Shown: positions 1 through 64,000 of the stretch, piece by piece | Layout of the letters: each line of letters starts with the position of its first letter | How positions within the stretch are numbered: the first letter of the stretch is position 1 | Assembly: GCA_040751815.1 (NCBI GenBank) | Contig: JBFMHQ010000003.1 | Span: 269 to 64,268, forward strand | DNA from: Bacillota bacterium | GTDB lineage: Bacteria; Bacillota; Desulfotomaculia; Desulfotomaculales; UBA12532 | DNA length: 64,000 bases | Direction: 5' to 3' | Translations under genes and position numbers: made by a program | The notes under the pieces: generated by a model | What the model was told of the DNA's origin: nothing | Seen by the model: only the letters and a program-made list of their open reading frames with translations | The model's database searches: none

Positions 1-42
1 CCCGGAGAAGATGGACAGCATGCATCCCAGGAGGTGGACGTT

Positions 43-270
43 GTGGCCCGTTTTATCGTTTACCTTGAACCGGCCGAGGAAGGGGGGTACATCGCTTCTG
101 TGCCCGCCCTGCCGGGATGTGTCACCCAGGGGGAAACAAGGGAAGAAGCCTTAGAGATGGCCAAAGACGCCATCGAGGGATATATCGCCAGCCTGAAGAA
201 GCACGGGGAATCGCTACCCTTTGGCCTAGATAAAGCGGAAGTGGAAACCGTCACCGTCGACGTGGCATAG
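43..270 (+). CDS. hicB: HicB-family antitoxin (short form)
   Basis: EEGGYIASVPALPGCVTQGETREEALEMAKDAI is the typical HicB N-terminal fold; AGGAGG RBS before GTG at 43. Confidence 0.9.
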   Translation: MARFIVYLEPAEEGGYIASVPALPGCVTQGETREEALEMAKDAIEGYIASLKKHGESLPFGLDKAEVETVTVDVA

Positions 271-273
271 GCG

Positions 274-501
274 ATGACGAAACTTCCCGCGTTGAAAGCG
301 AGAGAGGTTATCGCCGCCTTACGGAAGGCCGGTTTTGAAGTTGACCACGTTACCGGTAGCCATTACATTCTCCGGCACCCGGACGGCCGAAGGGTTGTTG
401 TTCCTTACCATGGCCAACGGGATATAAAACAGGGTGTCCTGAAGGCTATACTCAAGCAGGCAGGTCTTACGGCGGACCGGTTTAAAGACCTCCTTGATTA
501 A
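274..501 (+). CDS. hicA: HicA-family mRNA interferase toxin
   Basis: 75 aa, GF..GSH..L.HPDG..VVVP.H..DI..G.LKAILKQAG motif. Confidence 0.9.
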   Translation: MTKLPALKAREVIAALRKAGFEVDHVTGSHYILRHPDGRRVVVPYHGQRDIKQGVLKAILKQAGLTADRFKDLLD

Positions 502-703
502 ACAGGTATTTTCAGGAAGAAACCGGCCCTTCGCCAAGCCTGGCCTCTACTTGAGCAAGCTCTTGCTCAGGCAAGCAGGTTCGGGGTATAATAGTTTTGC
601 ACGCTCGACCAAAATCTTCTGAAAACTTGAATCGAGTAGTCTAGACGGGTAGCGAGAGGCCGGAAATGCAGTAACGACGCGGGTTTGTGGGATTTGGACG
701 ACC

Positions 704-773
704 GCGCTCGACGCGAAATCGAGTAGGCGGGCAAACACCTGCCTCGTGGGTTCGAATCCCACTCTCTCCGCCA
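704..773 (+). pseudogene. 3' fragment of tRNA-Ser(CGA), probable att site
   Basis: Anticodon arm CTCGA-cgCGAaa-TCGAG, long variable arm, T-arm GGTTCGAATCC and 3' CTCTCCGCCA present; no 5' GGAGAG acceptor strand or D-arm upstream; G at the U33 position. Confidence 0.75.
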
Positions 774-889
774 TAAAACGGTCGTCAGTCGTCGGTCGTT
801 CGACGTCGGCAGGGCAGCCACTGCAGGCGGGCAGCAAGAGCGTACCGCGCGTATCTGACGGCCGGCGTCCGCAAGCGGCGATAAATTTT

Positions 890-1158
890 GGCCGTGCTAG
901 ACGGGGAGGTAGCGGTGCCCTGTACCCGCAATCCGCTGTAGCGGGGTTGAATTCCTGCCTGCGGGCCTGGCCTGTGGGGTCCGGCCGCCGTAAGGAGCGA
1001 AGAAGGCTGGGTCTCGCGCGACGAAGATTCCCGAACCGTGTCAGGTCCTGACGGAAGCAGCACTAAGGGAAACCCTTCGGGTGCCGCGAGGGCGCCTGGC
1101 CCGAGCCACCTGCGGCAGGTAACGCCCGGAGGTCACGTTCAAGGGCAGGTGCACGGCC
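890..1158 (+). ncRNA. ffs: Large (Alu-containing) bacterial SRP RNA
   Basis: Starts GCCGTGCTAGACGGGGAGGTAGCGGTGCCC as in Bacillus scRNA; domain IV TCAGGTCCTGACGGAAGCAGC; termini pair (GGCCGTGC/GCACGGCC); upstream of dnaX. Confidence 0.95.
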
Positions 1159-1178
1159 ATTCAAATTTTGCCGGTGGT

Positions 1179-1205
1179 GCAGGCAGTTTGCCTGCTTTTT
1201 CTTTT
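1179..1205 (+). terminator. Intrinsic terminator after SRP RNA
   Basis: GCAGGCA-gtt-TGCCTGC followed by T-run. Confidence 0.75.
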
Positions 1206-1241
1206 CCGGGCGACGCGGCACCGAACCGCCGTCGTAAGGCG

Positions 1242-1276
1242 TTGACCCTCAAGGGCTGAAATTATATTATAATATA
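1242..1276 (+). promoter_or_regulatory. SigA-type promoter with overlapping 14-bp palindrome (candidate ArsR operator)
   Basis: TTGACC-17-TATTAT; perfect palindrome TATATTATAATATA at 1263-1276. Confidence 0.55.
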
Positions 1277-1330
1277 CTTATATTATCCGCACGCCCCGTT
1301 TTATTTCCGCTTGCGGAAAGGGGGATAATA

Positions 1331-1639
1331 ATGACCGACCTGACGGCGTTGCAGGCCGCAATACTGAAAAGCCTCGGACACCCGACCAGGGTAAAGCTCG
1401 TGGAGCTCCTGCGGGGAGGCGAGAGGTGCGTCTGTGAGTTGATCGCGGAACTGGGCCTGGAGCAGTCCAACGTCTCGCAGCACCTGGGCATCCTCAAGCA
1501 TGCGGGGCTGGTTGCTTCGCGTAAGGACGGTCTGCGGGTTATGTACCGCCTCACCGACCCGCGTGTTATAGAACTGCTCGACCTGGCCCGCGACCTCATC
1601 GCGGCGCGCGTTAAAAAAACCCTGGCGGCGCTGGAGTAG
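1331..1639 (+). CDS. ArsR/SmtB-family transcriptional repressor
   Basis: LGHPTR..ERCVCEL..QSNVSQHL..L..AGLV HTH signature. Confidence 0.9.
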   Translation: MTDLTALQAAILKSLGHPTRVKLVELLRGGERCVCELIAELGLEQSNVSQHLGILKHAGLVASRKDGLRVMYRLTDPRVIELLDLARDLIAARVKKTLAALE

Positions 1640-1806
1640 GGCTGGCCGGATTGCTGCAGGGACGGATCATAACTTTTCCTTATAGAATTGAGAAAGGATT
1701 AGCATATTTTGCGCCGAAATGTACCGGTGGTTTGTGCTTCCTGCGTCCGCTCAAGCCGGGCAAAGTTCTCGAATTTCTCATCGGTCACCAAGTGGAGGTG
1801 CGGGAC

Positions 1807-2415
1807 GTGACTTCCTACCAGGTTGACTGCCGGGGGCTGGCCTGCCCCCAGCCGGTGCTCGAAACCAGGAAGGCTCTCGAGCGCGCGGGAAGCGGTACGG
1901 TTGTGGTTATCGTAGACAACGAGGCCGCCCGGGAGAACGTGCGGCGCTTTGCCGAGCATGCGGGCTGGGCGGTGGCGGTGGAGGCGCGGGAGGGCAGCTA
2001 CTACCTTACCCTGAGCCGGGGCGAAGCTGCGCCGGAGGGAGAAGTGGCCCCGGAGCGCGACGCTTCGGGCGCGGAGGCGCGCCCGGTGTACCTCGTCTCC
2101 AGCAACGTCTTCGGCCAGGGGTCGCCGGACCTCGGCGCAACCCTTATGAAGAGCCTCTTCACCGCCGTTGCCGCAAGGGAACCGGCGCCGGCAGCGGTAA
2201 TTTTCCTGAATACGGGCGTCTTTCTCAGCACCGAGGGCTCGCCCGTCCTGGACGCCCTGCACAGGCTGGCGGCGGCGGGCAGTGAGATCCTTTCCTGCGG
2301 CACCTGCCTCGAGTATTACGGCCTCAAGGAGAAACTCGCCGTCGGGCGGGTGTCCAACATGTACGAGATAAACGCCTTTCTGGCCGGCCCGCACAAGGTA
2401 ATCGGCGTGGCGTGA
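1807..2415 (+). CDS. yedF: YedF-like selenium/sulfur metabolism protein (TusA-like + DsrE-like domains)
   Basis: VDCRGLACPQPV TusA motif plus LSCGTCL DsrE-like motif; GGAGG before GTG 1807. Confidence 0.85.
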   Translation: MTSYQVDCRGLACPQPVLETRKALERAGSGTVVVIVDNEAARENVRRFAEHAGWAVAVEAREGSYYLTLSRGEAAPEGEVAPERDASGAEARPVYLVSSNVFGQGSPDLGATLMKSLFTAVAAREPAPAAVIFLNTGVFLSTEGSPVLDALHRLAAAGSEILSCGTCLEYYGLKEKLAVGRVSNMYEINAFLAGPHKVIGVA

Positions 2416-2477
2416 GGGGGGAAGGGGCGTATGGCAGACGGGCGCCCCCGGCCGTTTGGCCGGGGGCGCCTTTGCCG

Positions 2478-2867
2478 TTAGCGGCCCTCTTCGGCGGGGG
2501 CAACGGCGAGGTTGGGCTTAACGCGCCGGACACCGCCCCGCGGGTGGTCCACGTCGCCCACAAAGCGGGGAATGACGTGGACGTGCATGTGCCAGACGGT
2601 CTGCCCGGCGCAGGCCCCGTTGTTGACCCCGATATTGTACCCGTCGGGATGGAATTTCGCCTCCAGCAGTTCCCGGGCCTTCCTGATAAGGTCGTAGACG
2701 GCCAGGACCTCGGCATCGGTGGCTTCAAAAAAGGTGGGGAAATGGCGCTTCGGGATGACCAGGACGTGCCCGGGGTTCACCGGGTACTTATCGTAGATGG
2801 CCACGGCCAGTTCGTTCTGCAAGATAATGTTTTCCGGCGGCAGCGAACAGAAGATGCACGTCGTCAA
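2478..2867 (-). CDS. HIT-family nucleotide hydrolase
   Basis: CIFC..GHVLVIPKRH..GQTVWHMHVHVIPR histidine triad. Confidence 0.92.
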   Translation of the reverse strand: MTTCIFCSLPPENIILQNELAVAIYDKYPVNPGHVLVIPKRHFPTFFEATDAEVLAVYDLIRKARELLEAKFHPDGYNIGVNNGACAGQTVWHMHVHVIPRFVGDVDHPRGGVRRVKPNLAVAPAEEGR

Positions 2868-3013
2868 GATCCTCGCCTCCTTATCGATTATCTTCCGCGG
2901 CCGGTGGCGCCGGGGTGCCGCCCAAAACCATATTACGGGAGGTTAATCCTGTCAAGGAGCGTTGACCCTGCCCGGGGGGTATGCTAAGCTTGAGACGGGG
3001 TGACACGAGCCTT

Positions 3014-4330
3014 ATGGCGTACCAGGCGCTTTACCGGGCCTGGCGGCCGAAAACCTTTGCCGAGATCGTGGGTCAGGAGCACGTTACGCGCACCCTGCAG
3101 AACGCCATTTTGACCCACCGTCTCGGACACGCCTACCTTTTCTGCGGGCCCCGCGGCACCGGCAAGACCTCCACGGCCAAGGTCCTGGCCAAGGCCTGCA
3201 ACTGTCCGGCGCGGCAGGGGGCGGAGCCCTGCAACGCCTGCCCGCTGTGCGCGGCCGTGAACGACGGGGTGGCCGTGGACGTCCTGGAAATCGACGCCGC
3301 CTCCAACCGGGGAATCGACGAAGCGCGGGAACTGCGGGAAAGGGTTAAGCTGCGTCCGGCCGTGGCGCGCTACAAGGTGTACATTATCGACGAAGTGCAC
3401 ATGCTGAGCCACGATGCCTTCAATGCGCTCCTCAAGACCCTGGAGGAGCCGCCGCCCCACGTCCTTTTCGTCCTCGCCACCACCGAGATCCAGAAAGTAC
3501 CGCTGACCATTGTGTCGCGCTGCCAGCGCTTCGACTTCCGCCGCCTCGGGCGGCGGGAGATCGTGCGGCGTCTGGAGGAAGTGGCCGCCGGAACGGGCCT
3601 GGAAGTGGAAGCCGGCGTGCTGGAGCTTATTGCCCGGGTGAGCGAGGGGAGCCTGCGGGACGCCCTGAGCATTCTCGACCAGGTGGCCACTCTGGGCGAC
3701 GGGCGCGTGACGCTGGCGGCCGCCCACGATGCCCTGGGCACGGTATCCCACGAGGTGCTGGCAAAACTGGTGCTGCACCTCGTGGCGGGAGAGGCGGCGG
3801 CGGCGCTGCGCCTGCTCCACGGCGTGGAGGCCGGCGGTAAAGACGTCCGGCTTTTTGCGCGGGAATTCGCCGATTTTCTCCGCTCGCTGCTCCTCTGGCA
3901 GGTGGAGGGGAAGGCCCCGGCCTGGACGCCGGAGGTGCCCGTGCTCCTTGAACTCCTGACGGCCTTTGCCGCCGCGGAACAGGAGGTCCGCTCATGTTAC
4001 CGCGCCTCGCTGCCCCTTGAACTGGCGGCGGTGCGTTTCGCCTACGGGCGGCGCGAGGCGCGCGGGGTTGCGGCACCCCGGGAGGAGGTGACGCTGGACG
4101 GTATCACCCGCGCCTGGCAGGAGGTGCTGGCCGCCTACAGAAAAGAGCGCCCCGCGGCCGCCGGCGCCCTGGCGCGCGCGACGCCGGTCAGGCTTGAGGG
4201 GAGGCAGCTCTTCCTTCGTTTTCAGGACGAATTCTCCGCGCGGAACCTGATGCGGCCCGAAAACCGCGCCGCCCTGGAGGAGACCCTGGCGCGTTCCTTC
4301 GGCGGCCGCTGGGAGATCAGCATGGCCTGA
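3014..4330 (+). CDS. dnaX: DNA polymerase III gamma/tau subunit
   Basis: MAYQALYR.WRP..GPRGTGKT..IIDEVHML..SRCQRF. Confidence 0.97.
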   Translation: MAYQALYRAWRPKTFAEIVGQEHVTRTLQNAILTHRLGHAYLFCGPRGTGKTSTAKVLAKACNCPARQGAEPCNACPLCAAVNDGVAVDVLEIDAASNRGIDEARELRERVKLRPAVARYKVYIIDEVHMLSHDAFNALLKTLEEPPPHVLFVLATTEIQKVPLTIVSRCQRFDFRRLGRREIVRRLEEVAAGTGLEVEAGVLELIARVSEGSLRDALSILDQVATLGDGRVTLAAAHDALGTVSHEVLAKLVLHLVAGEAAAALRLLHGVEAGGKDVRLFAREFADFLRSLLLWQVEGKAPAWTPEVPVLLELLTAFAAAEQEVRSCYRASLPLELAAVRFAYGRREARGVAAPREEVTLDGITRAWQEVLAAYRKERPAAAGALARATPVRLEGRQLFLRFQDEFSARNLMRPENRAALEETLARSFGGRWEISMA

Positions 4331-4448
4331 AACCGGACGTCGCGGATCGGCCGTCAGAGGAGCAGGAGTTGGCGCGGCGGGTTCTGGTTTCCCGGTTCTG
4401 TATTGAGTTGGGGGTTTCCAAACGAAAATTGTCTGGGGTGGTAGGTGC

Positions 4449-4754
4449 ATGGGTTTTAACAAGATGCTCAAGCAGATGCAAAAGCTGCAGTCGGAAATGG
4501 TGCGGCTGCAGGAGGAACTCGGGGAGCGCACCGCCGAGGCCACCGCCGGCGGCGGCGTGGTGCGGGCCGTGGCCAACGGGAAGCAGGAACTGGTAAGCAT
4601 TGAGATCAATCCCGAGGCCGTCGACCCCGACGATGTCGAGATGTTGCAGGACCTGGTGCTGACCGCCGTTAACGAGGCGCTGCGCAAGTCGCGGGAGATG
4701 GTGGCGCAGGAAATGGGCAAGCTCACGGGCGGCCTGGGCATTCCGGGGCTGTAG
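4449..4754 (+). CDS. ybaB: YbaB/EbfC nucleoid-associated protein
   Basis: MLKQMQKLQ..AGGGVV..DDVEMLQDLV; dnaX-ybaB-recR synteny. Confidence 0.95.
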   Translation: MGFNKMLKQMQKLQSEMVRLQEELGERTAEATAGGGVVRAVANGKQELVSIEINPEAVDPDDVEMLQDLVLTAVNEALRKSREMVAQEMGKLTGGLGIPGL

Positions 4755-4757
4755 ACC

Positions 4758-5357
4758 GTGCTCTACCCGGCCAGTGTTACCCGCCTGATCGAGCGGCTGG
4801 CCCGCCTTCCCGGGATCGGTCCCAAAACCGCCCAGCGCCTGGCGCTCTACCTGGTTACGGCGCCCGAAGAGGTGGCGCGCGACCTGGCCGAGGCCCTGAC
4901 CGAGGCGCGCCGGCGGGCGGGCTATTGCGCCGTTTGCGCCAACCTGGCTGAGGGCGAACTGTGCGCCATCTGCCGCGACGAAACCCGTAACCGGCGCGTG
5001 GTCTGCGTGGTGGAGGACCCGCGGGACGTGGTGGCCCTGGAAAAGGCCGGCGTCTACCGCGGTGTATACCACGTGCTCCACGGGGCCCTCTCGCCGGTGG
5101 ACGGGGTGGGACCGGAGAAGCTAACCATCGACCGCCTGCTGGCGCGCGTCAGGGAAGGTGTGGATGAGGTCATTCTGGCTACCAACGCCGACCTTGAAGG
5201 GGAGGCCACGGCCCTCTACCTGGCCCGCCTTTTGCAACCGCTGCCGGTCAGGGTAACCTGTCTGGCCTACGGGATTCCGGTGGGCGCCGACCTGGAGTAC
5301 GCCGACGGTAAAACCCTGTCCAGGGCCCTGGAGGGGCGCAGGGAAATCGGCAAGTGA
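4758..5357 (+). CDS. recR: Recombination mediator RecR
   Basis: LPGIGPKTAQRLA, C4 zinc finger, YHVLHG, Toprim EGEATA. Confidence 0.97.
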   Translation: MLYPASVTRLIERLARLPGIGPKTAQRLALYLVTAPEEVARDLAEALTEARRRAGYCAVCANLAEGELCAICRDETRNRRVVCVVEDPRDVVALEKAGVYRGVYHVLHGALSPVDGVGPEKLTIDRLLARVREGVDEVILATNADLEGEATALYLARLLQPLPVRVTCLAYGIPVGADLEYADGKTLSRALEGRREIGK

Positions 5358-5464
5358 AAGACGGGGAGCAGCAAGCTCCGTCATCAAAGCAAGGCGGCCC
5401 ACATAGTTATAAGGGAGGACAACCGTAGGGAGGCGCGCATCCCTGCGCACGGGGAGGTGGGCCG

Positions 5465-5728
5465 GTGGATTACAAGCTGGTTCTTCTGGGGCTTTGCGGT
5501 CTTCTCGGGCTCTACCTTCTGGCCACGTTTTCCCTAACCCCCTTCAGGTATCTCCTGCGCCTTTTCGGGTGGGCCGTCATCGGCGCGGTCCTTCTGGGAG
5601 CGGTCAATCTTGCCGGGGCGCCGCTGGGCCTGCACATCGCCGTCAACGCCTTCACCATCCTGACGGCGGGAGTGCTCAACATACCGGGCGTGCTGCTCCT
5701 GGTACTCCTGCGACTCTTTGTGGTATAA
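5465..5728 (+). CDS. bofA: Pro-sigmaK processing inhibitor BofA
   Basis: Hydrophobic 87 aa, HIAVN..T...GVL.IPG motif; downstream of recR as in Bacillus. Confidence 0.85.
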   Translation: MDYKLVLLGLCGLLGLYLLATFSLTPFRYLLRLFGWAVIGAVLLGAVNLAGAPLGLHIAVNAFTILTAGVLNIPGVLLLVLLRLFVV

Positions 5729-5807
5729 AAAATGAAGTATACGCGTACGCATGGCGGCAAACTATTGACGGGGTATCGGGTTTGCATTATTATAATCTGA
5801 AAATTTT

Positions 5808-6497
5808 ATGGCACATTCTGGGGTGACCGGAATTCCCGAACGTATTGTCGAGGCCTACGTAGGCGAGTACGCCAGCGGCAAGAGCGAGTGTGCCGTGAAC
5901 CGTGCGGTGGAACTCGCCGGCGGCGGCCGCCGGGTCACCCTGGTGGATCTGGATATCGTCGAGCCGTGCTACACCCTCCGCCCCATCCAGGAAGAACTCC
6001 GTGCCCTGGGCGTTGACGTGATCGCGTGGGAGACCAGGAGGACGGTGGGCCTGGGCGAAGCGGGCACCCTTTTGAAGCCGCAAGCGCGGTGGGCCCTCTA
6101 TCGCCCGGGCGACGTCGTTTTTGACGTGGGTTACGGCGTTGCCGGCGCCAGAACCCTTAACCTTGTGGAGGGTGCGGCGCAGAGCCCGGACCTGGTGGTG
6201 CTGGCCGTGATCAACGCCAGCCGCCCCATGACCGCCTCGGTGGAGGACATCGTCGCCCACGTACGCTCCCTGGGCCGCGTGGACGGGCTGATCAACAACA
6301 CCCACCTGGCCGGGGAAACGACCCCCGAGGTAGTCCAGGAAGGGGCCAAGGTCGTGGCGGCGGCGGCCCGTATCCTGGGGTTGCCCGTGGTGGCCACCAC
6401 GGCGGTGGAAGAAGTGGCCAGGGTGCTCGGCTCCCGTGACGCGCTGGGCCACCCGGTGCGGCCGCTTAAAAGGTATATGCCCCGCGCCTTCTGGTGA
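5808..6497 (+). CDS. Uncharacterised P-loop NTPase associated with the 2-oxoacid oxidoreductase operon
   Basis: GEYASGKS Walker A and DLDIVEP motif; start codon uncertain. Confidence 0.7.
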   Translation: MAHSGVTGIPERIVEAYVGEYASGKSECAVNRAVELAGGGRRVTLVDLDIVEPCYTLRPIQEELRALGVDVIAWETRRTVGLGEAGTLLKPQARWALYRPGDVVFDVGYGVAGARTLNLVEGAAQSPDLVVLAVINASRPMTASVEDIVAHVRSLGRVDGLINNTHLAGETTPEVVQEGAKVVAAAARILGLPVVATTAVEEVARVLGSRDALGHPVRPLKRYMPRAFW

Positions 6498-6534
6498 ACT
6501 GAAGGGACGGGTTACAGGCAGGAGGTTGATATTC

Positions 6535-7620
6535 TTGACCGAGGCACCCCTTACGGGCGAGAAGCGGGTCTTCATGACGGGGAACGAGGTGGTGGCGTGG
6601 GCGGCGCTGGCGGCCCAGGCGGACATTATGTACGGCTACCCGATCACGCCCCAGAACGAGATCATGCACTACTGGACGCGCCTCGCCCCCAAGCATAACA
6701 GGGGGTTTCTGCAAACCGAGGACGAACTTTCGGCCGGGTTCACCACCATCGGCGGCGTGATGGCCGGAAAGAAGGCCTTCACGGCCACCGCCGGCCCCGG
6801 AAATGTATTGATGCAGGAGCCCATGTCTATGGCCGAGGCCATGCGCCTCCCGGTGGTAGTGATTGTTATGCAGCGTGGCGGTCCCTCCACCGGCACCGTC
6901 ATTTACTCGCAGCAGGAGGTTATGATGACCGCCTTCGGCGGCAACGGCGAAGGCCTGCGCGTGGTGTATTCCACCGCCACCCACCAGGAGCTCTTCGATT
7001 ACACCGTCAAGGCCTTTAATACCGCCTGGCGCTACCGTTTTCCCACCTTTGTGCTTGCCGACGGCTACCAGGGGAAGATGCGCGAGCCCCTGACCATATA
7101 CAACCCGGTGGAGCGGGGGATGGAACTGGTGCCCCCCGAGCCTTATGTGGGGCGGCCCGGTACGCCGGGCGTCGACCGTCCGCCCGGGCAGTTCCGCAAC
7201 ACGTACAACGTCGAGGAGGAGCTTTACGAGGTCCTGAGCGCCTACATCCGGGACTGGGAGCAGGTGGCCGGCGAGATCGCCGAACACGACGCCCTGGGTG
7301 TCGAGGACGCCAGGCTGGTGGTCGTGGCCCACGGCGTGGTGGCGCGGGCGGCGAAGCAGGCGGTGGAAGAACTGCGCGCCCAGGGGGTGCCGGTCGGGTA
7401 TTTCCGGCCCATTACCCTGCGGCCCCTGCCCACGGCCGCGCTGCAGGAAGTGGCCCGGCGGGCCGAGAAGTTGCTGGTGGTGGAGTCGGCCTACGGGCAG
7501 CTGGCGCGCCTCCTGCGCGAAGCGCTCTACGGTTTCACGGTGGAGATGCTGCCCCTTTTCAAGCCGGGGGTCGGGGTGACGCCGGAAGAAGTGGCGACCC
7601 GCGTCCGGGAAATCGTCTAA
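6535..7620 (+). CDS. 2-oxoacid:ferredoxin oxidoreductase alpha subunit
   Basis: FMTGNE..YGYPITPQNE..QTEDE..QRGGPSTG; AGGAGG before TTG. Confidence 0.93.
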   Translation: MTEAPLTGEKRVFMTGNEVVAWAALAAQADIMYGYPITPQNEIMHYWTRLAPKHNRGFLQTEDELSAGFTTIGGVMAGKKAFTATAGPGNVLMQEPMSMAEAMRLPVVVIVMQRGGPSTGTVIYSQQEVMMTAFGGNGEGLRVVYSTATHQELFDYTVKAFNTAWRYRFPTFVLADGYQGKMREPLTIYNPVERGMELVPPEPYVGRPGTPGVDRPPGQFRNTYNVEEELYEVLSAYIRDWEQVAGEIAEHDALGVEDARLVVVAHGVVARAAKQAVEELRAQGVPVGYFRPITLRPLPTAALQEVARRAEKLLVVESAYGQLARLLREALYGFTVEMLPLFKPGVGVTPEEVATRVREIV

Positions 7621-7635
7621 GGAGGCAAAAAACAA

Positions 7636-8403
7636 ATGGCCATGCCGTTGGTACAACCCCCGATGCCGAACAGCTGGCGGCGTGATACGAAGCCGCATAA
7701 ATTCTGCCCCGGGTGCGGCCACGGAATAGCCCTGCGGGCCCTCGGGTATGCTATTGACGACCTGGGCATCCAGGACCGGGTGGTCTTCGGCTGCGATATC
7801 GGCTGCTCCCTTCTGGCCTGGGACTTCTTCAACGTGGATACGGTGCAGACCCACCACGGGCGAACCACGCCGGTGATGACCGGCATCAAAAGGGCGCGGC
7901 CCGAGCTCATCTGCATCGCCTACATGGGAGACGGGGGCGGCTACGCCATCGGCGCGCAGCACCTTGTAAACGCGGCCATGCGGGACGAGAAGCTGACCGT
8001 GATCCTGATCAACAACACCCAGTACGCCATGACGGGCGGCCAGATGGCGCCCACCACCCTTCCCGGGCAGAAGACGGAGACCACCCCCTACGGGCGCGAC
8101 CCGGAACTCACCGGTATGCCCATGCGGGGGCCCGAGATGGTGGCCGCCATCACCGAAGAAGGCGCTTACGTGGCGCGGGGCACCGTCAGCAAGGCGCGCC
8201 AGCTGCGCAGGATGTTCATCCGCGCCCTGCAGAACCAGATCGAAGGCCGCGGTTTTTCCTTTGTCGAGGTCCTCTCCACCTGCCCGACCAACTGGCGGAC
8301 CAACGCCGAGGAGACCTGGCGCTTTCTGGAAATAGAGATGCCGAAGTACTTTCACATCGGCGAGATCAAGATCCCGGTGACGGAAGGGGATGTCGATGGC
8401 TAA
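7636..8403 (+). CDS. 2-oxoacid:ferredoxin oxidoreductase beta subunit (TPP-binding)
   Basis: FCPGCGH, IGC, GDGG..NN..YAMTGGQ, CPTNW. Confidence 0.95.
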   Translation: MAMPLVQPPMPNSWRRDTKPHKFCPGCGHGIALRALGYAIDDLGIQDRVVFGCDIGCSLLAWDFFNVDTVQTHHGRTTPVMTGIKRARPELICIAYMGDGGGYAIGAQHLVNAAMRDEKLTVILINNTQYAMTGGQMAPTTLPGQKTETTPYGRDPELTGMPMRGPEMVAAITEEGAYVARGTVSKARQLRRMFIRALQNQIEGRGFSFVEVLSTCPTNWRTNAEETWRFLEIEMPKYFHIGEIKIPVTEGDVDG

Positions 8404-8962
8404 ACCGCTGAAGATCGTCATCGCGGGGGAAGGCGGCCAGGGGGTGCAGGCGGTGGCCGAGATTCTTGCCGAGGCGGCCTACGAAGAAGGCCGCCAGGCG
8501 CTTTACATCCCCAACTTCGGCGTGGAGCAGCGGGGCGGCGTCAGCGTGGCCTTTCTGCAAATCGGCGACCGGCCCATCGGCGCCCCCAAGTTCGAGAAGG
8601 GAGACATTGTTATCGCCCTTTCCAGGCGCGCGATTTACCGGACCCGCCAGTACGTCGGCCCGAATACCATCTTCGTTTACGACGCCTCGGCGGAAGTGCC
8701 TCCCGAAGACCTGCCCAGAGAGGCCAAGAAAATCGTGGGTATCCCGGCCATCGAGATTACCAAACGGGAGTTGCACCCAAGGGTCTTTAACGTTATGATA
8801 ATGGGAGCCGTGATCGGCGTTACCGGGGTGGTATCGCCGGAGGACGCAAAGAAGGCCATCGAGATGCGCCTGGGGTATAAATTTGCCAAGGATCCCAAGC
8901 TCAGGGAGCTCAACTACCGGGCGATGGAGCGCGGGATGGAACTGGCCGGGGCCGCCGTCTAG
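8396..8962 (+). CDS. 2-oxoacid:ferredoxin oxidoreductase gamma subunit
   Basis: AGEGGQG..FGVEQRGG. Confidence 0.93.
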   Translation: MAKPLKIVIAGEGGQGVQAVAEILAEAAYEEGRQALYIPNFGVEQRGGVSVAFLQIGDRPIGAPKFEKGDIVIALSRRAIYRTRQYVGPNTIFVYDASAEVPPEDLPREAKKIVGIPAIEITKRELHPRVFNVMIMGAVIGVTGVVSPEDAKKAIEMRLGYKFAKDPKLRELNYRAMERGMELAGAAV

Positions 8963-8995
8963 GAGGTCACCAAATGTTCCAGGAGGTTCGGGCAG

Positions 8996-9262
8996 GTGCC
9001 TGAGGAGTACTTTAATTTCGAACCCCGCACCACAGAGGTTCCCAAAGGGGTATTTACGGTTTTCCCGGGGCTCTGCAAGGGTTGCGGTCTGTGCATCGAA
9101 AAATGCCCCAAGAAATGCCTGAAATGGTCGGAAACGCTGGGTGTGTATGGGACGCCGGCCGTGGAGCCGGTGGACGGCATCTGTATCGCGTGCGGCGTTT
9201 GCGAAGGGGTGTGTCCTGACTGTGCCATCCGGGTGATCCGGAAACGCGGCAAGGATGGGTAG
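8996..9262 (+). CDS. 2x[4Fe-4S] ferredoxin (oxidoreductase delta subunit)
   Basis: CKGCGLCIEKCP and CIACGVCEGVCPDCAI. Confidence 0.93.
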   Translation: MPEEYFNFEPRTTEVPKGVFTVFPGLCKGCGLCIEKCPKKCLKWSETLGVYGTPAVEPVDGICIACGVCEGVCPDCAIRVIRKRGKDG

Positions 9263-9327
9263 GGGAGCAGGAAAACGCGCCGCTCTGGCGCGCGGTTGCG
9301 CGTTACCTGGCGCGGGGCTGTGCGGGT

Positions 9328-10677
9328 TTGCACTTTCCGGGGCACGGCGGCGGGGCCGGGGCGCCGCGGGCGCTGCGCCGGCTGGGGCGCGGCTTCCTGG
9401 CGTGCGATCTTACGGAGCTTCCGGGCCTGGACGACCTGCACCGTCCCCGGGAGGCCATTGCGGCGGCGCAGCGGCTGGCCGCCTCCCTTTTTGGCGCGGA
9501 GGCTACCTTCTTTCTCGTTAACGGGAGCACCGCCGGTTTACAGGCCCTGATGCTGGGCCTTTTGCGTGCGGGGGACCGCATCGTGCTGCCGCGCCACAGC
9601 CACCGTGCGGTGGTGGCCGGGCTTATCCTTTCGGGCGCGGCGCCGGTTTTTGTCGACGACGAGCCTGTACCGGGGTTCGGCATCCCGGCCGGTCCTTCCG
9701 CGGGCGCCGTGCGCGCGGCGCTGGGAACCGGCGCGCGGGCGGTGCTGCTGGTGCATCCCAACTACTACGGCATCGCGGGGGAGATCTCACCCCTGGCGGC
9801 CGCCGCCCGGGCGGCGGCGGCCGCCCTGTGGGTCGACGAAGCCCACGGCGCCCACCTGCCTTTTGCGGGGTCTCTTTCTCCTGCGCTGGCCCAGGGAGCC
9901 GATGCCAGCGTTCAAAGCCTGCATAAGATGGGCGGCGCCCTGACGCAGGCTTCCCTCCTGCACCTGAAAGACGCGGCCGGCCTGGAGCGGGTGGCCTCCG
10001 CCCTGCGCCTTCTCCAGACCTCCAGCCCCTCCTACCTCCTGCTTCTTTCCCTCGACCTGGCACGCCGGGAACTGGCCCTGCGGGGACGTGTGCTTTTCGC
10101 GCGGGCCACCGCCAGGGCGGAAGCGGCACGCCGGGCCCTGCGCCGGGTGCCCGGCATCACGGTCCTGGAAGAAGCTCACCTCCCTCCCGGTTACCGGCTT
10201 GACCCCCTCAGGTTGGTGGTTAACTGGCGGGGAACCGGGCTTTCCGGGTACGCGGCGGCGGCACGGCTGCGGCGGCTGCGGGTGCAGGTGGAGATGGCCG
10301 ACGCGGCGCACACCGTGGCCGTTGTCGGCCCGGGAACGCCGGGTGAGGCCGTGCGGCGCTTTGTGGCCGCCGTCCGCGAGGTGGCGCGGGGGGCGCGCGG
10401 AAGAGGGGAAGAGGTTGCCCTTCTGCCGCCCCGGGGGCCGCTGGTTATGCTCCCCCGGGAGGCCTGGCTGGCGGCGAGGGAAAGGGTACCCCTCGGCCAG
10501 GCGGCGGGGCGGGTGGCCGCGGAGACGGTGGCCGTGAGCCCGCCCGGAACGCCTCTCCTCATTCCCGGGGAGAAGATTACCCCCGAAGGCGCGTCCTACC
10601 TGGAGGCGGCCTGTGCCCGCGGGTGGCCCCTCACCGGGATGGCGGCGGACGGCACCCTGGAGGTGGTCAGGGAGTGA
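9328..10677 (+). CDS. Orn/Lys/Arg decarboxylase (YaaO-like, PLP); true 5' end probably near 9255 via a frameshift
   Basis: HFPGH, DLTELPGLDDL, NGST, VDEAHG, SLHK; upstream of tmk. Confidence 0.85.
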   Translation: MHFPGHGGGAGAPRALRRLGRGFLACDLTELPGLDDLHRPREAIAAAQRLAASLFGAEATFFLVNGSTAGLQALMLGLLRAGDRIVLPRHSHRAVVAGLILSGAAPVFVDDEPVPGFGIPAGPSAGAVRAALGTGARAVLLVHPNYYGIAGEISPLAAAARAAAAALWVDEAHGAHLPFAGSLSPALAQGADASVQSLHKMGGALTQASLLHLKDAAGLERVASALRLLQTSSPSYLLLLSLDLARRELALRGRVLFARATARAEAARRALRRVPGITVLEEAHLPPGYRLDPLRLVVNWRGTGLSGYAAAARLRRLRVQVEMADAAHTVAVVGPGTPGEAVRRFVAAVREVARGARGRGEEVALLPPRGPLVMLPREAWLAARERVPLGQAAGRVAAETVAVSPPGTPLLIPGEKITPEGASYLEAACARGWPLTGMAADGTLEVVRE

Positions 10678-10729
10678 AAAATCTGGGCTTTGAGATTTGA
10701 AATTCTGAAATTGGGAGCAAAGCGACCCG

Positions 10730-11329
10730 TTGTTTATCGTTTTCGAAGGCATAGACGGGGCCGGTAAGAGCACCCAGGTCCGGCTCCTCGAGGAGGAGCT
10801 TCGGATGCGGCATTGTGCCCCGGTGGTGGTGCGCGAACCGGGGGCCACCCGGGTCGGGGAAGCCGTGCGATCGCTCCTCCTTTCCCCTGCCTACCGGGAG
10901 ATGGCGCCCGCGGCGGAGGCGCTCCTGTACTTGGCCTCCCGCGCCCAGGCCGTGGCGGAACGCATCCGGCCCGCTCTGGCCGCCGGCCGGGTGGTGCTGG
11001 CCGACAGGTTCGCGCCCTCCACCCTGGCGTACCAGGGCTACGGGAGGGGACTTGACCTGGCCCTGCTCCGGCAGGTGAACCTTCTTGCCACCGGGGGGCT
11101 GGCACCGGACCTGGTGTTTCTCCTGGACCTTCCCCCCGCAGAGGCCCTGCGCCGCGCCCGCGCCGGGGGTGCGGACCGGCTGGAGCAGGAAACCCTGTCC
11201 TTTTACGCGCGTGTCCGGCAGGGATATCTTGAGCTGGCGGCCGCAGAGGGATACCTGGTCCTGGACGGGACCCTTCCCCCGGGGGAGGTGGCCCGCAGGG
11301 TCCTCGAGGTGGTGCTGGCGCGTGTTTGA
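10730..11329 (+). CDS. tmk: Thymidylate kinase
   Basis: FIVFEGIDGAGKSTQ..REPG..DRF..S.LAYQGYGRG. Confidence 0.96.
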   Translation: MFIVFEGIDGAGKSTQVRLLEEELRMRHCAPVVVREPGATRVGEAVRSLLLSPAYREMAPAAEALLYLASRAQAVAERIRPALAAGRVVLADRFAPSTLAYQGYGRGLDLALLRQVNLLATGGLAPDLVFLLDLPPAEALRRARAGGADRLEQETLSFYARVRQGYLELAAAEGYLVLDGTLPPGEVARRVLEVVLARV

Positions 11330-12293
11330 CGAGGTTATCGGGCAGGAACAGGCCAGGAATTTTCTGGCCCGGAGCCTTGCCTCCGGTCGCGTGGCCCAGG
11401 CCTACATTTTCTACGGCCCCCCCGGCGTGGGCAAGAAAACCCTGGCGCGGGCCTTTGCGGAAGCGCTCCTTTGCGCAGCCCCCGACGGACCGTGCCGGGC
11501 ATGCGCCTCGTGCCGCCTGGCAAGCTCCGGGGCGCACCCCGACCTGCACGTGCTGTGCTCCGACGGAGCCGTGATAGGCATCGGCGAAATTCGGCGGCTG
11601 CGCGGCGTCCTGCGGTACAAGCCTTACGGCGGGCGGCACGTGGTCCTGGTGGCACCTGCCGAAGCCCTCACCGCCGAAGCCGGCAACGCCCTCCTGAAAA
11701 GCCTGGAGGAACCGGCCGGCGAGACGGTTTTCCTTCTTGTGACGGCGCATCCCGGCCGGGTGCTGCCCACAATTTTTTCCCGCTGCCTGCGGGTGCCGTT
11801 GCGCCGGCTGACGCGGGACGAGGTAGCCGCGGGGCTAATAACACGCCTTGGCCTTGACGCCGGCGCGGCCCGGGCCGTGGCGGCGCGGGCCGAAGGCAGC
11901 CTGGGACGGGCCCTGGCCCTGGCGGCGGCCCCGGATGACGGGCGGGAGACGGCCATTGCCCTGGCGGCGGCCGGCTTCGCGGACCGTCTCTGGGACCAGG
12001 TGGCGGCGGACCGTGACTCATTGCAGCAACACCTGGAAATGCTACTTTTGTGGTACCGCGACCTGGTAGTCTGGCAGGAAACACAGGACGCCGAGCTTTT
12101 AATCAACGCGGATCGCGTGGCCCAGGTCAGGGAACAGGCGGCCCGGTACGGCCCGGGCAGGGCCCTCGCGGCCGCCCTCGCGGTGGCGGCCGCCCGGCAA
12201 AAGGTTGCCCTGAACGCCAATCCGCACCTGGTGGCCGATGTCCTTTCCCTGCAGCTGGGCCGGCTTCGCAACAGAGGTGAAGATCATAGATGA
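11322..12293 (+). CDS. holB: DNA polymerase III delta' subunit
   Basis: AYIFYGPPGVGK, C..C.SC, HPD, NALLKSLEEP, TIFSRC. Confidence 0.93.
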   Translation: MFDEVIGQEQARNFLARSLASGRVAQAYIFYGPPGVGKKTLARAFAEALLCAAPDGPCRACASCRLASSGAHPDLHVLCSDGAVIGIGEIRRLRGVLRYKPYGGRHVVLVAPAEALTAEAGNALLKSLEEPAGETVFLLVTAHPGRVLPTIFSRCLRVPLRRLTRDEVAAGLITRLGLDAGAARAVAARAEGSLGRALALAAAPDDGRETAIALAAAGFADRLWDQVAADRDSLQQHLEMLLLWYRDLVVWQETQDAELLINADRVAQVREQAARYGPGRALAAALAVAAARQKVALNANPHLVADVLSLQLGRLRNRGEDHR

Positions 12294-13093
12294 CCGGTAA
12301 GGCGGTGGGGGTTAAGTTCCGTAAAGCCGGCAGGATATACTATTTCGACCCCGGCAACCTGGAACTTATGGTCGGGGATGGGGTCATCGTGGAAACCGCG
12401 CGGGGCGTTGAGTACGGGACGGTGGTCACGGAGCCCCGGGAGTGGCCTGCGGAGGGCGAGGAGCCCTTAAAGCCGGTGGTGCGCAAGGCGGACGCGGCCG
12501 ACCTGGAGCTGGTTCTCGCCAACGAGGCCCGGGAGAAGGAAGCCTTCGCCATCTGCCAGGACAAGATCGCGGCCCACGGCCTCCCCATGAAGCTTGTCGA
12601 CGTCGACTACACCTTCGACGGCTCGAAGATCATTTTCTATTTCACCGCCGAAGGGAGAATCGACTTCCGCGAACTGGTCCGCGACCTGGCGGCGGTCTTC
12701 CGTACCCGCATCGAACTGCGCCAGATCGGGGTGCGGGACGAGGCCAAAATGCTCGGCGGCCTCGGCTGCTGCGGGCGGGAACTCTGCTGCGCCACCTGGC
12801 TCCGGGAATTCAGCCCGGTTTCCATCAGGATGGCCAAGGACCAGAACCTCTCCCTGAACCCGGCCAAGATCTCCGGCATCTGCGGCCGGCTGATGTGCTG
12901 CCTGAAGTTCGAGAACGAAGTTTACGAGGACGCCAGGGAGGGACTGCCTGAGGTGGGCAGCCGCGTCACCACACCCGACGGCGAAGGGAAGGTGGTGGGG
13001 GTCAACATCTTCCGCCACACCGTTAACGTGGAGCTCAAGGAGACCAAAGTGGTGCGGGAGTTCCCGCCGGACAAGGTCATGCCGGCGCCGTAG
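12290..13093 (+). CDS. ricT: PSP1/YaaT (RicT) family protein
   Basis: FYFTAEGRIDFRELV..RQIGVRDEAK..CGRELCC..KISGICGRLMCCL. Confidence 0.95.
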   Translation: MTGKAVGVKFRKAGRIYYFDPGNLELMVGDGVIVETARGVEYGTVVTEPREWPAEGEEPLKPVVRKADAADLELVLANEAREKEAFAICQDKIAAHGLPMKLVDVDYTFDGSKIIFYFTAEGRIDFRELVRDLAAVFRTRIELRQIGVRDEAKMLGGLGCCGRELCCATWLREFSPVSIRMAKDQNLSLNPAKISGICGRLMCCLKFENEVYEDAREGLPEVGSRVTTPDGEGKVVGVNIFRHTVNVELKETKVVREFPPDKVMPAP

Positions 13094-13115
13094 GGTATAA
13101 AGCGGGGGGAGGACC

Positions 13116-13958
13116 GTGGCCGAAAAAGGCATCCTTTACCTTTGCGCGACGCCCATCGGCAACCTTGAAGACATAACCCTGCGGGTACTCAGGGTCCTGC
13201 GCGAAGCCGACCTCATCGCCGCCGAGGACACCCGCCACACCAGAAAGCTTCTGGCCCACTACGGGATCAGGGGGCGGCTCACCAGCTACCATGCCCACAA
13301 CGCGAAGAAGAAAAGCGAGGAGTTGCTTGCCCTGGTGCGGGCGGGGAAGCAGGTGGCGGTGGTAAGCGACGCCGGGCTGCCGGGCGTCTCGGACCCGGGC
13401 GCGGAGCTGGTGGCCCGGGCCGTTGCGGAAGGACTACCGGTGGTGGCCCTTCCCGGGGCCTGCGCGCTGGTGACGGCCCTGGTGGTTTCGGGTTTGCGCA
13501 CGGACCGCTTTGTCTTCGAAGGGTTCCTGCCGCGCCGGGGGCGGAAAAAAGCCCTGGCGCGCCTGGCGCGGGAACCGCGCACCATCATCCTTTACGAGGC
13601 GCCGCACCGCCTCCTGCAAACCCTGGAGGCTATCCTGGCGGAACTCGGCGACCGGCGGGTGGCGGTGGCGCGGGAGCTTACCAAGGAGTTCGAGGAGGTT
13701 TACCGCGGCACGGTTGGGGAGGCCCTGGACCATTTCCGGGCGCAGCCGCCGCGGGGTGAGATTACCATTGTCCTGGAGGGGGCGGAGTGCGGCGCGCGGG
13801 AGGATCCCGGGGAAAAGAACGGCCTGGCGGCGGAGGTGCGGGAAGCTGAGGCGCGGGGACTTTCCCGCGTGGCGGCCATAAAAGAAGTAGCCCGCAGGCG
13901 CGGGCTTAAAAAACGCGAGCTTTACCGGGTATTGCTCAAAGAAAAGGGCGAAGCATAA
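13116..13958 (+). CDS. rsmI: 16S rRNA C1402 2'-O-methyltransferase
   Basis: LYLCATPIGNLEDIT.R..AEDTR..SDAG.P..SDPG..RELTK. Confidence 0.96.
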   Translation: MAEKGILYLCATPIGNLEDITLRVLRVLREADLIAAEDTRHTRKLLAHYGIRGRLTSYHAHNAKKKSEELLALVRAGKQVAVVSDAGLPGVSDPGAELVARAVAEGLPVVALPGACALVTALVVSGLRTDRFVFEGFLPRRGRKKALARLAREPRTIILYEAPHRLLQTLEAILAELGDRRVAVARELTKEFEEVYRGTVGEALDHFRAQPPRGEITIVLEGAECGAREDPGEKNGLAAEVREAEARGLSRVAAIKEVARRRGLKKRELYRVLLKEKGEA

Positions 13959-13966
13959 GGGAACCT

Positions 13967-14221
13967 CTACATGGCCTTGGCCGCGTTGAACATGGCCAGT
14001 GCACACTCCCGGCAGACCAGCTTGCCGCGGAAGTGCTGGACGTCGGACGCGTTCCCGCAAAATACGCACGCGGGCTCGTACTTTTTGAGGATGATCTTCT
14101 CGTTGTCTACGTAGATTTCCAGCGGGTCTTTCTCCTGAATGCCCAGCGTGCGCCGGAGTTCGATGGGGATTACCACGCGACCCAGCTCGTCCACCTTACG
14201 GACAACCCCCGTCGACTTCAC
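13967..14221 (-). CDS. abrB: Transition-state regulator AbrB
   Basis: MKSTGVVRKVDELGRVVIPIELRRTL; convergent with rsmI and divergent from metG as in Bacillus. Confidence 0.96.
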   Translation of the reverse strand: MKSTGVVRKVDELGRVVIPIELRRTLGIQEKDPLEIYVDNEKIILKKYEPACVFCGNASDVQHFRGKLVCRECALAMFNAAKAM

Positions 14222-14248
14222 CTCTTACCCTCCCCCCAGTTAGTGTGC

Positions 14249-14309
14249 TTCGACACAATAAAACAAATTTGCGCAAGTAAATGGTACCAACCGTTCCATT
14301 AAAAGTCAA
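14249..14309 (-). promoter_or_regulatory. abrB SigA promoter with downstream Spo0A box
   Basis: Minus strand TTGACT-17-TACCAT (14309-14281) and a perfect TGTCGAA at 14255-14249. Confidence 0.75.
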
Positions 14310-14432
14310 TACCCCTGAACAAAATTTTTTACAAAATTTTTGGGCGCTCGACGGCGTTAACCCGCTTAACTTGACAATCCAATTTTTTCTCGGTTAGAAT
14401 CCAAAGTGATTTGAGAAGCGGAGTGTGATCTC

Positions 14433-15971
14433 TTGGGCAGGCCAACCTTCTACATAACGACACCCATCTACTACCCCAGCGACCGGCTGCATATCGGCCA
14501 CGCCTACACCACGGTGGCGGCGGACGCCATGGCCCGCTTCAAGCGCATGACCGGTTACGACGTATGGTTCCTTACCGGTTCGGACGAGCACGGCCAGAAG
14601 ATCGAGCGCGCCGCCCGGGCGCGCGGCAGGTCGCCCCAGGCTTATGTGGACGAAATCGTGGCCGGGTTCAAGGAACTCTGGGCCCGCCTTGACATAAGTT
14701 ACGATGACTTTATCCGGACCACCGAACCCCGGCACGAACGGGTGGTGACCGCCGTTTTCGAGCGGCTTTACGCCCAGGGGGACATCTACAAGGCAACCTA
14801 CGAGGGATGGTACTGCACCCCCTGCGAAACCTTCTGGGCGGAGGCGCGCCTGGTGGACGGCAACTGTCCGGACTGCGGGCGCGCGGTGGAACTGCTGCAG
14901 GAGGAGAGCTACTTCTTCCGCCTGGCCAGGTACGCCGACCGCCTGCTGGACCACATCGCCCGGCATCCGGAGTTCATCCAGCCCGAAGCGCGCCGGAACG
15001 AGGTGGTAAGCTTTATCAAGATGGGTCTCGAGGACCTGTGCGTCTCGCGCACCACCTTCGACTGGGGCATCCGCGTCCCTTTCGACCCGCGCCACGTGGT
15101 CTACGTCTGGATCGATGCCCTCACCAACTACATCTCGGCCCTGGGTTACGGCACCCCCGAGGACGAACTCTTCCGCAAGTTCTGGCCGGCGGATGTACAC
15201 CTGGTGGGGAAGGATATCATCCGCTTCCACTGCATCATCTGGCCGATTCTCCTCATGGCCCTGGGGATCGAGCTCCCCAGGCGGGTTGTCGGCCACGGGT
15301 GGCTGCTTCTGGAAAGCGGGAAAATGTCAAAGTCCAGGGGCAACGTGGTCGATCCCCTGGTGCTGATAGACAGGTACGGTGTCGATGCCATTCGTTATTA
15401 CCTCCTGCGGGAATTGCCGCCGGGGGCCGACGGGTATTACAGCGAGGAGAACCTGGTGGCCCGGATTAACACCGATCTCGCCAACGACCTGGGAAATCTC
15501 CTGAGCCGGCTGACGGCGATGATCACCAGGTACCAGGGCGGGGTGGTGGAAGGGCCGGGTGACACCGGCGCCCTGGACCAGGAGCTGATTGATCTTGCCG
15601 TAGGTGCCCCGGCGGAGATGGCCGCCATGATGGACGCCTTCGACCTGCCGGGGGCCCTCGGCGCGGTCTGGCGGGTGGTCAACCGGGCCAACAAATACAT
15701 CGAGGAAACGGCGCCCTGGTCCCTGGCCAGGGAAGGGCGCAAGGAGCGGCTGGCCACGGTCCTTTACAACCTGGCGGAGGCCTACCGCTTTGTCACCGTG
15801 ATGCTGGCGCCGTTCATGCCCGGCCTGCCGGCGCGCGTCTGGGAGCAACTGGGGCTCCGCGACCGCCCGGAACTTGCCACCTGGGAGGCGCTGCGCTGGG
15901 GCGCGCTGCCCCCCGGCACCAGGATCAACCGGGGCGCCCCGCTCTTCCCGCGGCTTGAGGCGGCAGGGTAA
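14433..15971 (+). CDS. metG: Methionyl-tRNA synthetase (short form, no C-terminal tRNA-binding domain)
   Basis: FYITTPIYY..LHIGH, KMSKS; promoter TTGACA-18-TAGAAT at 14371-14400. Confidence 0.97.
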   Translation: MGRPTFYITTPIYYPSDRLHIGHAYTTVAADAMARFKRMTGYDVWFLTGSDEHGQKIERAARARGRSPQAYVDEIVAGFKELWARLDISYDDFIRTTEPRHERVVTAVFERLYAQGDIYKATYEGWYCTPCETFWAEARLVDGNCPDCGRAVELLQEESYFFRLARYADRLLDHIARHPEFIQPEARRNEVVSFIKMGLEDLCVSRTTFDWGIRVPFDPRHVVYVWIDALTNYISALGYGTPEDELFRKFWPADVHLVGKDIIRFHCIIWPILLMALGIELPRRVVGHGWLLLESGKMSKSRGNVVDPLVLIDRYGVDAIRYYLLRELPPGADGYYSEENLVARINTDLANDLGNLLSRLTAMITRYQGGVVEGPGDTGALDQELIDLAVGAPAEMAAMMDAFDLPGALGAVWRVVNRANKYIEETAPWSLAREGRKERLATVLYNLAEAYRFVTVMLAPFMPGLPARVWEQLGLRDRPELATWEALRWGALPPGTRINRGAPLFPRLEAAG

Positions 15972-16783
15972 TGGTGCTGGTAGACACCCACGTGCACCTG
16001 AACGACCGGCGCTTTGCCCGCGACCTGGCCGAAGTGCTGGCGCGGGCCAGGCGGGCGGGCGTGGGAGCGATGATCTGCGTCGGCTGGGACCTCCCCTCCT
16101 CCGAGGCGGCCGTAAGGCTGGCCGGCGAACTGGCCGGGGTTTGGGCAGCGGTGGGCATCCACCCCCACGACGCCGCCAAGGCGCCCCCCGACTTCGTGGC
16201 CAGGCTCCGGGACCTGGCCCGGCGGCCCGGGGTGGTGGCCATCGGCGAGGCGGGGCTCGATTATTACCGGGATCTTTCGCCGCGGGATGTCCAGCGGGAG
16301 GTGTTTCGGGCCCAGATGGGGCTGGCGCGGGAGCTCGGCCTTCCCCTCATCGTGCACACCCGGGACGCCGAGCCCGACGCGCTGGCCCTCCTGGAGCAGG
16401 AAGGGCCGCCGGTGGCCGTGATGCACTGCTTCGCCGGCGACCGCCGCCTGGCCGCCCGGTATGTGGCCCTCGGTTACTACCTGGGTTTCGGGGGGACGCT
16501 GACCTACCGGCGCAACGAGGAATTGCGCCGCGCGGCGCAGGAGGTGCCGCCGGACAGGGTGCTCCTGGAGACGGACGCACCTTACCTCCCGCCGGAACCA
16601 TGGCGGGGCCGGCGCAACGAGCCGGCGCTCCTGGCCCGCGTGGCGGAAACCCTGGCGGAACTCCGGGGCCTGGCGGTGAGGGAGGTGGCCGCGCTCACCG
16701 CCAGCAACGCCCGGCGGGTTTTCACCCTGGAGGCCGGGGGATATAACGGTGAAGGAGAGGAAGCATGCCGGAGCGGGGGTTAA
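15971..16783 (+). CDS. tatD: TatD-family hydrolase
   Basis: DTHVHL, GIHPH, IGEAGLDY, ETDAPYL. Confidence 0.95.
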   Translation: MVLVDTHVHLNDRRFARDLAEVLARARRAGVGAMICVGWDLPSSEAAVRLAGELAGVWAAVGIHPHDAAKAPPDFVARLRDLARRPGVVAIGEAGLDYYRDLSPRDVQREVFRAQMGLARELGLPLIVHTRDAEPDALALLEQEGPPVAVMHCFAGDRRLAARYVALGYYLGFGGTLTYRRNEELRRAAQEVPPDRVLLETDAPYLPPEPWRGRRNEPALLARVAETLAELRGLAVREVAALTASNARRVFTLEAGGYNGEGEEACRSGG

Positions 16784-17292
16784 TTATCGTTTACACCGGC
16801 CACGGAAAGGGGAAGACCACCGCCGCCCTCGGGCTGGCCCTGCGCGCCTGGGGCCAGGGGCTGCGGGTCCTCGTTCTCCAGTTCCTCAAAGGGCGCTGGG
16901 AAACCGGCGAGTTGAAGGCGGCGGCGAAAATGGAGGGCCTGGAGGTCCGCCCCCTGGGTGAGGGCTTCGTCCGGCTCGGGGACGAAGCGGCCCTGCCGAA
17001 GCACCGGGCGGCGGCCCAGAAGGCCTTCGCCGAGGCCTGGGAAGCGGTGGGCGGCGGCCGCTACGACCTGGTCGTCCTCGACGAAATCTTCTACGCCGTC
17101 AAGTTCGGCTTCATCACGGTGGAGGATATCCTTAACCTCCTGGAGCACAAGGCGCCCGGAGTGCACCTGGTGCTGACCGGCCGCAGCGCGCCGGCGGCCG
17201 TTATTGAGGCCGCCGATCTGGTCACCGAGATGCGGGAGGTCAAGCACCCCTACACCCACGGTGCACCTGCCCGGAGGGGCGTTGAATACTAG
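16765..17292 (+). CDS. cobO: Cob(I)yrinic acid a,c-diamide adenosyltransferase
   Basis: YTGHGKGKTTAA, LDE, LTGR, ADLVTEM..KHP. Confidence 0.93.
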   Translation: MPERGLIIVYTGHGKGKTTAALGLALRAWGQGLRVLVLQFLKGRWETGELKAAAKMEGLEVRPLGEGFVRLGDEAALPKHRAAAQKAFAEAWEAVGGGRYDLVVLDEIFYAVKFGFITVEDILNLLEHKAPGVHLVLTGRSAPAAVIEAADLVTEMREVKHPYTHGAPARRGVEY

Positions 17293-17409
17293 AAAACCCG
17301 CAAAAAACCCGCTAATTTCCCTTTCTCCTGCGCCGTTCCCCACATTTCGCGCTCTTCGCGCGGCAGGATTCCCCGGCAGGCGGCGCGAATATAATATACC
17401 GGTGATGGT

Positions 17410-18420
17410 ATGGCGTGGCAAACCGTAAAAAGACCGGAGATGCAGAGAAGCGCTGCCAGGGCACGGAGGAGCCGCCTCCTCCGTGCCCTGGCGGCGACGG
17501 CGGTCGTAGCCGTGCTGGCCTGCGCGGGATACGCCTGGGCGGCCAAGGAGGTAACGATTCTCGACGAGGGGAGGGAAGTGCGCCTTACCGCCCTGGGCGG
17601 CACGGTGGCGTCGGTGCTCCGGGATGCCGGTATCACCCTGGGGCCGAAAGACGCGGTGGAGCCTTCCCCCGACACACGGGTGCGGGACGGTATGCGGATC
17701 ATGATCACCCGTGCCATCAGGGTACGGGTGCTGAGCGGGGAAGTTGAGCAGGTTCTCCTGACCAGGGCGCGGACGGTGGGCGAGGTCCTGGAAGAGTGCG
17801 GGTTGGATCCCGGCGGCCGGGATATTATCGCGCCGCCGCCGGAAACCCCCGTACGTGACGGGACGACCATCAACGTTACCCGGGTATCGGTCCGGTTCGA
17901 GGAGAAGCGGGTGCCGCTCCCCTACCGGGTGCGCCGCGAAAACAGCCCGGCCCTCATGCGTGGCCAGGCACGGGTGGCCCAGGCGGGCAGCCCCGGGGAG
18001 GAGTGGCAGAAATGGCAGGTCGTGCTGCACAACGGCAAGGAGGTCGAGCGGCAGCTTGTCGCGCGGCGGGTTGTCAGGCCGCCGCAGGATAAAATCGTCC
18101 TGGTGGGCATGGCCGCGGGGGTTTCCCGCGGGGCGCCCCCCGACCTCCGTTACAGCCGGGTGATGAACATGCGCTCCACGGCGTATACTTATACGGGACA
18201 GAACACCGCTTCCGGCATTCCGCCCTCGCGGGGCACGGCGGCCGTGGACCCGCAGGTGATTCCCTTAGGGACGCGGCTCTACGTGGAGGGGTACGGGCCG
18301 GCCCGGGCGCTGGACGTGGGCAGCAGTGTGAAAGGAAACCGCATCGACGTTTTCTTCCCGACGCGCAGCGAGGCGCTGGCGTGGGGCGTAAGGTGGGTCA
18401 ACGTATACATCCTGGAGTAA
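17410..18420 (+). CDS. yabE: YabE-like cell-wall protein (DUF348 x2, G5, 3D domain)
   Basis: N-terminal anchor; STAYT..TASG..AVDP.VIPLGT.LYVEGYG..A.D.G..GNRIDVF. Confidence 0.9.
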   Translation: MAWQTVKRPEMQRSAARARRSRLLRALAATAVVAVLACAGYAWAAKEVTILDEGREVRLTALGGTVASVLRDAGITLGPKDAVEPSPDTRVRDGMRIMITRAIRVRVLSGEVEQVLLTRARTVGEVLEECGLDPGGRDIIAPPPETPVRDGTTINVTRVSVRFEEKRVPLPYRVRRENSPALMRGQARVAQAGSPGEEWQKWQVVLHNGKEVERQLVARRVVRPPQDKIVLVGMAAGVSRGAPPDLRYSRVMNMRSTAYTYTGQNTASGIPPSRGTAAVDPQVIPLGTRLYVEGYGPARALDVGSSVKGNRIDVFFPTRSEALAWGVRWVNVYILE

Positions 18421-18493
18421 GGGGGCTGAGGCCCCCGTTTATATTCTCCGGGCGGCCACTCCCGCGCCTTCAACACGCAATTTTACCGTTGCA

Positions 18494-19408
18494 ATGGGAA
18501 ATATCTCCGGAGAAACGGGTAAGAATGAAGTAACGTCCCTCAATCTGACCTCTCCGGCGGGCGTTAAGGCCCTGCTGTCCCGGTACGGTATTGTACCCCG
18601 CAAGGCCCTGGGACAGCATTTCCTGGTGGCGGCCCCGGTCCTGGACCGCATTCTGGAGAGCCTCGCCCTCGTGCCGGGGGAAACCGTGGTGGAGATCGGC
18701 CCCGGCCTTGGCGTTCTCACCCGGCGCCTGGCGGCGGCGGGGGTAACGGTGGTGGCGGTGGAACTGGACGGGCGGCTGCTGCCGGTGCTGGGCGAGGTAC
18801 TGGCCCCGTACCCCAACGCCAGGGTGGTGCACGGGGACGCCCTGGAAGCGGACTTCGACGCCCTGGTCAGGTCGCAGGGAGGCACAATTCCTTACAAGGT
18901 GGCCGGGAACCTCCCGTACAACATTACAGGCCCGCTGGTGGCGCGCCTGCTGCGGGGCGGTTTTGCCCTGGAGCGCCTGGTGCTCATGGTGCAGCAGGAG
19001 GTGGCCGAGCGCCTGGTGGCCCGGCCCGGAAGCAAGGATTACGGGGCGCTCACCGTCCTGGTCCGGTACCGCACCGACTGCCGGATCGTGGCGCGGGTTT
19101 CGCGCCGGTGCTTCTACCCCCCACCGGAAGTGGCCTCCGCGGTGGTGCGCCTGCTCGTTCGCCGGCGGCCTGCGGTGGCGGTAGCCGACGAGTCCCTTTT
19201 CTTTTGCCTCGTGCGGGCCGCCTTTGCCCGGCGGCGCAAGACCCTGTTGAACGCCTTGCGGGCGGAATTTCCCCTGGATAAAGGTGCCTGGGAGAAGGTC
19301 CTGGGGCGGGCCGGCATAGACCCGCAGCGCCGCGGCGAGACCCTCAGCGTGGAGGAATTCGCCTCCCTGGCCGATGCTCTGGCCGGTGAAGAAGGGTTTT
19401 CCCCGTAA
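18494..19408 (+). CDS. rsmA: 16S rRNA dimethyladenosine transferase KsgA
   Basis: LGQHFL, EIGPGLG, NLPYNI, QRRGETLS; start uncertain. Confidence 0.95.
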   Translation: MGNISGETGKNEVTSLNLTSPAGVKALLSRYGIVPRKALGQHFLVAAPVLDRILESLALVPGETVVEIGPGLGVLTRRLAAAGVTVVAVELDGRLLPVLGEVLAPYPNARVVHGDALEADFDALVRSQGGTIPYKVAGNLPYNITGPLVARLLRGGFALERLVLMVQQEVAERLVARPGSKDYGALTVLVRYRTDCRIVARVSRRCFYPPPEVASAVVRLLVRRRPAVAVADESLFFCLVRAAFARRRKTLLNALRAEFPLDKGAWEKVLGRAGIDPQRRGETLSVEEFASLADALAGEEGFSP

Positions 19409-19558
19409 ATACCCCCCCGACCGGCCGGCCCGCCTTCCGGTTGCGGCCGGGCCGCATGCCGATGTACGGCGGTGTCGCGGTCCGGAGAAAATCGCCGGCT
19501 CCGGTCACGGGGCGTGGTATAATAGTGGTGAAGACACGGGTTGAGGGAAGGGAAAGCG

Positions 19559-20032
19559 ATGTACCTGGTCAGCCCCACGAAGGGACGCATGACCTTCGAC
19601 CAGATGATGGACGACGTGATGGAGTACATCACCGGCCTTCCCAGCTCTTCGTACAAGATCATCATCGGGTCAGACTCCCAGGTTATCAAGGGGCAAACCT
19701 GCTTCATCACCGCGGTTATCGTTCACCGCCTGGGCAAGGGAGCGCGGTACTACTACCGGCGCAAGACCCACCGCAAGGTCAAGAGCCTGCGCCAGAAGAT
19801 CTTCTTCGAAACCGCCCTCAGCCTGGAACTGGGCGGTCAGGTGGCCAAAAGGTTTGCCGAGATGGGGCACGAAGATCTCAAGGTGGAAATCCACATCGAC
19901 GCCGGCACCCACGGGGACACCAAGGAACTGATCCGCGAGGTGGTCGGGATGGTTGCCGGCTCGGGGTTCAAGGCCAAGATCAAGCCCGAAGCGTACGGGG
20001 CGTCGTGCGTGGCCGACAGGCACACCAAGTAG
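19559..20032 (+). CDS. RNase H-like YkuK (DUF458) family protein
   Basis: IIGSDSQ..ETALSL..EIHIDAG..IKPEAYGASCVADRHTK. Confidence 0.85.
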   Translation: MYLVSPTKGRMTFDQMMDDVMEYITGLPSSSYKIIIGSDSQVIKGQTCFITAVIVHRLGKGARYYYRRKTHRKVKSLRQKIFFETALSLELGGQVAKRFAEMGHEDLKVEIHIDAGTHGDTKELIREVVGMVAGSGFKAKIKPEAYGASCVADRHTK

Positions 20033-20810
20033 CGGGGTCAAAGGAGGAGAGCAGGTCCCAGCGCCGGTCGCGGTGGTAGCCTATATAGGTCCGGCCGCGC
20101 CAGGTGCGGGACCTTTTTTGTCCCCGGAAAACGCGCCACGCTTCGAGGCAGTCCCCCACGATGGTTTCCGCTATCAGGCAGGTGTGGGCCTCGCCCCTGG
20201 GCGGCGAACCGAGCAGGGCATGGGGCAGGGCGGCGCCCACCACCACTTTCAGCCCCCCGCGCGCGGCCAGGGCGAGGGCCGCGGGCGGCACGGCCAGTTC
20301 GGGCAGCGGGATGCGCGCCAGGAAGCGCGCCGAAACCGCGTGGGGCCCGTGGGAGGGCGACGCGGCGCCCAGGTCCGGGCGTCCGACGGCCCGGTTGAGC
20401 AGCTTCCGGACGCGCAGGAGGGCGACCGCGAGGGGTTCCGCGGGCCACCCGTGCGGGTAGCAGTCGGTGAGGGCCAGGTCGGCTCCCCCCTCCACGGCCC
20501 GGACAAGGTCGGCCAGGGTCGGGCCGACCTCCCCGCCCATGTCCCCGTCGACGAACAGCACGCACGTCGCGCCGGCGGCCCGGGCGCAGAGGGCGCCCAC
20601 CGCCCGGGGGACGTCCACCCCCAGGGGCGCGGTGAAAAAGACCGGCGCCACGCGGGGGCCGGCCCGGGCCGCCACCTCCTCCGCCGTCGCGTCGGTGCTG
20701 CCGTTTACCACCGGGATGACCAGGTCCACCCCGAGGGCCAGGAGGCCGTCGACCACCCTGCCGATGGTTCTGGCCTCGTTGCGTGCGGGAACCACGGCGA
20801 CAAGCATCAT
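19980..20810 (-). CDS. Glycosyltransferase family 2
   Basis: VVPARNEARTI..NGSTDAT..FVDGD; overlaps the 3' end of the ykuK-like gene convergently. Confidence 0.8.
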   Translation of the reverse strand: MMLVAVVPARNEARTIGRVVDGLLALGVDLVIPVVNGSTDATAEEVAARAGPRVAPVFFTAPLGVDVPRAVGALCARAAGATCVLFVDGDMGGEVGPTLADLVRAVEGGADLALTDCYPHGWPAEPLAVALLRVRKLLNRAVGRPDLGAASPSHGPHAVSARFLARIPLPELAVPPAALALAARGGLKVVVGAALPHALLGSPPRGEAHTCLIAETIVGDCLEAWRVFRGQKRSRTWRGRTYIGYHRDRRWDLLSSFDPATWCACRPRTTPRTLRA

Positions 20811-20930
20811 GTTACCTCCGGTACCCCGCTATCAAAGTATGGAAAAATTTCCCGCTATGTGCCTTATCCGGGGAGCATCTTCTTTCCCGGCACATATGAT
20901 GAAATAGCCGGAAAAGGAGGTGAAACCTGG

Positions 20931-21788
20931 GTGTCTGTAATAACCCGAGGTGACATTGTAGCCCGGCGTTCCTACAAGATGGATATCTACTTCAAAGTCA
21001 TAGAGGTCTTTATGGCTACGGACGGAAAAAAACACGCGCTCCTGCGCGGGATCGACATAAGGCTCCTGGCCGATGCGCCGGTGGACGATCTTGTCAAGGT
21101 TACGCCAGGCGAGGTGGCGGCCTACTGGCGCAACGTCCTCCAGACCAGCGGCGAATACATAAGGCGCGCCTTCGCCCGCCGGGAGGAAACGCGCCCTTCT
21201 TTAAACCGCGGCGCCGAGGTCGAAACCTTCGACGTGCCCGGTCGGGTGCTGCATATCGATGGGGACGAGGACTACCTGGAGCTTTGCGAAACAACCTACC
21301 GGCAGCTGGGGGTTCCGCACCACACCTACCACATCGAGGAAAAGGATCAGCCGGCGAAGGTGGAAGATCTCCTGCGCCGGCATCGCCCCGATATCCTGGT
21401 CCTGACCGGGCACGACGGCTTTATTAAGGGCCGGCAGGACTTCGCCGATCTCGCCTCCTACCGCAACTCCTCGCATTTCGTGGCGGCGGTGGATGCGGCC
21501 CGGCGTTACGAAAAGAGCCGCGACGACCTGGTGATCTTCGCCGGCGCGTGTCAGTCCCACTACGAGGCCTTGCTGGAGGCAGGAGCAAACTTCGCCAGCT
21601 CCCCCCGGCGGGTGATGATCCACGCCTTCGATCCGGTCTTCATCGTGGAAAAAATCGCCTACACGCCCACTTACAAGCACCTTCCCCTCAGGGAAATCAT
21701 CGAGGCCACCATCACCGGCTTTCCGGGGATCGGCGGCGTGGAAACCTGGGGAAAATACCGTCTCGGCGCCCCCAGGTCGCCTTACTGA
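20931..21788 (+). CDS. yabG: Sporulation-specific coat peptidase YabG
   Basis: GDIVARRSY..RLLADAP..PGRVLHIDGD..LTGHDG..FAGACQS; AAGGAGG RBS. Confidence 0.95.
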   Translation: MSVITRGDIVARRSYKMDIYFKVIEVFMATDGKKHALLRGIDIRLLADAPVDDLVKVTPGEVAAYWRNVLQTSGEYIRRAFARREETRPSLNRGAEVETFDVPGRVLHIDGDEDYLELCETTYRQLGVPHHTYHIEEKDQPAKVEDLLRRHRPDILVLTGHDGFIKGRQDFADLASYRNSSHFVAAVDAARRYEKSRDDLVIFAGACQSHYEALLEAGANFASSPRRVMIHAFDPVFIVEKIAYTPTYKHLPLREIIEATITGFPGIGGVETWGKYRLGAPRSPY

Positions 21789-21948
21789 CGCGGCCGGACA
21801 CCGGCCCTCGGCCCCGGCGCCGCGCGGCAACCCCGCGACCCTTAAAAGCGCCCGCGAACAAAAACCCCTCGCGGTATTATATGGTAACCCAGGCAATACC
21901 ATGCTCAACCTGCCTATTTATGTCATATATTGCTGGGTGAGGGAGGGG

Positions 21949-22257
21949 ATGAAGGTGACCGGTAGAGCTGCCCTCTGCGTCATCAACGACGTGCCGGTAA
22001 TCGGCTCCCGCTTTGCCTGCCGGGAGGAGGCCCTGGCCTCCGTCCGGCGCATGGTAGCCCTTGTGGAAAAATTTGTAGAACCGGCTGCGGCCGCTTGCGG
22101 GGTAGAGTTCCTCCGGAAGGAGGATGGTCCGGCCACGTTGCGGGTAACCGTTGGGGAAGAGGTCCTGGCGTGCGTAAACGGCCTCGACGACGTTACCCTT
22201 TGGCGCTTCAAGAAACTGTTTAAAAAAAAAGATGTTTATCCTGTCCGGCTTCATTGA
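21949..22257 (+). CDS. Hypothetical protein, possibly frameshifted at an A9 tract (would extend to 22348)
   Basis: GGGAGG RBS; coding-like continuation in the +1 frame. Confidence 0.55.
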   Translation: MKVTGRAALCVINDVPVIGSRFACREEALASVRRMVALVEKFVEPAAAACGVEFLRKEDGPATLRVTVGEEVLACVNGLDDVTLWRFKKLFKKKDVYPVRLH

Positions 22258-22695
22258 CAGGGAACCGGAGCAGCCCGAGTGCCTGGTGGTAACCGATGGG
22301 CTGGGGGTCGTGCTTTACAAGCCCCCGGCGCCGGTACAGGAGGGTTAGGAGCGTGCAAAAGGCCTTCTTTCTCCGGGCGCGGGGCAGGGCGAGATTTTCC
22401 GGCGTTCTCCCGGCGTCCTGGCGAGCTTGTGCATCATCGTGCGCAACGAGGAGGCGTACCCGGCGCGCTGCATCGAGAGCGCGCGGGAGGCTAAAGAATT
22501 TTTTTGCAATTTGAGACAGAATCTTACTGATCCTCCCATTCCCCCCGCAGCGGGCTGCCGGGGTCTTTATGGTATCTCTCCACCATCTATCACATTCACT
22601 TCCGTACAGACAAAAAATTGCTAGATTTGCTAATTCTCAGATTTATGTGTAAGCTGAAGGCGGCGTCGAAATTTTTCTAAAGGGGGCGAGAGCTG

Positions 22696-23634
22696 TTGCC
22701 TTTACGGAAGGTTCTCTGCGTGCTCATCGGACTGGCCCTGTGCGCGTCCCTGGCCGGCCTGCCTGCCCAGGCGGCGGGGCCGGCGGCCGGGGTTCTGGAA
22801 GCGGTAAACGCAGCCAGGGTTGAGAACGGTACGCCGCCTCTGGTGGCGGACCCGGCCCTGGCCGCGATAGCCCAGGCGTGCGCAGACGCGCTGGCGGCGG
22901 GCGAGACTCCCCCGCATGCTTTCGCCGCCCTGCAGGCGGCGGGGGTGAGCTACCGCTATGCCGCGCGGGTCACCGTGTACGGCAGCCGGGCGGACGTCGT
23001 GGCGGCCGTCCTGGCCCGGGAGGGCTCGGTAGCCGTGAACCCGCGCTACGAGCGCGCCGGCACCGGTGCCGGCGGCCGTGTTTACGTCCTGCTGCTTACC
23101 GGCGGCACCGCCCCGCAGACGGCACCGGCGCCCCGTCCGCAGCCGCAACCCCAACCGAAGCCCGAGCCGCAGCCCGCACCGCAACCCCGGCCCCAGCCGC
23201 CACCGGAGCCGCCGGCGCCGGAGCCGCCCGCACCCGGTGCAGGGAAGGGCTTCCTTTCCGCGGACGAGCGCGCGATGCTGGATCTTGTGAACGCGGCGCG
23301 CCGGGAGGCCGGACTGGCGCCGCTGGCGCCCGATCCCGCCCTCACCCGGCTGGCGCGCATGAAAGCGCAGGATATGGTCGACCGGCGCTACTTCAGCCAT
23401 TACTCCCCCACCTACGGCTCTCCCTTTGACATGCTGCGCGCCCACGGCGTCGAATACCGCTACGCCGGCGAAAACATCGCGGGGGCGCCCACGGTGGCCA
23501 GGGCCCACGGCGCCCTGATGCAGTCGCCGGGGCACCGGGCCAACATCCTGGGCAGAAACTACACCCGGGTGGGGATCGGCATCGTCGACGGAGGCCCGTA
23601 CGGCAAGATGTTCGTACAACTGTTCACGGGTTAA
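22696..23634 (+). CDS. Secreted CAP/SCP-domain protein (degenerate N-terminal CAP, Pro/Gln linker, C-terminal CAP)
   Basis: Signal peptide; YFSHYSPTYGSPFDML..GENIA..LMQSPGHRANIL (YkwD-like). Confidence 0.9.
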   Translation: MPLRKVLCVLIGLALCASLAGLPAQAAGPAAGVLEAVNAARVENGTPPLVADPALAAIAQACADALAAGETPPHAFAALQAAGVSYRYAARVTVYGSRADVVAAVLAREGSVAVNPRYERAGTGAGGRVYVLLLTGGTAPQTAPAPRPQPQPQPKPEPQPAPQPRPQPPPEPPAPEPPAPGAGKGFLSADERAMLDLVNAARREAGLAPLAPDPALTRLARMKAQDMVDRRYFSHYSPTYGSPFDMLRAHGVEYRYAGENIAGAPTVARAHGALMQSPGHRANILGRNYTRVGIGIVDGGPYGKMFVQLFTG

Positions 23635-23800
23635 GAAGACCGTTCTGCGCGGCCCGGCAGCCGGACGCACGGGCCTGGGAAAAACGGCTGCCTGCCACGG
23701 ACGGGGCAGGCAGCTGCCCCGTCCGTGGCTTTTAGACACTCCTTCCCGTTGCCCGGCATATATTATTACAAAATCTTGCCGGAAAGGAGGAAGGAGTGCC

Positions 23801-25345
23801 ATGAGCATAAAGACGGAACGCCTGAAGGTGAAGCAGGTTGTCGGCGAGAAGACGAAGCAGGTGGCGGTGCGCAGCCGCATTACCATCCCCACGCCCAAGC
23901 CGCCCGCGGACCAGGTCCTCAACGCCCGCGCCCAGGCCGAGGTCACCCAGACCGAGATTATCAAGGACAAGGTTCTCGTCGAAGGTCTCATCACCATCCA
24001 CGTGACCTACGTTTCCACTTCCCCGGGGCAGCCGGTGCACCACGTGGAGCAGGAACTCCAGTTCACCGAGGCGGTTGAAATCAAGGGCGCCGAGCCCGAC
24101 ATGGACGTCTACACCGAGGTTACCGTGGAGAAGGTCAGGGCCCACGTGGACGAAACCAACCCCCTGGTCATCGTCGTCACCGTGATCCTGAAGCTCTTCG
24201 TCAAGGTCACCAAGACCGTGGAAGTGGACGTCGTCGTTGAGGCGCCGCCGGAGAACCAGCCGGTCAAGAAGAAGGTGCAGGTGGAAGAGGTCATCGCCGC
24301 CGGCGAGGCCCAGGTGGTGGTCACCGAACAGGTCACCCTGCCCGCCGTCAAACCGGACATTCGCGAAGTCCTTGACGTCCTGTCCGACCTGACCATCACC
24401 CAGAAGGAAGTCCTCACCGACAAGGTGGTGGTAGAAGGTACACTTACGGTCCAGGTGATCTACGTGTCGACCGCCCCGGAGCAGCCGGTGCACCACGCCC
24501 ACTTTCAGATTCCCTTCACCCAGTTCATCGAGGTGCCGGGCGCGGAACCGGATATGCAGGTGGATATCCAGGCCAAAATCGAAGACGTTGAGGCGCAGCG
24601 GAAGACCAACCGCGAACTGGCCATCGACGCCGTACTGTCCCTGAAGGCCGAGGTTACCGCCACCCGCGAAATGACCATCGTGGTCGATATTAAGGGCCAC
24701 CCCGAGCTTAAGAAGATCAAGCTTTTCCTGGACCAGGTCGTCGGCGAGGCCACGCAGCAACTGGTGCTGCGGGAGACCGGGCGCATCCCCGAGACCAAAC
24801 CGCCGGCGCAAAAGGTGCTGGATATCTTCGTGCACAGCGTCGAGGTGACCGAAACCGAGATTCTGGCCAATAAGGTCATCGTCCGCGGCGCGGTGGAGGT
24901 CAAGGTCAGCTACGTGGCCGATGTTATACCTCCGACGCAGCCGGTGCACGCCTTCGAAGAGCGCATCGTGTTCAACGCCGCCGTGCCCATTAAAGGTGTC
25001 AAAGAGGACATGACGGTGCGCGTTACCGTGACCTCCGAGCACGCTTCCGCGGATCTGGTCGGCCCGCGCGAGGTGGCGAAGCACGTTGTGCTGAAGGTTG
25101 CGGTCCGGGTCACCAAGGTGCTGCAGCAGGAAGTGCTGGTTAAGGCCGTGGCCGCGCCGCCGCCGGAGTGCAAGCCGGGGGAGGTCATCGAGTACACCAT
25201 CCAGCCGGGCGACACCCTGTGGCGGCTGGCGCAAAGGTACGGCACCACGGTTAATGCCATCCTGAACCTGAACCCGGGGATCGACCCCAACAACCTGCAG
25301 GTGGGGATGACCGTCAAGATTCCCTGCAACGCCGACCCCGCCTGA
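23801..25345 (+). CDS. Spore coat morphogenetic protein with three SPOCS (DUF3794) repeats and C-terminal LysM (SipL-like)
   Basis: Three repeats of (D/N)KV.V.G..V.YV..QPVH; LysM YTIQPGDTLWRLAQRYGTTV. Confidence 0.88.
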   Translation: MSIKTERLKVKQVVGEKTKQVAVRSRITIPTPKPPADQVLNARAQAEVTQTEIIKDKVLVEGLITIHVTYVSTSPGQPVHHVEQELQFTEAVEIKGAEPDMDVYTEVTVEKVRAHVDETNPLVIVVTVILKLFVKVTKTVEVDVVVEAPPENQPVKKKVQVEEVIAAGEAQVVVTEQVTLPAVKPDIREVLDVLSDLTITQKEVLTDKVVVEGTLTVQVIYVSTAPEQPVHHAHFQIPFTQFIEVPGAEPDMQVDIQAKIEDVEAQRKTNRELAIDAVLSLKAEVTATREMTIVVDIKGHPELKKIKLFLDQVVGEATQQLVLRETGRIPETKPPAQKVLDIFVHSVEVTETEILANKVIVRGAVEVKVSYVADVIPPTQPVHAFEERIVFNAAVPIKGVKEDMTVRVTVTSEHASADLVGPREVAKHVVLKVAVRVTKVLQQEVLVKAVAAPPPECKPGEVIEYTIQPGDTLWRLAQRYGTTVNAILNLNPGIDPNNLQVGMTVKIPCNADPA

Positions 25346-25376
25346 GCGGAAGACGGCGGAAAAAGAAAGAAAAAAG

Positions 25377-25402
25377 GGGGCTATACGGTACCGTATAGCC
25401 CC
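25377..25402. terminator. Palindromic terminator between convergent sipL-like and protease operons
   Basis: GGGGCTATACGG-ta-CCGTATAGCCCC with a T-run on the minus strand. Confidence 0.75.
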
Positions 25403-25641
25403 TATTCTTCTTCTTGCGGCTCCGGCCCCTCCTGAGCGGGCCGGGGCACCGCCAGGGATTGCAGCCGCTCGATGCTTTCCCTGATGCCGGACGACACGTC
25501 GCGGATGTTTTGGACAAGATTGGAGATGAAATCCAGCCGCGCTTCGAAGTCCGGCGTGGCGGCGGACATGGCGCCCAGGAGAAAAAGGAGGGCCAGGGCC
25601 GGCATACTCGCCTGCTGCTGTTCAGGCTGCGGCAACATCAT
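25402..25641 (-). CDS. Small hypothetical protein (hydrophobic segment + amphipathic helix)
   Basis: GGAGGTG RBS; begins ~15 nt after the protease stop; exact start uncertain. Confidence 0.7.
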   Translation of the reverse strand: MMLPQPEQQQASMPALALLFLLGAMSAATPDFEARLDFISNLVQNIRDVSSGIRESIERLQSLAVPRPAQEGPEPQEEE

Positions 25642-25656
25642 CACCTCCGGTTTCTT

Positions 25657-26664
25657 TTACGGGAACCGCACGGCCAGCGCCCGCAGCACGTTGTTGATGC
25701 GGTTGCAGACGGTGGTATTTTCCGAGCCGGCGAAAAGGAGGCCGACGGCCCGATTTTTCTCGTCGACCACCAGCGAGCCGCTGTCGCCGGGCTTGCTCAG
25801 GGCACTGGTCACGACCTGGTCATCAAAGACGGCGTTCGAGCCCTCGCCGACATCGACGGTAACGGTGGCGTGAACGTAGTTCACCGCGCCGCCGGTAACC
25901 CCGCTGGTGCGCCCGCTCTTCTTCACCGGCATGCCGATTTCCGCCTCCACCGTACCGGTGACCTTTCCGATCTCCAGGATTTCTGTTTTCAGGTCGCGAG
26001 GGTTGAGGGGCGCGGCCACGGCGGCGTCCACCACGTTGCGGCCGTTCGCGCGCCGGTACATGCGGACGGCGTAGGCGGGGTGGTAACTCTGAACCGCGGT
26101 GTTGAGCAGGTATTCTATGCGGGCGGCCACGGGGCACGTTACGGCCTGCGGGCTGTACTGGAGCGCGACAAAGCGGACCAGGCGGGCGAACCTGTCGCGG
26201 CGGACGTCCCCGCCGTCGTAGGGTCCAGGCTGCAGGACGGGATCGCCCGTCTGGGCGCGGCCATCCGCGCCGTTAGACCTGTTGGCCAGGATGTGGTTGT
26301 TGGACAGGATTAGAGGCGCCCCGTTCTTATCCACGACCACCGCGCCCAGCGTGCCCGCGGTAATCCGGTAGTGGCCGATGCTGACGCCGGGCGCCGCCGG
26401 GCGCATCCTGCCGGTGCGTTCGCCGAGCAGGCGCACTTTCCCGACGGCCACCACGTCGGTGGGGAGGTTGTTGACGCGCCGCGGGACGAGTTGCGCCCGG
26501 GGCAGGGCATCGGGCGGGAGCTTTTTCTCCACGAAAACGACCACGGCCAGGTCCGGGGTCCTCTCCCCGCCCACTTCCCTGTAGCCGATGCCCACGCCGA
26601 CCACGTTGGGCAGCTCCAGCAACCGGTCACGGTGATCTTCTAGCGCCTGGCGGAACAGGTTCAT
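25657..26664 (-). CDS. Trypsin-like (S1-clan) serine protease with N-terminal LPNVVGVGIG domain
   Basis: Triad motifs LSNNHIL, VDAAVA, GDSGS; KKSGRTSG; no signal peptide visible. Confidence 0.85.
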   Translation of the reverse strand: MNLFRQALEDHRDRLLELPNVVGVGIGYREVGGERTPDLAVVVFVEKKLPPDALPRAQLVPRRVNNLPTDVVAVGKVRLLGERTGRMRPAAPGVSIGHYRITAGTLGAVVVDKNGAPLILSNNHILANRSNGADGRAQTGDPVLQPGPYDGGDVRRDRFARLVRFVALQYSPQAVTCPVAARIEYLLNTAVQSYHPAYAVRMYRRANGRNVVDAAVAAPLNPRDLKTEILEIGKVTGTVEAEIGMPVKKSGRTSGVTGGAVNYVHATVTVDVGEGSNAVFDDQVVTSALSKPGDSGSLVVDEKNRAVGLLFAGSENTTVCNRINNVLRALAVRFP

Positions 26665-26792
26665 CTGGCATCACCTTCACTGGAAGACCCCTGAAAAGTG
26701 TCCTCCGGGGCTAAGGGGAGAGGGCCAGGCGCGGCCCTCTCATTCCCTTGCGGACGTTCCCTGCGGAGCGAGGATGGCGGCCCCCTCAGACG

Positions 26793-26900
26793 TTATGCCG
26801 AAAGCGGGAACAGGAAGAAGAAGAAGAAGAAGATTACGATGACGATGATGATGATGATCCACCACCAGATAAAAACTCCCGGATCCCTCAGTTCGGGCAT
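26793..26900 (-). CDS. Small hydrophobic WWW peptide E (35 aa) MPELRDPGVFIWWWIIIIIVIVIFFFFFFLFPLSA
   Basis: Manual translation; GGAAGGGAGG RBS; paralogous to four neighbours. Confidence 0.85.
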   Translation of the reverse strand: MPELRDPGVFIWWWIIIIIVIVIFFFFFFLFPLSA

Positions 26901-26931
26901 GCGGCAGGCCTCCCTTCCTAAATTTTGGTAT

Positions 26932-26960
26932 TAAGTTATGCGGTTCTGTATCTTTTGGTT
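26932..26960 (-). promoter_or_regulatory. SigK-like promoter
   Basis: AACC-N16-CATAACTTA. Confidence 0.6.
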
Positions 26961-27229
26961 ACCGTGGGCGGTTCGGCCGGGCGGAGGACAGGGCGGCGAT
27001 GTGGGGATGCCGCCGCCGGCCGGGAGGCCGGGGTCCGTGATCCCCTGTCGTGGCAACCGGAACCAAGCCCTCCCGCCGTTACCTGCTATACAAGGGTATG
27101 AAAAGGCGGCGCCCGTGGTGACATGATTCCGGTGCGTGCGCGGAGCATGCGCGGGTTCGCACCGCGCTCCGGGGAGAAATACGAAGAGGGCCTGCAGGCC
27201 CTCTTCCCCTGGGCGGTGAAGGGTCTCCG

Positions 27230-27343
27230 TTAGGCGCTGATCGGGTTGAGCGGCCAGAAGACCAGGACCAGGAACAGAACGATGATGATGATGATGACCC
27301 ACCACCAGCCGAAGAAAATGCCGGGCTTCTGAAGTTCGGGCAT
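27230..27343 (-). CDS. Small hydrophobic WWW peptide D (37 aa) MPELQKPGIFFGWWWVIIIIIVLFLVLVFWPLNPISA
   Basis: Manual translation; AAAGGAGG RBS; followed by hairpin at 27183-27206. Confidence 0.88.
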   Translation of the reverse strand: MPELQKPGIFFGWWWVIIIIIVLFLVLVFWPLNPISA

Positions 27344-27385
27344 AGATAGTTCCTCCTTTCCTCTATTCGCGGTAATAAACGCCGG

Positions 27386-27499
27386 TTAGGTACTGAAGCC
27401 GGAAAGCGGCCAGAAGACCAGGACCAGGAACAGGACGATGATGATGATAATGACCCACCACCAGCCGAAGAAGATACCGGGCTTCTGAAGTTCGGGCAC
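27386..27499 (-). CDS. Small hydrophobic WWW peptide C (37 aa) MPELQKPGIFFGWWWVIIIIIVLFLVLVFWPLSGFST
   Basis: Manual translation; GTG start with AAGGAGG RBS. Confidence 0.88.
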   Translation of the reverse strand: MPELQKPGIFFGWWWVIIIIIVLFLVLVFWPLSGFST

Positions 27500-27538
27500 G
27501 GTAATGCCTCCTTCCTTATCGGTATAGGCCGGCCGCTA

Positions 27539-27655
27539 TCAGTTGGAGCACCAACCCGAGAACGGCCAGAAGACCAGGACCAGGAACAGGATGATGATGA
27601 TGATAATGACCCACCACCAGCCGAAGAAGACACCGGGCTTCTGAAGTTCGGGCAT
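27539..27655 (-). CDS. Small hydrophobic WWW peptide B (38 aa) MPELQKPGVFFGWWWVIIIIIILFLVLVFWPFSGWCSN
   Basis: 3' end of track ORF 27539..27913; AAGGAGG RBS before ATG 27655. Confidence 0.88.
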   Translation of the reverse strand: MPELQKPGVFFGWWWVIIIIIILFLVLVFWPFSGWCSN

Positions 27656-27726
27656 ATTACTCCTCCTTCCTTCCCTGTGTTGGCAAGCGCCCGCCGGGCG
27701 CCGGGCCCCGAGTTGCGGTAAGGGCG

Positions 27727-27867
27727 CTAATGCCACGGCGGTTTGGGGCGGCGCTGTGCTTGAGGTGAGAAAAGCGGCGAGAAGGCCAGAATCAGGAAGA
27801 GGTCGACGATGACGATAACGATCCACCACCAGGCAAAAACGACCTGTGCCGCGATGGGCCCGGGCAT
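27727..27867 (-). CDS. Small hydrophobic WWW peptide A (46 aa) MPGPIAAQVVFAWWWIVIVIVDLFLILAFSPLFSPQAQRRPKPPWH
   Basis: Manual translation; GGGAGG RBS; most divergent paralog. Confidence 0.8.
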   Translation of the reverse strand: MPGPIAAQVVFAWWWIVIVIVDLFLILAFSPLFSPQAQRRPKPPWH

Positions 27868-27898
27868 GCCGCTTTCCTCCCTTCCATGTTTTTACTAG

Positions 27899-27927
27899 TA
27901 AGGTATGAGGCACCGCGTTCTTTTGTT
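27899..27927 (-). promoter_or_regulatory. SigK-like promoter for the peptide array
   Basis: AACA-N16-CATACCTTA. Confidence 0.6.
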
Positions 27928-28061
27928 ACAGGCCGGTGTTCCCGGCAAAGGTCCGCCCGTACCGCCAGCTTATGCGGCGCCTGCCCCTTTGGTGCCGCAC
28001 CGGGCACACGCCGCGGCGGGCGCATATATTAATACGAAATCCCAAAGCGGAGGGCTAAAGA

Positions 28062-28394
28062 ATGCTGGGTAACTTTGACGTGGGGAACCTTGCCAAACTG
28101 GGTAACTTCACCAAGATAATGGAGGATCTCGGCAGGCTGAAGGAGGAGCTGCGCCGCCTGACCCTGGAGGCCGAGGCCGGCGACGGCGCCGTGCGCATCA
28201 CTTTCAACGGGCTGCAGGAGGTGCTCCGGGTGCGCATTGCACCGGAAGCCGCGGCGAACGTGGGGCGCCTGGAGGCTATGGTGGCCAGTTGCTTCAACCA
28301 GGGGTCCCTCGCGGTGCGGGAGAAGGCGAAGGAAGAAGCCGCCAGGGTGACGGGCCTCAACCTGCCCGACGTAATGAACTTCCTGAACCTTTAG
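28062..28394 (+). CDS. Second, divergent YbaB/EbfC-like protein
   Basis: EAEAGDGAVRITFNGLQEV..V.I.PE aligns with EATAGGGVVRAVANGKQELVSIEINPE of 4449-4754. Confidence 0.75.
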   Translation: MLGNFDVGNLAKLGNFTKIMEDLGRLKEELRRLTLEAEAGDGAVRITFNGLQEVLRVRIAPEAAANVGRLEAMVASCFNQGSLAVREKAKEEAARVTGLNLPDVMNFLNL

Positions 28395-28406
28395 GGGGAT
28401 GGTGCG

Positions 28407-28838
28407 GTGACGGACGGAAAGCCGGAAAAGGAACCTTTGCCGGGGCGCGAATTCGGTGATGTGCTGGCCAGCGTTGCCGACTTTCAGGCGCGGCAGGGAA
28501 TGGATCACTCCGACCTGCTCCTCTTCCTGAGCCTGGTGGATCTCCTCGCGGTGCTGAACCTCATGCACCGCCGCTGGGCGGGGGGCGCCGTAGCCGGTAT
28601 GCCGGCTGGGGCGGCCGATCTGGTCTCCCAGGCCCTGAAGATGCTGCCCGGGGGCGGTGCGGAACTCCTGCGCCTCCTGGGCAAGGAGGGCGGGAACCTG
28701 GCCTCCCTGGTTTCCTCCCTCGCCGGCGCCCTGCGCCCGCCGGCAGCGCCCGCCGAGGGGGGCGAGAAGCCGGAAAGGGGGGAGAAGAAGGAAGGGGCTT
28801 CCCGGGAAGTGGTGCGCTGGGATTTCGGGAAGAAATAG
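28407..28838 (+). CDS. Hypothetical protein
   Basis: Long ORF with coding-like codon usage, co-directional with the ybaB paralog. Confidence 0.7.
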   Translation: MTDGKPEKEPLPGREFGDVLASVADFQARQGMDHSDLLLFLSLVDLLAVLNLMHRRWAGGAVAGMPAGAADLVSQALKMLPGGGAELLRLLGKEGGNLASLVSSLAGALRPPAAPAEGGEKPERGEKKEGASREVVRWDFGKK

Positions 28839-28910
28839 AGACGTATACGCAGCCCGCCGCCGGCGGACAATATGCTTCGAAATGTCCGGCGGGTGGTGGG
28901 AAAAGTCGGC

Positions 28911-29363
28911 GTGAGCGCCAGGATACTTGCCCTGCTGGTGGCCTGTCTGGCCGGCGTTACCATGGCCTTCCAGGGAACGGTCAATGCCGTGCTGGGCCGG
29001 GTGGCCGGCCTCCTGGAGGCCACCTTTATTGTGCACGGGGTGGGCCTGGCCGTGGCCGGAGCGCTCCTGTTCGGGCTGCGGCTGGGTGACGGCAGCCTCC
29101 TGCGGGCGGCCCACGCGCCGTGGTACGCCTACCTGGGCGGCGTCCTGGGCGTGCTTATCGTCTACGGCGTGGTGCGGGCCATTCCCCAGGTGGGTGTGGC
29201 GCCGGCCACCACGGCCATCATCCTGGGCCAGGTGCTCACGGCGGCCCTCATCGACCACGTGGGCCTCTGCGGGATGCAGAAAATCCCCTTCACCTGGCAC
29301 CGCATCGCGGGGACGCTGCTGATGGCCGCGGGCGCGTGGCTCCTGCTGCGGGGCGGAAAGTAG
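28911..29363 (+). CDS. DMT-superfamily transporter (YdcZ-like)
   Basis: Q..VNA.L, PWYAYLGG.LG, GQ...A.IDH.GL. Confidence 0.88.
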   Translation: MSARILALLVACLAGVTMAFQGTVNAVLGRVAGLLEATFIVHGVGLAVAGALLFGLRLGDGSLLRAAHAPWYAYLGGVLGVLIVYGVVRAIPQVGVAPATTAIILGQVLTAALIDHVGLCGMQKIPFTWHRIAGTLLMAAGAWLLLRGGK

Positions 29364-29366
29364 GGG

Positions 29367-30071
29367 TCACAGGCGTGCCAGAAGATACACGATGCCAAGC
29401 CCGGTGAGGAGGCCGCCGCAGGCGGCCTTGAAGTGGTGGCCGACGGCGCGCGGGATAAGTTCTGCGACGACGATATAAAGCATCGCCCCGGCGGCCGCTG
29501 CGGCAAGGCCGGCGATCCACACGGGCGAGATGCGGGTAAGGAGGAGCCCGACGGCGGTGCCCAGCGGGGTGACCAGGCTCAGGGCTGCGCAGGCGGCCAG
29601 CGCGTAGCGGCGCCTGACGCCGGCGGCCAGCAGGGGGGCCGCCGTGGCCATGCCCTCCGGAACATTATGCAGTCCGATGGCCAGTGCCAGGACCGATCCC
29701 AGGCGCGGCAGCGCGGCGAAGCCGGCGGCGATGGCCAGGCCCTCCGGCAGGTCGTGCAGCGCGATGGCCGCCCCGATGAGGATGCCGGTTTTCAACAGGG
29801 TATGCCGGCGCGGGCCGAGGTGCCTGCGCAACCGGGCGTCTCCCCAGGCCAGGATCGCCACGCCCGCCAGGAGCCCGGCGGCGGCCGCAGCCGGACCGGC
29901 GCAGGTGAGGGCGGCGGGGAGGAGATCGGCCCCGACCACCCCTCCCATAACTCCCGCGGCCAGCCCCAGTACGAAGGCCAGCGTTCTGCGGCCCGGGGCC
30001 CCGCCCACCGCCACCACCAGGGCCCCGAGGAAGGTGGCCGCCCCGGCCAGGCAGCTCCACCAAAGCGGCAA
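29367..30071 (-). CDS. ZIP-family metal transporter (ZupT/GufA-like)
   Basis: LHDLPEG and LHNVPEG motifs, GAMLYIV..ELIP. Confidence 0.88.
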   Translation of the reverse strand: MPLWWSCLAGAATFLGALVVAVGGAPGRRTLAFVLGLAAGVMGGVVGADLLPAALTCAGPAAAAAGLLAGVAILAWGDARLRRHLGPRRHTLLKTGILIGAAIALHDLPEGLAIAAGFAALPRLGSVLALAIGLHNVPEGMATAAPLLAAGVRRRYALAACAALSLVTPLGTAVGLLLTRISPVWIAGLAAAAAGAMLYIVVAELIPRAVGHHFKAACGGLLTGLGIVYLLARL

Positions 30072-30166
30072 AACCCAACCCCCAAACAGAACTTGGTAAG
30101 ATTATACGGCGAAGCAGGAAAAAGTAGTACCTCTGGCCAATTGGCAATGGCGGAGGGTGATGGCAT

Positions 30167-31009
30167 ATCCTTGTTGTCCGGGCCTTTGCCAAGATCAACC
30201 TGACCCTGGACGTCCTCGGCCGGCGCCCCGACGGGTACCACGAAATCGCTTCGGTGATGCAAAGCCTGGCCCTCTGCGATTACCTTTCCTTCGAGGAAGC
30301 AGAGGAGATCATCCTGACCACGGAGGGCGGCGAGGTGCCCCCGGGGCCGGAAAACCTGGTCTACAGGGCCGCCGTGGCCCTGCAGCGGGCGGCTGGAGTG
30401 AAAAGCGGGGCCCTGATCCACCTCGATAAGCGCATCCCGGTGGCGGCGGGGCTCGGGGGCGGTTCCGCCGACGCCGCGGCGACGCTCCTCGGATTGAACG
30501 AACTCTGGCGTCTGGATCTCTCCCGGACGGAACTCGAAACCATCGCGGCCGGGGTCGGGGCCGACGTGCCCTTCTGTCTTGCCGGCGGTACGGCGCTGGC
30601 GCAGGGCAAGGGGGAGATCATCACGCCCCTCCTCCCCCCGGCACCCGCGATGGGCGTGGTGCTGGCCCTGCCCTCTTTCGGGGTATCCACCGCCGAGGTT
30701 TACGCCCGCTTTGATGCCGCGGCGGTGCAGGCCCGCCCGTCCACGGCGGCCATGCTCCGGGCGCTGCGCAGCGGCAGGGTAAAACAGATCGCCGCCGCCC
30801 TGGGCAATATGCTGGAGGAGGTAACCTTCGCCTTGCACCCTGAGCTGGCGGCGTTGAAACGGGCGGTGATGGACTGCGGCGCCCTGGGGGCCCTGATGAG
30901 CGGGAGCGGGCCGGTAATCTTCGGCCTCACCGCGGACGTTCCTGCAGCCCGGCGGGTGGCCGCCTGCCTCGGGGCCCTTGGGGTGGCGACCCTGGTTACC
31001 TCCACCTGA
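30167..31009 (+). CDS. ispE: 4-diphosphocytidyl-2-C-methyl-D-erythritol kinase; 5' end lacks an in-frame canonical start
   Basis: AFAKINLTLDV..DGYHEI lies in frame upstream of the track start; IPVAAGLGGGSADAA, MSGSG. Confidence 0.92.
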   Translation: MLVVRAFAKINLTLDVLGRRPDGYHEIASVMQSLALCDYLSFEEAEEIILTTEGGEVPPGPENLVYRAAVALQRAAGVKSGALIHLDKRIPVAAGLGGGSADAAATLLGLNELWRLDLSRTELETIAAGVGADVPFCLAGGTALAQGKGEIITPLLPPAPAMGVVLALPSFGVSTAEVYARFDAAAVQARPSTAAMLRALRSGRVKQIAAALGNMLEEVTFALHPELAALKRAVMDCGALGALMSGSGPVIFGLTADVPAARRVAACLGALGVATLVTST

Positions 31010-31090
31010 GTCCCCGTGGCCCGGCTATTGCCCGGCGGCCGTTTTAAGGATAAAATGTAAGGCGTAAGTATGGGGAGAGGAAGGGGTGCG

Positions 31091-31771
31091 ATGGCTGAGC
31101 CGAGGCTTTTGCCCATCAAGCTCGACACTTATAAGCCCCTGCGGGAACTGGTCTTCGAATCGCTACGAGAGGCGATTATCCAGGGGCGGCTGAAACCGGG
31201 GGAGAGGCTCATGGAGCTTACCCTGGCGGAAGAACTGGGCGTGAGCCGCACGCCGGTGCGGGAGGCTATCAGGAAGCTCGAACTGGAAGGGTTCGTGGTG
31301 ATGGTTCCCCGCAAGGGGGCCTACGTTTCCGGCATCACGGAGAAAGACATTAACGACGTTTTCGAGGTACGGGCGGCACTGGAGGCACTGGCGGCGGGCC
31401 TTGCGGCAGAGCGGATCACCGAGGAAGAGCTCGACGATCTGGAGCGGTCGCTGGTACGTTTCGCCGAGGCATCGCAGGCCGGGGACATCGAGGCCGTGGT
31501 GGAACACGATACCCAATTCCACGACCTCATTTACCGGGCCAGCCGGAACCAGCGCCTGGTGCAGATCGTCTCCAATCTGCAGGACCATATCCAGCGCCTG
31601 CGCCTGGCTACCCTTTCCCGGCCGGGCCGCACGCGCCGGGCGGTGGAGGAGCACAAGAACATCGTCGAGGCCATCGCCGAGCGCAACGTGGAGCTGGCGC
31701 AGCAACTGGCGCGGGAGCACATCGAGAACGCCGAGGCGAACCTTCTGAACGGCCTGGAGGAGAAGAAGTAG
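31091..31771 (+). CDS. GntR/FadR-family regulator
   Basis: LKPGERL..LAEELGVSRTPVREA, FCD domain. Confidence 0.93.
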   Translation: MAEPRLLPIKLDTYKPLRELVFESLREAIIQGRLKPGERLMELTLAEELGVSRTPVREAIRKLELEGFVVMVPRKGAYVSGITEKDINDVFEVRAALEALAAGLAAERITEEELDDLERSLVRFAEASQAGDIEAVVEHDTQFHDLIYRASRNQRLVQIVSNLQDHIQRLRLATLSRPGRTRRAVEEHKNIVEAIAERNVELAQQLAREHIENAEANLLNGLEEKK

Positions 31772-31772
31772 C

Positions 31773-32528
31773 GTGCGGCCCTGTGTTGTTCTTGCGGGGA
31801 GTCCGAATACCGGGCCCCTGGCCGGGTCCAGCGACGCGCCGTACGAGGCGCTGATTCCCGTCGCCGGGCGTCCGATGGTTACCTACGTGGTGGAGGCGCT
31901 TCTGGCCGCCAGGGGGGTGGGAAGCGTTACCGTGGCCGGGCCTCCGGACCTGGCCGGCATCCTCCCGGGCACCGTGCGGGTGGTGCCGGGAGGCACAAGC
32001 CTGGTCGAGACGCTGGGGCGAGCCTTGAAAGCGGTGGCCGGGGAAGAGCGGGTACTGGTGGTTACGGGTGACGTGCCGTTCCTTACGGGCGAGGCCGTGG
32101 ACGGCTTCCTGGCAGCGTGCGGCGACTGCAGCGCCGACATTTACTACCCGGTGGTGTCCCGGCAAAGCATCGAAGAGCGCTTCCCCGGCGCCAGGCGCAC
32201 CTACGTGCGGCTGCGGGACGGCCAGTTCACGGGAGGCAACCTGGTGCTGCTGAACCCGGCGGTTTACGGGCGCATAAGGCAGAAGACGGAAGAAATGGCC
32301 CGGCTGCGCAAGAGTCCCCTGCGCCTGGGGTTTATGGTGGGGCCGCTTTTCATCCTGCGCTACCTTGCCGGCGCGGTTTCCCTGGCCGAGGCGGAGCGCA
32401 AGGTTACCGCCCTGGTTGGCATTACGGGACGGGCGCTGGTTTGCCCGTCGCCTGAGGTGGCGATGGACGTCGATAAACCCTCCGACCTCGAACTGGCCTG
32501 CGCTCTGCTAGCCCAGACGGCTGGCTAG
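31773..32528 (+). CDS. MobA-like NTP transferase domain protein
   Basis: VVLAG..GRPM, TGDVP, MDVDKP.DL. Confidence 0.8.
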   Translation: MRPCVVLAGSPNTGPLAGSSDAPYEALIPVAGRPMVTYVVEALLAARGVGSVTVAGPPDLAGILPGTVRVVPGGTSLVETLGRALKAVAGEERVLVVTGDVPFLTGEAVDGFLAACGDCSADIYYPVVSRQSIEERFPGARRTYVRLRDGQFTGGNLVLLNPAVYGRIRQKTEEMARLRKSPLRLGFMVGPLFILRYLAGAVSLAEAERKVTALVGITGRALVCPSPEVAMDVDKPSDLELACALLAQTAG

Positions 32529-32792
32529 GAGGAGCGACAGGGCCTCCCGCAGGGTTTTGCGGTAATCTCCTCCCCGGGCCAGTTCCTGCTCAAGGCATTT
32601 TTCCACGTAATCGACCAGGAAAGCCTTGCCCGCGTTTTCCACTGCGGCTTTCAGGGCGCAGATCTGCCCCACGATCTCCCGGCAGTCCTGCCCTTCGGCG
32701 AGCATGCGCTGAATGCCCCGCGCCTGCCCCTCAATCCGCTTGAAGCGGTTGATTATCCTGGTCCGCGCCTCGTCGCTGAGGGATTGTTCCAC
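32508..32792 (-). CDS. CsoR/RcnR-family repressor
   Basis: R.KRIEGQARGIQRML....DC.....Q; CAGGAGG RBS before GTG 32792. Confidence 0.9.
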   Translation of the reverse strand: MEQSLSDEARTRIINRFKRIEGQARGIQRMLAEGQDCREIVGQICALKAAVENAGKAFLVDYVEKCLEQELARGGDYRKTLREALSLLLASRLG

Positions 32793-32963
32793 GGCGAACA
32801 CGCCCTCCTGCCTGTCACGCCTACCCTGTAACCTACTGCAAGCATACCCAATTCCCCGGGCGGGGGTCAAGAAAAAGCGTCGGCCAAACGCGGCGGGATC
32901 GGGCATCGTCCCTGGAGAAACTTTCCCAATGTTACGGGCCGGTGACACTTGAAAAACTTCCCC

Positions 32964-33025
32964 TTGACAAAGGGGGACCATCCCTGTAACATAAAAAGTC
33001 AAGATCAAAATACCCTATGGGGTAT
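32964..33025 (+). promoter_or_regulatory. SigA promoter and CsoR-type operator
   Basis: TTGACA-17-TAACAT (32964-32992); ATACCCtatgGGGTAT at 33010-33025 resembles TAC-C/G-tract-GTA CsoR operators. Confidence 0.7.
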
Positions 33026-33067
33026 GCTCCCGGGAGCAACTCAGGGGAAAGGTGGTGGAGCCACACG

Positions 33068-33373
33068 GTGAACCTGAAGGTCACGGAGAAGGCGCAGGAG
33101 AAGCTCAAGGAGATTCTTACGGAGCAGAAGAAACCAGGCGCCGTCATCCGCCTGTTTATTCAGGGCATCGGGTGAGGGGGGCCGAACTTCGGCCTGGCTC
33201 TGGACGAGTCAGAACGCAAGGGCGACGCCGTAGTGGAGATCGACGGCCTGAAGTTTGTGGCCGACGGCGAAGCGGCGCGCTACCTTTCCGGGGCCGTGAT
33301 CGATTACGGGCGGTCCTGGTTCGGCAGCGGTTTCATTATCCGCGGCACCTCCGACGGTTGCTGTTCCTGTTAG
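33068..33373 (+). CDS. HesB/IscA-like selenoprotein (in-frame UGA = Sec36), 101 aa
   Basis: MNLKVTEKAQEKL..IRLFIQGIG-TGA-GGPNFGLALDE..IDY..GF; frame continues to TAG 33373; SECIS-like hairpin at 33194-33212. Confidence 0.88.
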
Positions 33374-33413
33374 CGGTGGATTGTGCATTTTCGCGGGCCC
33401 CGCACCGGGGCCC

Positions 33414-34325
33414 TTAATTTTTTGCCTTTTCACGTGGAACATTCCGGGTAGCGAAGTCGATGAAGGCGGCGGCGGCGCGGCTGAGGGGACGTGCGCGCAG
33501 GTGCGCCAGGTAGAGGCGACGGGTGAAATGGGGTCCCTGCAGGCGGACCAGCGCCACGCTGCCGGCGTGCGCCGCGGCTTCCGCCGCTACCCGCGAAATA
33601 AAGGAAAGGCCCATGCCCGCCGCGACGGCCCCGAGTACGGCCTCCGTACTTCCCAGTTCGGCCGCGATCTTGAGGTCCCCGGACCGAATTCCTGCGGCGA
33701 GCAGGGCGTCTTCCACCACGCGCCGGGTGCCGGACTGCTCTTCGCGCCAGACCAGGGTCTCGCCCAGGACGGCGCGGGGAGAAACGCTCCGGCGGGCCGC
33801 CAGGGGGTGCCGGCGCGGCACGACCAGCACGATTTCGTCCTCGGCAAAGGGAACAAAGTGCAGGCGCGGGTCGTTGGTCAGGGCGCCGACGGCCCCCACC
33901 TGGACCTTCTCCTCCAGAAGCATGCGCAGGACCTTGCCGGTGTCGGCGATTTCCACCGCGATGGCCACCTCCGGATAGAGGCGGTTGAAGGCCCCGATCA
34001 AGCGCGGTACCAGGTAGTGGCCGGGAATGGTGCTGGCGCCGATTAACAGGCGGCCGCGGACGGTTAAGGCGCAGGCGTCGACGTCGTTTCTGGCCCGCGC
34101 CAGGGCATCCAGAATCTCGCGGGCGTAGCGGTAGAGAACCGCCCCGGCCTGGGTCAGTTCCACCCGGCGGCTCGAGCGGTCAACCAGCCGGGTACCGTAG
34201 TACGCCTCCAGGTAGGCGATGTGCTTGGAAACGGCCGGCTGGGTGAGGTTCAGGGCCGCGGCGGCGCGGGAGAAGCTTTTATGCTCGGCGAGGGCCACAA
34301 GGGTTTCCAGGTAGGCGAGGTTCAC
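33414..34325 (-). CDS. LysR-family regulator (possibly selenium-metabolism associated)
   Basis: SFSRAA..L.LTQPAVSKHI..LE; GASTIPG.Y, REEQSGTR. Confidence 0.9.
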   Translation of the reverse strand: MNLAYLETLVALAEHKSFSRAAAALNLTQPAVSKHIAYLEAYYGTRLVDRSSRRVELTQAGAVLYRYAREILDALARARNDVDACALTVRGRLLIGASTIPGHYLVPRLIGAFNRLYPEVAIAVEIADTGKVLRMLLEEKVQVGAVGALTNDPRLHFVPFAEDEIVLVVPRRHPLAARRSVSPRAVLGETLVWREEQSGTRRVVEDALLAAGIRSGDLKIAAELGSTEAVLGAVAAGMGLSFISRVAAEAAAHAGSVALVRLQGPHFTRRLYLAHLRARPLSRAAAAFIDFATRNVPREKAKN

Positions 34326-34551
34326 CGTTTCTTCACCTTTATAACCTTCTGTTTTTGATTATATAGCGCGGGGAAAATAAAACAATACGGGCGGCTCGGG
34401 AATGTTGCGGGAAAAAACCGGCCGCCAGGCAGGAATTCGACGGTTAATACAGAAATTCTTACCCCTGAATGGTGAAACATACGTCAGAGGCGGGAGGTCG
34501 AAGTCCGTTTTCCGTATGGCAGCCGGCCTCCGTCGGGAAGGTGGTGAGCTT

Positions 34552-34815
34552 GTGGAAGTTACCGACGTCAAGATCAGGAAGGTGCTGGCAGAAGGGAAGA
34601 TGAAGGCCATCGTCTCGGTAACGCTGGACAACGCCTTCGTGATCCACGACATCAAGGTTGTTGAGGGCCAGAACGGTCTTTTTGTCGCTATGCCGAGCCG
34701 CCGGACGCCGAAGGGAGAGTTCAGGGACATTGCCCATCCCATCACCTCCGCGGCACGGGCCATGATCGAGGATGCCGTACTGCAAGCCTACGCGGGGCAC
34801 AGTGAGACGCGGTAG
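34552..34815 (+). CDS. spoVG: SpoVG
   Basis: [39 protein letters not shown]. Confidence 0.96.
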
Positions 34816-34997
34816 GGCGGGAGCGGCCGGCGCCGCTCCTTCCGTGTGGGGCACTTTTGCCCGGCGCGGGCTACACTGTAAAGGAGAGCCTCCCGGCATT
34901 CCATACGGGTCGCCGGAACCGGGCATCGCCGTCAAAACCAGGCCCTCTTCCGGGTCCTCCGGAATGCCGGTGATGAGGCCGGTCTCTTCGGGATGGG

Positions 34998-36407
34998 TTG
35001 GGGGGCGTTAATATAGAACTGGCAGCGGTTATTCTGGCGGCGGGCAAGGGTACAAGAATGAAATCGCGGTACCCGAAGGTGCTGCATGAACTGGCGGGCC
35101 GGCCGATGCTCCATTACGTCCTGGAGGCGGCATGGGAAGCGGGCGTGGCGCGGCCCGTGGTGGTGGCCGGCTACGGCTTTGACGCGGTGAGCGAGGCGGC
35201 CCGGCAGGCGGCACCACCCGGTGCCGGGGTGGAAGTGGTCCGGCAGGAGCCGCAGCTGGGTACGGCCCACGCCCTCCTGCAGGCCCAGGCGGCGCTGCGG
35301 GACTTCAGCGGTGAATTGCTGGTCCTCTGCGGCGACACGCCCCTGCTAACGGCGGGCACCCTGCGGGAGCTGGTGGCCCACCACCGCTCCACTGGGGCGG
35401 CGGGCACCGTTTTGACGGCCGATCTGGATGACCCTGCGGGTTACGGGCGGGTCATCCGGGACGGCGCGGGCCGCGTCTGCCGCATCGTGGAGCAAAGGGA
35501 CGCGAGCCCGGAGGAACTCGCCGTCCGCGAAATCAACACGGGCATCTATTGCTTTTCCTCGCCCCGGGTTTTCGCCTATGCCCGGCAGGTCACGCCCGAA
35601 AATGCCCAGGGGGAATACTACCTGACCGACGTGGTCCGGCTGATGGTGGCCGACGGGCTGCGGGTGAGTTCCTGGCCGGCGCCCCGCGTGGAAGAAGTCC
35701 TGGGGATCAACGACCGGGTGCAACTTGCGCGGGCGGGGGAGGTCATGCGCCGCCGTGTCCTGGAGCGCCTCATGTACGGCGGGGTAACCGTGGAAGACCC
35801 CGCCTCGACCTTTGTGGCGGCAGGCGTGGAGATAGGGCGCGACACGGTGCTCCGGCCCTTCACCATCATCGAGGGAAAAACGCGCATTGGCGAGGATTGC
35901 GTCGTCGGCCCCGGGGCGCGGCTCGTGGATGCCGTGCTGGGTAACGGTGTGGTGGTGCAGTACGCGGTGGTGGTGGAGGCGGCGCTTGGCGACCGGTGCA
36001 TAGTGGGGCCCTTCGCCTACCTGCGGCCCGGCTGTGAAATCGCCCCCGGGGTGAAGATCGGCGACTTCGTAGAGGTCAAGAACGCGCGCGTGGGGGAGGG
36101 TTCCAAGATACCCCACCTGACCTACGTCGGGGATGCCGAAATCGGGGCCGGCGTCAACGTGGGAGCGGGGACCATTACCTGCAATTACGACGGGATCAGG
36201 AAGCACCGGACGGTGATCGGGGACGGAGCCTTCATCGGCTCCAACGCCAACCTGGTAGCGCCGGTAGTCATCGGGGCGGGCGCCTACGTGGCCGCGGGCT
36301 CGACGATCACCAGGGACGTCCCTCCGGGCGCGCTGGGGGTTGCGCGCAGCCGCCAGGCGAATATCCCGGACTGGGTGGCGAAAAGAAAGAAGCAGACGGA
36401 GGTTTAG
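34998..36407 (+). CDS. glmU: Bifunctional GlmU
   Basis: [23 protein letters not shown], hexapeptide repeats, [11 protein letters not shown]. Confidence 0.97.
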
Positions 36408-36410
36408 CGG

Positions 36411-37358
36411 ATGTTTTCCCGCCATAAAAAGCTTAAAATCTTTACGGGCAACGCCAATCCCGCCCTGGCGGCGGAAATATGTGCCTACCTCGGCGTCTCC
36501 CTCGGGGATTCCCAGGTGAAGCGCTTCTGTGACGGCGAGATCCAGGTGCGGATCAACGAGAACGTGCGCGGCACGGACGTTTTTGTCATTCAGCCCACCT
36601 GCCAGCCGGTTAACGAAAACCTCATGGAACTGCTGATCATGATCGACGCCTTTCGCCGAGCTTCGGCCCGCCGCATCACCGCCGTGATACCTTATTACGG
36701 CTACGCCCGGCAGGACCGCAAGACCCGGGCCCGCGAGCCGATCACCGCCAAGCTGGTGGCCAACCTCCTCACGGCGGCCGGGGCGCGGCGGGTGATCACT
36801 ATGGACCTTCATGCCGGGCAGATCCAGGGGTTTTTCGATATCCCGGTCGATCACCTGCTGTCCGCGCCGATCCTGGCCGAGTACATCAACCGGGCGGGGC
36901 TGGAGGACGTGGTGGTGGTCTCGCCCGACGTGGGGGGCGTGACCCGGGCCCGCGACCTGGCCGAGCGCATCCGCGCGCCCCTCGCGGTCATCGACAAGCG
37001 GCGTCCGGAACCCAACGTGGCCGAGGTCACCAACGTCATCGGCCCGGTAGGCGGGAAGACGGCGATCATCGTGGACGACATTATCGATACGGCGGGTACC
37101 ATCGTCAAGGCGGCCGAGGCGCTGCTCGCCTTCGGGGCGCGCGACGTGTACGTCTGCTGCACGCATCCGGTTCTCTCCGGGCCGGCGGTGGAGCGGCTCA
37201 AGGCCTGCCCGGTACGGGAGGTCATCGTCACCAACTCCATCCCGGTCGGCCCGGAAAAGGCCATCGAGAAGATCAGGGTGCTGTCCGTGGCCCCGCTGCT
37301 GGGGGAGGCCATCATCCGGGTCCACGAGGACCTTTCGGTCTCCCGGCTTTTCGACTAG
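36411..37358 (+). CDS. prs: Ribose-phosphate pyrophosphokinase
   Basis: [31 protein letters not shown]. Confidence 0.98.
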
Positions 37359-37486
37359 GAGAGGTTTTCCCCCGGCCGCCGACCTCCCCCTTCGCTCTTC
37401 CGGAGCCCGCTGCCTCCAACCTCCCCTTAAGCCCAGGTGTGGCCTTTTCGCCAGACGGGAATACTTTGACAGGAGGGTGATGCCAG

Positions 37487-38092
37487 TTGGCGACCGTAAC
37501 TCTCAATGCCAGGGTCAGGACCGGCAGGGGCAAAGGGTACCGCAACCGGCTCAGGGCCCAGAAGCGCCTGCCGGGAGTGGTTTACGGCCGGGATGTGGGA
37601 AGCATCCCCATCGAGGTGGAGATGGGAGCCGTGCAGGAGATCCTGGCCGGGCCCGGCAAGAACGCCCTTATCGAACTTCAGGTGGCCCGGAACGGCGGCA
37701 CGGACAGGTACCACGCCATCATCAAGGAACTGCAGTACCATCCGGTGCGGGGGGAACTCATGCACATCGACCTGCAGCAGGTCAGGCTTGACGAAGAGGT
37801 GACGACCACCGTACCGCTGCGCCTCGTGGGCGAAGCCCCGGGAGAAAAGGCCGGCGGCCTGGTAGAACAGGTGCTGCGTACCGTCGAAGTGATCGGCCGG
37901 CCCGACAGGCTGCCGGAGGCCATCGAGGTGGATATTTCCCGCCTGGAGGTCGGCGACAGCCTCCACGTCCGGGATCTGGTGCCGCCGCCCGGTGTGCGCC
38001 TTCTGGAGGAGCCCGAAGCGGTGGCGGTCACCGTCCTGGCGCCGGCGGTTACCGCGCCGGAGGCAGAAGAACCGGCGGAAGCCGCCGAATAG
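37487..38092 (+). CDS. rplY: 50S ribosomal protein L25/Ctc
   Basis: PGVVYG, Q.HPV..L.HID; prs-ctc-pth synteny. Confidence 0.95.
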   Translation: MATVTLNARVRTGRGKGYRNRLRAQKRLPGVVYGRDVGSIPIEVEMGAVQEILAGPGKNALIELQVARNGGTDRYHAIIKELQYHPVRGELMHIDLQQVRLDEEVTTTVPLRLVGEAPGEKAGGLVEQVLRTVEVIGRPDRLPEAIEVDISRLEVGDSLHVRDLVPPPGVRLLEEPEAVAVTVLAPAVTAPEAEEPAEAAE

Positions 38093-38096
38093 GCCA

Positions 38097-38669
38097 ATGG
38101 CGAAGCTCCTGGTCGGCCTGGGCAATCCCGGGCCCGCCTACGCGGGAACCAGGCATAACGTGGGCTTTATGGTCATCGACGCCCTCGCCCGCCTCCTGCG
38201 CGCCGAAGTGCGGCGGAAGGAGTGCCGGGCCCTGGTAGGAGAGGCTGCGGCGGACGCCCGGACCCTCATCCTGGCAAAACCCCAGACTTACGTGAATCTG
38301 AGCGGCGAGGCGGTGCGCGCCCTGGCGCAGAAGTACGCCGTGGCTCCGGGGGAGATCCTGGTGGTGTACGACGACATGGATCTTCCCCTGGGATGCCTGC
38401 GCCTCCGCCCCGCGGGAGGCGCAGGGGGGCACAGGGGGATGCTCTCCATTATCGCCGCCCTCGGCACCGAAGCTTTTCCCCGCCTCCGGGTGGGCATCGG
38501 ACGGGGGGAGGACGCGGTAGCCCACGTCCTCGGCCGCTTTGCGCCCGAGGAGGAGCCTGTTGTCGGGAAGGTTATCGACGCGGCCGCCCGGGCCGCACTG
38601 CTGGCCGCCACGGCGGGCATAGATAAGGCCATGAACACGTATAATAACTGGCGACCGTGTGGAAGGTGA
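38097..38669 (+). CDS. pth: Peptidyl-tRNA hydrolase
   Basis: LVGLGNPG..Y..TRHNVGF, KPQTY.NLSG, GGH.G. Confidence 0.96.
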   Translation: MAKLLVGLGNPGPAYAGTRHNVGFMVIDALARLLRAEVRRKECRALVGEAAADARTLILAKPQTYVNLSGEAVRALAQKYAVAPGEILVVYDDMDLPLGCLRLRPAGGAGGHRGMLSIIAALGTEAFPRLRVGIGRGEDAVAHVLGRFAPEEEPVVGKVIDAAARAALLAATAGIDKAMNTYNNWRPCGR

Positions 38670-38792
38670 GAGGTGGGAAGTGGGAGGAGCACGGGAAACG
38701 GGAAGTGAGAGGCGCAGTGCCGCGATTGCGCCTTGACGCCATAGCCGTTTGCCGAATAAAATTAGTCGGGCAACCGGCAAGAAGGATCTGAC

Positions 38793-41700
38793 ATGCAAGG
38801 TCTGCTAAACTACCTGCAACAATTGCCTGCCGCCCAGGGTGTTGCCGGGGCGCTCGGCGCCGGGGCACGGGCGGTAACGGTTTACGGGGTGGCAGGAACG
38901 CAGGCCTCTTACCTGGCGGCGGCGCTGGCGCACCCGGCGCGGCCGGTTTGCGTGGTGACGCCCGGGGAGAAGGAGGCCGGCGAGATCGCCCAGGACCTGC
39001 GCACGCTGCTCGCGGGGCGGGGCGTTTTTTTGCTTGTGCCATGGGAAATAATACCAGTCCGCGTCGTCGCTTACTCCCGACATATTGTGAACGCCCGCCT
39101 TGTTGCCCTGCAGGGGCTGGCCTCCGCTCCTTCCCCGGTGGTCGTGGCCTCCGTTGAGGCCCTGGCCCGGCGCCTGGTTCCGGTTACGGTTCTGCGCCGG
39201 GGGCGTGAGATCCGGGAAGGGGAGGACCACGACCCGGAGGCCCTGGCGCGGGAACTGGTGGAACTCGGGTACGAGCCCGTGGCGCAGGTGGAGGTACCGG
39301 GGCAGTTCAGCCGGCGCGGCGGCATCCTTGACGTTTTCCCGCCCACGAACCAGGAACCGTGCCGCCTGGAGTTTTTCGGCGACGAAGTGGTTTCGCTGCG
39401 TACCTTTGACCCGGCCACCCAGCGTTCGGTAGGACGGGCGGCCGGTGTCTCCATCGTTCCGGCCCGCGAAATGCTGCTCACGCCGGAGCGCTGGGAGGAG
39501 GGGGAAGGGAGGCTTGCCGCCGCCTTCACCGCCCAGGAGCGCCGGCTGGAAGGGGAGGCGCGCCGGCGCCTGCGGGCCCTGCGGGAAACCGTCCTCTCCC
39601 ACGTTGCGGCGCGCTCCTATTTTCCCGGTTGCGAGGAGTTCCTCGCCTATTTCTACCCCGAAGCGGTAACCCTTTTCGACTACTTTCCTCCGGAAACGCC
39701 CGTGCTCCTGTGCGAGCCGGCACGCATCCAGGAGGTGGCCGCGGTCATGGCGGCCCAGCGGGCCGAGAGCTACACCACCTTCGTCCGGGACGGGGAGGCG
39801 CTGCCGGGCCAGTTCGAGGCCTTTGTCGACTGGCCGGCCCTGGCGGCGCGTATCGAGCGGCAGCCGCGGGTGATCACCTCCTTCGCCGCCCCCGCCGGCG
39901 GCGGGATTCCCGGCCGCACGCTGCCTTTCGAGGGCCGGTCCCTGGCCGGCGTGCACGGGCGGCCGGAGGCCCTGGCGGAAGACGTGCGGCGGTGGAAGCG
40001 AAAGGGGTACGCCGTGGTGCTTTTTGCGGGCACCCCCGAGCGGGGCGCCCGGGTGCTCGACGTCCTGCGTGAGGACGGCGTGGAGGCCTACTTCCGGCAC
40101 GAGATCGATACCCTGGCCCCGGGGGATGTCGTCGTCTGCGACGGGGGCATTACGTCGGGGTGCGAGTTTCCGGGGATCAGGCTGGCGCTCGCGGGCGAAA
40201 GGGAGATTTTCGGCGGCCGGGTGCTGCCCAGGAGGCACCTCCGGCGTGCGGGGCCGCGCACCCTCGAGGAACTCGATCTGCGCCAGGGGGACTACGTCGT
40301 CCACATCCAGCACGGGATCGGGCGCTACCGGGGGATTGTGCCCCTGGAAATCGAGGGGGTCCGGCGGGAGTACCTGCTCCTGGAGTACGCCGGGGACGAC
40401 CGGCTCTATGTGCCGGTGGACCAGCTCGGCCTGGTGCAGAAGTACGTCGGCGCCGAGGGGGAGACGCCGCGGCTCTCGCGCCTCGGCTCCGGGGAGTGGG
40501 CGCGGACCAGGAGGCGGGTCAGGGAGGCCGTGCGGGAGGTGGCCCGGGACCTCCTGAACCTCTACGCCGCCCGCCAGTCGCGTCCCGGCCACGCCTTCAG
40601 CCCCGACGGCCCGTGGCAGCAAGACTTCGAGGCCGCCTTTCCGTACGAGGAAACCCCCGACCAGTTGCGGGCCGTTGCCGAGATCAAGGCCGACATGGAG
40701 AAGCCGCGCCCCATGGACCGGCTCCTCTGCGGCGACGTGGGGTACGGGAAGACGGAGGTGGCCATGCGGGCCGCCTTCAAAGCGGTAATGGACGGGAAGC
40801 AGGTGGCGTTGCTGGTCCCTACCACGGTCCTCGCGCAGCAGCATTACCTGACCTTTACACGCCGCTTCTCCGGCTACCCCGTAAAGATCGAGATGCTCTC
40901 CCGCTTCAAATCTCCCGCCGAGCAGAAGCGCATCGTAAAGGCCCTGGCGCGGGGTACGGTGGACATCGTCATCGGCACCCACCGCCTCATCTCAGACGAC
41001 GTGCGCTTCGCCAACCTGGGATTGCTCATCATCGACGAGGAGCAGCGCTTCGGGGTGGTGCACAAGGAGAAGCTGAAGCTGGCGTACCCCGAGGTAGACG
41101 TGCTGACCCTTTCCGCCACCCCCATCCCGCGCACCCTTTACATGTCCCTGGTGGGCATCAGAGATACGAGTCTCCTGGAGACGCCGCCGCTGAACCGTTT
41201 TCCGGTCCAGACCTACGTCCTGGAGGAGGACCCGGTGATCATCAGGGAAGCCATTAACCGGGAGCTGGCCCGGGGCGGGCAGGTTTACTTCGTCCACAAC
41301 CGCGTGCAGGACCTCGAAGAGGTGGCGGCCTGGGTGCAAAGCCTGGCGCCGGAAGCCAGGCTGGCGGTAGCCCACGGCCAGATGGATGAGGAAGAGCTCG
41401 AGCGGGTGATGCTCGATTTTGTGGCCGGTAAGTACGACATTCTGGTCTGCACCACCATCATCGAGGCGGGCCTCGACATCGGGAACGTGAACACCCTCAT
41501 CGTGAAAAACGCCGACCAGTTCGGCCTGGCCCAGCTCTACCAGCTGCGCGGCCGGGTGGGACGCTCGAACCGCCTGGCCTACGCCTACTTTACCTTCTCC
41601 CGGGACAGGGTGCTGAACGAGGCGGCGGAGAAACGCCTGGAGGCCATCCGCGACTTCACCGATTTCGGCGCCGGCTTTAAGATCGCCAAGCGCGACCTGG

Positions 41701-42281
41701 AGATACGGGGGGCGGGCAACCTCCTGGGCACCGAGCAGCACGGGCATATTGCCGCCGTCGGTTTCGACCTTTACTGCCGCCTGATGGCCGAGGCGGTGCG
41801 GGAGATGCGGGGCGAGGCGCCCGAGGAAACCGTGGAGACGGTGGTGGAACTGCCGGTTACGGCCTACCTGCCGTCGGACTACGTCCACGACGGCGACCAG
41901 AAGGTGCGCCTCTACTACGCCCTGGCCGGCGCCCGCGACCCTGCGCAGGTTGAGGACCTCCGGGGCGAACTGGTGGACCGCTTTGGCACTCCGCCCGCGG
42001 CGGTGGAGAACCTCCTGGCGGTGTCGCGGCTGCGGGCCCTGGGCAAGAAGCTGAAGGTGAAGAGCATCAGCCGGCAGGGGAAGTTCTACCGCATTATCTT
42101 TGCCCCCGGCCACCCCCTGACCGGCGAGAAACTGGTGGGTGTGGCCCAGAAGTTTCCGCGGAAGCTGAAGTTCAGGGAGGAGGACGGCACCTTCGAGATC
42201 TGGATGGAGGCCGGGAGAACCGGACGGGCTGACGGGGAAGCGATTATGGAAATCGAAGCGTTTCTTGCTAATATGGCCTGA
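38793..42281 (+). CDS. mfd: Transcription-repair coupling factor
   Basis: GDYVVHIQHGIG, GDVGYGKTEVA, IDEEQRFGV, QLRGRVGRS. Confidence 0.98.
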   Translation: MQGLLNYLQQLPAAQGVAGALGAGARAVTVYGVAGTQASYLAAALAHPARPVCVVTPGEKEAGEIAQDLRTLLAGRGVFLLVPWEIIPVRVVAYSRHIVNARLVALQGLASAPSPVVVASVEALARRLVPVTVLRRGREIREGEDHDPEALARELVELGYEPVAQVEVPGQFSRRGGILDVFPPTNQEPCRLEFFGDEVVSLRTFDPATQRSVGRAAGVSIVPAREMLLTPERWEEGEGRLAAAFTAQERRLEGEARRRLRALRETVLSHVAARSYFPGCEEFLAYFYPEAVTLFDYFPPETPVLLCEPARIQEVAAVMAAQRAESYTTFVRDGEALPGQFEAFVDWPALAARIERQPRVITSFAAPAGGGIPGRTLPFEGRSLAGVHGRPEALAEDVRRWKRKGYAVVLFAGTPERGARVLDVLREDGVEAYFRHEIDTLAPGDVVVCDGGITSGCEFPGIRLALAGEREIFGGRVLPRRHLRRAGPRTLEELDLRQGDYVVHIQHGIGRYRGIVPLEIEGVRREYLLLEYAGDDRLYVPVDQLGLVQKYVGAEGETPRLSRLGSGEWARTRRRVREAVREVARDLLNLYAARQSRPGHAFSPDGPWQQDFEAAFPYEETPDQLRAVAEIKADMEKPRPMDRLLCGDVGYGKTEVAMRAAFKAVMDGKQVALLVPTTVLAQQHYLTFTRRFSGYPVKIEMLSRFKSPAEQKRIVKALARGTVDIVIGTHRLISDDVRFANLGLLIIDEEQRFGVVHKEKLKLAYPEVDVLTLSATPIPRTLYMSLVGIRDTSLLETPPLNRFPVQTYVLEEDPVIIREAINRELARGGQVYFVHNRVQDLEEVAAWVQSLAPEARLAVAHGQMDEEELERVMLDFVAGKYDILVCTTIIEAGLDIGNVNTLIVKNADQFGLAQLYQLRGRVGRSNRLAYAYFTFSRDRVLNEAAEKRLEAIRDFTDFGAGFKIAKRDLEIRGAGNLLGTEQHGHIAAVGFDLYCRLMAEAVREMRGEAPEETVETVVELPVTAYLPSDYVHDGDQKVRLYYALAGARDPAQVEDLRGELVDRFGTPPAAVENLLAVSRLRALGKKLKVKSISRQGKFYRIIFAPGHPLTGEKLVGVAQKFPRKLKFREEDGTFEIWMEAGRTGRADGEAIMEIEAFLANMA

Positions 42282-42345
42282 GGGGGCGTATAATAACCGG
42301 TAGGGGATGGGCCTGGAAAAATTTATCCCATTCATTGGAAGAAAT

Positions 42346-42375
42346 GAATAATTCCATTTCACCAGATGTATACTA
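42346..42375 (+). promoter_or_regulatory. SigG-like promoter of spoVT
   Basis: GAATA-N18-TATACTA. Confidence 0.6.
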
Positions 42376-42425
42376 ATTCAGAGAAGAACACGTAACTCTA
42401 TGTAGAAAAGGAGGGACGGAAGTCA

Positions 42426-42986
42426 GTGAAGGCGACCGGCATCGTACGACGCATCGACGACCTCGGCAGGGTCGTCATACCCAAGGAGATCCGGAGAACG
42501 TTGCGCATCCGTGAGGGCGATCCCCTGGAGATATTCGTTGATCGCGAGGGCGAAGTGATTCTGAAAAAATATTCGCCGATCGGCGAATTGGGGGATTTTG
42601 CCAAGGAGTACGCCGATTCCCTCTACGAAGCCACCGGGCATATCGCCTGCATCGCCGACCGGGACGCCATCATCGCCGTCGCCGGCGCACCGAAGAAAGA
42701 GTTTCTCAACAAGCCCGTCGGCCCGGCCGTGGAAAAGGTGATGGAGGAGCGCAGGTCGGTCATCATCAACAGTCCCGGCGAAGAGCCCTTGTGCAAGGAA
42801 TGCCTGACGGTGGACAACGGCGAGTGCAAGTATACCGCGGAGGTGATTGCCCCCATCATCGCCGAAGGGGACCCCATAGGCGCAGTGATGCTCATCTCGA
42901 AAGAGCCGGGGGTTAAGATGGGCCAGCTGGAGCTGAAGCTTGTGGAAACGGCGGCGGGGTTTCTGGCCAAACAGATGGAGCAGTAA
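42426..42986 (+). CDS. spoVT: Stage V sporulation regulator SpoVT
   Basis: MKATGIVRRIDDLGRVVIPKEIRRTLRIREGDPLEIF..FLAKQMEQ; terminator hairpin at 42985-43012. Confidence 0.97.
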   Translation: MKATGIVRRIDDLGRVVIPKEIRRTLRIREGDPLEIFVDREGEVILKKYSPIGELGDFAKEYADSLYEATGHIACIADRDAIIAVAGAPKKEFLNKPVGPAVEKVMEERRSVIINSPGEEPLCKECLTVDNGECKYTAEVIAPIIAEGDPIGAVMLISKEPGVKMGQLELKLVETAAGFLAKQMEQ

Positions 42987-43035
42987 AATGGCCTGCAAGG
43001 GCCATTTTTTTTGGGTCGAAGGAGGTCTTCCGGTT

Positions 43036-44493
43036 TTGGCGGGACCTGTTACCCTTGCCGGCCTGGGGCCGGGGGACAGGCGTGCCGTGCCCCTGGGCGT
43101 GCTGGAGGCGCTGCGTCAGAGCCCCCGGGTCATCCTGCGCACCGGCGTGCATCCGGTGGTCCCCTGGCTGGTTGAGCAGGGCATAAAATTCACCACCTGC
43201 GACCGCTTCTACGAAGAGGAAAGAACCTTTGAGGGGGTCTACCGCCGCGTCGCCGGGGCGGTCTTCGAGGCCGCCCGTGAAGGGCCGGTGGTCTACGCGG
43301 TACCGGGGCACCCTCTGGTGGCCGAAACGGCTTCCCGGTACATTCTCGAAGGGGCGGAGCCGGCCGGGATCGAAGTGGACATCCTGCCGGCGCCCAGCTT
43401 TATCGATGCGGTCCTGGCCGCGCTGCGGCTCGACCCGGTAACCGGTATCCAGTTGATTGACGGGTTAAGTATCGAAGAGCAGCGGCCGATAATCCACACG
43501 GGCAACATCGTCATGCAGGTGCACGACCGTCTTACGGCGGCGAAGGTGAAAATCCGGCTGATGGCCTTCTACCCGGACGACCAGCCGGTGAAGGTGGTGC
43601 GGGCCGCCGGTGTGCCGGGGGAGGAGCGCGTGGCGGAGGTCAGGCTCTACGAAGTGGACAGGCTTCCATGGATCGACCACCTGACGTCCCTCTACATCCC
43701 GCCTGCCGCGGCACCGCCGCGGGATTACCCGCTGGCTTCCCTGGTGGGGATTATGGCCACGCTCCGGGGGGAGCACGGTTGCCCCTGGGACAGGGAACAG
43801 ACCCACGCCAGCCTCAAGCGGTATCTGCTCGAAGAAACCTACGAGGTCCTGGAAGCCATCGAAGCCGGCGATATGCATAGTCTCTGTGAGGAGTTGGGAG
43901 ACTTATTACTGCAAATTGTTTTCCATGCCCGGATAGCGGAGGAAAAGGGGTCTTTTGACCTCGCCGACGTGCTCCGCGGGATTATTGCCAAGATGATCCG
44001 CCGTCATCCCCACGTCTTCGGCGAAGAGCGGGCGGAGAACGCGCCGGAGGTTTTGCGCCGCTGGGAGAAGATCAAGGAGGGGGAAAAGGAGAACGGCGGG
44101 CTGCTCGGCGGCCTCCCCCGGGCGCTGCCGGCGCTGGTGCGGGCGGAGCGCGTGCAGCAGCGGGTGGCCCAGGTCGGCTTCGACTGGCCGGACTGCCACG
44201 GGGCGTTTGCCAAGCTCGTCGAGGAAGTGGAAGAATTGCGGGCCGCCCTGGCCGGGGCCGATACCGCGCGGGTGGCCGCGGAGCTCGGAGACCTCCTTTT
44301 CGCGGCGGTGAATGTTGCCAGGTTGGTCGGCGTGGAGGCGGAGGGGGCCCTGCGGCAGACCGTCGACCGGTTTACGCGCCGTTTCGCCTTTGTCGAGGAA
44401 AAGCTTAAGAAACGCGGCCGGCGCCTCGGTGAGGTCCCCCTGGAGGAGATGGATCTTCTCTGGGAGGAGGCAAAAAAGGGGGAAAAAACTTAG
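43036..44493 (+). CDS. mazG: YabN-type tetrapyrrole methylase-like/MazG pyrophosphohydrolase
   Basis: GLGPG..PGHP N-domain; GCPWDREQT..EE.YE..EELGDLLLQ, RRHPHVF. Confidence 0.93.
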   Translation: MAGPVTLAGLGPGDRRAVPLGVLEALRQSPRVILRTGVHPVVPWLVEQGIKFTTCDRFYEEERTFEGVYRRVAGAVFEAAREGPVVYAVPGHPLVAETASRYILEGAEPAGIEVDILPAPSFIDAVLAALRLDPVTGIQLIDGLSIEEQRPIIHTGNIVMQVHDRLTAAKVKIRLMAFYPDDQPVKVVRAAGVPGEERVAEVRLYEVDRLPWIDHLTSLYIPPAAAPPRDYPLASLVGIMATLRGEHGCPWDREQTHASLKRYLLEETYEVLEAIEAGDMHSLCEELGDLLLQIVFHARIAEEKGSFDLADVLRGIIAKMIRRHPHVFGEERAENAPEVLRRWEKIKEGEKENGGLLGGLPRALPALVRAERVQQRVAQVGFDWPDCHGAFAKLVEEVEELRAALAGADTARVAAELGDLLFAAVNVARLVGVEAEGALRQTVDRFTRRFAFVEEKLKKRGRRLGEVPLEEMDLLWEEAKKGEKT

Positions 44494-44581
44494 GGAATCG
44501 TGCCTGAAAAGAAGGAGAAGCAGGCCTGGCACCGAATATGAAAGGCGGTAAAATCTCTCAACATCCAAGGAGGGGTTTGTG

Positions 44582-44869
44582 GTGAACAAAGCGGAGCTTG
44601 TGTCGGCAGTGGCAGAAAAAACCGATCTGACGAAGAAAGACGTCGAAAAAGCGGTCACGGCTCTCCTGGACAGCATTGGTGACGCGCTGGCGCGGGGCGA
44701 CAGGGTGCAGCTTGTCGGGTTCGGCACTTTCGAAGTCAGGGAAAGGGCGGCCCGCAAGGGAAGGAACCCGCAGACGGGCGAGGAAATCGACATTGCGGCC
44801 TCGCGCGTGCCCGTGTTTAAGGCCGGGAAAGCCCTGCGCGAAGTGGTGGGCAACGCGAACACCAGGTAA
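44582..44869 (+). CDS. hup: DNA-binding protein HU
   Basis: [33 protein letters not shown]. Confidence 0.96.
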
Positions 44870-44874
44870 AGGGT

Positions 44875-45126
44875 TTGCGGCTTGATAAGTTCCTGAAGGT
44901 TTCGCGCCTTGTCAGGCGCCGCACCGTCGCCAACAAAATGTGCGCGGCGGGGCTGGTTACCCTTAACGGGCGCGTCGCGCGTCCGGCAGCCGAGGTCCGC
45001 CCGGGGGATATTATCGGCATAACCTTCGGGACGCGGACCATTGAGGTTGAGGTGGCAAAAACTCCGGACAGTGTACCGGCCAGCGAAGCAGCCAGCCTGT
45101 ACCGGCTCCTGCGCGGTGGGTCCTAG
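44875..45126 (+). CDS. yabO: S4-domain RNA-binding protein YabO (RqcP)
   Basis: MRLDKFLKVSRLVRRRTVA. Confidence 0.93.
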   Translation: MRLDKFLKVSRLVRRRTVANKMCAAGLVTLNGRVARPAAEVRPGDIIGITFGTRTIEVEVAKTPDSVPASEAASLYRLLRGGS

Positions 45127-45206
45127 GCTGGCTTCTTTCTTTTCTCTTTAAGGTCTACCTGGATGCGGGTGGCACATATGATAAACTGAAGTGTCCCACG
45201 GGAGGG

Positions 45207-45488
45207 ATGACCTTGAACGCGCCGGTACACCGTGTGGAGGTCGCGGAGCGCAAGGAGATCAAGGTGCTGGGCGTCCAGCACGTCGACAGCTTCACCGATA
45301 CCGAAATCGCCCTCGAAACCAATATGGGAAACCTTGTCCTTTCCGGCGAGGGGCTGCATATCGTCCAGCTAAACCTCGACGAGGGGTTGCTGGTGGCGGA
45401 GGGGTTGCTGCACGCCTTCCGCTACCGGGAGGGGGGCGTGCGCGCCCGGGACGCCGGGAAGAAGATCTGGGCCCGCATTCTCAGGTAG
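45207..45488 (+). CDS. yabP: Sporulation protein YabP
   Basis: GV..VDSF....I.LETNMG.L...GEGL.I..LNL; synteny. Confidence 0.9.
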   Translation: MTLNAPVHRVEVAERKEIKVLGVQHVDSFTDTEIALETNMGNLVLSGEGLHIVQLNLDEGLLVAEGLLHAFRYREGGVRARDAGKKIWARILR

Positions 45489-45527
45489 CGCGCAAGCGCC
45501 TTTTTCATTTCTGGGGGCCGGAAAGAG

Positions 45528-45890
45528 TTGTCTTTAAGGGAGCAGTTTTTCGCCTTTCTGCTCAGCATCGCCCTGGGTTACGGGGCCGGCTGCGGTTGGG
45601 ATTTCTACCGGGCCGTCAGGGCAGGCCTGCGCCTGGGCCGGTGGGGAACCGGTCTCGGCGACATCCTCTTCTGGGTAGCGCTGACGGCGGCGGTTTTCGG
45701 CTTTCTGCTCCTCGTTACCTGGGGGGAGATGCGCTGGTACGTCTTCCTGGGGCTCGGCCTCGGCGCGGCGCTTTACCGCGCGACCCTCAGCCCCCGCGGG
45801 TACGCCTTCTGGTACAGGGGAACCCAGAGGAGCCTGAAAATTTTCCGGCGCCTCGGCAGGAAAAAGAGAAGGAACGTAGAAGAAACGTAA
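45528..45890 (+). CDS. yabQ: Spore cortex protein YabQ
   Basis: DFYR..DILFW..GEMR.Y.FLG; follows yabP. Confidence 0.88.
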   Translation: MSLREQFFAFLLSIALGYGAGCGWDFYRAVRAGLRLGRWGTGLGDILFWVALTAAVFGFLLLVTWGEMRWYVFLGLGLGAALYRATLSPRGYAFWYRGTQRSLKIFRRLGRKKRRNVEET

Positions 45891-45934
45891 TAAATTTGTA
45901 CACAACCTGTGGATATAAGTGGGGATAACTGCCG

Positions 45935-46189
45935 GTGCAGATGGAGATCCGGGGAGCCGAGCGCCTCAGTCACCGCGAGCGGCAGGTGGTGGTGCTGAAA
46001 GAAATGGGTTACGGCACCGAGGCCATCGCGCGGCGCCTCGGGCTGAGCCCCAGTACGGTGGCCACCCTTTACAACCGGGCGCGGAGCAAGGGCTACCAGG
46101 TGGTGCTGGTAATCGCGGGCGATCCCCTGGGTCTCTTCGGGGCGGAGGAGGGAGCCGATGGAAAGAGCGAAGGTGAGGCGGAGGTTTAA
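45935..46189 (+). CDS. Small sigma-70 region 4/LuxR-type HTH protein
   Basis: LS.RERQVV.LK..G....IA.RLGLS.STV.T...RAR.K. Confidence 0.8.
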   Translation: MQMEIRGAERLSHRERQVVVLKEMGYGTEAIARRLGLSPSTVATLYNRARSKGYQVVLVIAGDPLGLFGAEEGADGKSEGEAEV

Positions 46190-46505
46190 CCCGGCACGCT
46201 CCAAGCTTCCGTACATCTTCCTGATACTGCTTCTCGCCTATTTCGCGGTTTCGGTAACCACGGAACTGGGCAAGTTATGGTACATGCAGCGGAATATGGC
46301 CGAGATGCAGCGGAGTGTTAAGGAACTCCGGGAAAAGAACGCGGCGCTCTGGGATAAGGTCAGGCTTTTGCAGTCGGACGCCTACATAGAGAAAACGGCC
46401 CGTGAGAAACTGGGCCTGGTGAAGCCCGGCGAGACACGGGTGGTTCCCGTGCCCCGTAACCGGTCGCCGGACTTGCCCCCCTCTGACCCGAGCACCAGGG
46501 ATTAA
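46158..46505 (+). CDS. divIC: Septum formation initiator DivIC/FtsB
   Basis: TM + coiled coil + YIEK.AREKLGLVKPGE. Confidence 0.92.
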   Translation: MERAKVRRRFNPARSKLPYIFLILLLAYFAVSVTTELGKLWYMQRNMAEMQRSVKELREKNAALWDKVRLLQSDAYIEKTAREKLGLVKPGETRVVPVPRNRSPDLPPSDPSTRD

Positions 46506-46510
46506 TATGT

Positions 46511-46629
46511 GGGACTGTTGAAAAACTTCGCCTGGCTTTGTCAGGCTCGCCGTCCGGTGCTCATGTACCCCTCGGTACGCTCCGCCCCGGCCTTCGGGTT
46601 TCGCGCCATGCTCGTTTTTGAACGGTCCC
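46511..46629. mobile_element. ~119-bp MITE-like element with terminal inverted repeats
   Basis: GGGACTGTTGAAAAAC ... GTTTTTGAACGGTCCC (14/16 complementary); internal GTAC..GTAC hairpin; partial inverted copy at 46854-46880. Confidence 0.55.
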
Positions 46630-47056
46630 GGGTTTGGTAACAGATCCATATATGGTAAAATGGTGGCGGGGGTGAAAGCCTTGACCGCGCCGCGAAGGGA
46701 AGAACGGGCCGGCTGGCGGGCGCGCGCCCGGCGCAGCGCCGGGTTTGCGCTGGCGGTTCTTTCCCTGGCCGCCATAGACCTGATCTATCATTTCCTGCCC
46801 CGTGCCGTGAAGCGCATCAGGGGCGGCCCCAGGCGGGCGGATTAGGAAGCCGGAAAAACGAGCATGGCGCGGACGGCGAGATCGGTCGTCGATCGTCAGT
46901 CCTCAGAAGTCGGGGGAATTGTCAATCTTTAGATTTTTTGTGATCATGGACCAGCCGCCGACAGGTGGTTAAATGCCGGCATTTGTCCCTGCAAGTGCTT
47001 TTCCGACGGCCGACACAAGACGACCGAATTGCCAGGCGACGTTTTGCAGCGGCCTC

Positions 47057-47926
47057 CTACGGGATAACCTTGTTCAGGGGATATTCGATGATGTCCTGGG
47101 CGCCGGCGCGCTTCAGGGCCGGGATCAGGTCCCGCGCCTGCCTTTCCTCGATGATGACCTCGATGGCGACCCAGGCGCTGTTTACAAGCTGGGAAATGGT
47201 CGGGTGCTTCATCGCCGGCAGGATGGCCAGCACCTCCGGCAGCCTATCCTGGGGCACGTTCATCTTCAGCCCCACCCTCGCCTCGGCCCGCAGGGCACCC
47301 AGCAGCAGGGTGGCCAGGTTCTGCAGCTTTTCCCGCTTCCAGGGGTCCTCCCATGCCTGCCGGTTGGCGTGCAGGCGCGGGGTGGATTCCAGGATGGTCA
47401 CCAGCTCGCGCAGGTTGTTGGCCTGCAGGGAACTGCCGGTTTCGGTCAGGTCGGCAATGGCGTCCACCAGGTTGGGCACCTTGACCTCTGTGGCCCCGTA
47501 GGAAAACTCCACCTGCGCCTTAACCCCGTGCGCGGCCAGGAACTTCTTCGTGATGCGCACGAACTCGGTGGCGATGCGTTTTCCCTCCAGGTCGCGCACC
47601 GACTGAATATCGCTGTTGCGGGCGATGGCGATAACCAGGCGCACCGGCCGCTGCGACTGCTTGGCGTAGACCAGGTTAGCCACCTCCACCACGTCCGCCT
47701 CGTTCTCCCTGATCCAGTCGAGCCCCGAGAGCCCGGCGTCCAGGACCCCCTGGTCCACGTAGCGCGGGATCTCCTGGGCCCGCATGAGGACCACTTCCAT
47801 TTCCGGGTCGTCGATGGTGGGATAGTAGGAGCGCCCGTTGACGGTCAGGTGGTATCCGGCCTTTTTGAAAAGGGCGAAGGTGGCCTCCTGCAGGCTCCCT
47901 TTGGGCAGACCGAGCTTGAGTTTCAA
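47057..47926 (-). CDS. hisG: ATP phosphoribosyltransferase, long form
   Basis: LGLPKGSL, R..EIP.YV, GATE..DAIADLTETGSSL..N.L, C-terminal regulatory domain; promoter TTGACG-18-TATTCT. Confidence 0.96.
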   Translation of the reverse strand: MKLKLGLPKGSLQEATFALFKKAGYHLTVNGRSYYPTIDDPEMEVVLMRAQEIPRYVDQGVLDAGLSGLDWIRENEADVVEVANLVYAKQSQRPVRLVIAIARNSDIQSVRDLEGKRIATEFVRITKKFLAAHGVKAQVEFSYGATEVKVPNLVDAIADLTETGSSLQANNLRELVTILESTPRLHANRQAWEDPWKREKLQNLATLLLGALRAEARVGLKMNVPQDRLPEVLAILPAMKHPTISQLVNSAWVAIEVIIEERQARDLIPALKRAGAQDIIEYPLNKVIP

Positions 47927-48169
47927 GTCTAAAACCTCCCCTGAGAATTACAACATGAAGAATAGACCCTCGCGCGGCACGGCGTCAACCGTTGCCGGCC
48001 GGTTGGCTGTGTCCGAATGTGTCGAGGGAAAAAGTTCCGGCCATCGACATGCCGAGCAGGAGAAGTGCATTTCCGGGTAGAATAAAATACCAAACGTGTC
48101 GTAACCGGGAGAATCCTGGTACCGGCCTGAAACCAGAGAAGAGAGATCGGGGGCAAGGAGGCGGGCGGA

Positions 48170-48430
48170 GTGGATTGCGTCCGGCAGCCAAGTATCGGTT
48201 TTCTGGTGCGGTTCTGGCGGACAGCGGAAGGCAACCGGCAAGATATGTGGCTGGGTGAAGTGCGGCACGTTACCACCGGGCACAGCATTCAGTTCCGGGG
48301 CCTGGATCAGCTCTTCAGCATCCTTGAGCGGGTGCTGGCCGTAGCGGCGGACCCCGTTGTCCCGGCGGAGGAAGTAGACGGGGAATATTACCAGGAGGAA
48401 GAGGTGCAGGCCCCGACGCGCAAATTATGA
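48170..48430 (+). CDS. Hypothetical protein
   Basis: AAGGAGG upstream; FLVRFW..W.GEVRHV.TG..F..L; overlaps the next start (ATGA). Confidence 0.65.
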   Translation: MDCVRQPSIGFLVRFWRTAEGNRQDMWLGEVRHVTTGHSIQFRGLDQLFSILERVLAVAADPVVPAEEVDGEYYQEEEVQAPTRKL

Positions 48431-49311
48431 CCGCACGAACGGCCGTAATCGATATCGGCACTAACTCCACCCGCCTGCTGGTGGCGGATGTTGACGCCGC
48501 CGGACGACTGGCGGTGGTAAAAACCGCCCTGGCGACCACCCGGCTGGGTGAGGGGATGGCCGGGGGTGCGCTCACCCCGGCGGGCATGCGCCGCACGGTA
48601 GAAGCAATAGGAACGTTTCGCGCCGCGGCGGAGGCGCTGGAGGCCGGCAAGGTGGTGGCGGTGGCGACCAGCGCCGTACGGGAGGCGGCCAACCGGGCTG
48701 TTTTTCTGCGTCTTGCGCGGGAGTCCTGCGGCCTTGAAGTGCGGGTCCTGTCGGGCGAGGAGGAAGCGATTCTCAGCCGGCAGGGAGCCCTTGCGGGCCT
48801 GCCCGTAGACCCGGAGCGGGCGCTGGTGATTGATATCGGGGGTGGTAGCACCGAGTTCTGCTGGCAGGAGGAAGGGCGCCTCGGCTGGGCCAGCCTGCCC
48901 CTCGGGGCGGTGCGCCTGACGGAAGTGGAAATTGACGACGCCGCCCTGGCAGAGGCCCTGGAGCCGGTGCTTGGGGAGTTGCGCCGGCGCCCGCGGGACC
49001 CGGTCGGCGTCGGGGGGACCATCACCACCCTGGCGGCCATGGCCCAGAGGCTGGAAGTTTACGATCCCGCGCGGGTGCACGGGTATGTCCTTGCCCTGGA
49101 CGAGGTTGACCGCCTGCTGGCGCTACTCCTGGCGTCCACCCTGGAGGAGCGCCGGAGGCTGCCGGGGCTGCAGCCGGAAAGGGCGGACATTATTCCCGCG
49201 GGGGCACGTATCCTGAGGGCCGTCCTGCACGGCCTGGGGGCGCAGAGCATCCGCGTGAGCGAGTACGACCTCCTGCACGGCATCGCCCTTGAAGCTTCCC
49301 GGGCCCCATAA
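48427..49311 (+). CDS. Ppx/GppA-family phosphatase
   Basis: IDIGTNS.RL, ATSAVREA.N, DIGGGSTE, RADII.AG. Confidence 0.93.
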   Translation: MTARTAVIDIGTNSTRLLVADVDAAGRLAVVKTALATTRLGEGMAGGALTPAGMRRTVEAIGTFRAAAEALEAGKVVAVATSAVREAANRAVFLRLARESCGLEVRVLSGEEEAILSRQGALAGLPVDPERALVIDIGGGSTEFCWQEEGRLGWASLPLGAVRLTEVEIDDAALAEALEPVLGELRRRPRDPVGVGGTITTLAAMAQRLEVYDPARVHGYVLALDEVDRLLALLLASTLEERRRLPGLQPERADIIPAGARILRAVLHGLGAQSIRVSEYDLLHGIALEASRAP

Positions 49312-49467
49312 CCTTCTTGAATTCATCCACCCATATTCGCCCCGCCGGTACTTACGGGCGCGCGTAATCTTGTCCGGATGCGCCGGAAGGTACCGGACAC
49401 AACTCCTTCCCGCCGGTGTCGTTCTCCCCGGCGGGCCGCGCAGTCACCCGGATAAGCTCCTGCGGGA

Positions 49468-49533
49468 TGTCGAAACAAAATATGTAACTCCTGCCTGTAT
49501 TTGACAAACCTCACCCCTCCGGCGTAATATAAT
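49468..49533 (+). promoter_or_regulatory. Spo0A-activated spoIIE-type promoter
   Basis: TGTCGAA at 49468-49474; TTGACA-21-TATAAT at 49501-49533. Confidence 0.7.
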
Positions 49534-49560
49534 AAGGTGCAGGAAGACGGGGGTGGAAGA

Positions 49561-52014
49561 TTGTCCTGGCAGGTAGGGATATGCGCGCAGGAGCGGCGGA
49601 AGGCCGGGTGGCAGCCCCCCGTTTCGCGGCACGCCGCGCGGCAGGTTCCGGGGAGGAACGGAAGACGGGTTCCGCGACAGGCTGCCCGGAGGGAGTTTCC
49701 CCTCGCCGGCCTTGCCCGCGCCTTCACCCTGGAACTTGCCGCCCTTATGGGGGTGGGGTTTTTCCTCGGGCGCGCCGTCCTGCTGGGAGAAATCGCTCCC
49801 TTCGGCTCCGCCTTCGGCGCGGCGGCGGTCTTCGTGCACGGCCCGCGCGGCTGGCTTGCCCTGGCGGCGTGCCTTGCCGGGGAGGCCACGGTGCTCCAGG
49901 GTACGAACCTGGCGGGGAGCATGCTGGCCACCATCGGGGCGGCCATAATCCTGCGACTCTTGCCCGGCGAGGCGAGGCAGGCCCGGCTGGCCCTGCCGCC
50001 GGTAGTTGCTGCCATGAGCGTGGCCACCAAGATTACCCTCCTGGCCTTTGCCGGCCCCACCCTGTACGGCTATGTAGCGGTGCTCTTTGAGGCGGCGCTG
50101 GCCGCGGCCCTGGCCTACATTCTGGTTAACGCCCTGGCCACGCGGGGCCACCCCCTGGCGGGCGAAGAGTTCTTCTGCCTCCTGGTGCTGGTGGCGGGGC
50201 TGGTCGCCGGCACCGGGGAATTGCGTTGGTCCATAGTCTCCCTGAAAGGCGTTCTTTCCCGGGCCTTTGTGCTCCTGGCAGCCCTTGTCGGCGGGGGCGG
50301 GCTCGGGGCCGCCGGGGGCGCGGTGATGGGTATCATCCCGGGGGTCAGCGGCGCGGGGGTGCCCGCGACCATAGGTGTGTATTCCTTTGCCGGTTTCGCG
50401 GCGGGCCTTCTGCGGCGCTTCGGGAAGGTCGGGGTGATGCTGGGTTTCGTCCTCGGCAACATTCTCCTGGCCCTTTACATCAAGGACTACCACAATCTGG
50501 CCGGTGTCCTGGCCGAAACCGGCCTGGCCGTAGCGCTGGCGGCGGCGGTGCCGGGCCGCTGGCTGGAGAGGCTCCAGGGCCTGCTTCCCGCCGGGGCCCT
50601 GGGTGCCGAAATCGGGGAGAAGAAAGTAAAGGACGTGGTGCGCCAGCGCATGCGGGGCTGGGCGCGTATGTTCGCCGAACTCTCGCGCACCTTCGCCGAG
50701 GTTTCCACCTCTACCGCGGAAAGCGACGAGGACAAGACCCTGCAGGAATTGCTGCACGAGATCGGAGAGCGCATCTGTTCCGGTTGCGCCCTTTACCGCG
50801 CCTGCTGGGAGCGCGACTTCTACAGGACCTACCAGGATTTTCTCGGCACCCTGGCCTACGTCGAGCAGCGGGGCGGCATAAACCCGCAGCAGTTCCCCTC
50901 CCACCTGCGGAAGCGCTGTCTCCGCCTCAAGGAGATGGCCGTCGCCCTCACCTGCCTTTGCGAAACCTACCGCCTTAACCGCTACTGGTACCGCCGGTTG
51001 CAGGAAAGCCGGGAGATCGTGGCCGAGCACCTGCGGGGTGTGGCCACCATTATGGAGAACCTCTCCGAGGAACTCGTTAACACGGTGGACTACGCGGGGC
51101 GGTTCGACGAGACCCTGCGCCGGCGCCTGAAGCACCTGGACATCCCCGTTGCCTCCGTGGAGGTGGCGCCCCGGGAAGACGGGCGGCTGGAAGTCACCAT
51201 CGAGCGGCCTCCTTGCCAGGGCGAGCAGGCCTGCCGGTACATGGTCGCGCCCCTGGTTTCCCGGCTGGCCAGGCAGCCGTTCACGGTGGTCGAGGCCAGG
51301 TGCCCCCGTGAGGGGGAGGGGGGCAACTGCACCTTCAGGCTGCACCCGGCGCACCGCTACCAGGTCACCGTGGGTGCGGCCCGGGCGGCCAAGGGGGGCG
51401 ACCCCGTCTCGGGTGACAGCTATACCTACCTGCAGTTGAAGGACGGGCGGTTTGTGGTCATCCTGAGCGACGGCATGGGGGCGGGGGCGCGGGCGGCGCT
51501 GGAATCGAACACCACCGTCTCCCTTCTGGAACACATGTTCGGCTCGGGCTTCGGCCAGGACCTGGCCATCAAGACGGTCAACGCCATCCTCCTGCTGCGC
51601 AAGCCGGACGAGAGCTTCGCCACGGTGGACATCACCGTTATCGATCTTTACAGCGGGCGGGCGGAATTCGTGAAGATCGGCGCGGCGCCCAGTTTCCTCC
51701 TCCGGGGGGCGGGCGTGCGGGTGATCCGCGCCAATTCCCTCCCCGTCGGGATCGTGCGGGACATCGAAGTCACCTCCGTAGTGAAGCACCTGGCGCCGCA
51801 GGATACCGTGGTCATGGTGACCGACGGCGTCCTGGAATGCTACCCGGGCGTTGATAAAGAGGCCTGGCTGGCCCGGCTGCTCCAGGAATTGCCGCAGGGC
51901 GAGCCCCGGCACCTGGCCACCCTGGTCCTCGAAAAGGCCCGCGAAGCGGCCGGCGGCGCCATCCCCGACGACATGACCGTCCTTGTGGCCCGCTTTGCCA
52001 GGGCCGGAAATTAA
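49561..52014 (+). CDS. spoIIE: Stage II sporulation phosphatase SpoIIE
   Basis: Multi-TM N-terminus, C..C....CW region, PP2C motifs SGDSY, SDGMG.G, TDGV, DDMTV; start uncertain. Confidence 0.96.
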   Translation: MSWQVGICAQERRKAGWQPPVSRHAARQVPGRNGRRVPRQAARREFPLAGLARAFTLELAALMGVGFFLGRAVLLGEIAPFGSAFGAAAVFVHGPRGWLALAACLAGEATVLQGTNLAGSMLATIGAAIILRLLPGEARQARLALPPVVAAMSVATKITLLAFAGPTLYGYVAVLFEAALAAALAYILVNALATRGHPLAGEEFFCLLVLVAGLVAGTGELRWSIVSLKGVLSRAFVLLAALVGGGGLGAAGGAVMGIIPGVSGAGVPATIGVYSFAGFAAGLLRRFGKVGVMLGFVLGNILLALYIKDYHNLAGVLAETGLAVALAAAVPGRWLERLQGLLPAGALGAEIGEKKVKDVVRQRMRGWARMFAELSRTFAEVSTSTAESDEDKTLQELLHEIGERICSGCALYRACWERDFYRTYQDFLGTLAYVEQRGGINPQQFPSHLRKRCLRLKEMAVALTCLCETYRLNRYWYRRLQESREIVAEHLRGVATIMENLSEELVNTVDYAGRFDETLRRRLKHLDIPVASVEVAPREDGRLEVTIERPPCQGEQACRYMVAPLVSRLARQPFTVVEARCPREGEGGNCTFRLHPAHRYQVTVGAARAAKGGDPVSGDSYTYLQLKDGRFVVILSDGMGAGARAALESNTTVSLLEHMFGSGFGQDLAIKTVNAILLLRKPDESFATVDITVIDLYSGRAEFVKIGAAPSFLLRGAGVRVIRANSLPVGIVRDIEVTSVVKHLAPQDTVVMVTDGVLECYPGVDKEAWLARLLQELPQGEPRHLATLVLEKAREAAGGAIPDDMTVLVARFARAGN

Positions 52015-52056
52015 GGCGGCCGCGCGCGACCGGCCCCGATTGCCGGCGGCGCGGCG

Positions 52057-52284
52057 GGGGCCTCCCTCCCACCTCCCGCCTCTCACATCTCACCTCTCAC
52101 TTTACAGGGAAGGCAGGGCACGTCGAATTCCTTCTCGGGGTACGGGCGTGGGCCTCCCTCCCACCTCCTGCCTCCCACATCTCACCTCTCGCTTTACAGG
52201 GAAGGCGGGACGCGCGTCGAATTCCTCTCCCGAGGCGCGGCGTGGGCCTCCCTCCCACCTCCCGCCTCTCACATCTCACCTCTC
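52057..52284 (+). repeat. Three tandem copies of a ~92-94-bp unit with heptamer (CTCACCT/CCCACCT) core
   Basis: CCTCCCTCCCACCTCC.GCCTC.CACATCTCACCTCTC at 52061, 52153 and 52247. Confidence 0.85.
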
Positions 52285-52301
52285 ATTTGCGGGGTGTTTT
52301 C

Positions 52302-53705
52302 TTGGATCTTTTACCTGTGATGCGTGAGAACCTGCGCCGGTATGCCATGGTGGCTCCCGGGGACGGGGTGGTGGCCGGCGTCTCGGGCGGACCCGATTCG
52401 GTGGCGCTTCTCGATCTCCTTTTCCGCCTGCGGGAGGAGTTTAACCTCCGGTTGACCGTCGCCCACCTGAACCACATGCTGCGCGGGCGGGAGGCCGAGG
52501 AGGACGCGGCCTTCGTCGCGGGATTGGCGGCCCGGTACGGGCTGCCCTTCACCGGCGAACGGGTGGATGTCAGGGCCTACCGGGCCGTCCACGGCGGGTC
52601 CCTGGAAGAGGCGGCCCGGGAGGTGCGTTACGCCTTCTTCGCGCGGGTGGCCGGGGAAACGGGCGCGGCGCGGGTAGCGCTGGGGCACAACGCCGACGAC
52701 CAGGCCGGGACGGTCCTTTTCCATTTCCTCAGAGGAACGGGACCGGCGGGGCTCAAGGGCATCCCGCCGGTGCGCGGCCTTTTCATCCGGCCCCTCCTGA
52801 CCGTGCGGCGGGCGGCCATCGAAGCCTACCTGGCGGAGCGCGGCCTCACGGCGCGGCTCGACCGCTCGAACCTGGCGCCTTTCTATACCCGGAACCGCAT
52901 CAGGCTTTTCCTGCTCCCCCTTCTGGAACGGGAGTACAATCCCCGCCTCGTGGAGGCCCTCGCGCGGCTGGCAGAAGTCTGCCGGGAGGAGGACGCCTAC
53001 CTCGACGACCTGGCCGCCGCGGCCCTGGAAGGGGCGCGCCTCGAGGGCGGGGAGGGCGAGGTGCGGCTGGCGGCGGACAGGGTTGCCGGCCTCCCCCCGG
53101 CGCTGCGGCGGCGCGTCGTCAGGCTGGCCTGGCGGGAGGTGGCAGCGGACGAGCACCCGCCGGATTATCCGGCTGTGGCGCGGGTGCTGGACCTCCTTGA
53201 ACGGCCGGCGGGGGGCCGGCGGGTGCCCCTGCCGCGGCGCGTCTGGGCGGAGAAGGCCCACGGGGCGCTGGTTTTCACCGCCCACCGCGAAGCACCGGCT
53301 CCGGCCTTCGCGCGGCCCCTGGAGGTGCCGGGGGCTACCCCCATCCCGGAGACCGGGATGATCGTGGAAAGCCGCCTCGAACCCTGGGACGGGCAACTCG
53401 ACCTGCGCGCCCTGCCCCCCACGGAGGCGGTTCTGGACGCCGACCGCCTGGCCTTTCCCCTTACCCTGCGCTCCCGGCGCCGCGGCGACCGCTTCCACCC
53501 CCTCGGTGCCCCGGGGAAGACCAGGCTCAAAAAGTTTCTCATTGCTGCCGGGATTCCGCGGGAGCGGCGGGACCGCCTCCCCCTGGTGGTGGATGCCGAT
53601 GGCGAGATCGTCTGGGTGGCCGGGGTGCGCCCGGCAGAAACCGTCCGGGTGCGGGAGGGCACACGGCGGGTCCTGCACCTGCGCCTTGCCCAGCACCGGG
53701 ATTGA
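52302..53705 (+). CDS. tilS: tRNA(Ile)-lysidine synthetase
   Basis: SGGPDS.ALL, H.NH.LRG, GHNADDQ, RNRIR, C-terminal TilS domain. Confidence 0.96.
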   Translation: MDLLPVMRENLRRYAMVAPGDGVVAGVSGGPDSVALLDLLFRLREEFNLRLTVAHLNHMLRGREAEEDAAFVAGLAARYGLPFTGERVDVRAYRAVHGGSLEEAAREVRYAFFARVAGETGAARVALGHNADDQAGTVLFHFLRGTGPAGLKGIPPVRGLFIRPLLTVRRAAIEAYLAERGLTARLDRSNLAPFYTRNRIRLFLLPLLEREYNPRLVEALARLAEVCREEDAYLDDLAAAALEGARLEGGEGEVRLAADRVAGLPPALRRRVVRLAWREVAADEHPPDYPAVARVLDLLERPAGGRRVPLPRRVWAEKAHGALVFTAHREAPAPAFARPLEVPGATPIPETGMIVESRLEPWDGQLDLRALPPTEAVLDADRLAFPLTLRSRRRGDRFHPLGAPGKTRLKKFLIAAGIPRERRDRLPLVVDADGEIVWVAGVRPAETVRVREGTRRVLHLRLAQHRD

Positions 53706-53931
53706 GCGCCGTGGGGCCGCCGCACCGGCGCGGGGAGGGTCGGGAGGGCGAGGGCGGCGGCCACCGTGCCGCGCGGGAGCGCCCGGGCATCCCGGCCGGC
53801 CGGAGGCTTGGGCACGCCGCCGGGCGCGCGGTGACAACTCTTTGCTGGGGTTTGTATTAAATTGAAAGCGGCAATAAAATGTGATATAATACGCCTGTTG
53901 TCGGTTAACTAGCGGAGCAAACGGGCAAGGA

Positions 53932-55785
<1,854 letters not shown>

Positions 55786-55789
55786 ATCC

Positions 55790-56239
55790 TTGGAAAGAAC
55801 CTTTATCATGGTCAAACCCGACGGCGTGCAGCGCGGCCTGGTGGGCGAGATCCTGGGGCGGTTCGAGCGCAAGGGATACAAGCTTGTCGCCCTCAAGATG
55901 CTCCGCATTCCCCGCGAGCTGGCGGAGCAGCACTACGGCGAGCACCGGGACAAGCCTTTCTTCGCGGGCCTGGTCTCCTTCATCACCTCCGGCCCCGTAG
56001 TGGCCGCCGTGCTGGAAGGCCGGGGGGTCATTGCCGGGGTGCGGGAGATGATGGGGCCGACCGACCCGGCCAAGGCACCTCCGGGCACCATCCGGGGCGA
56101 CTTCGGCCTGGACGTGGGGCGCAACGTTATCCACGGCTCCGACGGCCCGGAGAGCGCGGCCAGGGAAATCGCCCTTTTCTTCGCGCCCGGGGAGCTCCTC
56201 GCCTGGCCGCGGGCCCTCGACGCCTGGCTCTACGAATAG
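55790..56239 (+). CDS. ndk: Nucleoside diphosphate kinase
   Basis: [23 protein letters not shown]. Confidence 0.97.
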
Positions 56240-56326
56240 CCTGAAGCAGGCGGTTTTTTGCCCGGATGGGGGCATGCCCTGCGCGCCCAAAGATCCTGAT
56301 CCTGTGCGACTGCCCGGGAGGTAGTA

Positions 56327-58030
56327 ATGCGCGACGTACCGGACGACCTGACCATCGCCCGCAACCACAGGCTCCTGCCCATCGTGCAGGTGGCCGAGCA
56401 GATCGGTTTGACGGAAGAGGATATCGAGTGCTACGGCAGGTATAAGGCCAAGATCGAGCTGCACGTTCTGGAGAAGCTGCGGGACCGCCCCCAGGGCAGG
56501 CTGATAGACGTAACGGCCATCACCCCCACGCCGCTGGGGGAAGGGAAGACGGTTACCACCATCGGCCTTACCCAGGCCCTGGGGAGGCTGGGCAAGAAGG
56601 TCGTCTGCACCCTGCGCCAGCCCTCCATGGCGCCGGTCTTCGGTATCAAGGGCGGCGCGGCGGGGGGCGGGTACGCGCAGGTGGTCCCCATGGAGGACCT
56701 CAACATCCACTTCACCGGCGACATCCATGCCGTCGGCCAGGCGCACAACCTCCTGGCCGCCATGATCGACGCCTCCATCCTTCACGGCAACCCGCTGGAT
56801 ATAGATCCCCTGAGCGTTTTCTGGCCGCGGGTCGTGGACGTCAACGACCGCGCCCTCCGGCGCGTGGTGACGGGGCTCGGCGGCCGCGAAAACGGCATTC
56901 CCCGCGAGGCCGGGTTCGAGGTCACGGCGGCCTCGGAGGTGATGGCCATCCTGGCCCTGGCCACCGGGCTGGCCGACCTGCGGCGCCGCCTGGGGCGGAT
57001 CGTGGTGGGGTATAACCGCGCCGGGGAACCGGTCACCGCCGAGGCGCTGCGGGCCGCCGGGGCCATGGCCGTGATCCTGAAGCAGGCCGTAAAGCCCAAC
57101 CTCATCCAGACGCTGGAGGGCCAGCCTTGCATCATGCATGCGGGGCCCTTCGCCAACATCGCCCACGGCCAGTCCTCGGTCCTGGCCGACCTGATCGCCC
57201 TGCGGACGGCCGATTACGTGGTTACCGAGAGCGGTTTTGGCGCGGACCTGGGGATGCAGAAGTTTATGGACATCAAGTGCCGGCTGGCGGGTCTCTGCCC
57301 CTCGTGCGTGGTCATCACCTGCACCGTCCGGGCCCTGAAGATGCACGGCGGCGCGGGCAGGGTAGTCCCCGGCCGGGCGCTGCCCGAGGAACTCCGGCGG
57401 GAGAACGTGGCCGCGGTGGCGCGGGGCAGCGCCAACCTGGCGCACATGATCGGCCTGGCGCGCCTTTACGGCGTGCCTGCGGTGGTGGCCATCAACCGCT
57501 TTCCCGGTGATACGGAGGCCGAGATCGAGGTCATCCGCGCGCAAGCCCTGGAAGCGGGAGCGCGCGACGCCGTCCCCGTTACGGTCTGGGCCGACGGCGG
57601 CGCGGGGGGCCTGGAACTGGCCGAGGCGGTGCTGCGGGCCTGCGAAGAACCGGTATCCTTCCGTTTTCTTTACCCGGACAACCTGGGGATTAAGGAGAAA
57701 ATCGAAATCATGGCGCGCAAGGTGTACAACGCCGCCGCCGTGCGGTACGAGCCGGCGGCCGAAAGGGCCATCGAACGGTACGAGAAACTCGGCTGGTCAA
57801 GGCTGCCGCTCTGCATGGCCAAGACCCACCTTTCCCTTTCGCACGATCCGGACCTTAAGAACGTGCCGCGGGACTATGTGTTTCCCATCCGGGACGTGCG
57901 CGTTGCCGCCGGCGCCGGATTTCTTTACCCCCTCGCGGGGGCGATTACGACCATGCCGGGTCTGCCGTCGCGGCCCGCCGCCTTCGGCGTGGACATAGAC
58001 GAGGATGGCAATACCGTGGGGTTGTTTTAG
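56327..58030 (+). CDS. fhs: Formate-tetrahydrofolate ligase
   Basis: TPTPLGEGKT, GIKGGAAGGGYAQ, GPFANIAHG, MPGLP. Confidence 0.97.
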   Translation: MRDVPDDLTIARNHRLLPIVQVAEQIGLTEEDIECYGRYKAKIELHVLEKLRDRPQGRLIDVTAITPTPLGEGKTVTTIGLTQALGRLGKKVVCTLRQPSMAPVFGIKGGAAGGGYAQVVPMEDLNIHFTGDIHAVGQAHNLLAAMIDASILHGNPLDIDPLSVFWPRVVDVNDRALRRVVTGLGGRENGIPREAGFEVTAASEVMAILALATGLADLRRRLGRIVVGYNRAGEPVTAEALRAAGAMAVILKQAVKPNLIQTLEGQPCIMHAGPFANIAHGQSSVLADLIALRTADYVVTESGFGADLGMQKFMDIKCRLAGLCPSCVVITCTVRALKMHGGAGRVVPGRALPEELRRENVAAVARGSANLAHMIGLARLYGVPAVVAINRFPGDTEAEIEVIRAQALEAGARDAVPVTVWADGGAGGLELAEAVLRACEEPVSFRFLYPDNLGIKEKIEIMARKVYNAAAVRYEPAAERAIERYEKLGWSRLPLCMAKTHLSLSHDPDLKNVPRDYVFPIRDVRVAAGAGFLYPLAGAITTMPGLPSRPAAFGVDIDEDGNTVGLF

Positions 58031-58150
58031 CCGTTCACGGCCACCGGCAACCTTTGCCTGCCTTTTCAAGCCGGGGGCGGCTTCCCCGGGACGGCGGCCG
58101 TTATTGACCTATGCTCAGTTGGAATCTATAATGAAGGCCAGGGTGATAAC

Positions 58151-58600
58151 GTGGGGCGTCCTCCTAAATGCAGGCGTGTGGAATTTATGCCGCACTGTAC
58201 CTTTTTCAAACCGGCCGGTGTGCCCCTCTGCCACCTGGAGGAGGTGGCCCTCACCGTCGAGGAGGTCGAGGCGCTGCGGCTCAAGGACCTGGAAGGCCTC
58301 GAGCAGGAGGCCTGCGCCGAGCGTATGGGTATCTCGCGGCCGACCTTCCAGCGCATCTTAACCAGCGCGCGGGTCAAGCTAACAAAAGCCCTGGTGGAAG
58401 GGAAGGCCATCAGGGTCGAAGGAGGCCACTACGAGTTCGTCGCCCGCCTGTGGCGGTGCAACGAATGCGGGGCAGAGTGGGAGGTGCATCCGACCGAAAG
58501 AACGGACGAGCACTGCCCGGCCTGCGGCAGCCTGTGTATCGCGATGGCAGGCGCCGCCCATGGGCGCCGCCACAGGGGACGGCACGGAAATCACAGGTAA
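58151..58600 (+). CDS. DUF134-domain protein with C-terminal zinc ribbon
   Basis: RPPKCRRV..FKP.G..EEVEALRL.DLEGLEQE..A..MGISRPTF. Confidence 0.88.
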   Translation: MGRPPKCRRVEFMPHCTFFKPAGVPLCHLEEVALTVEEVEALRLKDLEGLEQEACAERMGISRPTFQRILTSARVKLTKALVEGKAIRVEGGHYEFVARLWRCNECGAEWEVHPTERTDEHCPACGSLCIAMAGAAHGRRHRGRHGNHR

Positions 58601-58623
58601 AAATTGGCGAGGTGAAAAGGATT

Positions 58624-59541
58624 ATGGCCGCAAACGAACACGAAAACACGGGCGGGTGCGCGCTCGCTGCAGATGGAAGGTGCCCGGGCGGCGCCACCTG
58701 CGGGCAGCCCGAGGCGGCGAGCTGCGGCGCGGCCCAGAAAGCGCCCCAGACCCTGCCCCAGAATGAGCTCTCCAACGTCAGGCGGGTCGTGGCCATCATG
58801 AGCGGCAAAGGGGGCGTCGGCAAGTCCTCGGTGACGGGGATGCTGGCGGTCACCCTCAAGCGCGCGGGTTACAAGGTAGGCATCCTGGACGCCGACCTGA
58901 CCGGGCCGAGCATCCCGAAAATCTTCGGCCTGCGTGAGCGCCCCGACCTGGCGCCGGGCGGGGAGCACATCGCCCCTGTGGAGAGCCGCCGCCTGGGTAT
59001 CGGCGTGATGTCCATCAACCTGATGCTGGACGAACCCGACGAACCGGTGATCTGGCGGGGCCCCATCATCGGCAGCGCCATCAAGCAGTTTTGGTCCGAC
59101 GTGGCCTGGGGGGACCTGGACTACCTCCTGGTGGACCTGCCGCCGGGGACCGGCGACGCGCCCCTCACCGTCATGCAGTCGCTGCCCGTCGACGGCCTCA
59201 TCGTGGTTTCCTTGCCCCAGGACCTGGCCGTGCTCATCGTAAAGAAAGCCATCCGCATGGCCCGGCTGATGCAGATCCCCATCCTGGGGCTCATCGAGAA
59301 CATGAGCTACGCCGTGTGCCCCGAATGCGGCACGCGCATGGAACTCTTCGGCCCGAGCCGCGCCGAGGAGGTGGCCCGGGAGACGGGCGTGCGGCTCCTT
59401 GCCCGGCTGCCCATCGACCCGCAGCTTTCCGACCTGTGCGACCGCGGCGAAATCGAAGCTTACGAGGCCAAGCCCCTGGCCGAGGTCCCGGCCTACCTTG
59501 AAGAAGCCCTGGCCGGGAGGCGGCGGGCTGCCGGAGCGTAG
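58624..59541 (+). CDS. Mrp/NBP35 (ApbC) Fe-S carrier ATPase
   Basis: SGKGGVGKS, WRGP, DLPPGTGD, ENMSY..CPEC. Confidence 0.95.
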   Translation: MAANEHENTGGCALAADGRCPGGATCGQPEAASCGAAQKAPQTLPQNELSNVRRVVAIMSGKGGVGKSSVTGMLAVTLKRAGYKVGILDADLTGPSIPKIFGLRERPDLAPGGEHIAPVESRRLGIGVMSINLMLDEPDEPVIWRGPIIGSAIKQFWSDVAWGDLDYLLVDLPPGTGDAPLTVMQSLPVDGLIVVSLPQDLAVLIVKKAIRMARLMQIPILGLIENMSYAVCPECGTRMELFGPSRAEEVARETGVRLLARLPIDPQLSDLCDRGEIEAYEAKPLAEVPAYLEEALAGRRRAAGA

Positions 59542-59690
59542 ACCGGGGCGCCGTGTATACCGATTTTTTTCCGGTTCTGCGCCCGAACCGTGGAGGCCGC
59601 AACCGGGCCCCCGCGGTTTTTTGTTTCCGGCCGCTTGCCCGTCCCGGCCCGGGGGTGCATAATGTTAACAAAAAGGCGCGGAGTGGCCGT

Positions 59691-60893
59691 ATGGACAACG
59701 TTAACGTACGCCTGCTCTTGATCGGCAGCGAAGAGGAAGCCGCACGGGAGATGGCCGCCATCGGCGTGCACCCGGAGGGTACCGCCATTATGGCGCCGAA
59801 GGCGGTCTTCCGGGTGCTCAAGTTGACGGGACTCACGCCCACCCAGGCGAATATCGTCAAGCAGGAGATGCTGGCCCGGGGAGGCGAAGCGGCGGTGGCC
59901 TGGGGCGCCATCGACGGGTCGGCGCAGACGACGGATGTCCTGGTTATGGGGACGGTGCACCAGTTCGCGGCCCTCATCCCCAAGCTCGCACGGCAGCCCC
60001 TGGGCCTGCGCGAGGTGGCCGGGCGCATGGGGGAGGTGCTCCTCAACCTGGGGGCGAGGCCCCGGTGGGAACTCGATTGCCGGGGGAGAAAGCTCGTCCT
60101 GGGGGAGCGCACCCTGGTCATGGGCATCCTCAACGTGACCCCCGATTCCTTCTCCGACGGCGGACGCTTCCTGGACCCCGAGGCGGCGGTAGCCCGCGCC
60201 CTCGAGATGGAAAGGGAGGGGGCCGACCTCATCGACCTGGGCGGCGTCTCGACCCGCCCCGGCCACACGCCGGTGGACGCCGGGACGGAACTGGCGCGGA
60301 TTATGCCCGTTCTGGAGCGCGTTGTCCGGGCCGTGCGCGTCCCCGTGTCGGTGGATACCTTCAGGGCGGAGGTTGCACGCCGGGCGCTGGCCGCCGGCGC
60401 GCACATCATCAACGACCAGTGGGCCCTGGCCGACCCCGGCATGGCCGAGGTGGCGGCGGAAACCGGGGCGCCGGTCATTCTCATGCACAACCAGGAGGGG
60501 ACTGCCTACCGCGACCTGCTGGGGGATATCACCGCCTACTTCCGGGAACGGATCGCGCGGGCGCGGCGGGCCGGGATCGCCACGGAAAAGATCATCATCG
60601 ACCCCGGCTTCGGTTTCGGCAAGACGGCGGCCCAGAACCTGGAGGTGGTGCGGCGGCTGCGCGAACTGGCCGGGCTTGGACGCCCCATCCTGCTGGGCCC
60701 CTCGCGCAAGTCCACCATCGGCAAGGTGCTCGATCTGCCTGTGGACGAGCGGGTGGAGGGGACGGCGGCGGTGGTGACGGCGGCAATTCTCAACGGCGCG
60801 GACATCGTCCGCGTCCACGACGTGCGGGAAATGGTGCGGGTGGCCAGGATGGCCGACGCCCTGGCCCGGGGATGGGAAGATGCCGCCGGATAA
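59691..60893 (+). CDS. folP: Dihydropteroate synthase with N-terminal extension
   Basis: MGILNVTPDSFSDGG, STRPG, DPGFGFGK, SRKS, VRVHDV. Confidence 0.96.
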   Translation: MDNVNVRLLLIGSEEEAAREMAAIGVHPEGTAIMAPKAVFRVLKLTGLTPTQANIVKQEMLARGGEAAVAWGAIDGSAQTTDVLVMGTVHQFAALIPKLARQPLGLREVAGRMGEVLLNLGARPRWELDCRGRKLVLGERTLVMGILNVTPDSFSDGGRFLDPEAAVARALEMEREGADLIDLGGVSTRPGHTPVDAGTELARIMPVLERVVRAVRVPVSVDTFRAEVARRALAAGAHIINDQWALADPGMAEVAAETGAPVILMHNQEGTAYRDLLGDITAYFRERIARARRAGIATEKIIIDPGFGFGKTAAQNLEVVRRLRELAGLGRPILLGPSRKSTIGKVLDLPVDERVEGTAAVVTAAILNGADIVRVHDVREMVRVARMADALARGWEDAAG

Positions 60894-61254
60894 AATTATC
60901 ATGCGCGGCCTGGAATTTTACGGCTACCACGGGACGCTGGCGGCCGAGCAGGAACTGGGGCAGCGCTTCGTCCTTGACCTGGAAATGGCCCTCGACCTTC
61001 GCCGGGCGGGCAAAAGCGACGACCTGGCCCACACCGTGAACTACGCCGCCGTTTACCGCCTGGTGGCGGAGATGGTCCAGGCCCGCCGCTACCGGCTGCT
61101 CGAGGCCGTGGCCGAGGCGGTCGCCGGCGCCGTACTGGACCGTTTTCCCGTGGACGAGGTCCGCGTGCGGGTGCGCAAACCCCAGGCGCCGCTGCCCGGG
61201 CACTTCGGCTACGTGGCGGTGGAAATCGTGCGCCGCCGGGAGGAAGGAAGGTGA
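60880..61254 (+). CDS. folB: Dihydroneopterin aldolase
   Basis: FYGYHG...EQELGQRF, SDDL..TVNY, LLE, RKP. Confidence 0.95.
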   Translation: MPPDKIIMRGLEFYGYHGTLAAEQELGQRFVLDLEMALDLRRAGKSDDLAHTVNYAAVYRLVAEMVQARRYRLLEAVAEAVAGAVLDRFPVDEVRVRVRKPQAPLPGHFGYVAVEIVRRREEGR

Positions 61255-61742
61255 CCATTGCCTACGTCGGGGTCGGCAGCAACGTGGGGGACAGGCGGTG
61301 GTTTGTGCGGGAGGCGCTGCGGCTCCTCGACGAGGTTCCCGGCGTGAAGGTGCGGCGGGTGGCGCCCCTGTACCTCACGGCGCCGGTGGGGGATGTAGCG
61401 CAGGAATGGTTCCTGAACACCGTGGCGGAAATCGATACGGTCCTTCCGCCGCAAAAACTTCTTTCCGCCCTGCTGGCCATCGAGGCGCGGCTGGGGCGGG
61501 TGCGCACGCGGCGCTGGGGTCCCCGCACCGTGGACCTCGACCTTTTACTTTACGACGACGCCGAAATCCGCACGCCGGAGTTAACCGTACCGCACCCGCG
61601 CCTGACCGGACGGGCCTTCGCCGTGGTCCCGCTGGCCGACCTGGCGCCGGAACGCGTTCTTCCGGGGGGTGCCAGGGCGCGGGACCTGGCGGCGGCGCTG
61701 GCCGTCGTCCAGCCGGTGGCGCGGGTGGAGGAGGAAGGATAG
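61251..61742 (+). CDS. folK: HPPK pyrophosphokinase
   Basis: G.GSN.GDR, FLN, WGPRT.DLDLL, L.VPHP. Confidence 0.95.
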   Translation: MTIAYVGVGSNVGDRRWFVREALRLLDEVPGVKVRRVAPLYLTAPVGDVAQEWFLNTVAEIDTVLPPQKLLSALLAIEARLGRVRTRRWGPRTVDLDLLLYDDAEIRTPELTVPHPRLTGRAFAVVPLADLAPERVLPGGARARDLAAALAVVQPVARVEEEG

Positions 61743-61744
61743 CT

Positions 61745-62518
61745 TTGCACGCGGCAGAGGAAATAGCCGCGCTTCTGCGCGGAGCGGCGAGGGCCTATGC
61801 CCTGACCGGGGCCGGCATTTCCACCGAGAGCGGCATACCCGACTTCCGCAGTCCGGGCACCGGCCTCTGGTCGACCACCAACCTGGCCGACCTGCTGACC
61901 GCGGAGGTCCTGGAGAAGGACCCCGCGCGGTTTTACCAGGCCTGCCTCCCGCCGCTGAACGCCTTTCGCCGGGCCGAACCCAACCCGGCGCATATTGCCC
62001 TGGCGGAACTGGAAAAGCTGGGATTGATCAGGGGCGTTATCACCCAGAACATCGACGGGCTGCACCAGCGGGCCGGCTCCCGGCAGGTCTGGGAGGTGCA
62101 CGGGCACCTCCGCACGGTAAGTTGCATGCGCTGCGGGCGCAAGCAACCCTTCGACTATGCCATGAGCTGTTACGAGCGGGGGGAACTGCCGCCCCGGTGC
62201 CGGGTCTGCGGCGGCGTGCTGCGCCCCGACGTGGTCCTCTTCGGCGAGGCCCTGGCCCACGACTTCTTCGACATCGCCGACGAGCTTTACCCGGGGTGCG
62301 ACTTTATGCTGGTGGTCGGGTCGAGCCTCACCGTTTACCCCGCCGCCGGGCTGGTGACCTTCGCCAGGGAACTGGCCATCGTCAACCTGCAGCCGACCCC
62401 CTATGATGGACAGGCGCGGGTCGTGGTCCGCGAAAAAGCGGGGACGGTGCTGCCCAGGGTGGTGGAGGCGGTGAAGCGGGGGCAAGGGGCCGGAGGCCGG
62501 AGGCCGGAAGAAAGGTAA
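61745..62518 (+). CDS. cobB: Sir2-family NAD-dependent deacylase
   Basis: TGAGISTESGIPDFRS, TQNIDGLHQ.AG, HG, CxxC..CxxC, GSSL.VYPAA. Confidence 0.94.
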   Translation: MHAAEEIAALLRGAARAYALTGAGISTESGIPDFRSPGTGLWSTTNLADLLTAEVLEKDPARFYQACLPPLNAFRRAEPNPAHIALAELEKLGLIRGVITQNIDGLHQRAGSRQVWEVHGHLRTVSCMRCGRKQPFDYAMSCYERGELPPRCRVCGGVLRPDVVLFGEALAHDFFDIADELYPGCDFMLVVGSSLTVYPAAGLVTFARELAIVNLQPTPYDGQARVVVREKAGTVLPRVVEAVKRGQGAGGRRPEER

Positions 62519-62525
62519 AGCTTGT

Positions 62526-63323
62526 ATGTTGGTGGGTGGAGCCGCAGTGCGGGACGATACTTCCCTGGAAAGGTACGCCCGGCAGGTGGTGCTGCCGGAA
62601 ATCGGGCCGGCGGGACAGGATAAACTGGCCCGCGCCCGCGTGCTTATCGTGGGGGCGGGCGGTCTCGGTTCCCCGGCGGCCTTCTACCTGGCGGCGGCGG
62701 GCGTGGGCACCCTGGGGATCGCCGATGCCGACGTGGTGGAGGTAGAGAACCTGCAGCGGCAGATCCTCCACCGGCTGCCCGCGGTGGGCCGTCCCAAAAC
62801 CGCCTCGGCTGCCGCGACCCTCGGGGAATTTAACCCCGGGGTCAGGATCGTGGAACATCCGGTGCGGGTTTCCCCCGGGAACGCCCTCGAGATCCTGGCC
62901 TCCTACGACATCGTCGTGGACGCGGCCGACAACCTGGCCACAAAATACCTCCTTAACGACGCCTGCTTCTTTCTCGACCGGCCCCTTGTCCACGGAGCGG
63001 TGCTCCGCTTCGAGGGCCAGCTCCTGACCGTCATACCCCGCCGGACGCCCTGCTTCCGCTGCCTCTTCCCCGCGGCTCCGCCCGCGGAGCTTTCGCCACC
63101 GGCCCGGGTGGCGGGGATCCTCGGGACCGTGCCCGGGGTTATCGGGGCGCTCCAGGCGAACGAGGCGGTAAAGCTGGTGGTGGGTGCCGGCGAGCCCGCC
63201 GGAGGAAGACTTATCCTCTTCGACGCCCTCGCCACACGTTTCCGGGAGGTCAGGGTGGCGCGCAATCCCCGTTGCCCCCTGTGCGGGGAAAACCCCACCA
63301 TCCGGGAACCGGGCACGATGTAG
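62526..63323 (+). CDS. ThiF/MoeB-family adenylyltransferase (TtuC-like)
   Basis: RYARQ, GAGGLGSP, NLQRQ, CFRC, CPLCG. Confidence 0.93.
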   Translation: MLVGGAAVRDDTSLERYARQVVLPEIGPAGQDKLARARVLIVGAGGLGSPAAFYLAAAGVGTLGIADADVVEVENLQRQILHRLPAVGRPKTASAAATLGEFNPGVRIVEHPVRVSPGNALEILASYDIVVDAADNLATKYLLNDACFFLDRPLVHGAVLRFEGQLLTVIPRRTPCFRCLFPAAPPAELSPPARVAGILGTVPGVIGALQANEAVKLVVGAGEPAGGRLILFDALATRFREVRVARNPRCPLCGENPTIREPGTM

Positions 63324-63364
63324 CGGCAAAAAGGTTTTAAAGTTTGAGCGAGGTGACCCGGAAC

Positions 63365-63562
63365 ATGAAGGTGCTCGTTCCCCTGCCGCAGCGCAGGGTT
63401 TACGAGCTGCGCGGACCGAAAAAGGTGAGGGACATCCTGAAGGAACTCGGCATGCCCGCCGAGTCGGTGCTCGTCATCCGCGGCAACGATCTGCTCACCC
63501 CGGACGTCACGGTGCCGGACGACGCCGAGATCGAGGTCCGGCCTGCCATCTCCGGGGGTTAG
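63365..63562 (+). CDS. Ubiquitin-like sulfur carrier (TtuB/ThiS/MoaD family)
   Basis: 65 aa ending ISGG. Confidence 0.9.
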   Translation: MKVLVPLPQRRVYELRGPKKVRDILKELGMPAESVLVIRGNDLLTPDVTVPDDAEIEVRPAISGG

Positions 63563-63596
63563 AAGGCCCCCAACGAGATAAAGGAGTTGTCCCGGT

Positions 63597-64000
63597 GTGA
63601 AATGCAAGAAGTGCGGGCGGCCGGCGGTGATGGCCCTGCCGCGGCACAACGCCGCCTTCTGCCGCGAGCATTACCTCGAGTACTTCGACGGCCAGGTGGA
63701 GAAGGCCGTCCGGGAAAACCGCATGTTCGCCCGGAACGACCGCATCCTGGTGGCGGTTTCCGGGGGCAAGGACAGCCTGGCCCTCTGGGACGTCCTTCTG
63801 CGCACGGGCTACCGGGCCGACGGGCTGTATATCGACCTGGGCATCGACGGCTACGCGGAGAGATCGAAGGAGAAGGCGGTGGGCTTTGCCCGGGAACGGG
63901 AGGCCGCCATCCGCGTCGTCTCGGTAGTCGAGGAATGCGGCCTGGGCATACGGGAACTGGCCCGGAGGGCCAGAAGGGCGGCCTGCTCGGCCTGCGGCCT
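63597..64000 (+). CDS. ttuA: TtuA/Ncs6-like tRNA 2-thiolation enzyme (truncated by window end)
   Basis: MKCKKC..FC.EHY zinc finger, PP-loop SGGKDS, CSACG; AAGGAG RBS; absent from the track because it has no stop. Confidence 0.88.
   Translation, partial: MKCKKCGRPAVMALPRHNAAFCREHYLEYFDGQVEKAVRENRMFARNDRILVAVSGGKDSLALWDVLLRTGYRADGLYIDLGIDGYAERSKEKAVGFAREREAAIRVVSVVEECGLGIRELARRARRAACSACG

Follow-up and report, generated by a model that had tools for sequence, protein, structure and literature searches.

Three genes lie side by side in the window (the whole 64-kb stretch of DNA that was analysed), coding for a hydrophobic micropeptide, a serine protease resembling NAL1 and a small helical protein. 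The reading we favour, with moderate confidence, is that these three genes form one unit co-transcribed late in the mother cell, and that the protease is a general coat-remodelling or quality-control enzyme. The inventory of clostridial-type spore coats is poor, and the principal processing protease known from such coats is YabG. The initial annotation had proposed a late-sporulation module in which the protease matures the peptides. The late-sporulation unit, predicted to be a single transcript, is retained here; the dedicated peptide maturation is not, as peptides accompany the protease at 4 of 80 loci and the supposed leader MPELxxPG is limited to one genus, and a module devoted to that task is considered unlikely. 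The other function suggested at that time, remodelling of the coat layer, is the supported reading, with the activity itself predicted.

The genes of the unit and of its surroundings are arranged as follows.

20892..22257, plus strand: yabG, then a 118-aa gene; in many relatives the protease gene lies between these two
23801..25345, plus strand: SipL-type coat morphogenetic gene (three SPOCS domains and LysM), convergent with the protease unit
25402..25641 (or 25644), minus strand: 79-aa protein (79-80 aa), with a hydrophobic helix at 13-28 and a long helix at 32-64
25657..26664, minus strand: NAL1-like trypsin-fold serine protease, 335 aa, with a NAL1_N-like domain at 1-80 and the triad H124/D213/S295
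26793..26900, minus strand: micropeptide E, 35 aa, rich in Trp, Ile and Phe, with a ribosome-binding site; orthologues in L111, L290 and L318
27230..27343, minus strand: micropeptide D, 37 aa
27386..27499, minus strand: micropeptide C, 37 aa, GTG start
27539..27655, minus strand: micropeptide B, 38 aa
27727..27867, minus strand: micropeptide A, 46 aa

The spacers measure 128 nt between peptide E and the protease gene and 12-15 nt between the latter and the 79-aa gene, and the gene order was confirmed as first described, with peptide E, the 335-aa protease and the 79-aa gene running co-directionally into a two-way terminator (25376-25403). The sporulation-type setting is likewise upheld by the neighbours, namely YabG (TIGR02855, over the cut-off), a YkwD-type CAP protein and the SipL/LysM protein, the genes of the first two both lying upstream of sipL. 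Unlike in many relatives, yabG in the window stands directly beside the 118-aa gene, with no protease between them. The genome, 77% complete, holds an intact sigma-K and a single copy of each unit gene, and peptides A-E are its sole WW-type micro-ORF cluster. The 118-aa gene after yabG (21901-22257, plus strand) and a 143-aa gene after a YbaB-like gene (28407-28838, plus strand) belong to no Pfam family and travel with the sporulation region class-wide.

Several promoter-like sites and hairpins delimit the predicted transcripts.

25376..25403, both strands: two-way terminator-like hairpin common to the unit and the convergent sipL
26718..26741, minus strand: 9-bp GC hairpin without a U-tract in the spacer between peptide E and the protease, a predicted step-down or stabilising element
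26933..26959, minus strand: proximal sigma-K-like promoter (ACC-N16-CATA) of the E unit, both boxes kept in the window, L295 and L290
27093..27119, minus strand: distal sigma-K-like promoter (ACC-N16-CATA) of the E unit, kept in the window, L295 and L290
27183..27206, minus strand: U-tailed hairpin, end of the peptide A-D unit
27900..27926 and 27967..27993, minus strand: two sigma-K-like promoters upstream of peptide A

The unit boundaries drawn in the initial annotation coincide with a predicted transcript, with promoters of its own for E and a separate hairpin that ends A-D. The terminal hairpin at 25376-25403 has z scores of -4.4 and -5.4 on the two strands and was matched by 0 of 200 shuffles. 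No promoter of the protease's own was found in the window at the usual position directly ahead of the gene, and a sigma-70 scan gave no match within the unit. Eight stricter sigma-K-like sites occur in the 64 kb, four of them inside the peptide cluster. The two promoter sites of E are separated in the window by an 87-nt insert; candidates for a sixth ORF between them (35-41 aa, 26931-27066) were rejected, since they fall within this insert, which is missing from L295 and L290. Elsewhere in the window, a sigma-K-like site at 20834-20860 (minus strand) precedes a GT2 glycosyltransferase gene (19980-20810, minus strand) divergent from yabG, and the motif recurs in 6 of 35 related loci.

The hairpin in the peptide E/protease spacer was reached by 1 of 200 shuffles, and its arms are invariant and its loop variable among three loci. 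Perfect stems of at least 9 bp were found in 8 of 13 peptide-protease spacers (two of the eight identical in sequence, five of the 13 failing) versus 0 of 19 peptide-peptide spacers, and imperfect stems were predicted by RNAfold in the spacers of L188, L191, L194 and L346. It is the local stem alone that stands out, as the whole E-protease spacer of the window folds no better than shuffles (z -0.11). In the accessible part of PMC9045158, internal stems low in U are described as reducing downstream transcript levels in clostridial operons, and the ratio of peptide to protease transcript is on this ground expected to be high.

The timing of expression was examined in related genomes through the same motif. 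The CATA -10 box and the 16-nt spacing, which we take to be sigma-K elements, were reproduced at yabG, where AC[AC]-N16-CATA was found upstream in 26 of 56 cases. Within 120 nt upstream of the protease the motif was present at 50 of 106 peptide-less Bacillota loci (shuffle mean 1.3), so that the AC -35 and CATA -10 elements at fixed spacing expected of the sigma-K regulon are there. The control genes had none (0/56 RNase H-like, 0/13 gntR, 0/12 DMT, 0/10 ZIP), and the protease relatives outside the Bacillota had 1 of 8. It is stated in the available text of PMC3789822 that the -35 element tells sigma-K from sigma-E (AC versus ATA) and that yabG of C. difficile is under sigma-K control; because the two factors share the -10 box, the sigma-K assignment is carried by the AC -35 element. 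From these sites, the protease is predicted to behave like a late mother-cell gene.

The distribution of the protease is consistent with this timing. The gene is present in 150 of the 162 genomes of the class and in 98 of the 251 genomes of the phylum sample. SpoIVA is found in 95 of these 98, and the protease is absent from 41 of the 44 SpoIVA-less genomes, the kin among them not being independent. Among the 207 SpoIVA genomes sampled, 95 carry the protease and 112 do not, and in four near-complete members of the class (G091, G095, G096 and G037) yabG and spoIVA are present but the protease is not; the protease is therefore dispensable. Nal1-like relatives were also found in non-sporulating phyla.

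The intact triad, the lack of a signal peptide and the extra N-terminal domain noted at first were all recovered. All 40 aligned homologues (40/40) keep H124 (SNNH), D213 (DAA) and S295 (GDSGS), the respective motifs were seen in 123, 124 and 124 members of a set of 124 proteins, and the window protein has the trypsin-fold domain to which the His/Asp/Ser triad belongs. In the structure model (pLDDT 86.7), the N-terminus is a folded, NAL1_N-like domain of helix and sheet and not a signal peptide. The best PDB matches are all rice NAL1, over the whole chain (E 1e-14, TM ~0.6), and S. griseus protease B ranks behind. Both Pfam gathering scores were missed by the window protease (NAL1_N, 23.8 against 27 bits; Nal1_C, 21.8 against 26.1 bits). 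At E<=0.01, PF25608 (NAL1_N) was matched by 40 of 40 homologues and Nal1_C by 35 of 40, and both domains are precomputed for many close homologues; the whole-chain fold match and the 40 homologues together place a NAL1_N domain ahead of the protease domain.

A Glu-specific S1 pocket was rejected, no His being present at the position equivalent to chymotrypsin 213, the numbering that we assume for the His position of this pocket. Among named organisms, Desulforudis, Desulfothermobacter, Ammonifex and Desulfofundulus have the closest relatives of the protease, which makes the host a likely member of the Desulfotomaculia. Short-form paralogues that lack about 30 residues of an insertion at 165-210 were seen in L401, L410, G035:C35 and G005:C58, two of them right beside the long form. 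In rice NAL1, according to the part of PMC12012508 that is available, ATP is contacted by R120, R122, K123, K139, D166 and V167, stabilises the trimer and stays unhydrolysed. Four of these positions (R120, K139, D166 and V167) align to R29, K48, D70 and V71 of the window protease, the other two, R122 and K123, are not conserved, and neither K48 nor D70 varies among the aligned homologues. In model and alignment, the extra N-terminal domain corresponds to the ATP-binding domain of NAL1.

The peptides themselves are widespread. A broad peptide profile matched 127 of the 162 genomes of the class, and the best 29 profile loci, when checked, all (29/29) had micro-ORFs bearing ribosome-binding sites; the locus therefore points to an unannotated hydrophobic micropeptide family. 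Short ORFs with one hydrophobic core and a mother-cell-type promoter were found in 15 of 53 (shuffle 0.8) and 14 of 79 (shuffle 1.0) cases. Membership in the YjcZ/SscA family was rejected: models PF09680 and TIGR01732 matched none of 25 and 18 small proteins and gave nothing over the cut-off in five genomes, and the B. subtilis control was detected. Hydrophobic micropeptide genes form arrays, the largest with about ten members, at L199:3024-5293, L200:10200-13694 and L197:9817-12004, as well as in L361, L373, L382 and L386, and WWW-type relatives lie on other metagenome contigs (L264, L266, L275, L307); these peptides belong to no Pfam or NCBIfam family.

How often the two partners are linked bears directly on function. 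In an all-species scan of 80 orthologue loci, 29 have yabG co-directionally upstream, and hydrophobic micro-ORFs lie within 2 kb upstream in four (L040, L050, L097 and L104), five of the 80 holding less than 2 kb of upstream sequence. A further 24 phylum loci showed no peptide cluster, and four of them have a single longer hydrophobic ORF nearby. Orthologues of the protease are thus generally without neighbouring peptides, which is largely the outcome that the first proposal itself had named as refuting it. Seen from the peptides, a metagenome scan for the WWW type gave 89 loci, 28 with micro-ORFs, and the protease at 3 of these 28; many contigs are short, four of the 28 are doubtful, and the three protease loci are all of the window's type. 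Precursor and protease genes side by side, the arrangement expected for leader maturation, are accordingly the exception at both kinds of loci. The protease is retained in most members of families f9, f3 and f7, in which 0/9, 0/1 and 0/3 genomes gave a peptide match. Because 29 of 80 loci follow yabG and these three families have no peptide match, a generalist protease is favoured.

These counts weigh on the proposal that the protease cuts off an N-terminal segment such as MPELxxPG, or frees the tail, in order to mature the peptides. The recurrent linkage and the predicted co-transcription in f1 and f19 speak for it, as do two loci at which peptides adjoin two proteases (L097:4197-7010 and L104:4137-7030: three Trp-rich peptides, a subtilase (PF00082), then the Nal1-like protease) and the absence of a peptide match from all seven protease-less genomes that are at least 90% complete, four of which belong to lineages without peptides anyway. 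Against it, MPELxxPG is confined to the window's genus-level group, the residues ahead of the hydrophobic core number between 5 and 20 and share no motif, and the protease-adjacent peptides compared have no conserved leader or cleavage motif. Together with the 4 of 80 loci and the persistence of the protease in f9, f3 and f7, this makes a dedicated maturase improbable, and removal of MPELxxPG in particular was not borne out.

In some lineages the coupling is nevertheless real, because the link persists at four different loci: ybaB/sipL (f1, f19), Ku/LigD (G039, G111), L040 and L097/L104. Peptides lie directly upstream of the protease in both f1 genomes and in 7 of 13 f19 genomes; five further f19 genomes have one or two genes of opposite orientation in between, and the remaining one, G042, gave no call (six f19 genomes were chosen through their peptide matches). 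At the Ku/LigD locus, G039 and G111 carry second protease copies with peptides, and G121 has the peptides without the protease. In L122, L346 and L193, the ligase and polymerase genes of the Ku/LigD locus flank a micropeptide cluster, which may or may not be accompanied by a second protease copy.

Part of this pattern would also be expected if the genes were co-regulated neighbours only, the protease gene having moved behind a strong sigma-K peptide cluster whose promoter it borrows, with enzyme and peptides never meeting. Peptides and protease are both common in the class yet unlinked in most genomes (0.49-3 Mb apart, among the matches listed, in the closed genomes G099, G065, G064, G102, G040, G106 and G107), and the G121 locus, the 3 of 28 metagenome loci and the intervening genes of the five f19 genomes agree with such a history. 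It is harder to reconcile with a link that survives at four loci and with the trees, in which the peptide-linked proteases are not members of the order's yabG-linked clade. There, an origin of the second G039 and G111 copies by duplication of the yabG-linked copy in the same genome is rejected (AU p 0.024, for a group chosen once the tree had been seen), and a single clade uniting every peptide-linked protease is compatible with the data (p 0.39, from 54 of 128 rows); the link may go back to one old peptide-protease cassette or to several captures. Mere co-regulation is accordingly regarded as possible but less likely than the general coat enzyme.

The 79-aa gene raises a further alternative, namely that its product or peptide E serves as anchor, adaptor or inhibitor and keeps the protease tethered at the outer forespore membrane or on the coat. 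Both proteins contain a hydrophobic segment of 15-22 residues, the 79-aa gene follows the protease by no more than about 20 nt in f1, f19 and f7, and related hydrophobic ORFs stand behind the protease in L064, L067, L403 and L405. The 79-aa family, found in 126 of the 162 genomes of the class, is on the other hand usually apart from the protease, either on the opposite strand at a distance of 5-9 kb or at another place altogether, and f9 and f3 keep the protease without it; we give a tethering role little credence. The 79-aa protein is modelled as two helices and has no Pfam or NCBIfam family and no usable Atlas match. Kinship with the peptides was rejected for want of profile similarity (hhalign probability 1.7%), although several family members share an FLILILL core with the peptides.

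In relatives, the protease gene is a recurrent target of skin-like elements, at a site that is intact in the window.

26224..26232, minus strand: codons Q145-P146-G147, the element site in 17 related genomes

The gene is broken at these codons in 17 of 150 genomes, from families f18, f6, f20 and f15 (G033 (L131), G031 (L132), G029 (L133/L134), G056 (L204), G057 (L206), G161 (L207) and G147 (L208), and also G060, G055, G052, G018, G058, G135, G136, G138, G148 and G134). In 15 of them, flanks are present at both sides, with a short common core in the same frame and inverted arms; in G018 and G134 the gene is broken at contig ends at the same codons. Five genomes (G090, G053, G097, G006, G059) were left out of the 17, their breaks lying near residue 204 or 142-175 or concerning short-form paralogues. 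The inserts measure roughly 2 to 91 kb. Each of the seven that were inspected contains a recombinase-like ORF of 530-547 aa, with large serine recombinase domains confirmed by Pfam in 3 of 3 ORFs scanned, and in six this ORF is immediately preceded by one of 37-64 aa, possibly a directionality factor; none of the seven showed phage genes. Recombinase, in-frame common core and inverted arms at both junctions, the marks of a gene-intervening element, are thus found together in relatives.

Large-serine-recombinase elements in mother-cell sporulation genes are described in the accessible text of PMC4191935, PMC5595907 and PMC10747680, the last of which, in the part available, already gives yabG as a target (the yin element). 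In the present genomes, yabG is split in G034, G021, G022, G002 and G035 at two different sites, the 3' end (L126, L127, L128, L130) and the vicinity of residue 187 (L129). The yabG element of G021 has two near-identical recombinase genes in tandem.

On the favoured reading of a coat-remodelling unit, the following course of events is proposed. Peptide, protease and 79-aa gene would be transcribed together from the sigma-K-type promoters late in the mother cell, and the spacer hairpin would make peptide mRNA abundant and protease mRNA scarce, as would be expected if the one encodes bulk coat material and the other a catalyst. By analogy with B. subtilis SscA, the peptides may be small hydrophobic constituents of the coat that are brought in by way of a SipL-type scaffold. 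If NAL1 is a guide, the N-domain would bind nucleotide and so stabilise an oligomer with enclosed active sites. The putative role of the protease is then to trim or clear coat proteins alongside YabG; surplus or aggregated peptides are perhaps among its substrates, with no fixed leader removed.

As given by its distribution in the class and among SpoIVA genomes, the protease is a candidate second coat protease besides YabG, and within the literature searched this is the first physiological setting for bacterial NAL1 relatives. Our search, limited for subscription papers, returned no paper that deals with bacterial NAL1-like proteases in sporulation, with WW-type hydrophobic micropeptides or with an element in the protease gene (published element lists may include this target), and no mention of the protease was found in the accessible part of a sporulation gene survey (10.1101/2022.02.25.481979). 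As a tentative and more speculative generalisation, NAL1-type cage proteases could be an unrecognised second coat-maturation protease of clostridial-type spores, acting on hydrophobic coat micropeptides of a large and for the most part unannotated family, in an old cassette that moved between loci and with the enzyme switched on by skin-like mother-cell excision in at least 17 genomes.

Several known systems offer comparisons. The hairpin resembles the clostridial internal low-U terminators (available text of PMC9045158) in its GC-rich stem, its U-poor tail and its place between an abundant first gene and later genes, the difference being that the stem here is known from sequence. B. subtilis SscA is described in the part of PMC13417171 that is accessible as a 28-aa, highly expressed, SafA-dependent inner-coat peptide; like SscA/YjcZ, the peptides have about 30-45 aa, one hydrophobic core and multiple copies, but they match neither model, their core is rich in Trp and Ile, and they are linked to a protease in some lineages. 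The elements share with skin, SP-beta, gin and yin the terminal large serine recombinase, the small upstream ORF, the in-frame short common core and the inverted arms, and differ in their target, a Nal1-like protease gene, in their restriction to relatives of the window and in being known here from gene arrangement. The coat protease YabG (TIGR02855) has the sigma-K-type timing that is predicted for the NAL1-like protease, is its commonest upstream neighbour and is encoded by a gene likewise split by recombinase elements, whereas it is an unrelated cysteine protease, near-universal in spore formers, and the NAL1-like protease occurs in 95 of 207 SpoIVA genomes sampled. Rice NAL1 (NARROW LEAF 1; PDB 7y77, 8hau, 8pmm; PF25608, PF25819) agrees with the window protease in the N-domain followed by a trypsin fold, in the triad and in the lack of a signal peptide, and four of the six ATP-contact positions agree in the alignment. 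The identity is 19-20%, and, unlike the plant protein, the window protease is bacterial, has a sporulation-type promoter and neighbours, is without the stretch equivalent to NAL1 residues 1-88, from which the rice hexamer is built, and has the insertion at about 165-210.

Follow-up and report, generated by a model that had tools for sequence, protein, structure and literature searches.

The window, a 64,000-nucleotide stretch of a contig from a Bacillota bacterium, contains a tandem array of five small open reading frames on its minus strand at positions 26793-27867. Re-reading of the sequence returned all five frames, of 35-46 amino acids, with the location, sequences, sizes and tails given in the initial annotation. 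Each frame is preceded by a ribosome-binding site, as had been claimed, with Shine-Dalgarno matches of 5, 7, 7, 7, and 5 nucleotides for copies A to E, respectively. Every peptide is built of one hydrophobic stretch, with WWW at its start and a proline at its end. Copy A (27727-27867, 46 residues) carries an aspartate within the hydrophobic stretch and a basic, proline-rich tail similar to that of its Ammonifex relatives. Copy B (27539-27655, 38 residues) has a single hydrophobic segment, copy C (27386-27499, 37 residues) starts with GTG, and copy D (27230-27343, 37 residues) is predicted to form a helix at residues 14-29. Copy E (26793-26900, 35 residues) is rich in isoleucine and phenylalanine and has a counterpart in the same-genus genome G001. 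In copies B-E, 23-24 residues free of charge and proline extend from the glycine preceding WWW up to the closing proline. The tails of B-E are 4-8 residues long and have a net charge of 0, and that of copy A alone has a net charge of +2. The AlphaFold model of copy D shows one helix, spanning the same residues 14-29, with a low overall confidence (pTM 0.40).

The genome assembly (1.71 Mb, 77% complete) was scanned in six frames for W-[WF]-W followed by a hydrophobic run. The scan returned the five members of the array and one match within a 331-codon frame, and there is no sixth copy elsewhere in the assembled part of this 77% complete genome. The spacers between the genes are 71, 39, 42, and 329 nucleotides long and, judged by eye, unrelated, in agreement with the initial annotation. 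The cores of copies B, C, and D are near-identical, as initially described: B and C differ by two conservative and no synonymous changes (2 of 90 core bases), C and D by four synonymous changes and no others, and B and D by four synonymous and two conservative changes. The description of the genes as unannotated holds in part, since copies A and D have been called as proteins, the G001 copies are annotated as the hypothetical proteins XD69_0040 and XD69_0041, and Adeg_2102 is also a called member of the family. The spacer between D and E may contain a decayed sixth copy (26945-27066, minus strand); its score is weak, being equalled by 3 of 1000 shuffles but by 83 of 3000 GC-matched genome segments, and T-to-C changes make up 14 of its 32 mismatches to copy C. 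Pieces of the array were found in DNA sequencing runs of three studies, one of them possibly the source study; no RNA run was listed among the matches, which does not bear on expression. One low-depth contig of run X4 lacks 156 nucleotides within 27436-27593 and joins copies B and C, and represents either a strain with one fewer copy or an assembly join over 38 shared letters.

G001 carries three copies at the equivalent site, and the reading frame is conserved between the two genomes. Over core codons 2-31 (30 codons), dN/dS is 0.05-0.11 in six cross-species pairs, which are short, share sequences, and are not independent. The cross-species mismatches are distributed 24/3/66 over the three codon positions, with 66 of 93 at third positions. 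Judged by these substitution patterns, the five frames are real protein-coding genes under purifying selection. Synonymous distances are lower within the genome (0-0.20) than between the genomes (0.44-0.59), and copies B, C, and D are therefore probably recent duplicates or were homogenised. The initial proposal of protein-level selection is borne out between species, but not by the similarity of B and C: with no synonymous and two conservative changes, that pair alone shows recent copying rather than selection. The tails have no sign of constraint (pN 0.12-0.88, four codons compared).

Four matches to a SigK-type promoter pattern lie on the array strand. The pattern, RCM-N16-CATA-N3-T, follows the general form of such promoters and was adjusted in the light of the window and G001, which makes matches in these two sequences not independent; the window contains nine matches, with 2.2 expected. 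Upstream of copy A are a distal motif (27967-27993, minus strand) and a proximal one (27900-27926, minus strand), which is positioned 32 nucleotides before copy A and is predicted to drive A-B-C-D. A third motif is located in the D-E spacer (27093-27119, minus strand), and a matching second site precedes copy 3 in G001, where all three copies follow a SigK-type motif, with the same reservation about independence. The fourth motif (26933-26959, minus strand) is placed 32 nucleotides before copy E. Folding indicates a terminator-like hairpin after copy D (27183-27206, minus strand) and a second hairpin, which lacks a U-tract, in the interval from copy E to the downstream protease gene (26718-26741, minus strand). 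The latter is present at the same place in G001, G041, G049, and G050, and a hairpin between peptide gene and protease is kept in all five loci folded. No match to the pattern occurs between copy E and the protease gene in the window; therefore, the two likely share a transcript. Folding predictions place the ribosome-binding sites largely in paired regions (mean unpaired 0.07-0.35). No sigma-70-type promoter was found on either strand of 25300-28500.

The gene following copy E (25657-26664, minus strand) encodes a NAL1-like serine protease of the trypsin fold, a full-length bacterial relative of plant NAL1, with rice NAL1 as its best match in both sequence and fold. The catalytic triad is conserved, and residues H124, D213, and S295 are invariant in 42 sequences. 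A search of 41 genomes of the order detected the protease in 39, and we consider it a candidate late-sporulation protease, so far uncharacterised. In G018 and on contigs G031:C51, G033:C19, and G029:C1, its gene is split into two distant halves, covering about residues 1-150 and 143-334. An 80-residue open reading frame without a family match (25402-25644, minus strand) follows the protease gene; it is convergent with sipL, with which it shares a bidirectional terminator-like hairpin at its end. A YkwD-family gene is also located near the array. Upstream of the array, a divergent pair composed of a YbaB/EbfC-like gene and an unnamed 143-residue open reading frame (28062-28838, plus strand) is preceded by its own mother-cell-type motif (28004-28030, plus strand). 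Matches to the 143-residue frame occur in 83 of the 162 genomes of the order. In several genomes of the bacterial family f19 the frame is followed by a further hydrophobic gene of 45-48 residues, which opens with a QDL-x-W stretch resembling the WWW peptide of the same genomes (loci L007 and L013, about 1330-1360 nucleotides upstream of the protease gene on the opposite strand; L191:3527; L188:5597). Farther away in the window, a family-2 glycosyltransferase gene (19980-20810, minus strand) lies behind a SigK-type motif (20834-20860), and is a candidate gene for spore-surface glycosylation.

The distribution of the WWW family was determined with profile A4, a 20-row alignment of its members. 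Among the 162 genomes of the order, A4 matched eight at E<=0.003: the genome described here, G001, three genomes of f19, two of g56, and one in which the match falls within a long frame. When 401 evenly sampled genomes of the phylum were searched, 30 matched, of which 28 lie outside the order and represent 14 families and 18 genera. We examined 22 out-of-order loci from 21 of these 28 genomes. Twenty-one of the loci contain a total of 26 small open reading frames with a ribosome-binding site and the build of the WWW family, and the remaining locus, G319, has no small open reading frame. All but one of the 26 outscore each of 77 control transmembrane segments on A4, a comparison that is partly circular since A4 found them. 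WWW is present in 34 of 45 distinct family peptides, a proline ends the hydrophobic run in 32, and a cysteine is located in or near the run in 27. The C-terminal side of the helix is more positive than the N-terminal side in 25 of these peptides, less positive in 4, and equal in 16. Members differ in their N-terminal leader but retain WWW, the hydrophobic run, and the proline that closes it. The sporulation gene spoIVA is present in the genome described here and in 27 of the 28 matched genomes outside the order, which is a weak enrichment, as 167 of 201 sampled genomes of the phylum contain it and related genomes are not independent. On contig G491:C110, a WWW-family gene (1892-1975) is about 2 kb away from spoIVA (3956-5431).

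Protein databases gave only 8-17 matches, two of them above E=1, far fewer than six-frame searches of genomes. Eight of ten members are absent as exact sequences from a collection of 15 billion proteins, in which the choice of start may differ from ours. Searches of Pfam, NCBIfam, PHROGs, and Rfam returned nothing over cut-off, the weak matches being generic transmembrane segments; none of 20 tested out-of-order members reaches a Pfam or NCBIfam cut-off; and the ESM Atlas gave only unnamed clusters at 0.76 and 0.75, below the lead threshold. Four loci in unrelated taxa, returned by a search of genome contigs, were taken as spurious. Type IV and Flp pilins carry a glutamate at position +5, which is missing by eye from the peptides, and a pilin assignment was rejected. 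Literature searches, with poor coverage of subscription journals, yielded no description of the WWW peptides. The initial annotation had recognised no family either, and all these searches agree with it: by its sequence signature, this is an unnamed family of tiny hydrophobic peptides spread across the phylum.

A loose resemblance to the YjcZ/SscA sporulation peptides had been proposed for the array. We compared the peptides with a reference of 11 PF09680 members from two genomes and with the 77 control transmembrane segments. Models PF09680 and TIGR01732 match none of the five peptides, and nothing in the genome at E<=10, while the positive control matched in B. subtilis; the PF09680 cut-off is reached in none of 41 genomes. 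The YjcZ motif F-A/S-L-x-x-VLFILL is present in none of the 45 distinct WWW-family peptides. On the true-YjcZ profile, 0 of 22 WWW peptides score above the 99th percentile of the controls and 0 of 26 above the control maximum, and hhalign gives the two families a probability of 2%. Since the WWW peptides score no better than control helices, we place them, on sequence comparison, outside the YjcZ/SscA family, which itself is found in 2 of 201 genomes, with 11 and 12 matches. The proposed resemblance thus fails as membership and stands as analogy. Both kinds of peptides are shorter than about 55 residues, have one hydrophobic segment after a short glycine- and aromatic-containing lead-in, and occur in multiple copies, and they probably also share a regulon. 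The core of the WWW family is, however, WWW-poly-Ile-(Phe/Cys)-Pro, whereas that of YjcZ/SscA is GFAL-x-VLFILLII-x-G, and the true YjcZ loci examined are mostly single genes, unlike the tandem array here.

For a second family of tiny hydrophobic peptides, designated FLILILL or YjcZ-like (alignment A7), the profile matched 101 of the order's 162 genomes; this family was found neither in the genome described here and G001 (bacterial family f1) nor in the 13 genomes of f19. All 30 FLILILL loci opened held small open reading frames, often in tandem, in arrays of 1-4. Neither Pfam nor NCBIfam has a model for the family; UniRef labels 2 of 120 listed relatives as 'Sporulation protein YjcZ' or 'YjcZ family sporulation protein', and on the true YjcZ profile, 12 of 35 FLILILL peptides score higher than the 99th percentile of the controls. 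Like the WWW array, the FLILILL arrays are tandem tiny hydrophobic genes behind a SigK-type motif, and the two families share site, promoter type, and array layout. Their cores differ, and the two are at most putative homologues: hhalign gives 35%, and the profile scores are asymmetric. On A7, 1 of 22 WWW peptides scores above the controls, as do 3 of 26 WWW-family peptides from outside the order, and 13 of 35 A7 peptides score above the controls on the WWW model. W-rich peptides are found inside FLILILL arrays in two genera. One of them, L082, scores 23.7 bits on a profile built without it, above the control maximum of 8.2. Three others, L135, L139, and L140, score 4.1, 0.7, and -3.8 bits on a profile without them, against the same maximum, and were left out of the set of 45 peptides; they had been rows of profile A8, so that A8 matches to their genomes are circular.

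The site next to the protease gene is also occupied by other small peptides. In the bacterial family f19, each of the 12 genomes examined, of 13, carries between 1 and 7 tiny hydrophobic genes no farther than about 6 kb from the protease gene. Their sequence type differs from genus to genus, and most score at or near control level on the WWW profile; we claim for them positional equivalence only. In G004, a FLILILL pair is located near the same protease, and its promoter is identical to that of copy E at 29 of 33 nucleotides. Among the loci fetched, which total about 1.03 Mb and are partly redundant, no other non-self match reaches 23 of 33 nucleotides. Such a near-identical promoter at the same site points to a shared cassette, the coding part of which would turn over.

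The SigK-type motif was followed beyond the array, in sets that had played no part in shaping the pattern. It has 88 matches in the genome, of which 33 precede an open reading frame with a ribosome-binding site, and four of eight motif-preceded genes picked for identification are sigK, ytaF, ylmC/ymxH, and cotJA. In B. subtilis, sigK, ytaF, ylmC, and cotJA are targets of SigE. A C rather than a T in the -35 element is described as separating SigK from SigE promoters, and yjcZ is listed in the SigK regulon (PMC517825). Of 35 loci in which no peptides lie upstream of the NAL1-like protease gene, 24 have the motif before that gene and none has the T-variant. Of 28 scorable YjcZ-like arrays (30 loci, two of them dropped at contig edges), 14 have the motif ahead of their first gene, compared with 10 of 1300 long open reading frames of the genome described here; the T-variant is absent from this array set. 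At 21 family loci outside the order, the strict motif was found at 7 and is missing at 14, and relaxed searches gave the T-variant at 5 and the C-variant at 9. The strict motif is also missing before the WWW gene of G041. G041, G019, and G032 share an element that can be read by eye as a variant -10 box or, in comparison with the SigH consensus, as SigH-like. Next to its WWW gene, G041 encodes a peptide with the same sequence as Adeg_2103 from Ammonifex degensii, a species that is described as a non-spore-former (PMC3533761) and retains spoIVA. On the strength of these promoter matches, the array genes are likely switched on by late mother-cell SigK, with SigE as the alternative.

The SigK-type motifs and the sporulation-gene context support the initial reading of the array as multi-copy micropeptides of the spore envelope or a membrane. 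By analogy with SscA, we consider it fairly probable that the peptides are produced late in the mother cell, in amounts raised by gene dosage, for the outer forespore membrane or the inner coat. SscA is described as a hydrophobic protein of 28 residues, the loading of which into the inner coat depends on safA and the loss of which lowers CotB, CotG, and CotH (PMC13417171). The WWW peptides would similarly embed in the outer forespore membrane or the innermost coat, and serve as an abundant structural aid to coat assembly. The array may be expressed as two units: A-B-C-D, ended by the hairpin after copy D, and E, from which transcription would read through the U-less hairpin into the NAL1-like protease gene, yielding much peptide and less protease. 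The WWW triplet would fix the helix to the membrane surface by its N-terminal side, and the proline would cap the helix. With the N terminus outside and the C terminus inside, the short tail would point into the cytoplasm of the mother cell, the side on which the coat is deposited. Copy number would set the dosage, with copies gained, lost, and replaced at the site by other tiny hydrophobic peptides. As the replacements are unlike in sequence, we hypothesize that bulk hydrophobicity matters more than the exact sequence.

Two other functions are about equally improbable in our judgment. The peptides might be partners of the adjacent NAL1-like protease, serving as membrane anchors, regulators, or substrates by which it is placed on the developing spore. 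Peptide genes indeed lie directly upstream of the protease gene, on the same strand, in the genome described here, in G001, and in seven f19 genomes (G019, G032, G041, G044, G049, G050, and G051), and just downstream of it in G039. The probable shared transcript and the hairpin kept in all folded loci also fit a partnership. However, tiny hydrophobic genes occur at only 4 of 40 protease loci of relatives, within the stretch fetched, and the protease is encoded at none of the 22 out-of-order family loci, of which roughly 3 kb were fetched; therefore, the link is local and not family-wide. Furthermore, the protease gene mostly has its own motif where upstream peptides are lacking, and the adjoining peptides change sequence family between lineages.

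Alternatively, the peptides could damage membranes late in sporulation in the manner of holins or type I toxins, lysing the mother cell or arresting growth. Their size and single transmembrane segment fit the description of type I toxins of Clostridia as small, hydrophobic, and shorter than 60 residues (PMC6563280); the paired ribosome-binding sites agree with such a role, and SigK timing would suit lysis of the mother cell. The same toxins are, however, described as having charged C-terminal tails (PMC6563280), whereas the tails of B-E have no net charge. A type I toxin would also be paired with an antisense RNA antitoxin that has its own promoter, and no antisense promoter beyond chance was found. 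The window contains a single loose antisense match, no more than chance would give (P 0.32), and three related arrays contain none; neither strand of the surrounding region has a sigma-70-type promoter. Spacers of 39-42 nucleotides leave little room for separate antitoxin genes, PHROGs gave no convincing match and Rfam none near cut-off, and the neighbours are core sporulation and housekeeping genes.

The initial annotation had also offered the possibility of precursors, with a constant leader and variable C-terminal tails that would be released as signals or modified peptides. The tail does differ in each copy, a protease gene adjoins the array, and a gene for a YdcZ-type exporter is located about 1 kb away. 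Nevertheless, across the family it is the hydrophobic segment that is conserved and the leader that varies; the tails of B-E are 4-8 residues long and unconstrained over the four codons compared; and the seven neighbours scanned include no modifying enzyme or peptide-sensing regulator. We regard a precursor function as quite improbable. A non-coding repeat or an artefact of assembly, as the two differences in 90 core bases between B and C and the X4 contig might suggest, is scarcely credible as an explanation of the array given a dN/dS of about 0.07, the excess of third-position mismatches between species, the copies at the equivalent site in G001, and the array pieces in sequencing runs of three studies, one of them perhaps the source.

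Within the preferred explanation, in which the peptides aid coat assembly at the forespore surface, it is the family that is new, as tiny hydrophobic sporulation peptides are a kind already known. SpoVM and CmpA are likewise tiny, and are described as made in the mother cell, active at the outer forespore membrane, and often missed by annotation (PMC10730256, PMC3533761). In contrast to the SigK-type motif here, SpoVM and CmpA are controlled by SigE; SpoVM forms an amphipathic helix, whereas the WWW peptides are predicted to be uncharged and membrane-spanning, and there is no family match between them. We speculate, with considerable doubt, that endospore formers possess an overlooked class of dosage-amplified, SigK-dependent membrane micropeptides that together make up a hydrophobic layer, placed at the outer membrane of the forespore or in the inner coat. 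In this class, WWW, FLILILL, and YjcZ/SscA peptides would be interchangeable at the same promoters and sites, and those of the array would additionally dock the NAL1-like protease.

Most coat proteins of Bacillus are described as patchily conserved in clostridia (PMC3533761), which leaves room for hidden components at the base of the coat in clostridial lineages. The WWW family provides a searchable profile and a promoter for candidate hidden spore components in at least 14 further families. SscA is described as a strong anchor for spore display (PMC13417171), and relatives found in organisms of hot springs and groundwater could have practical applications.
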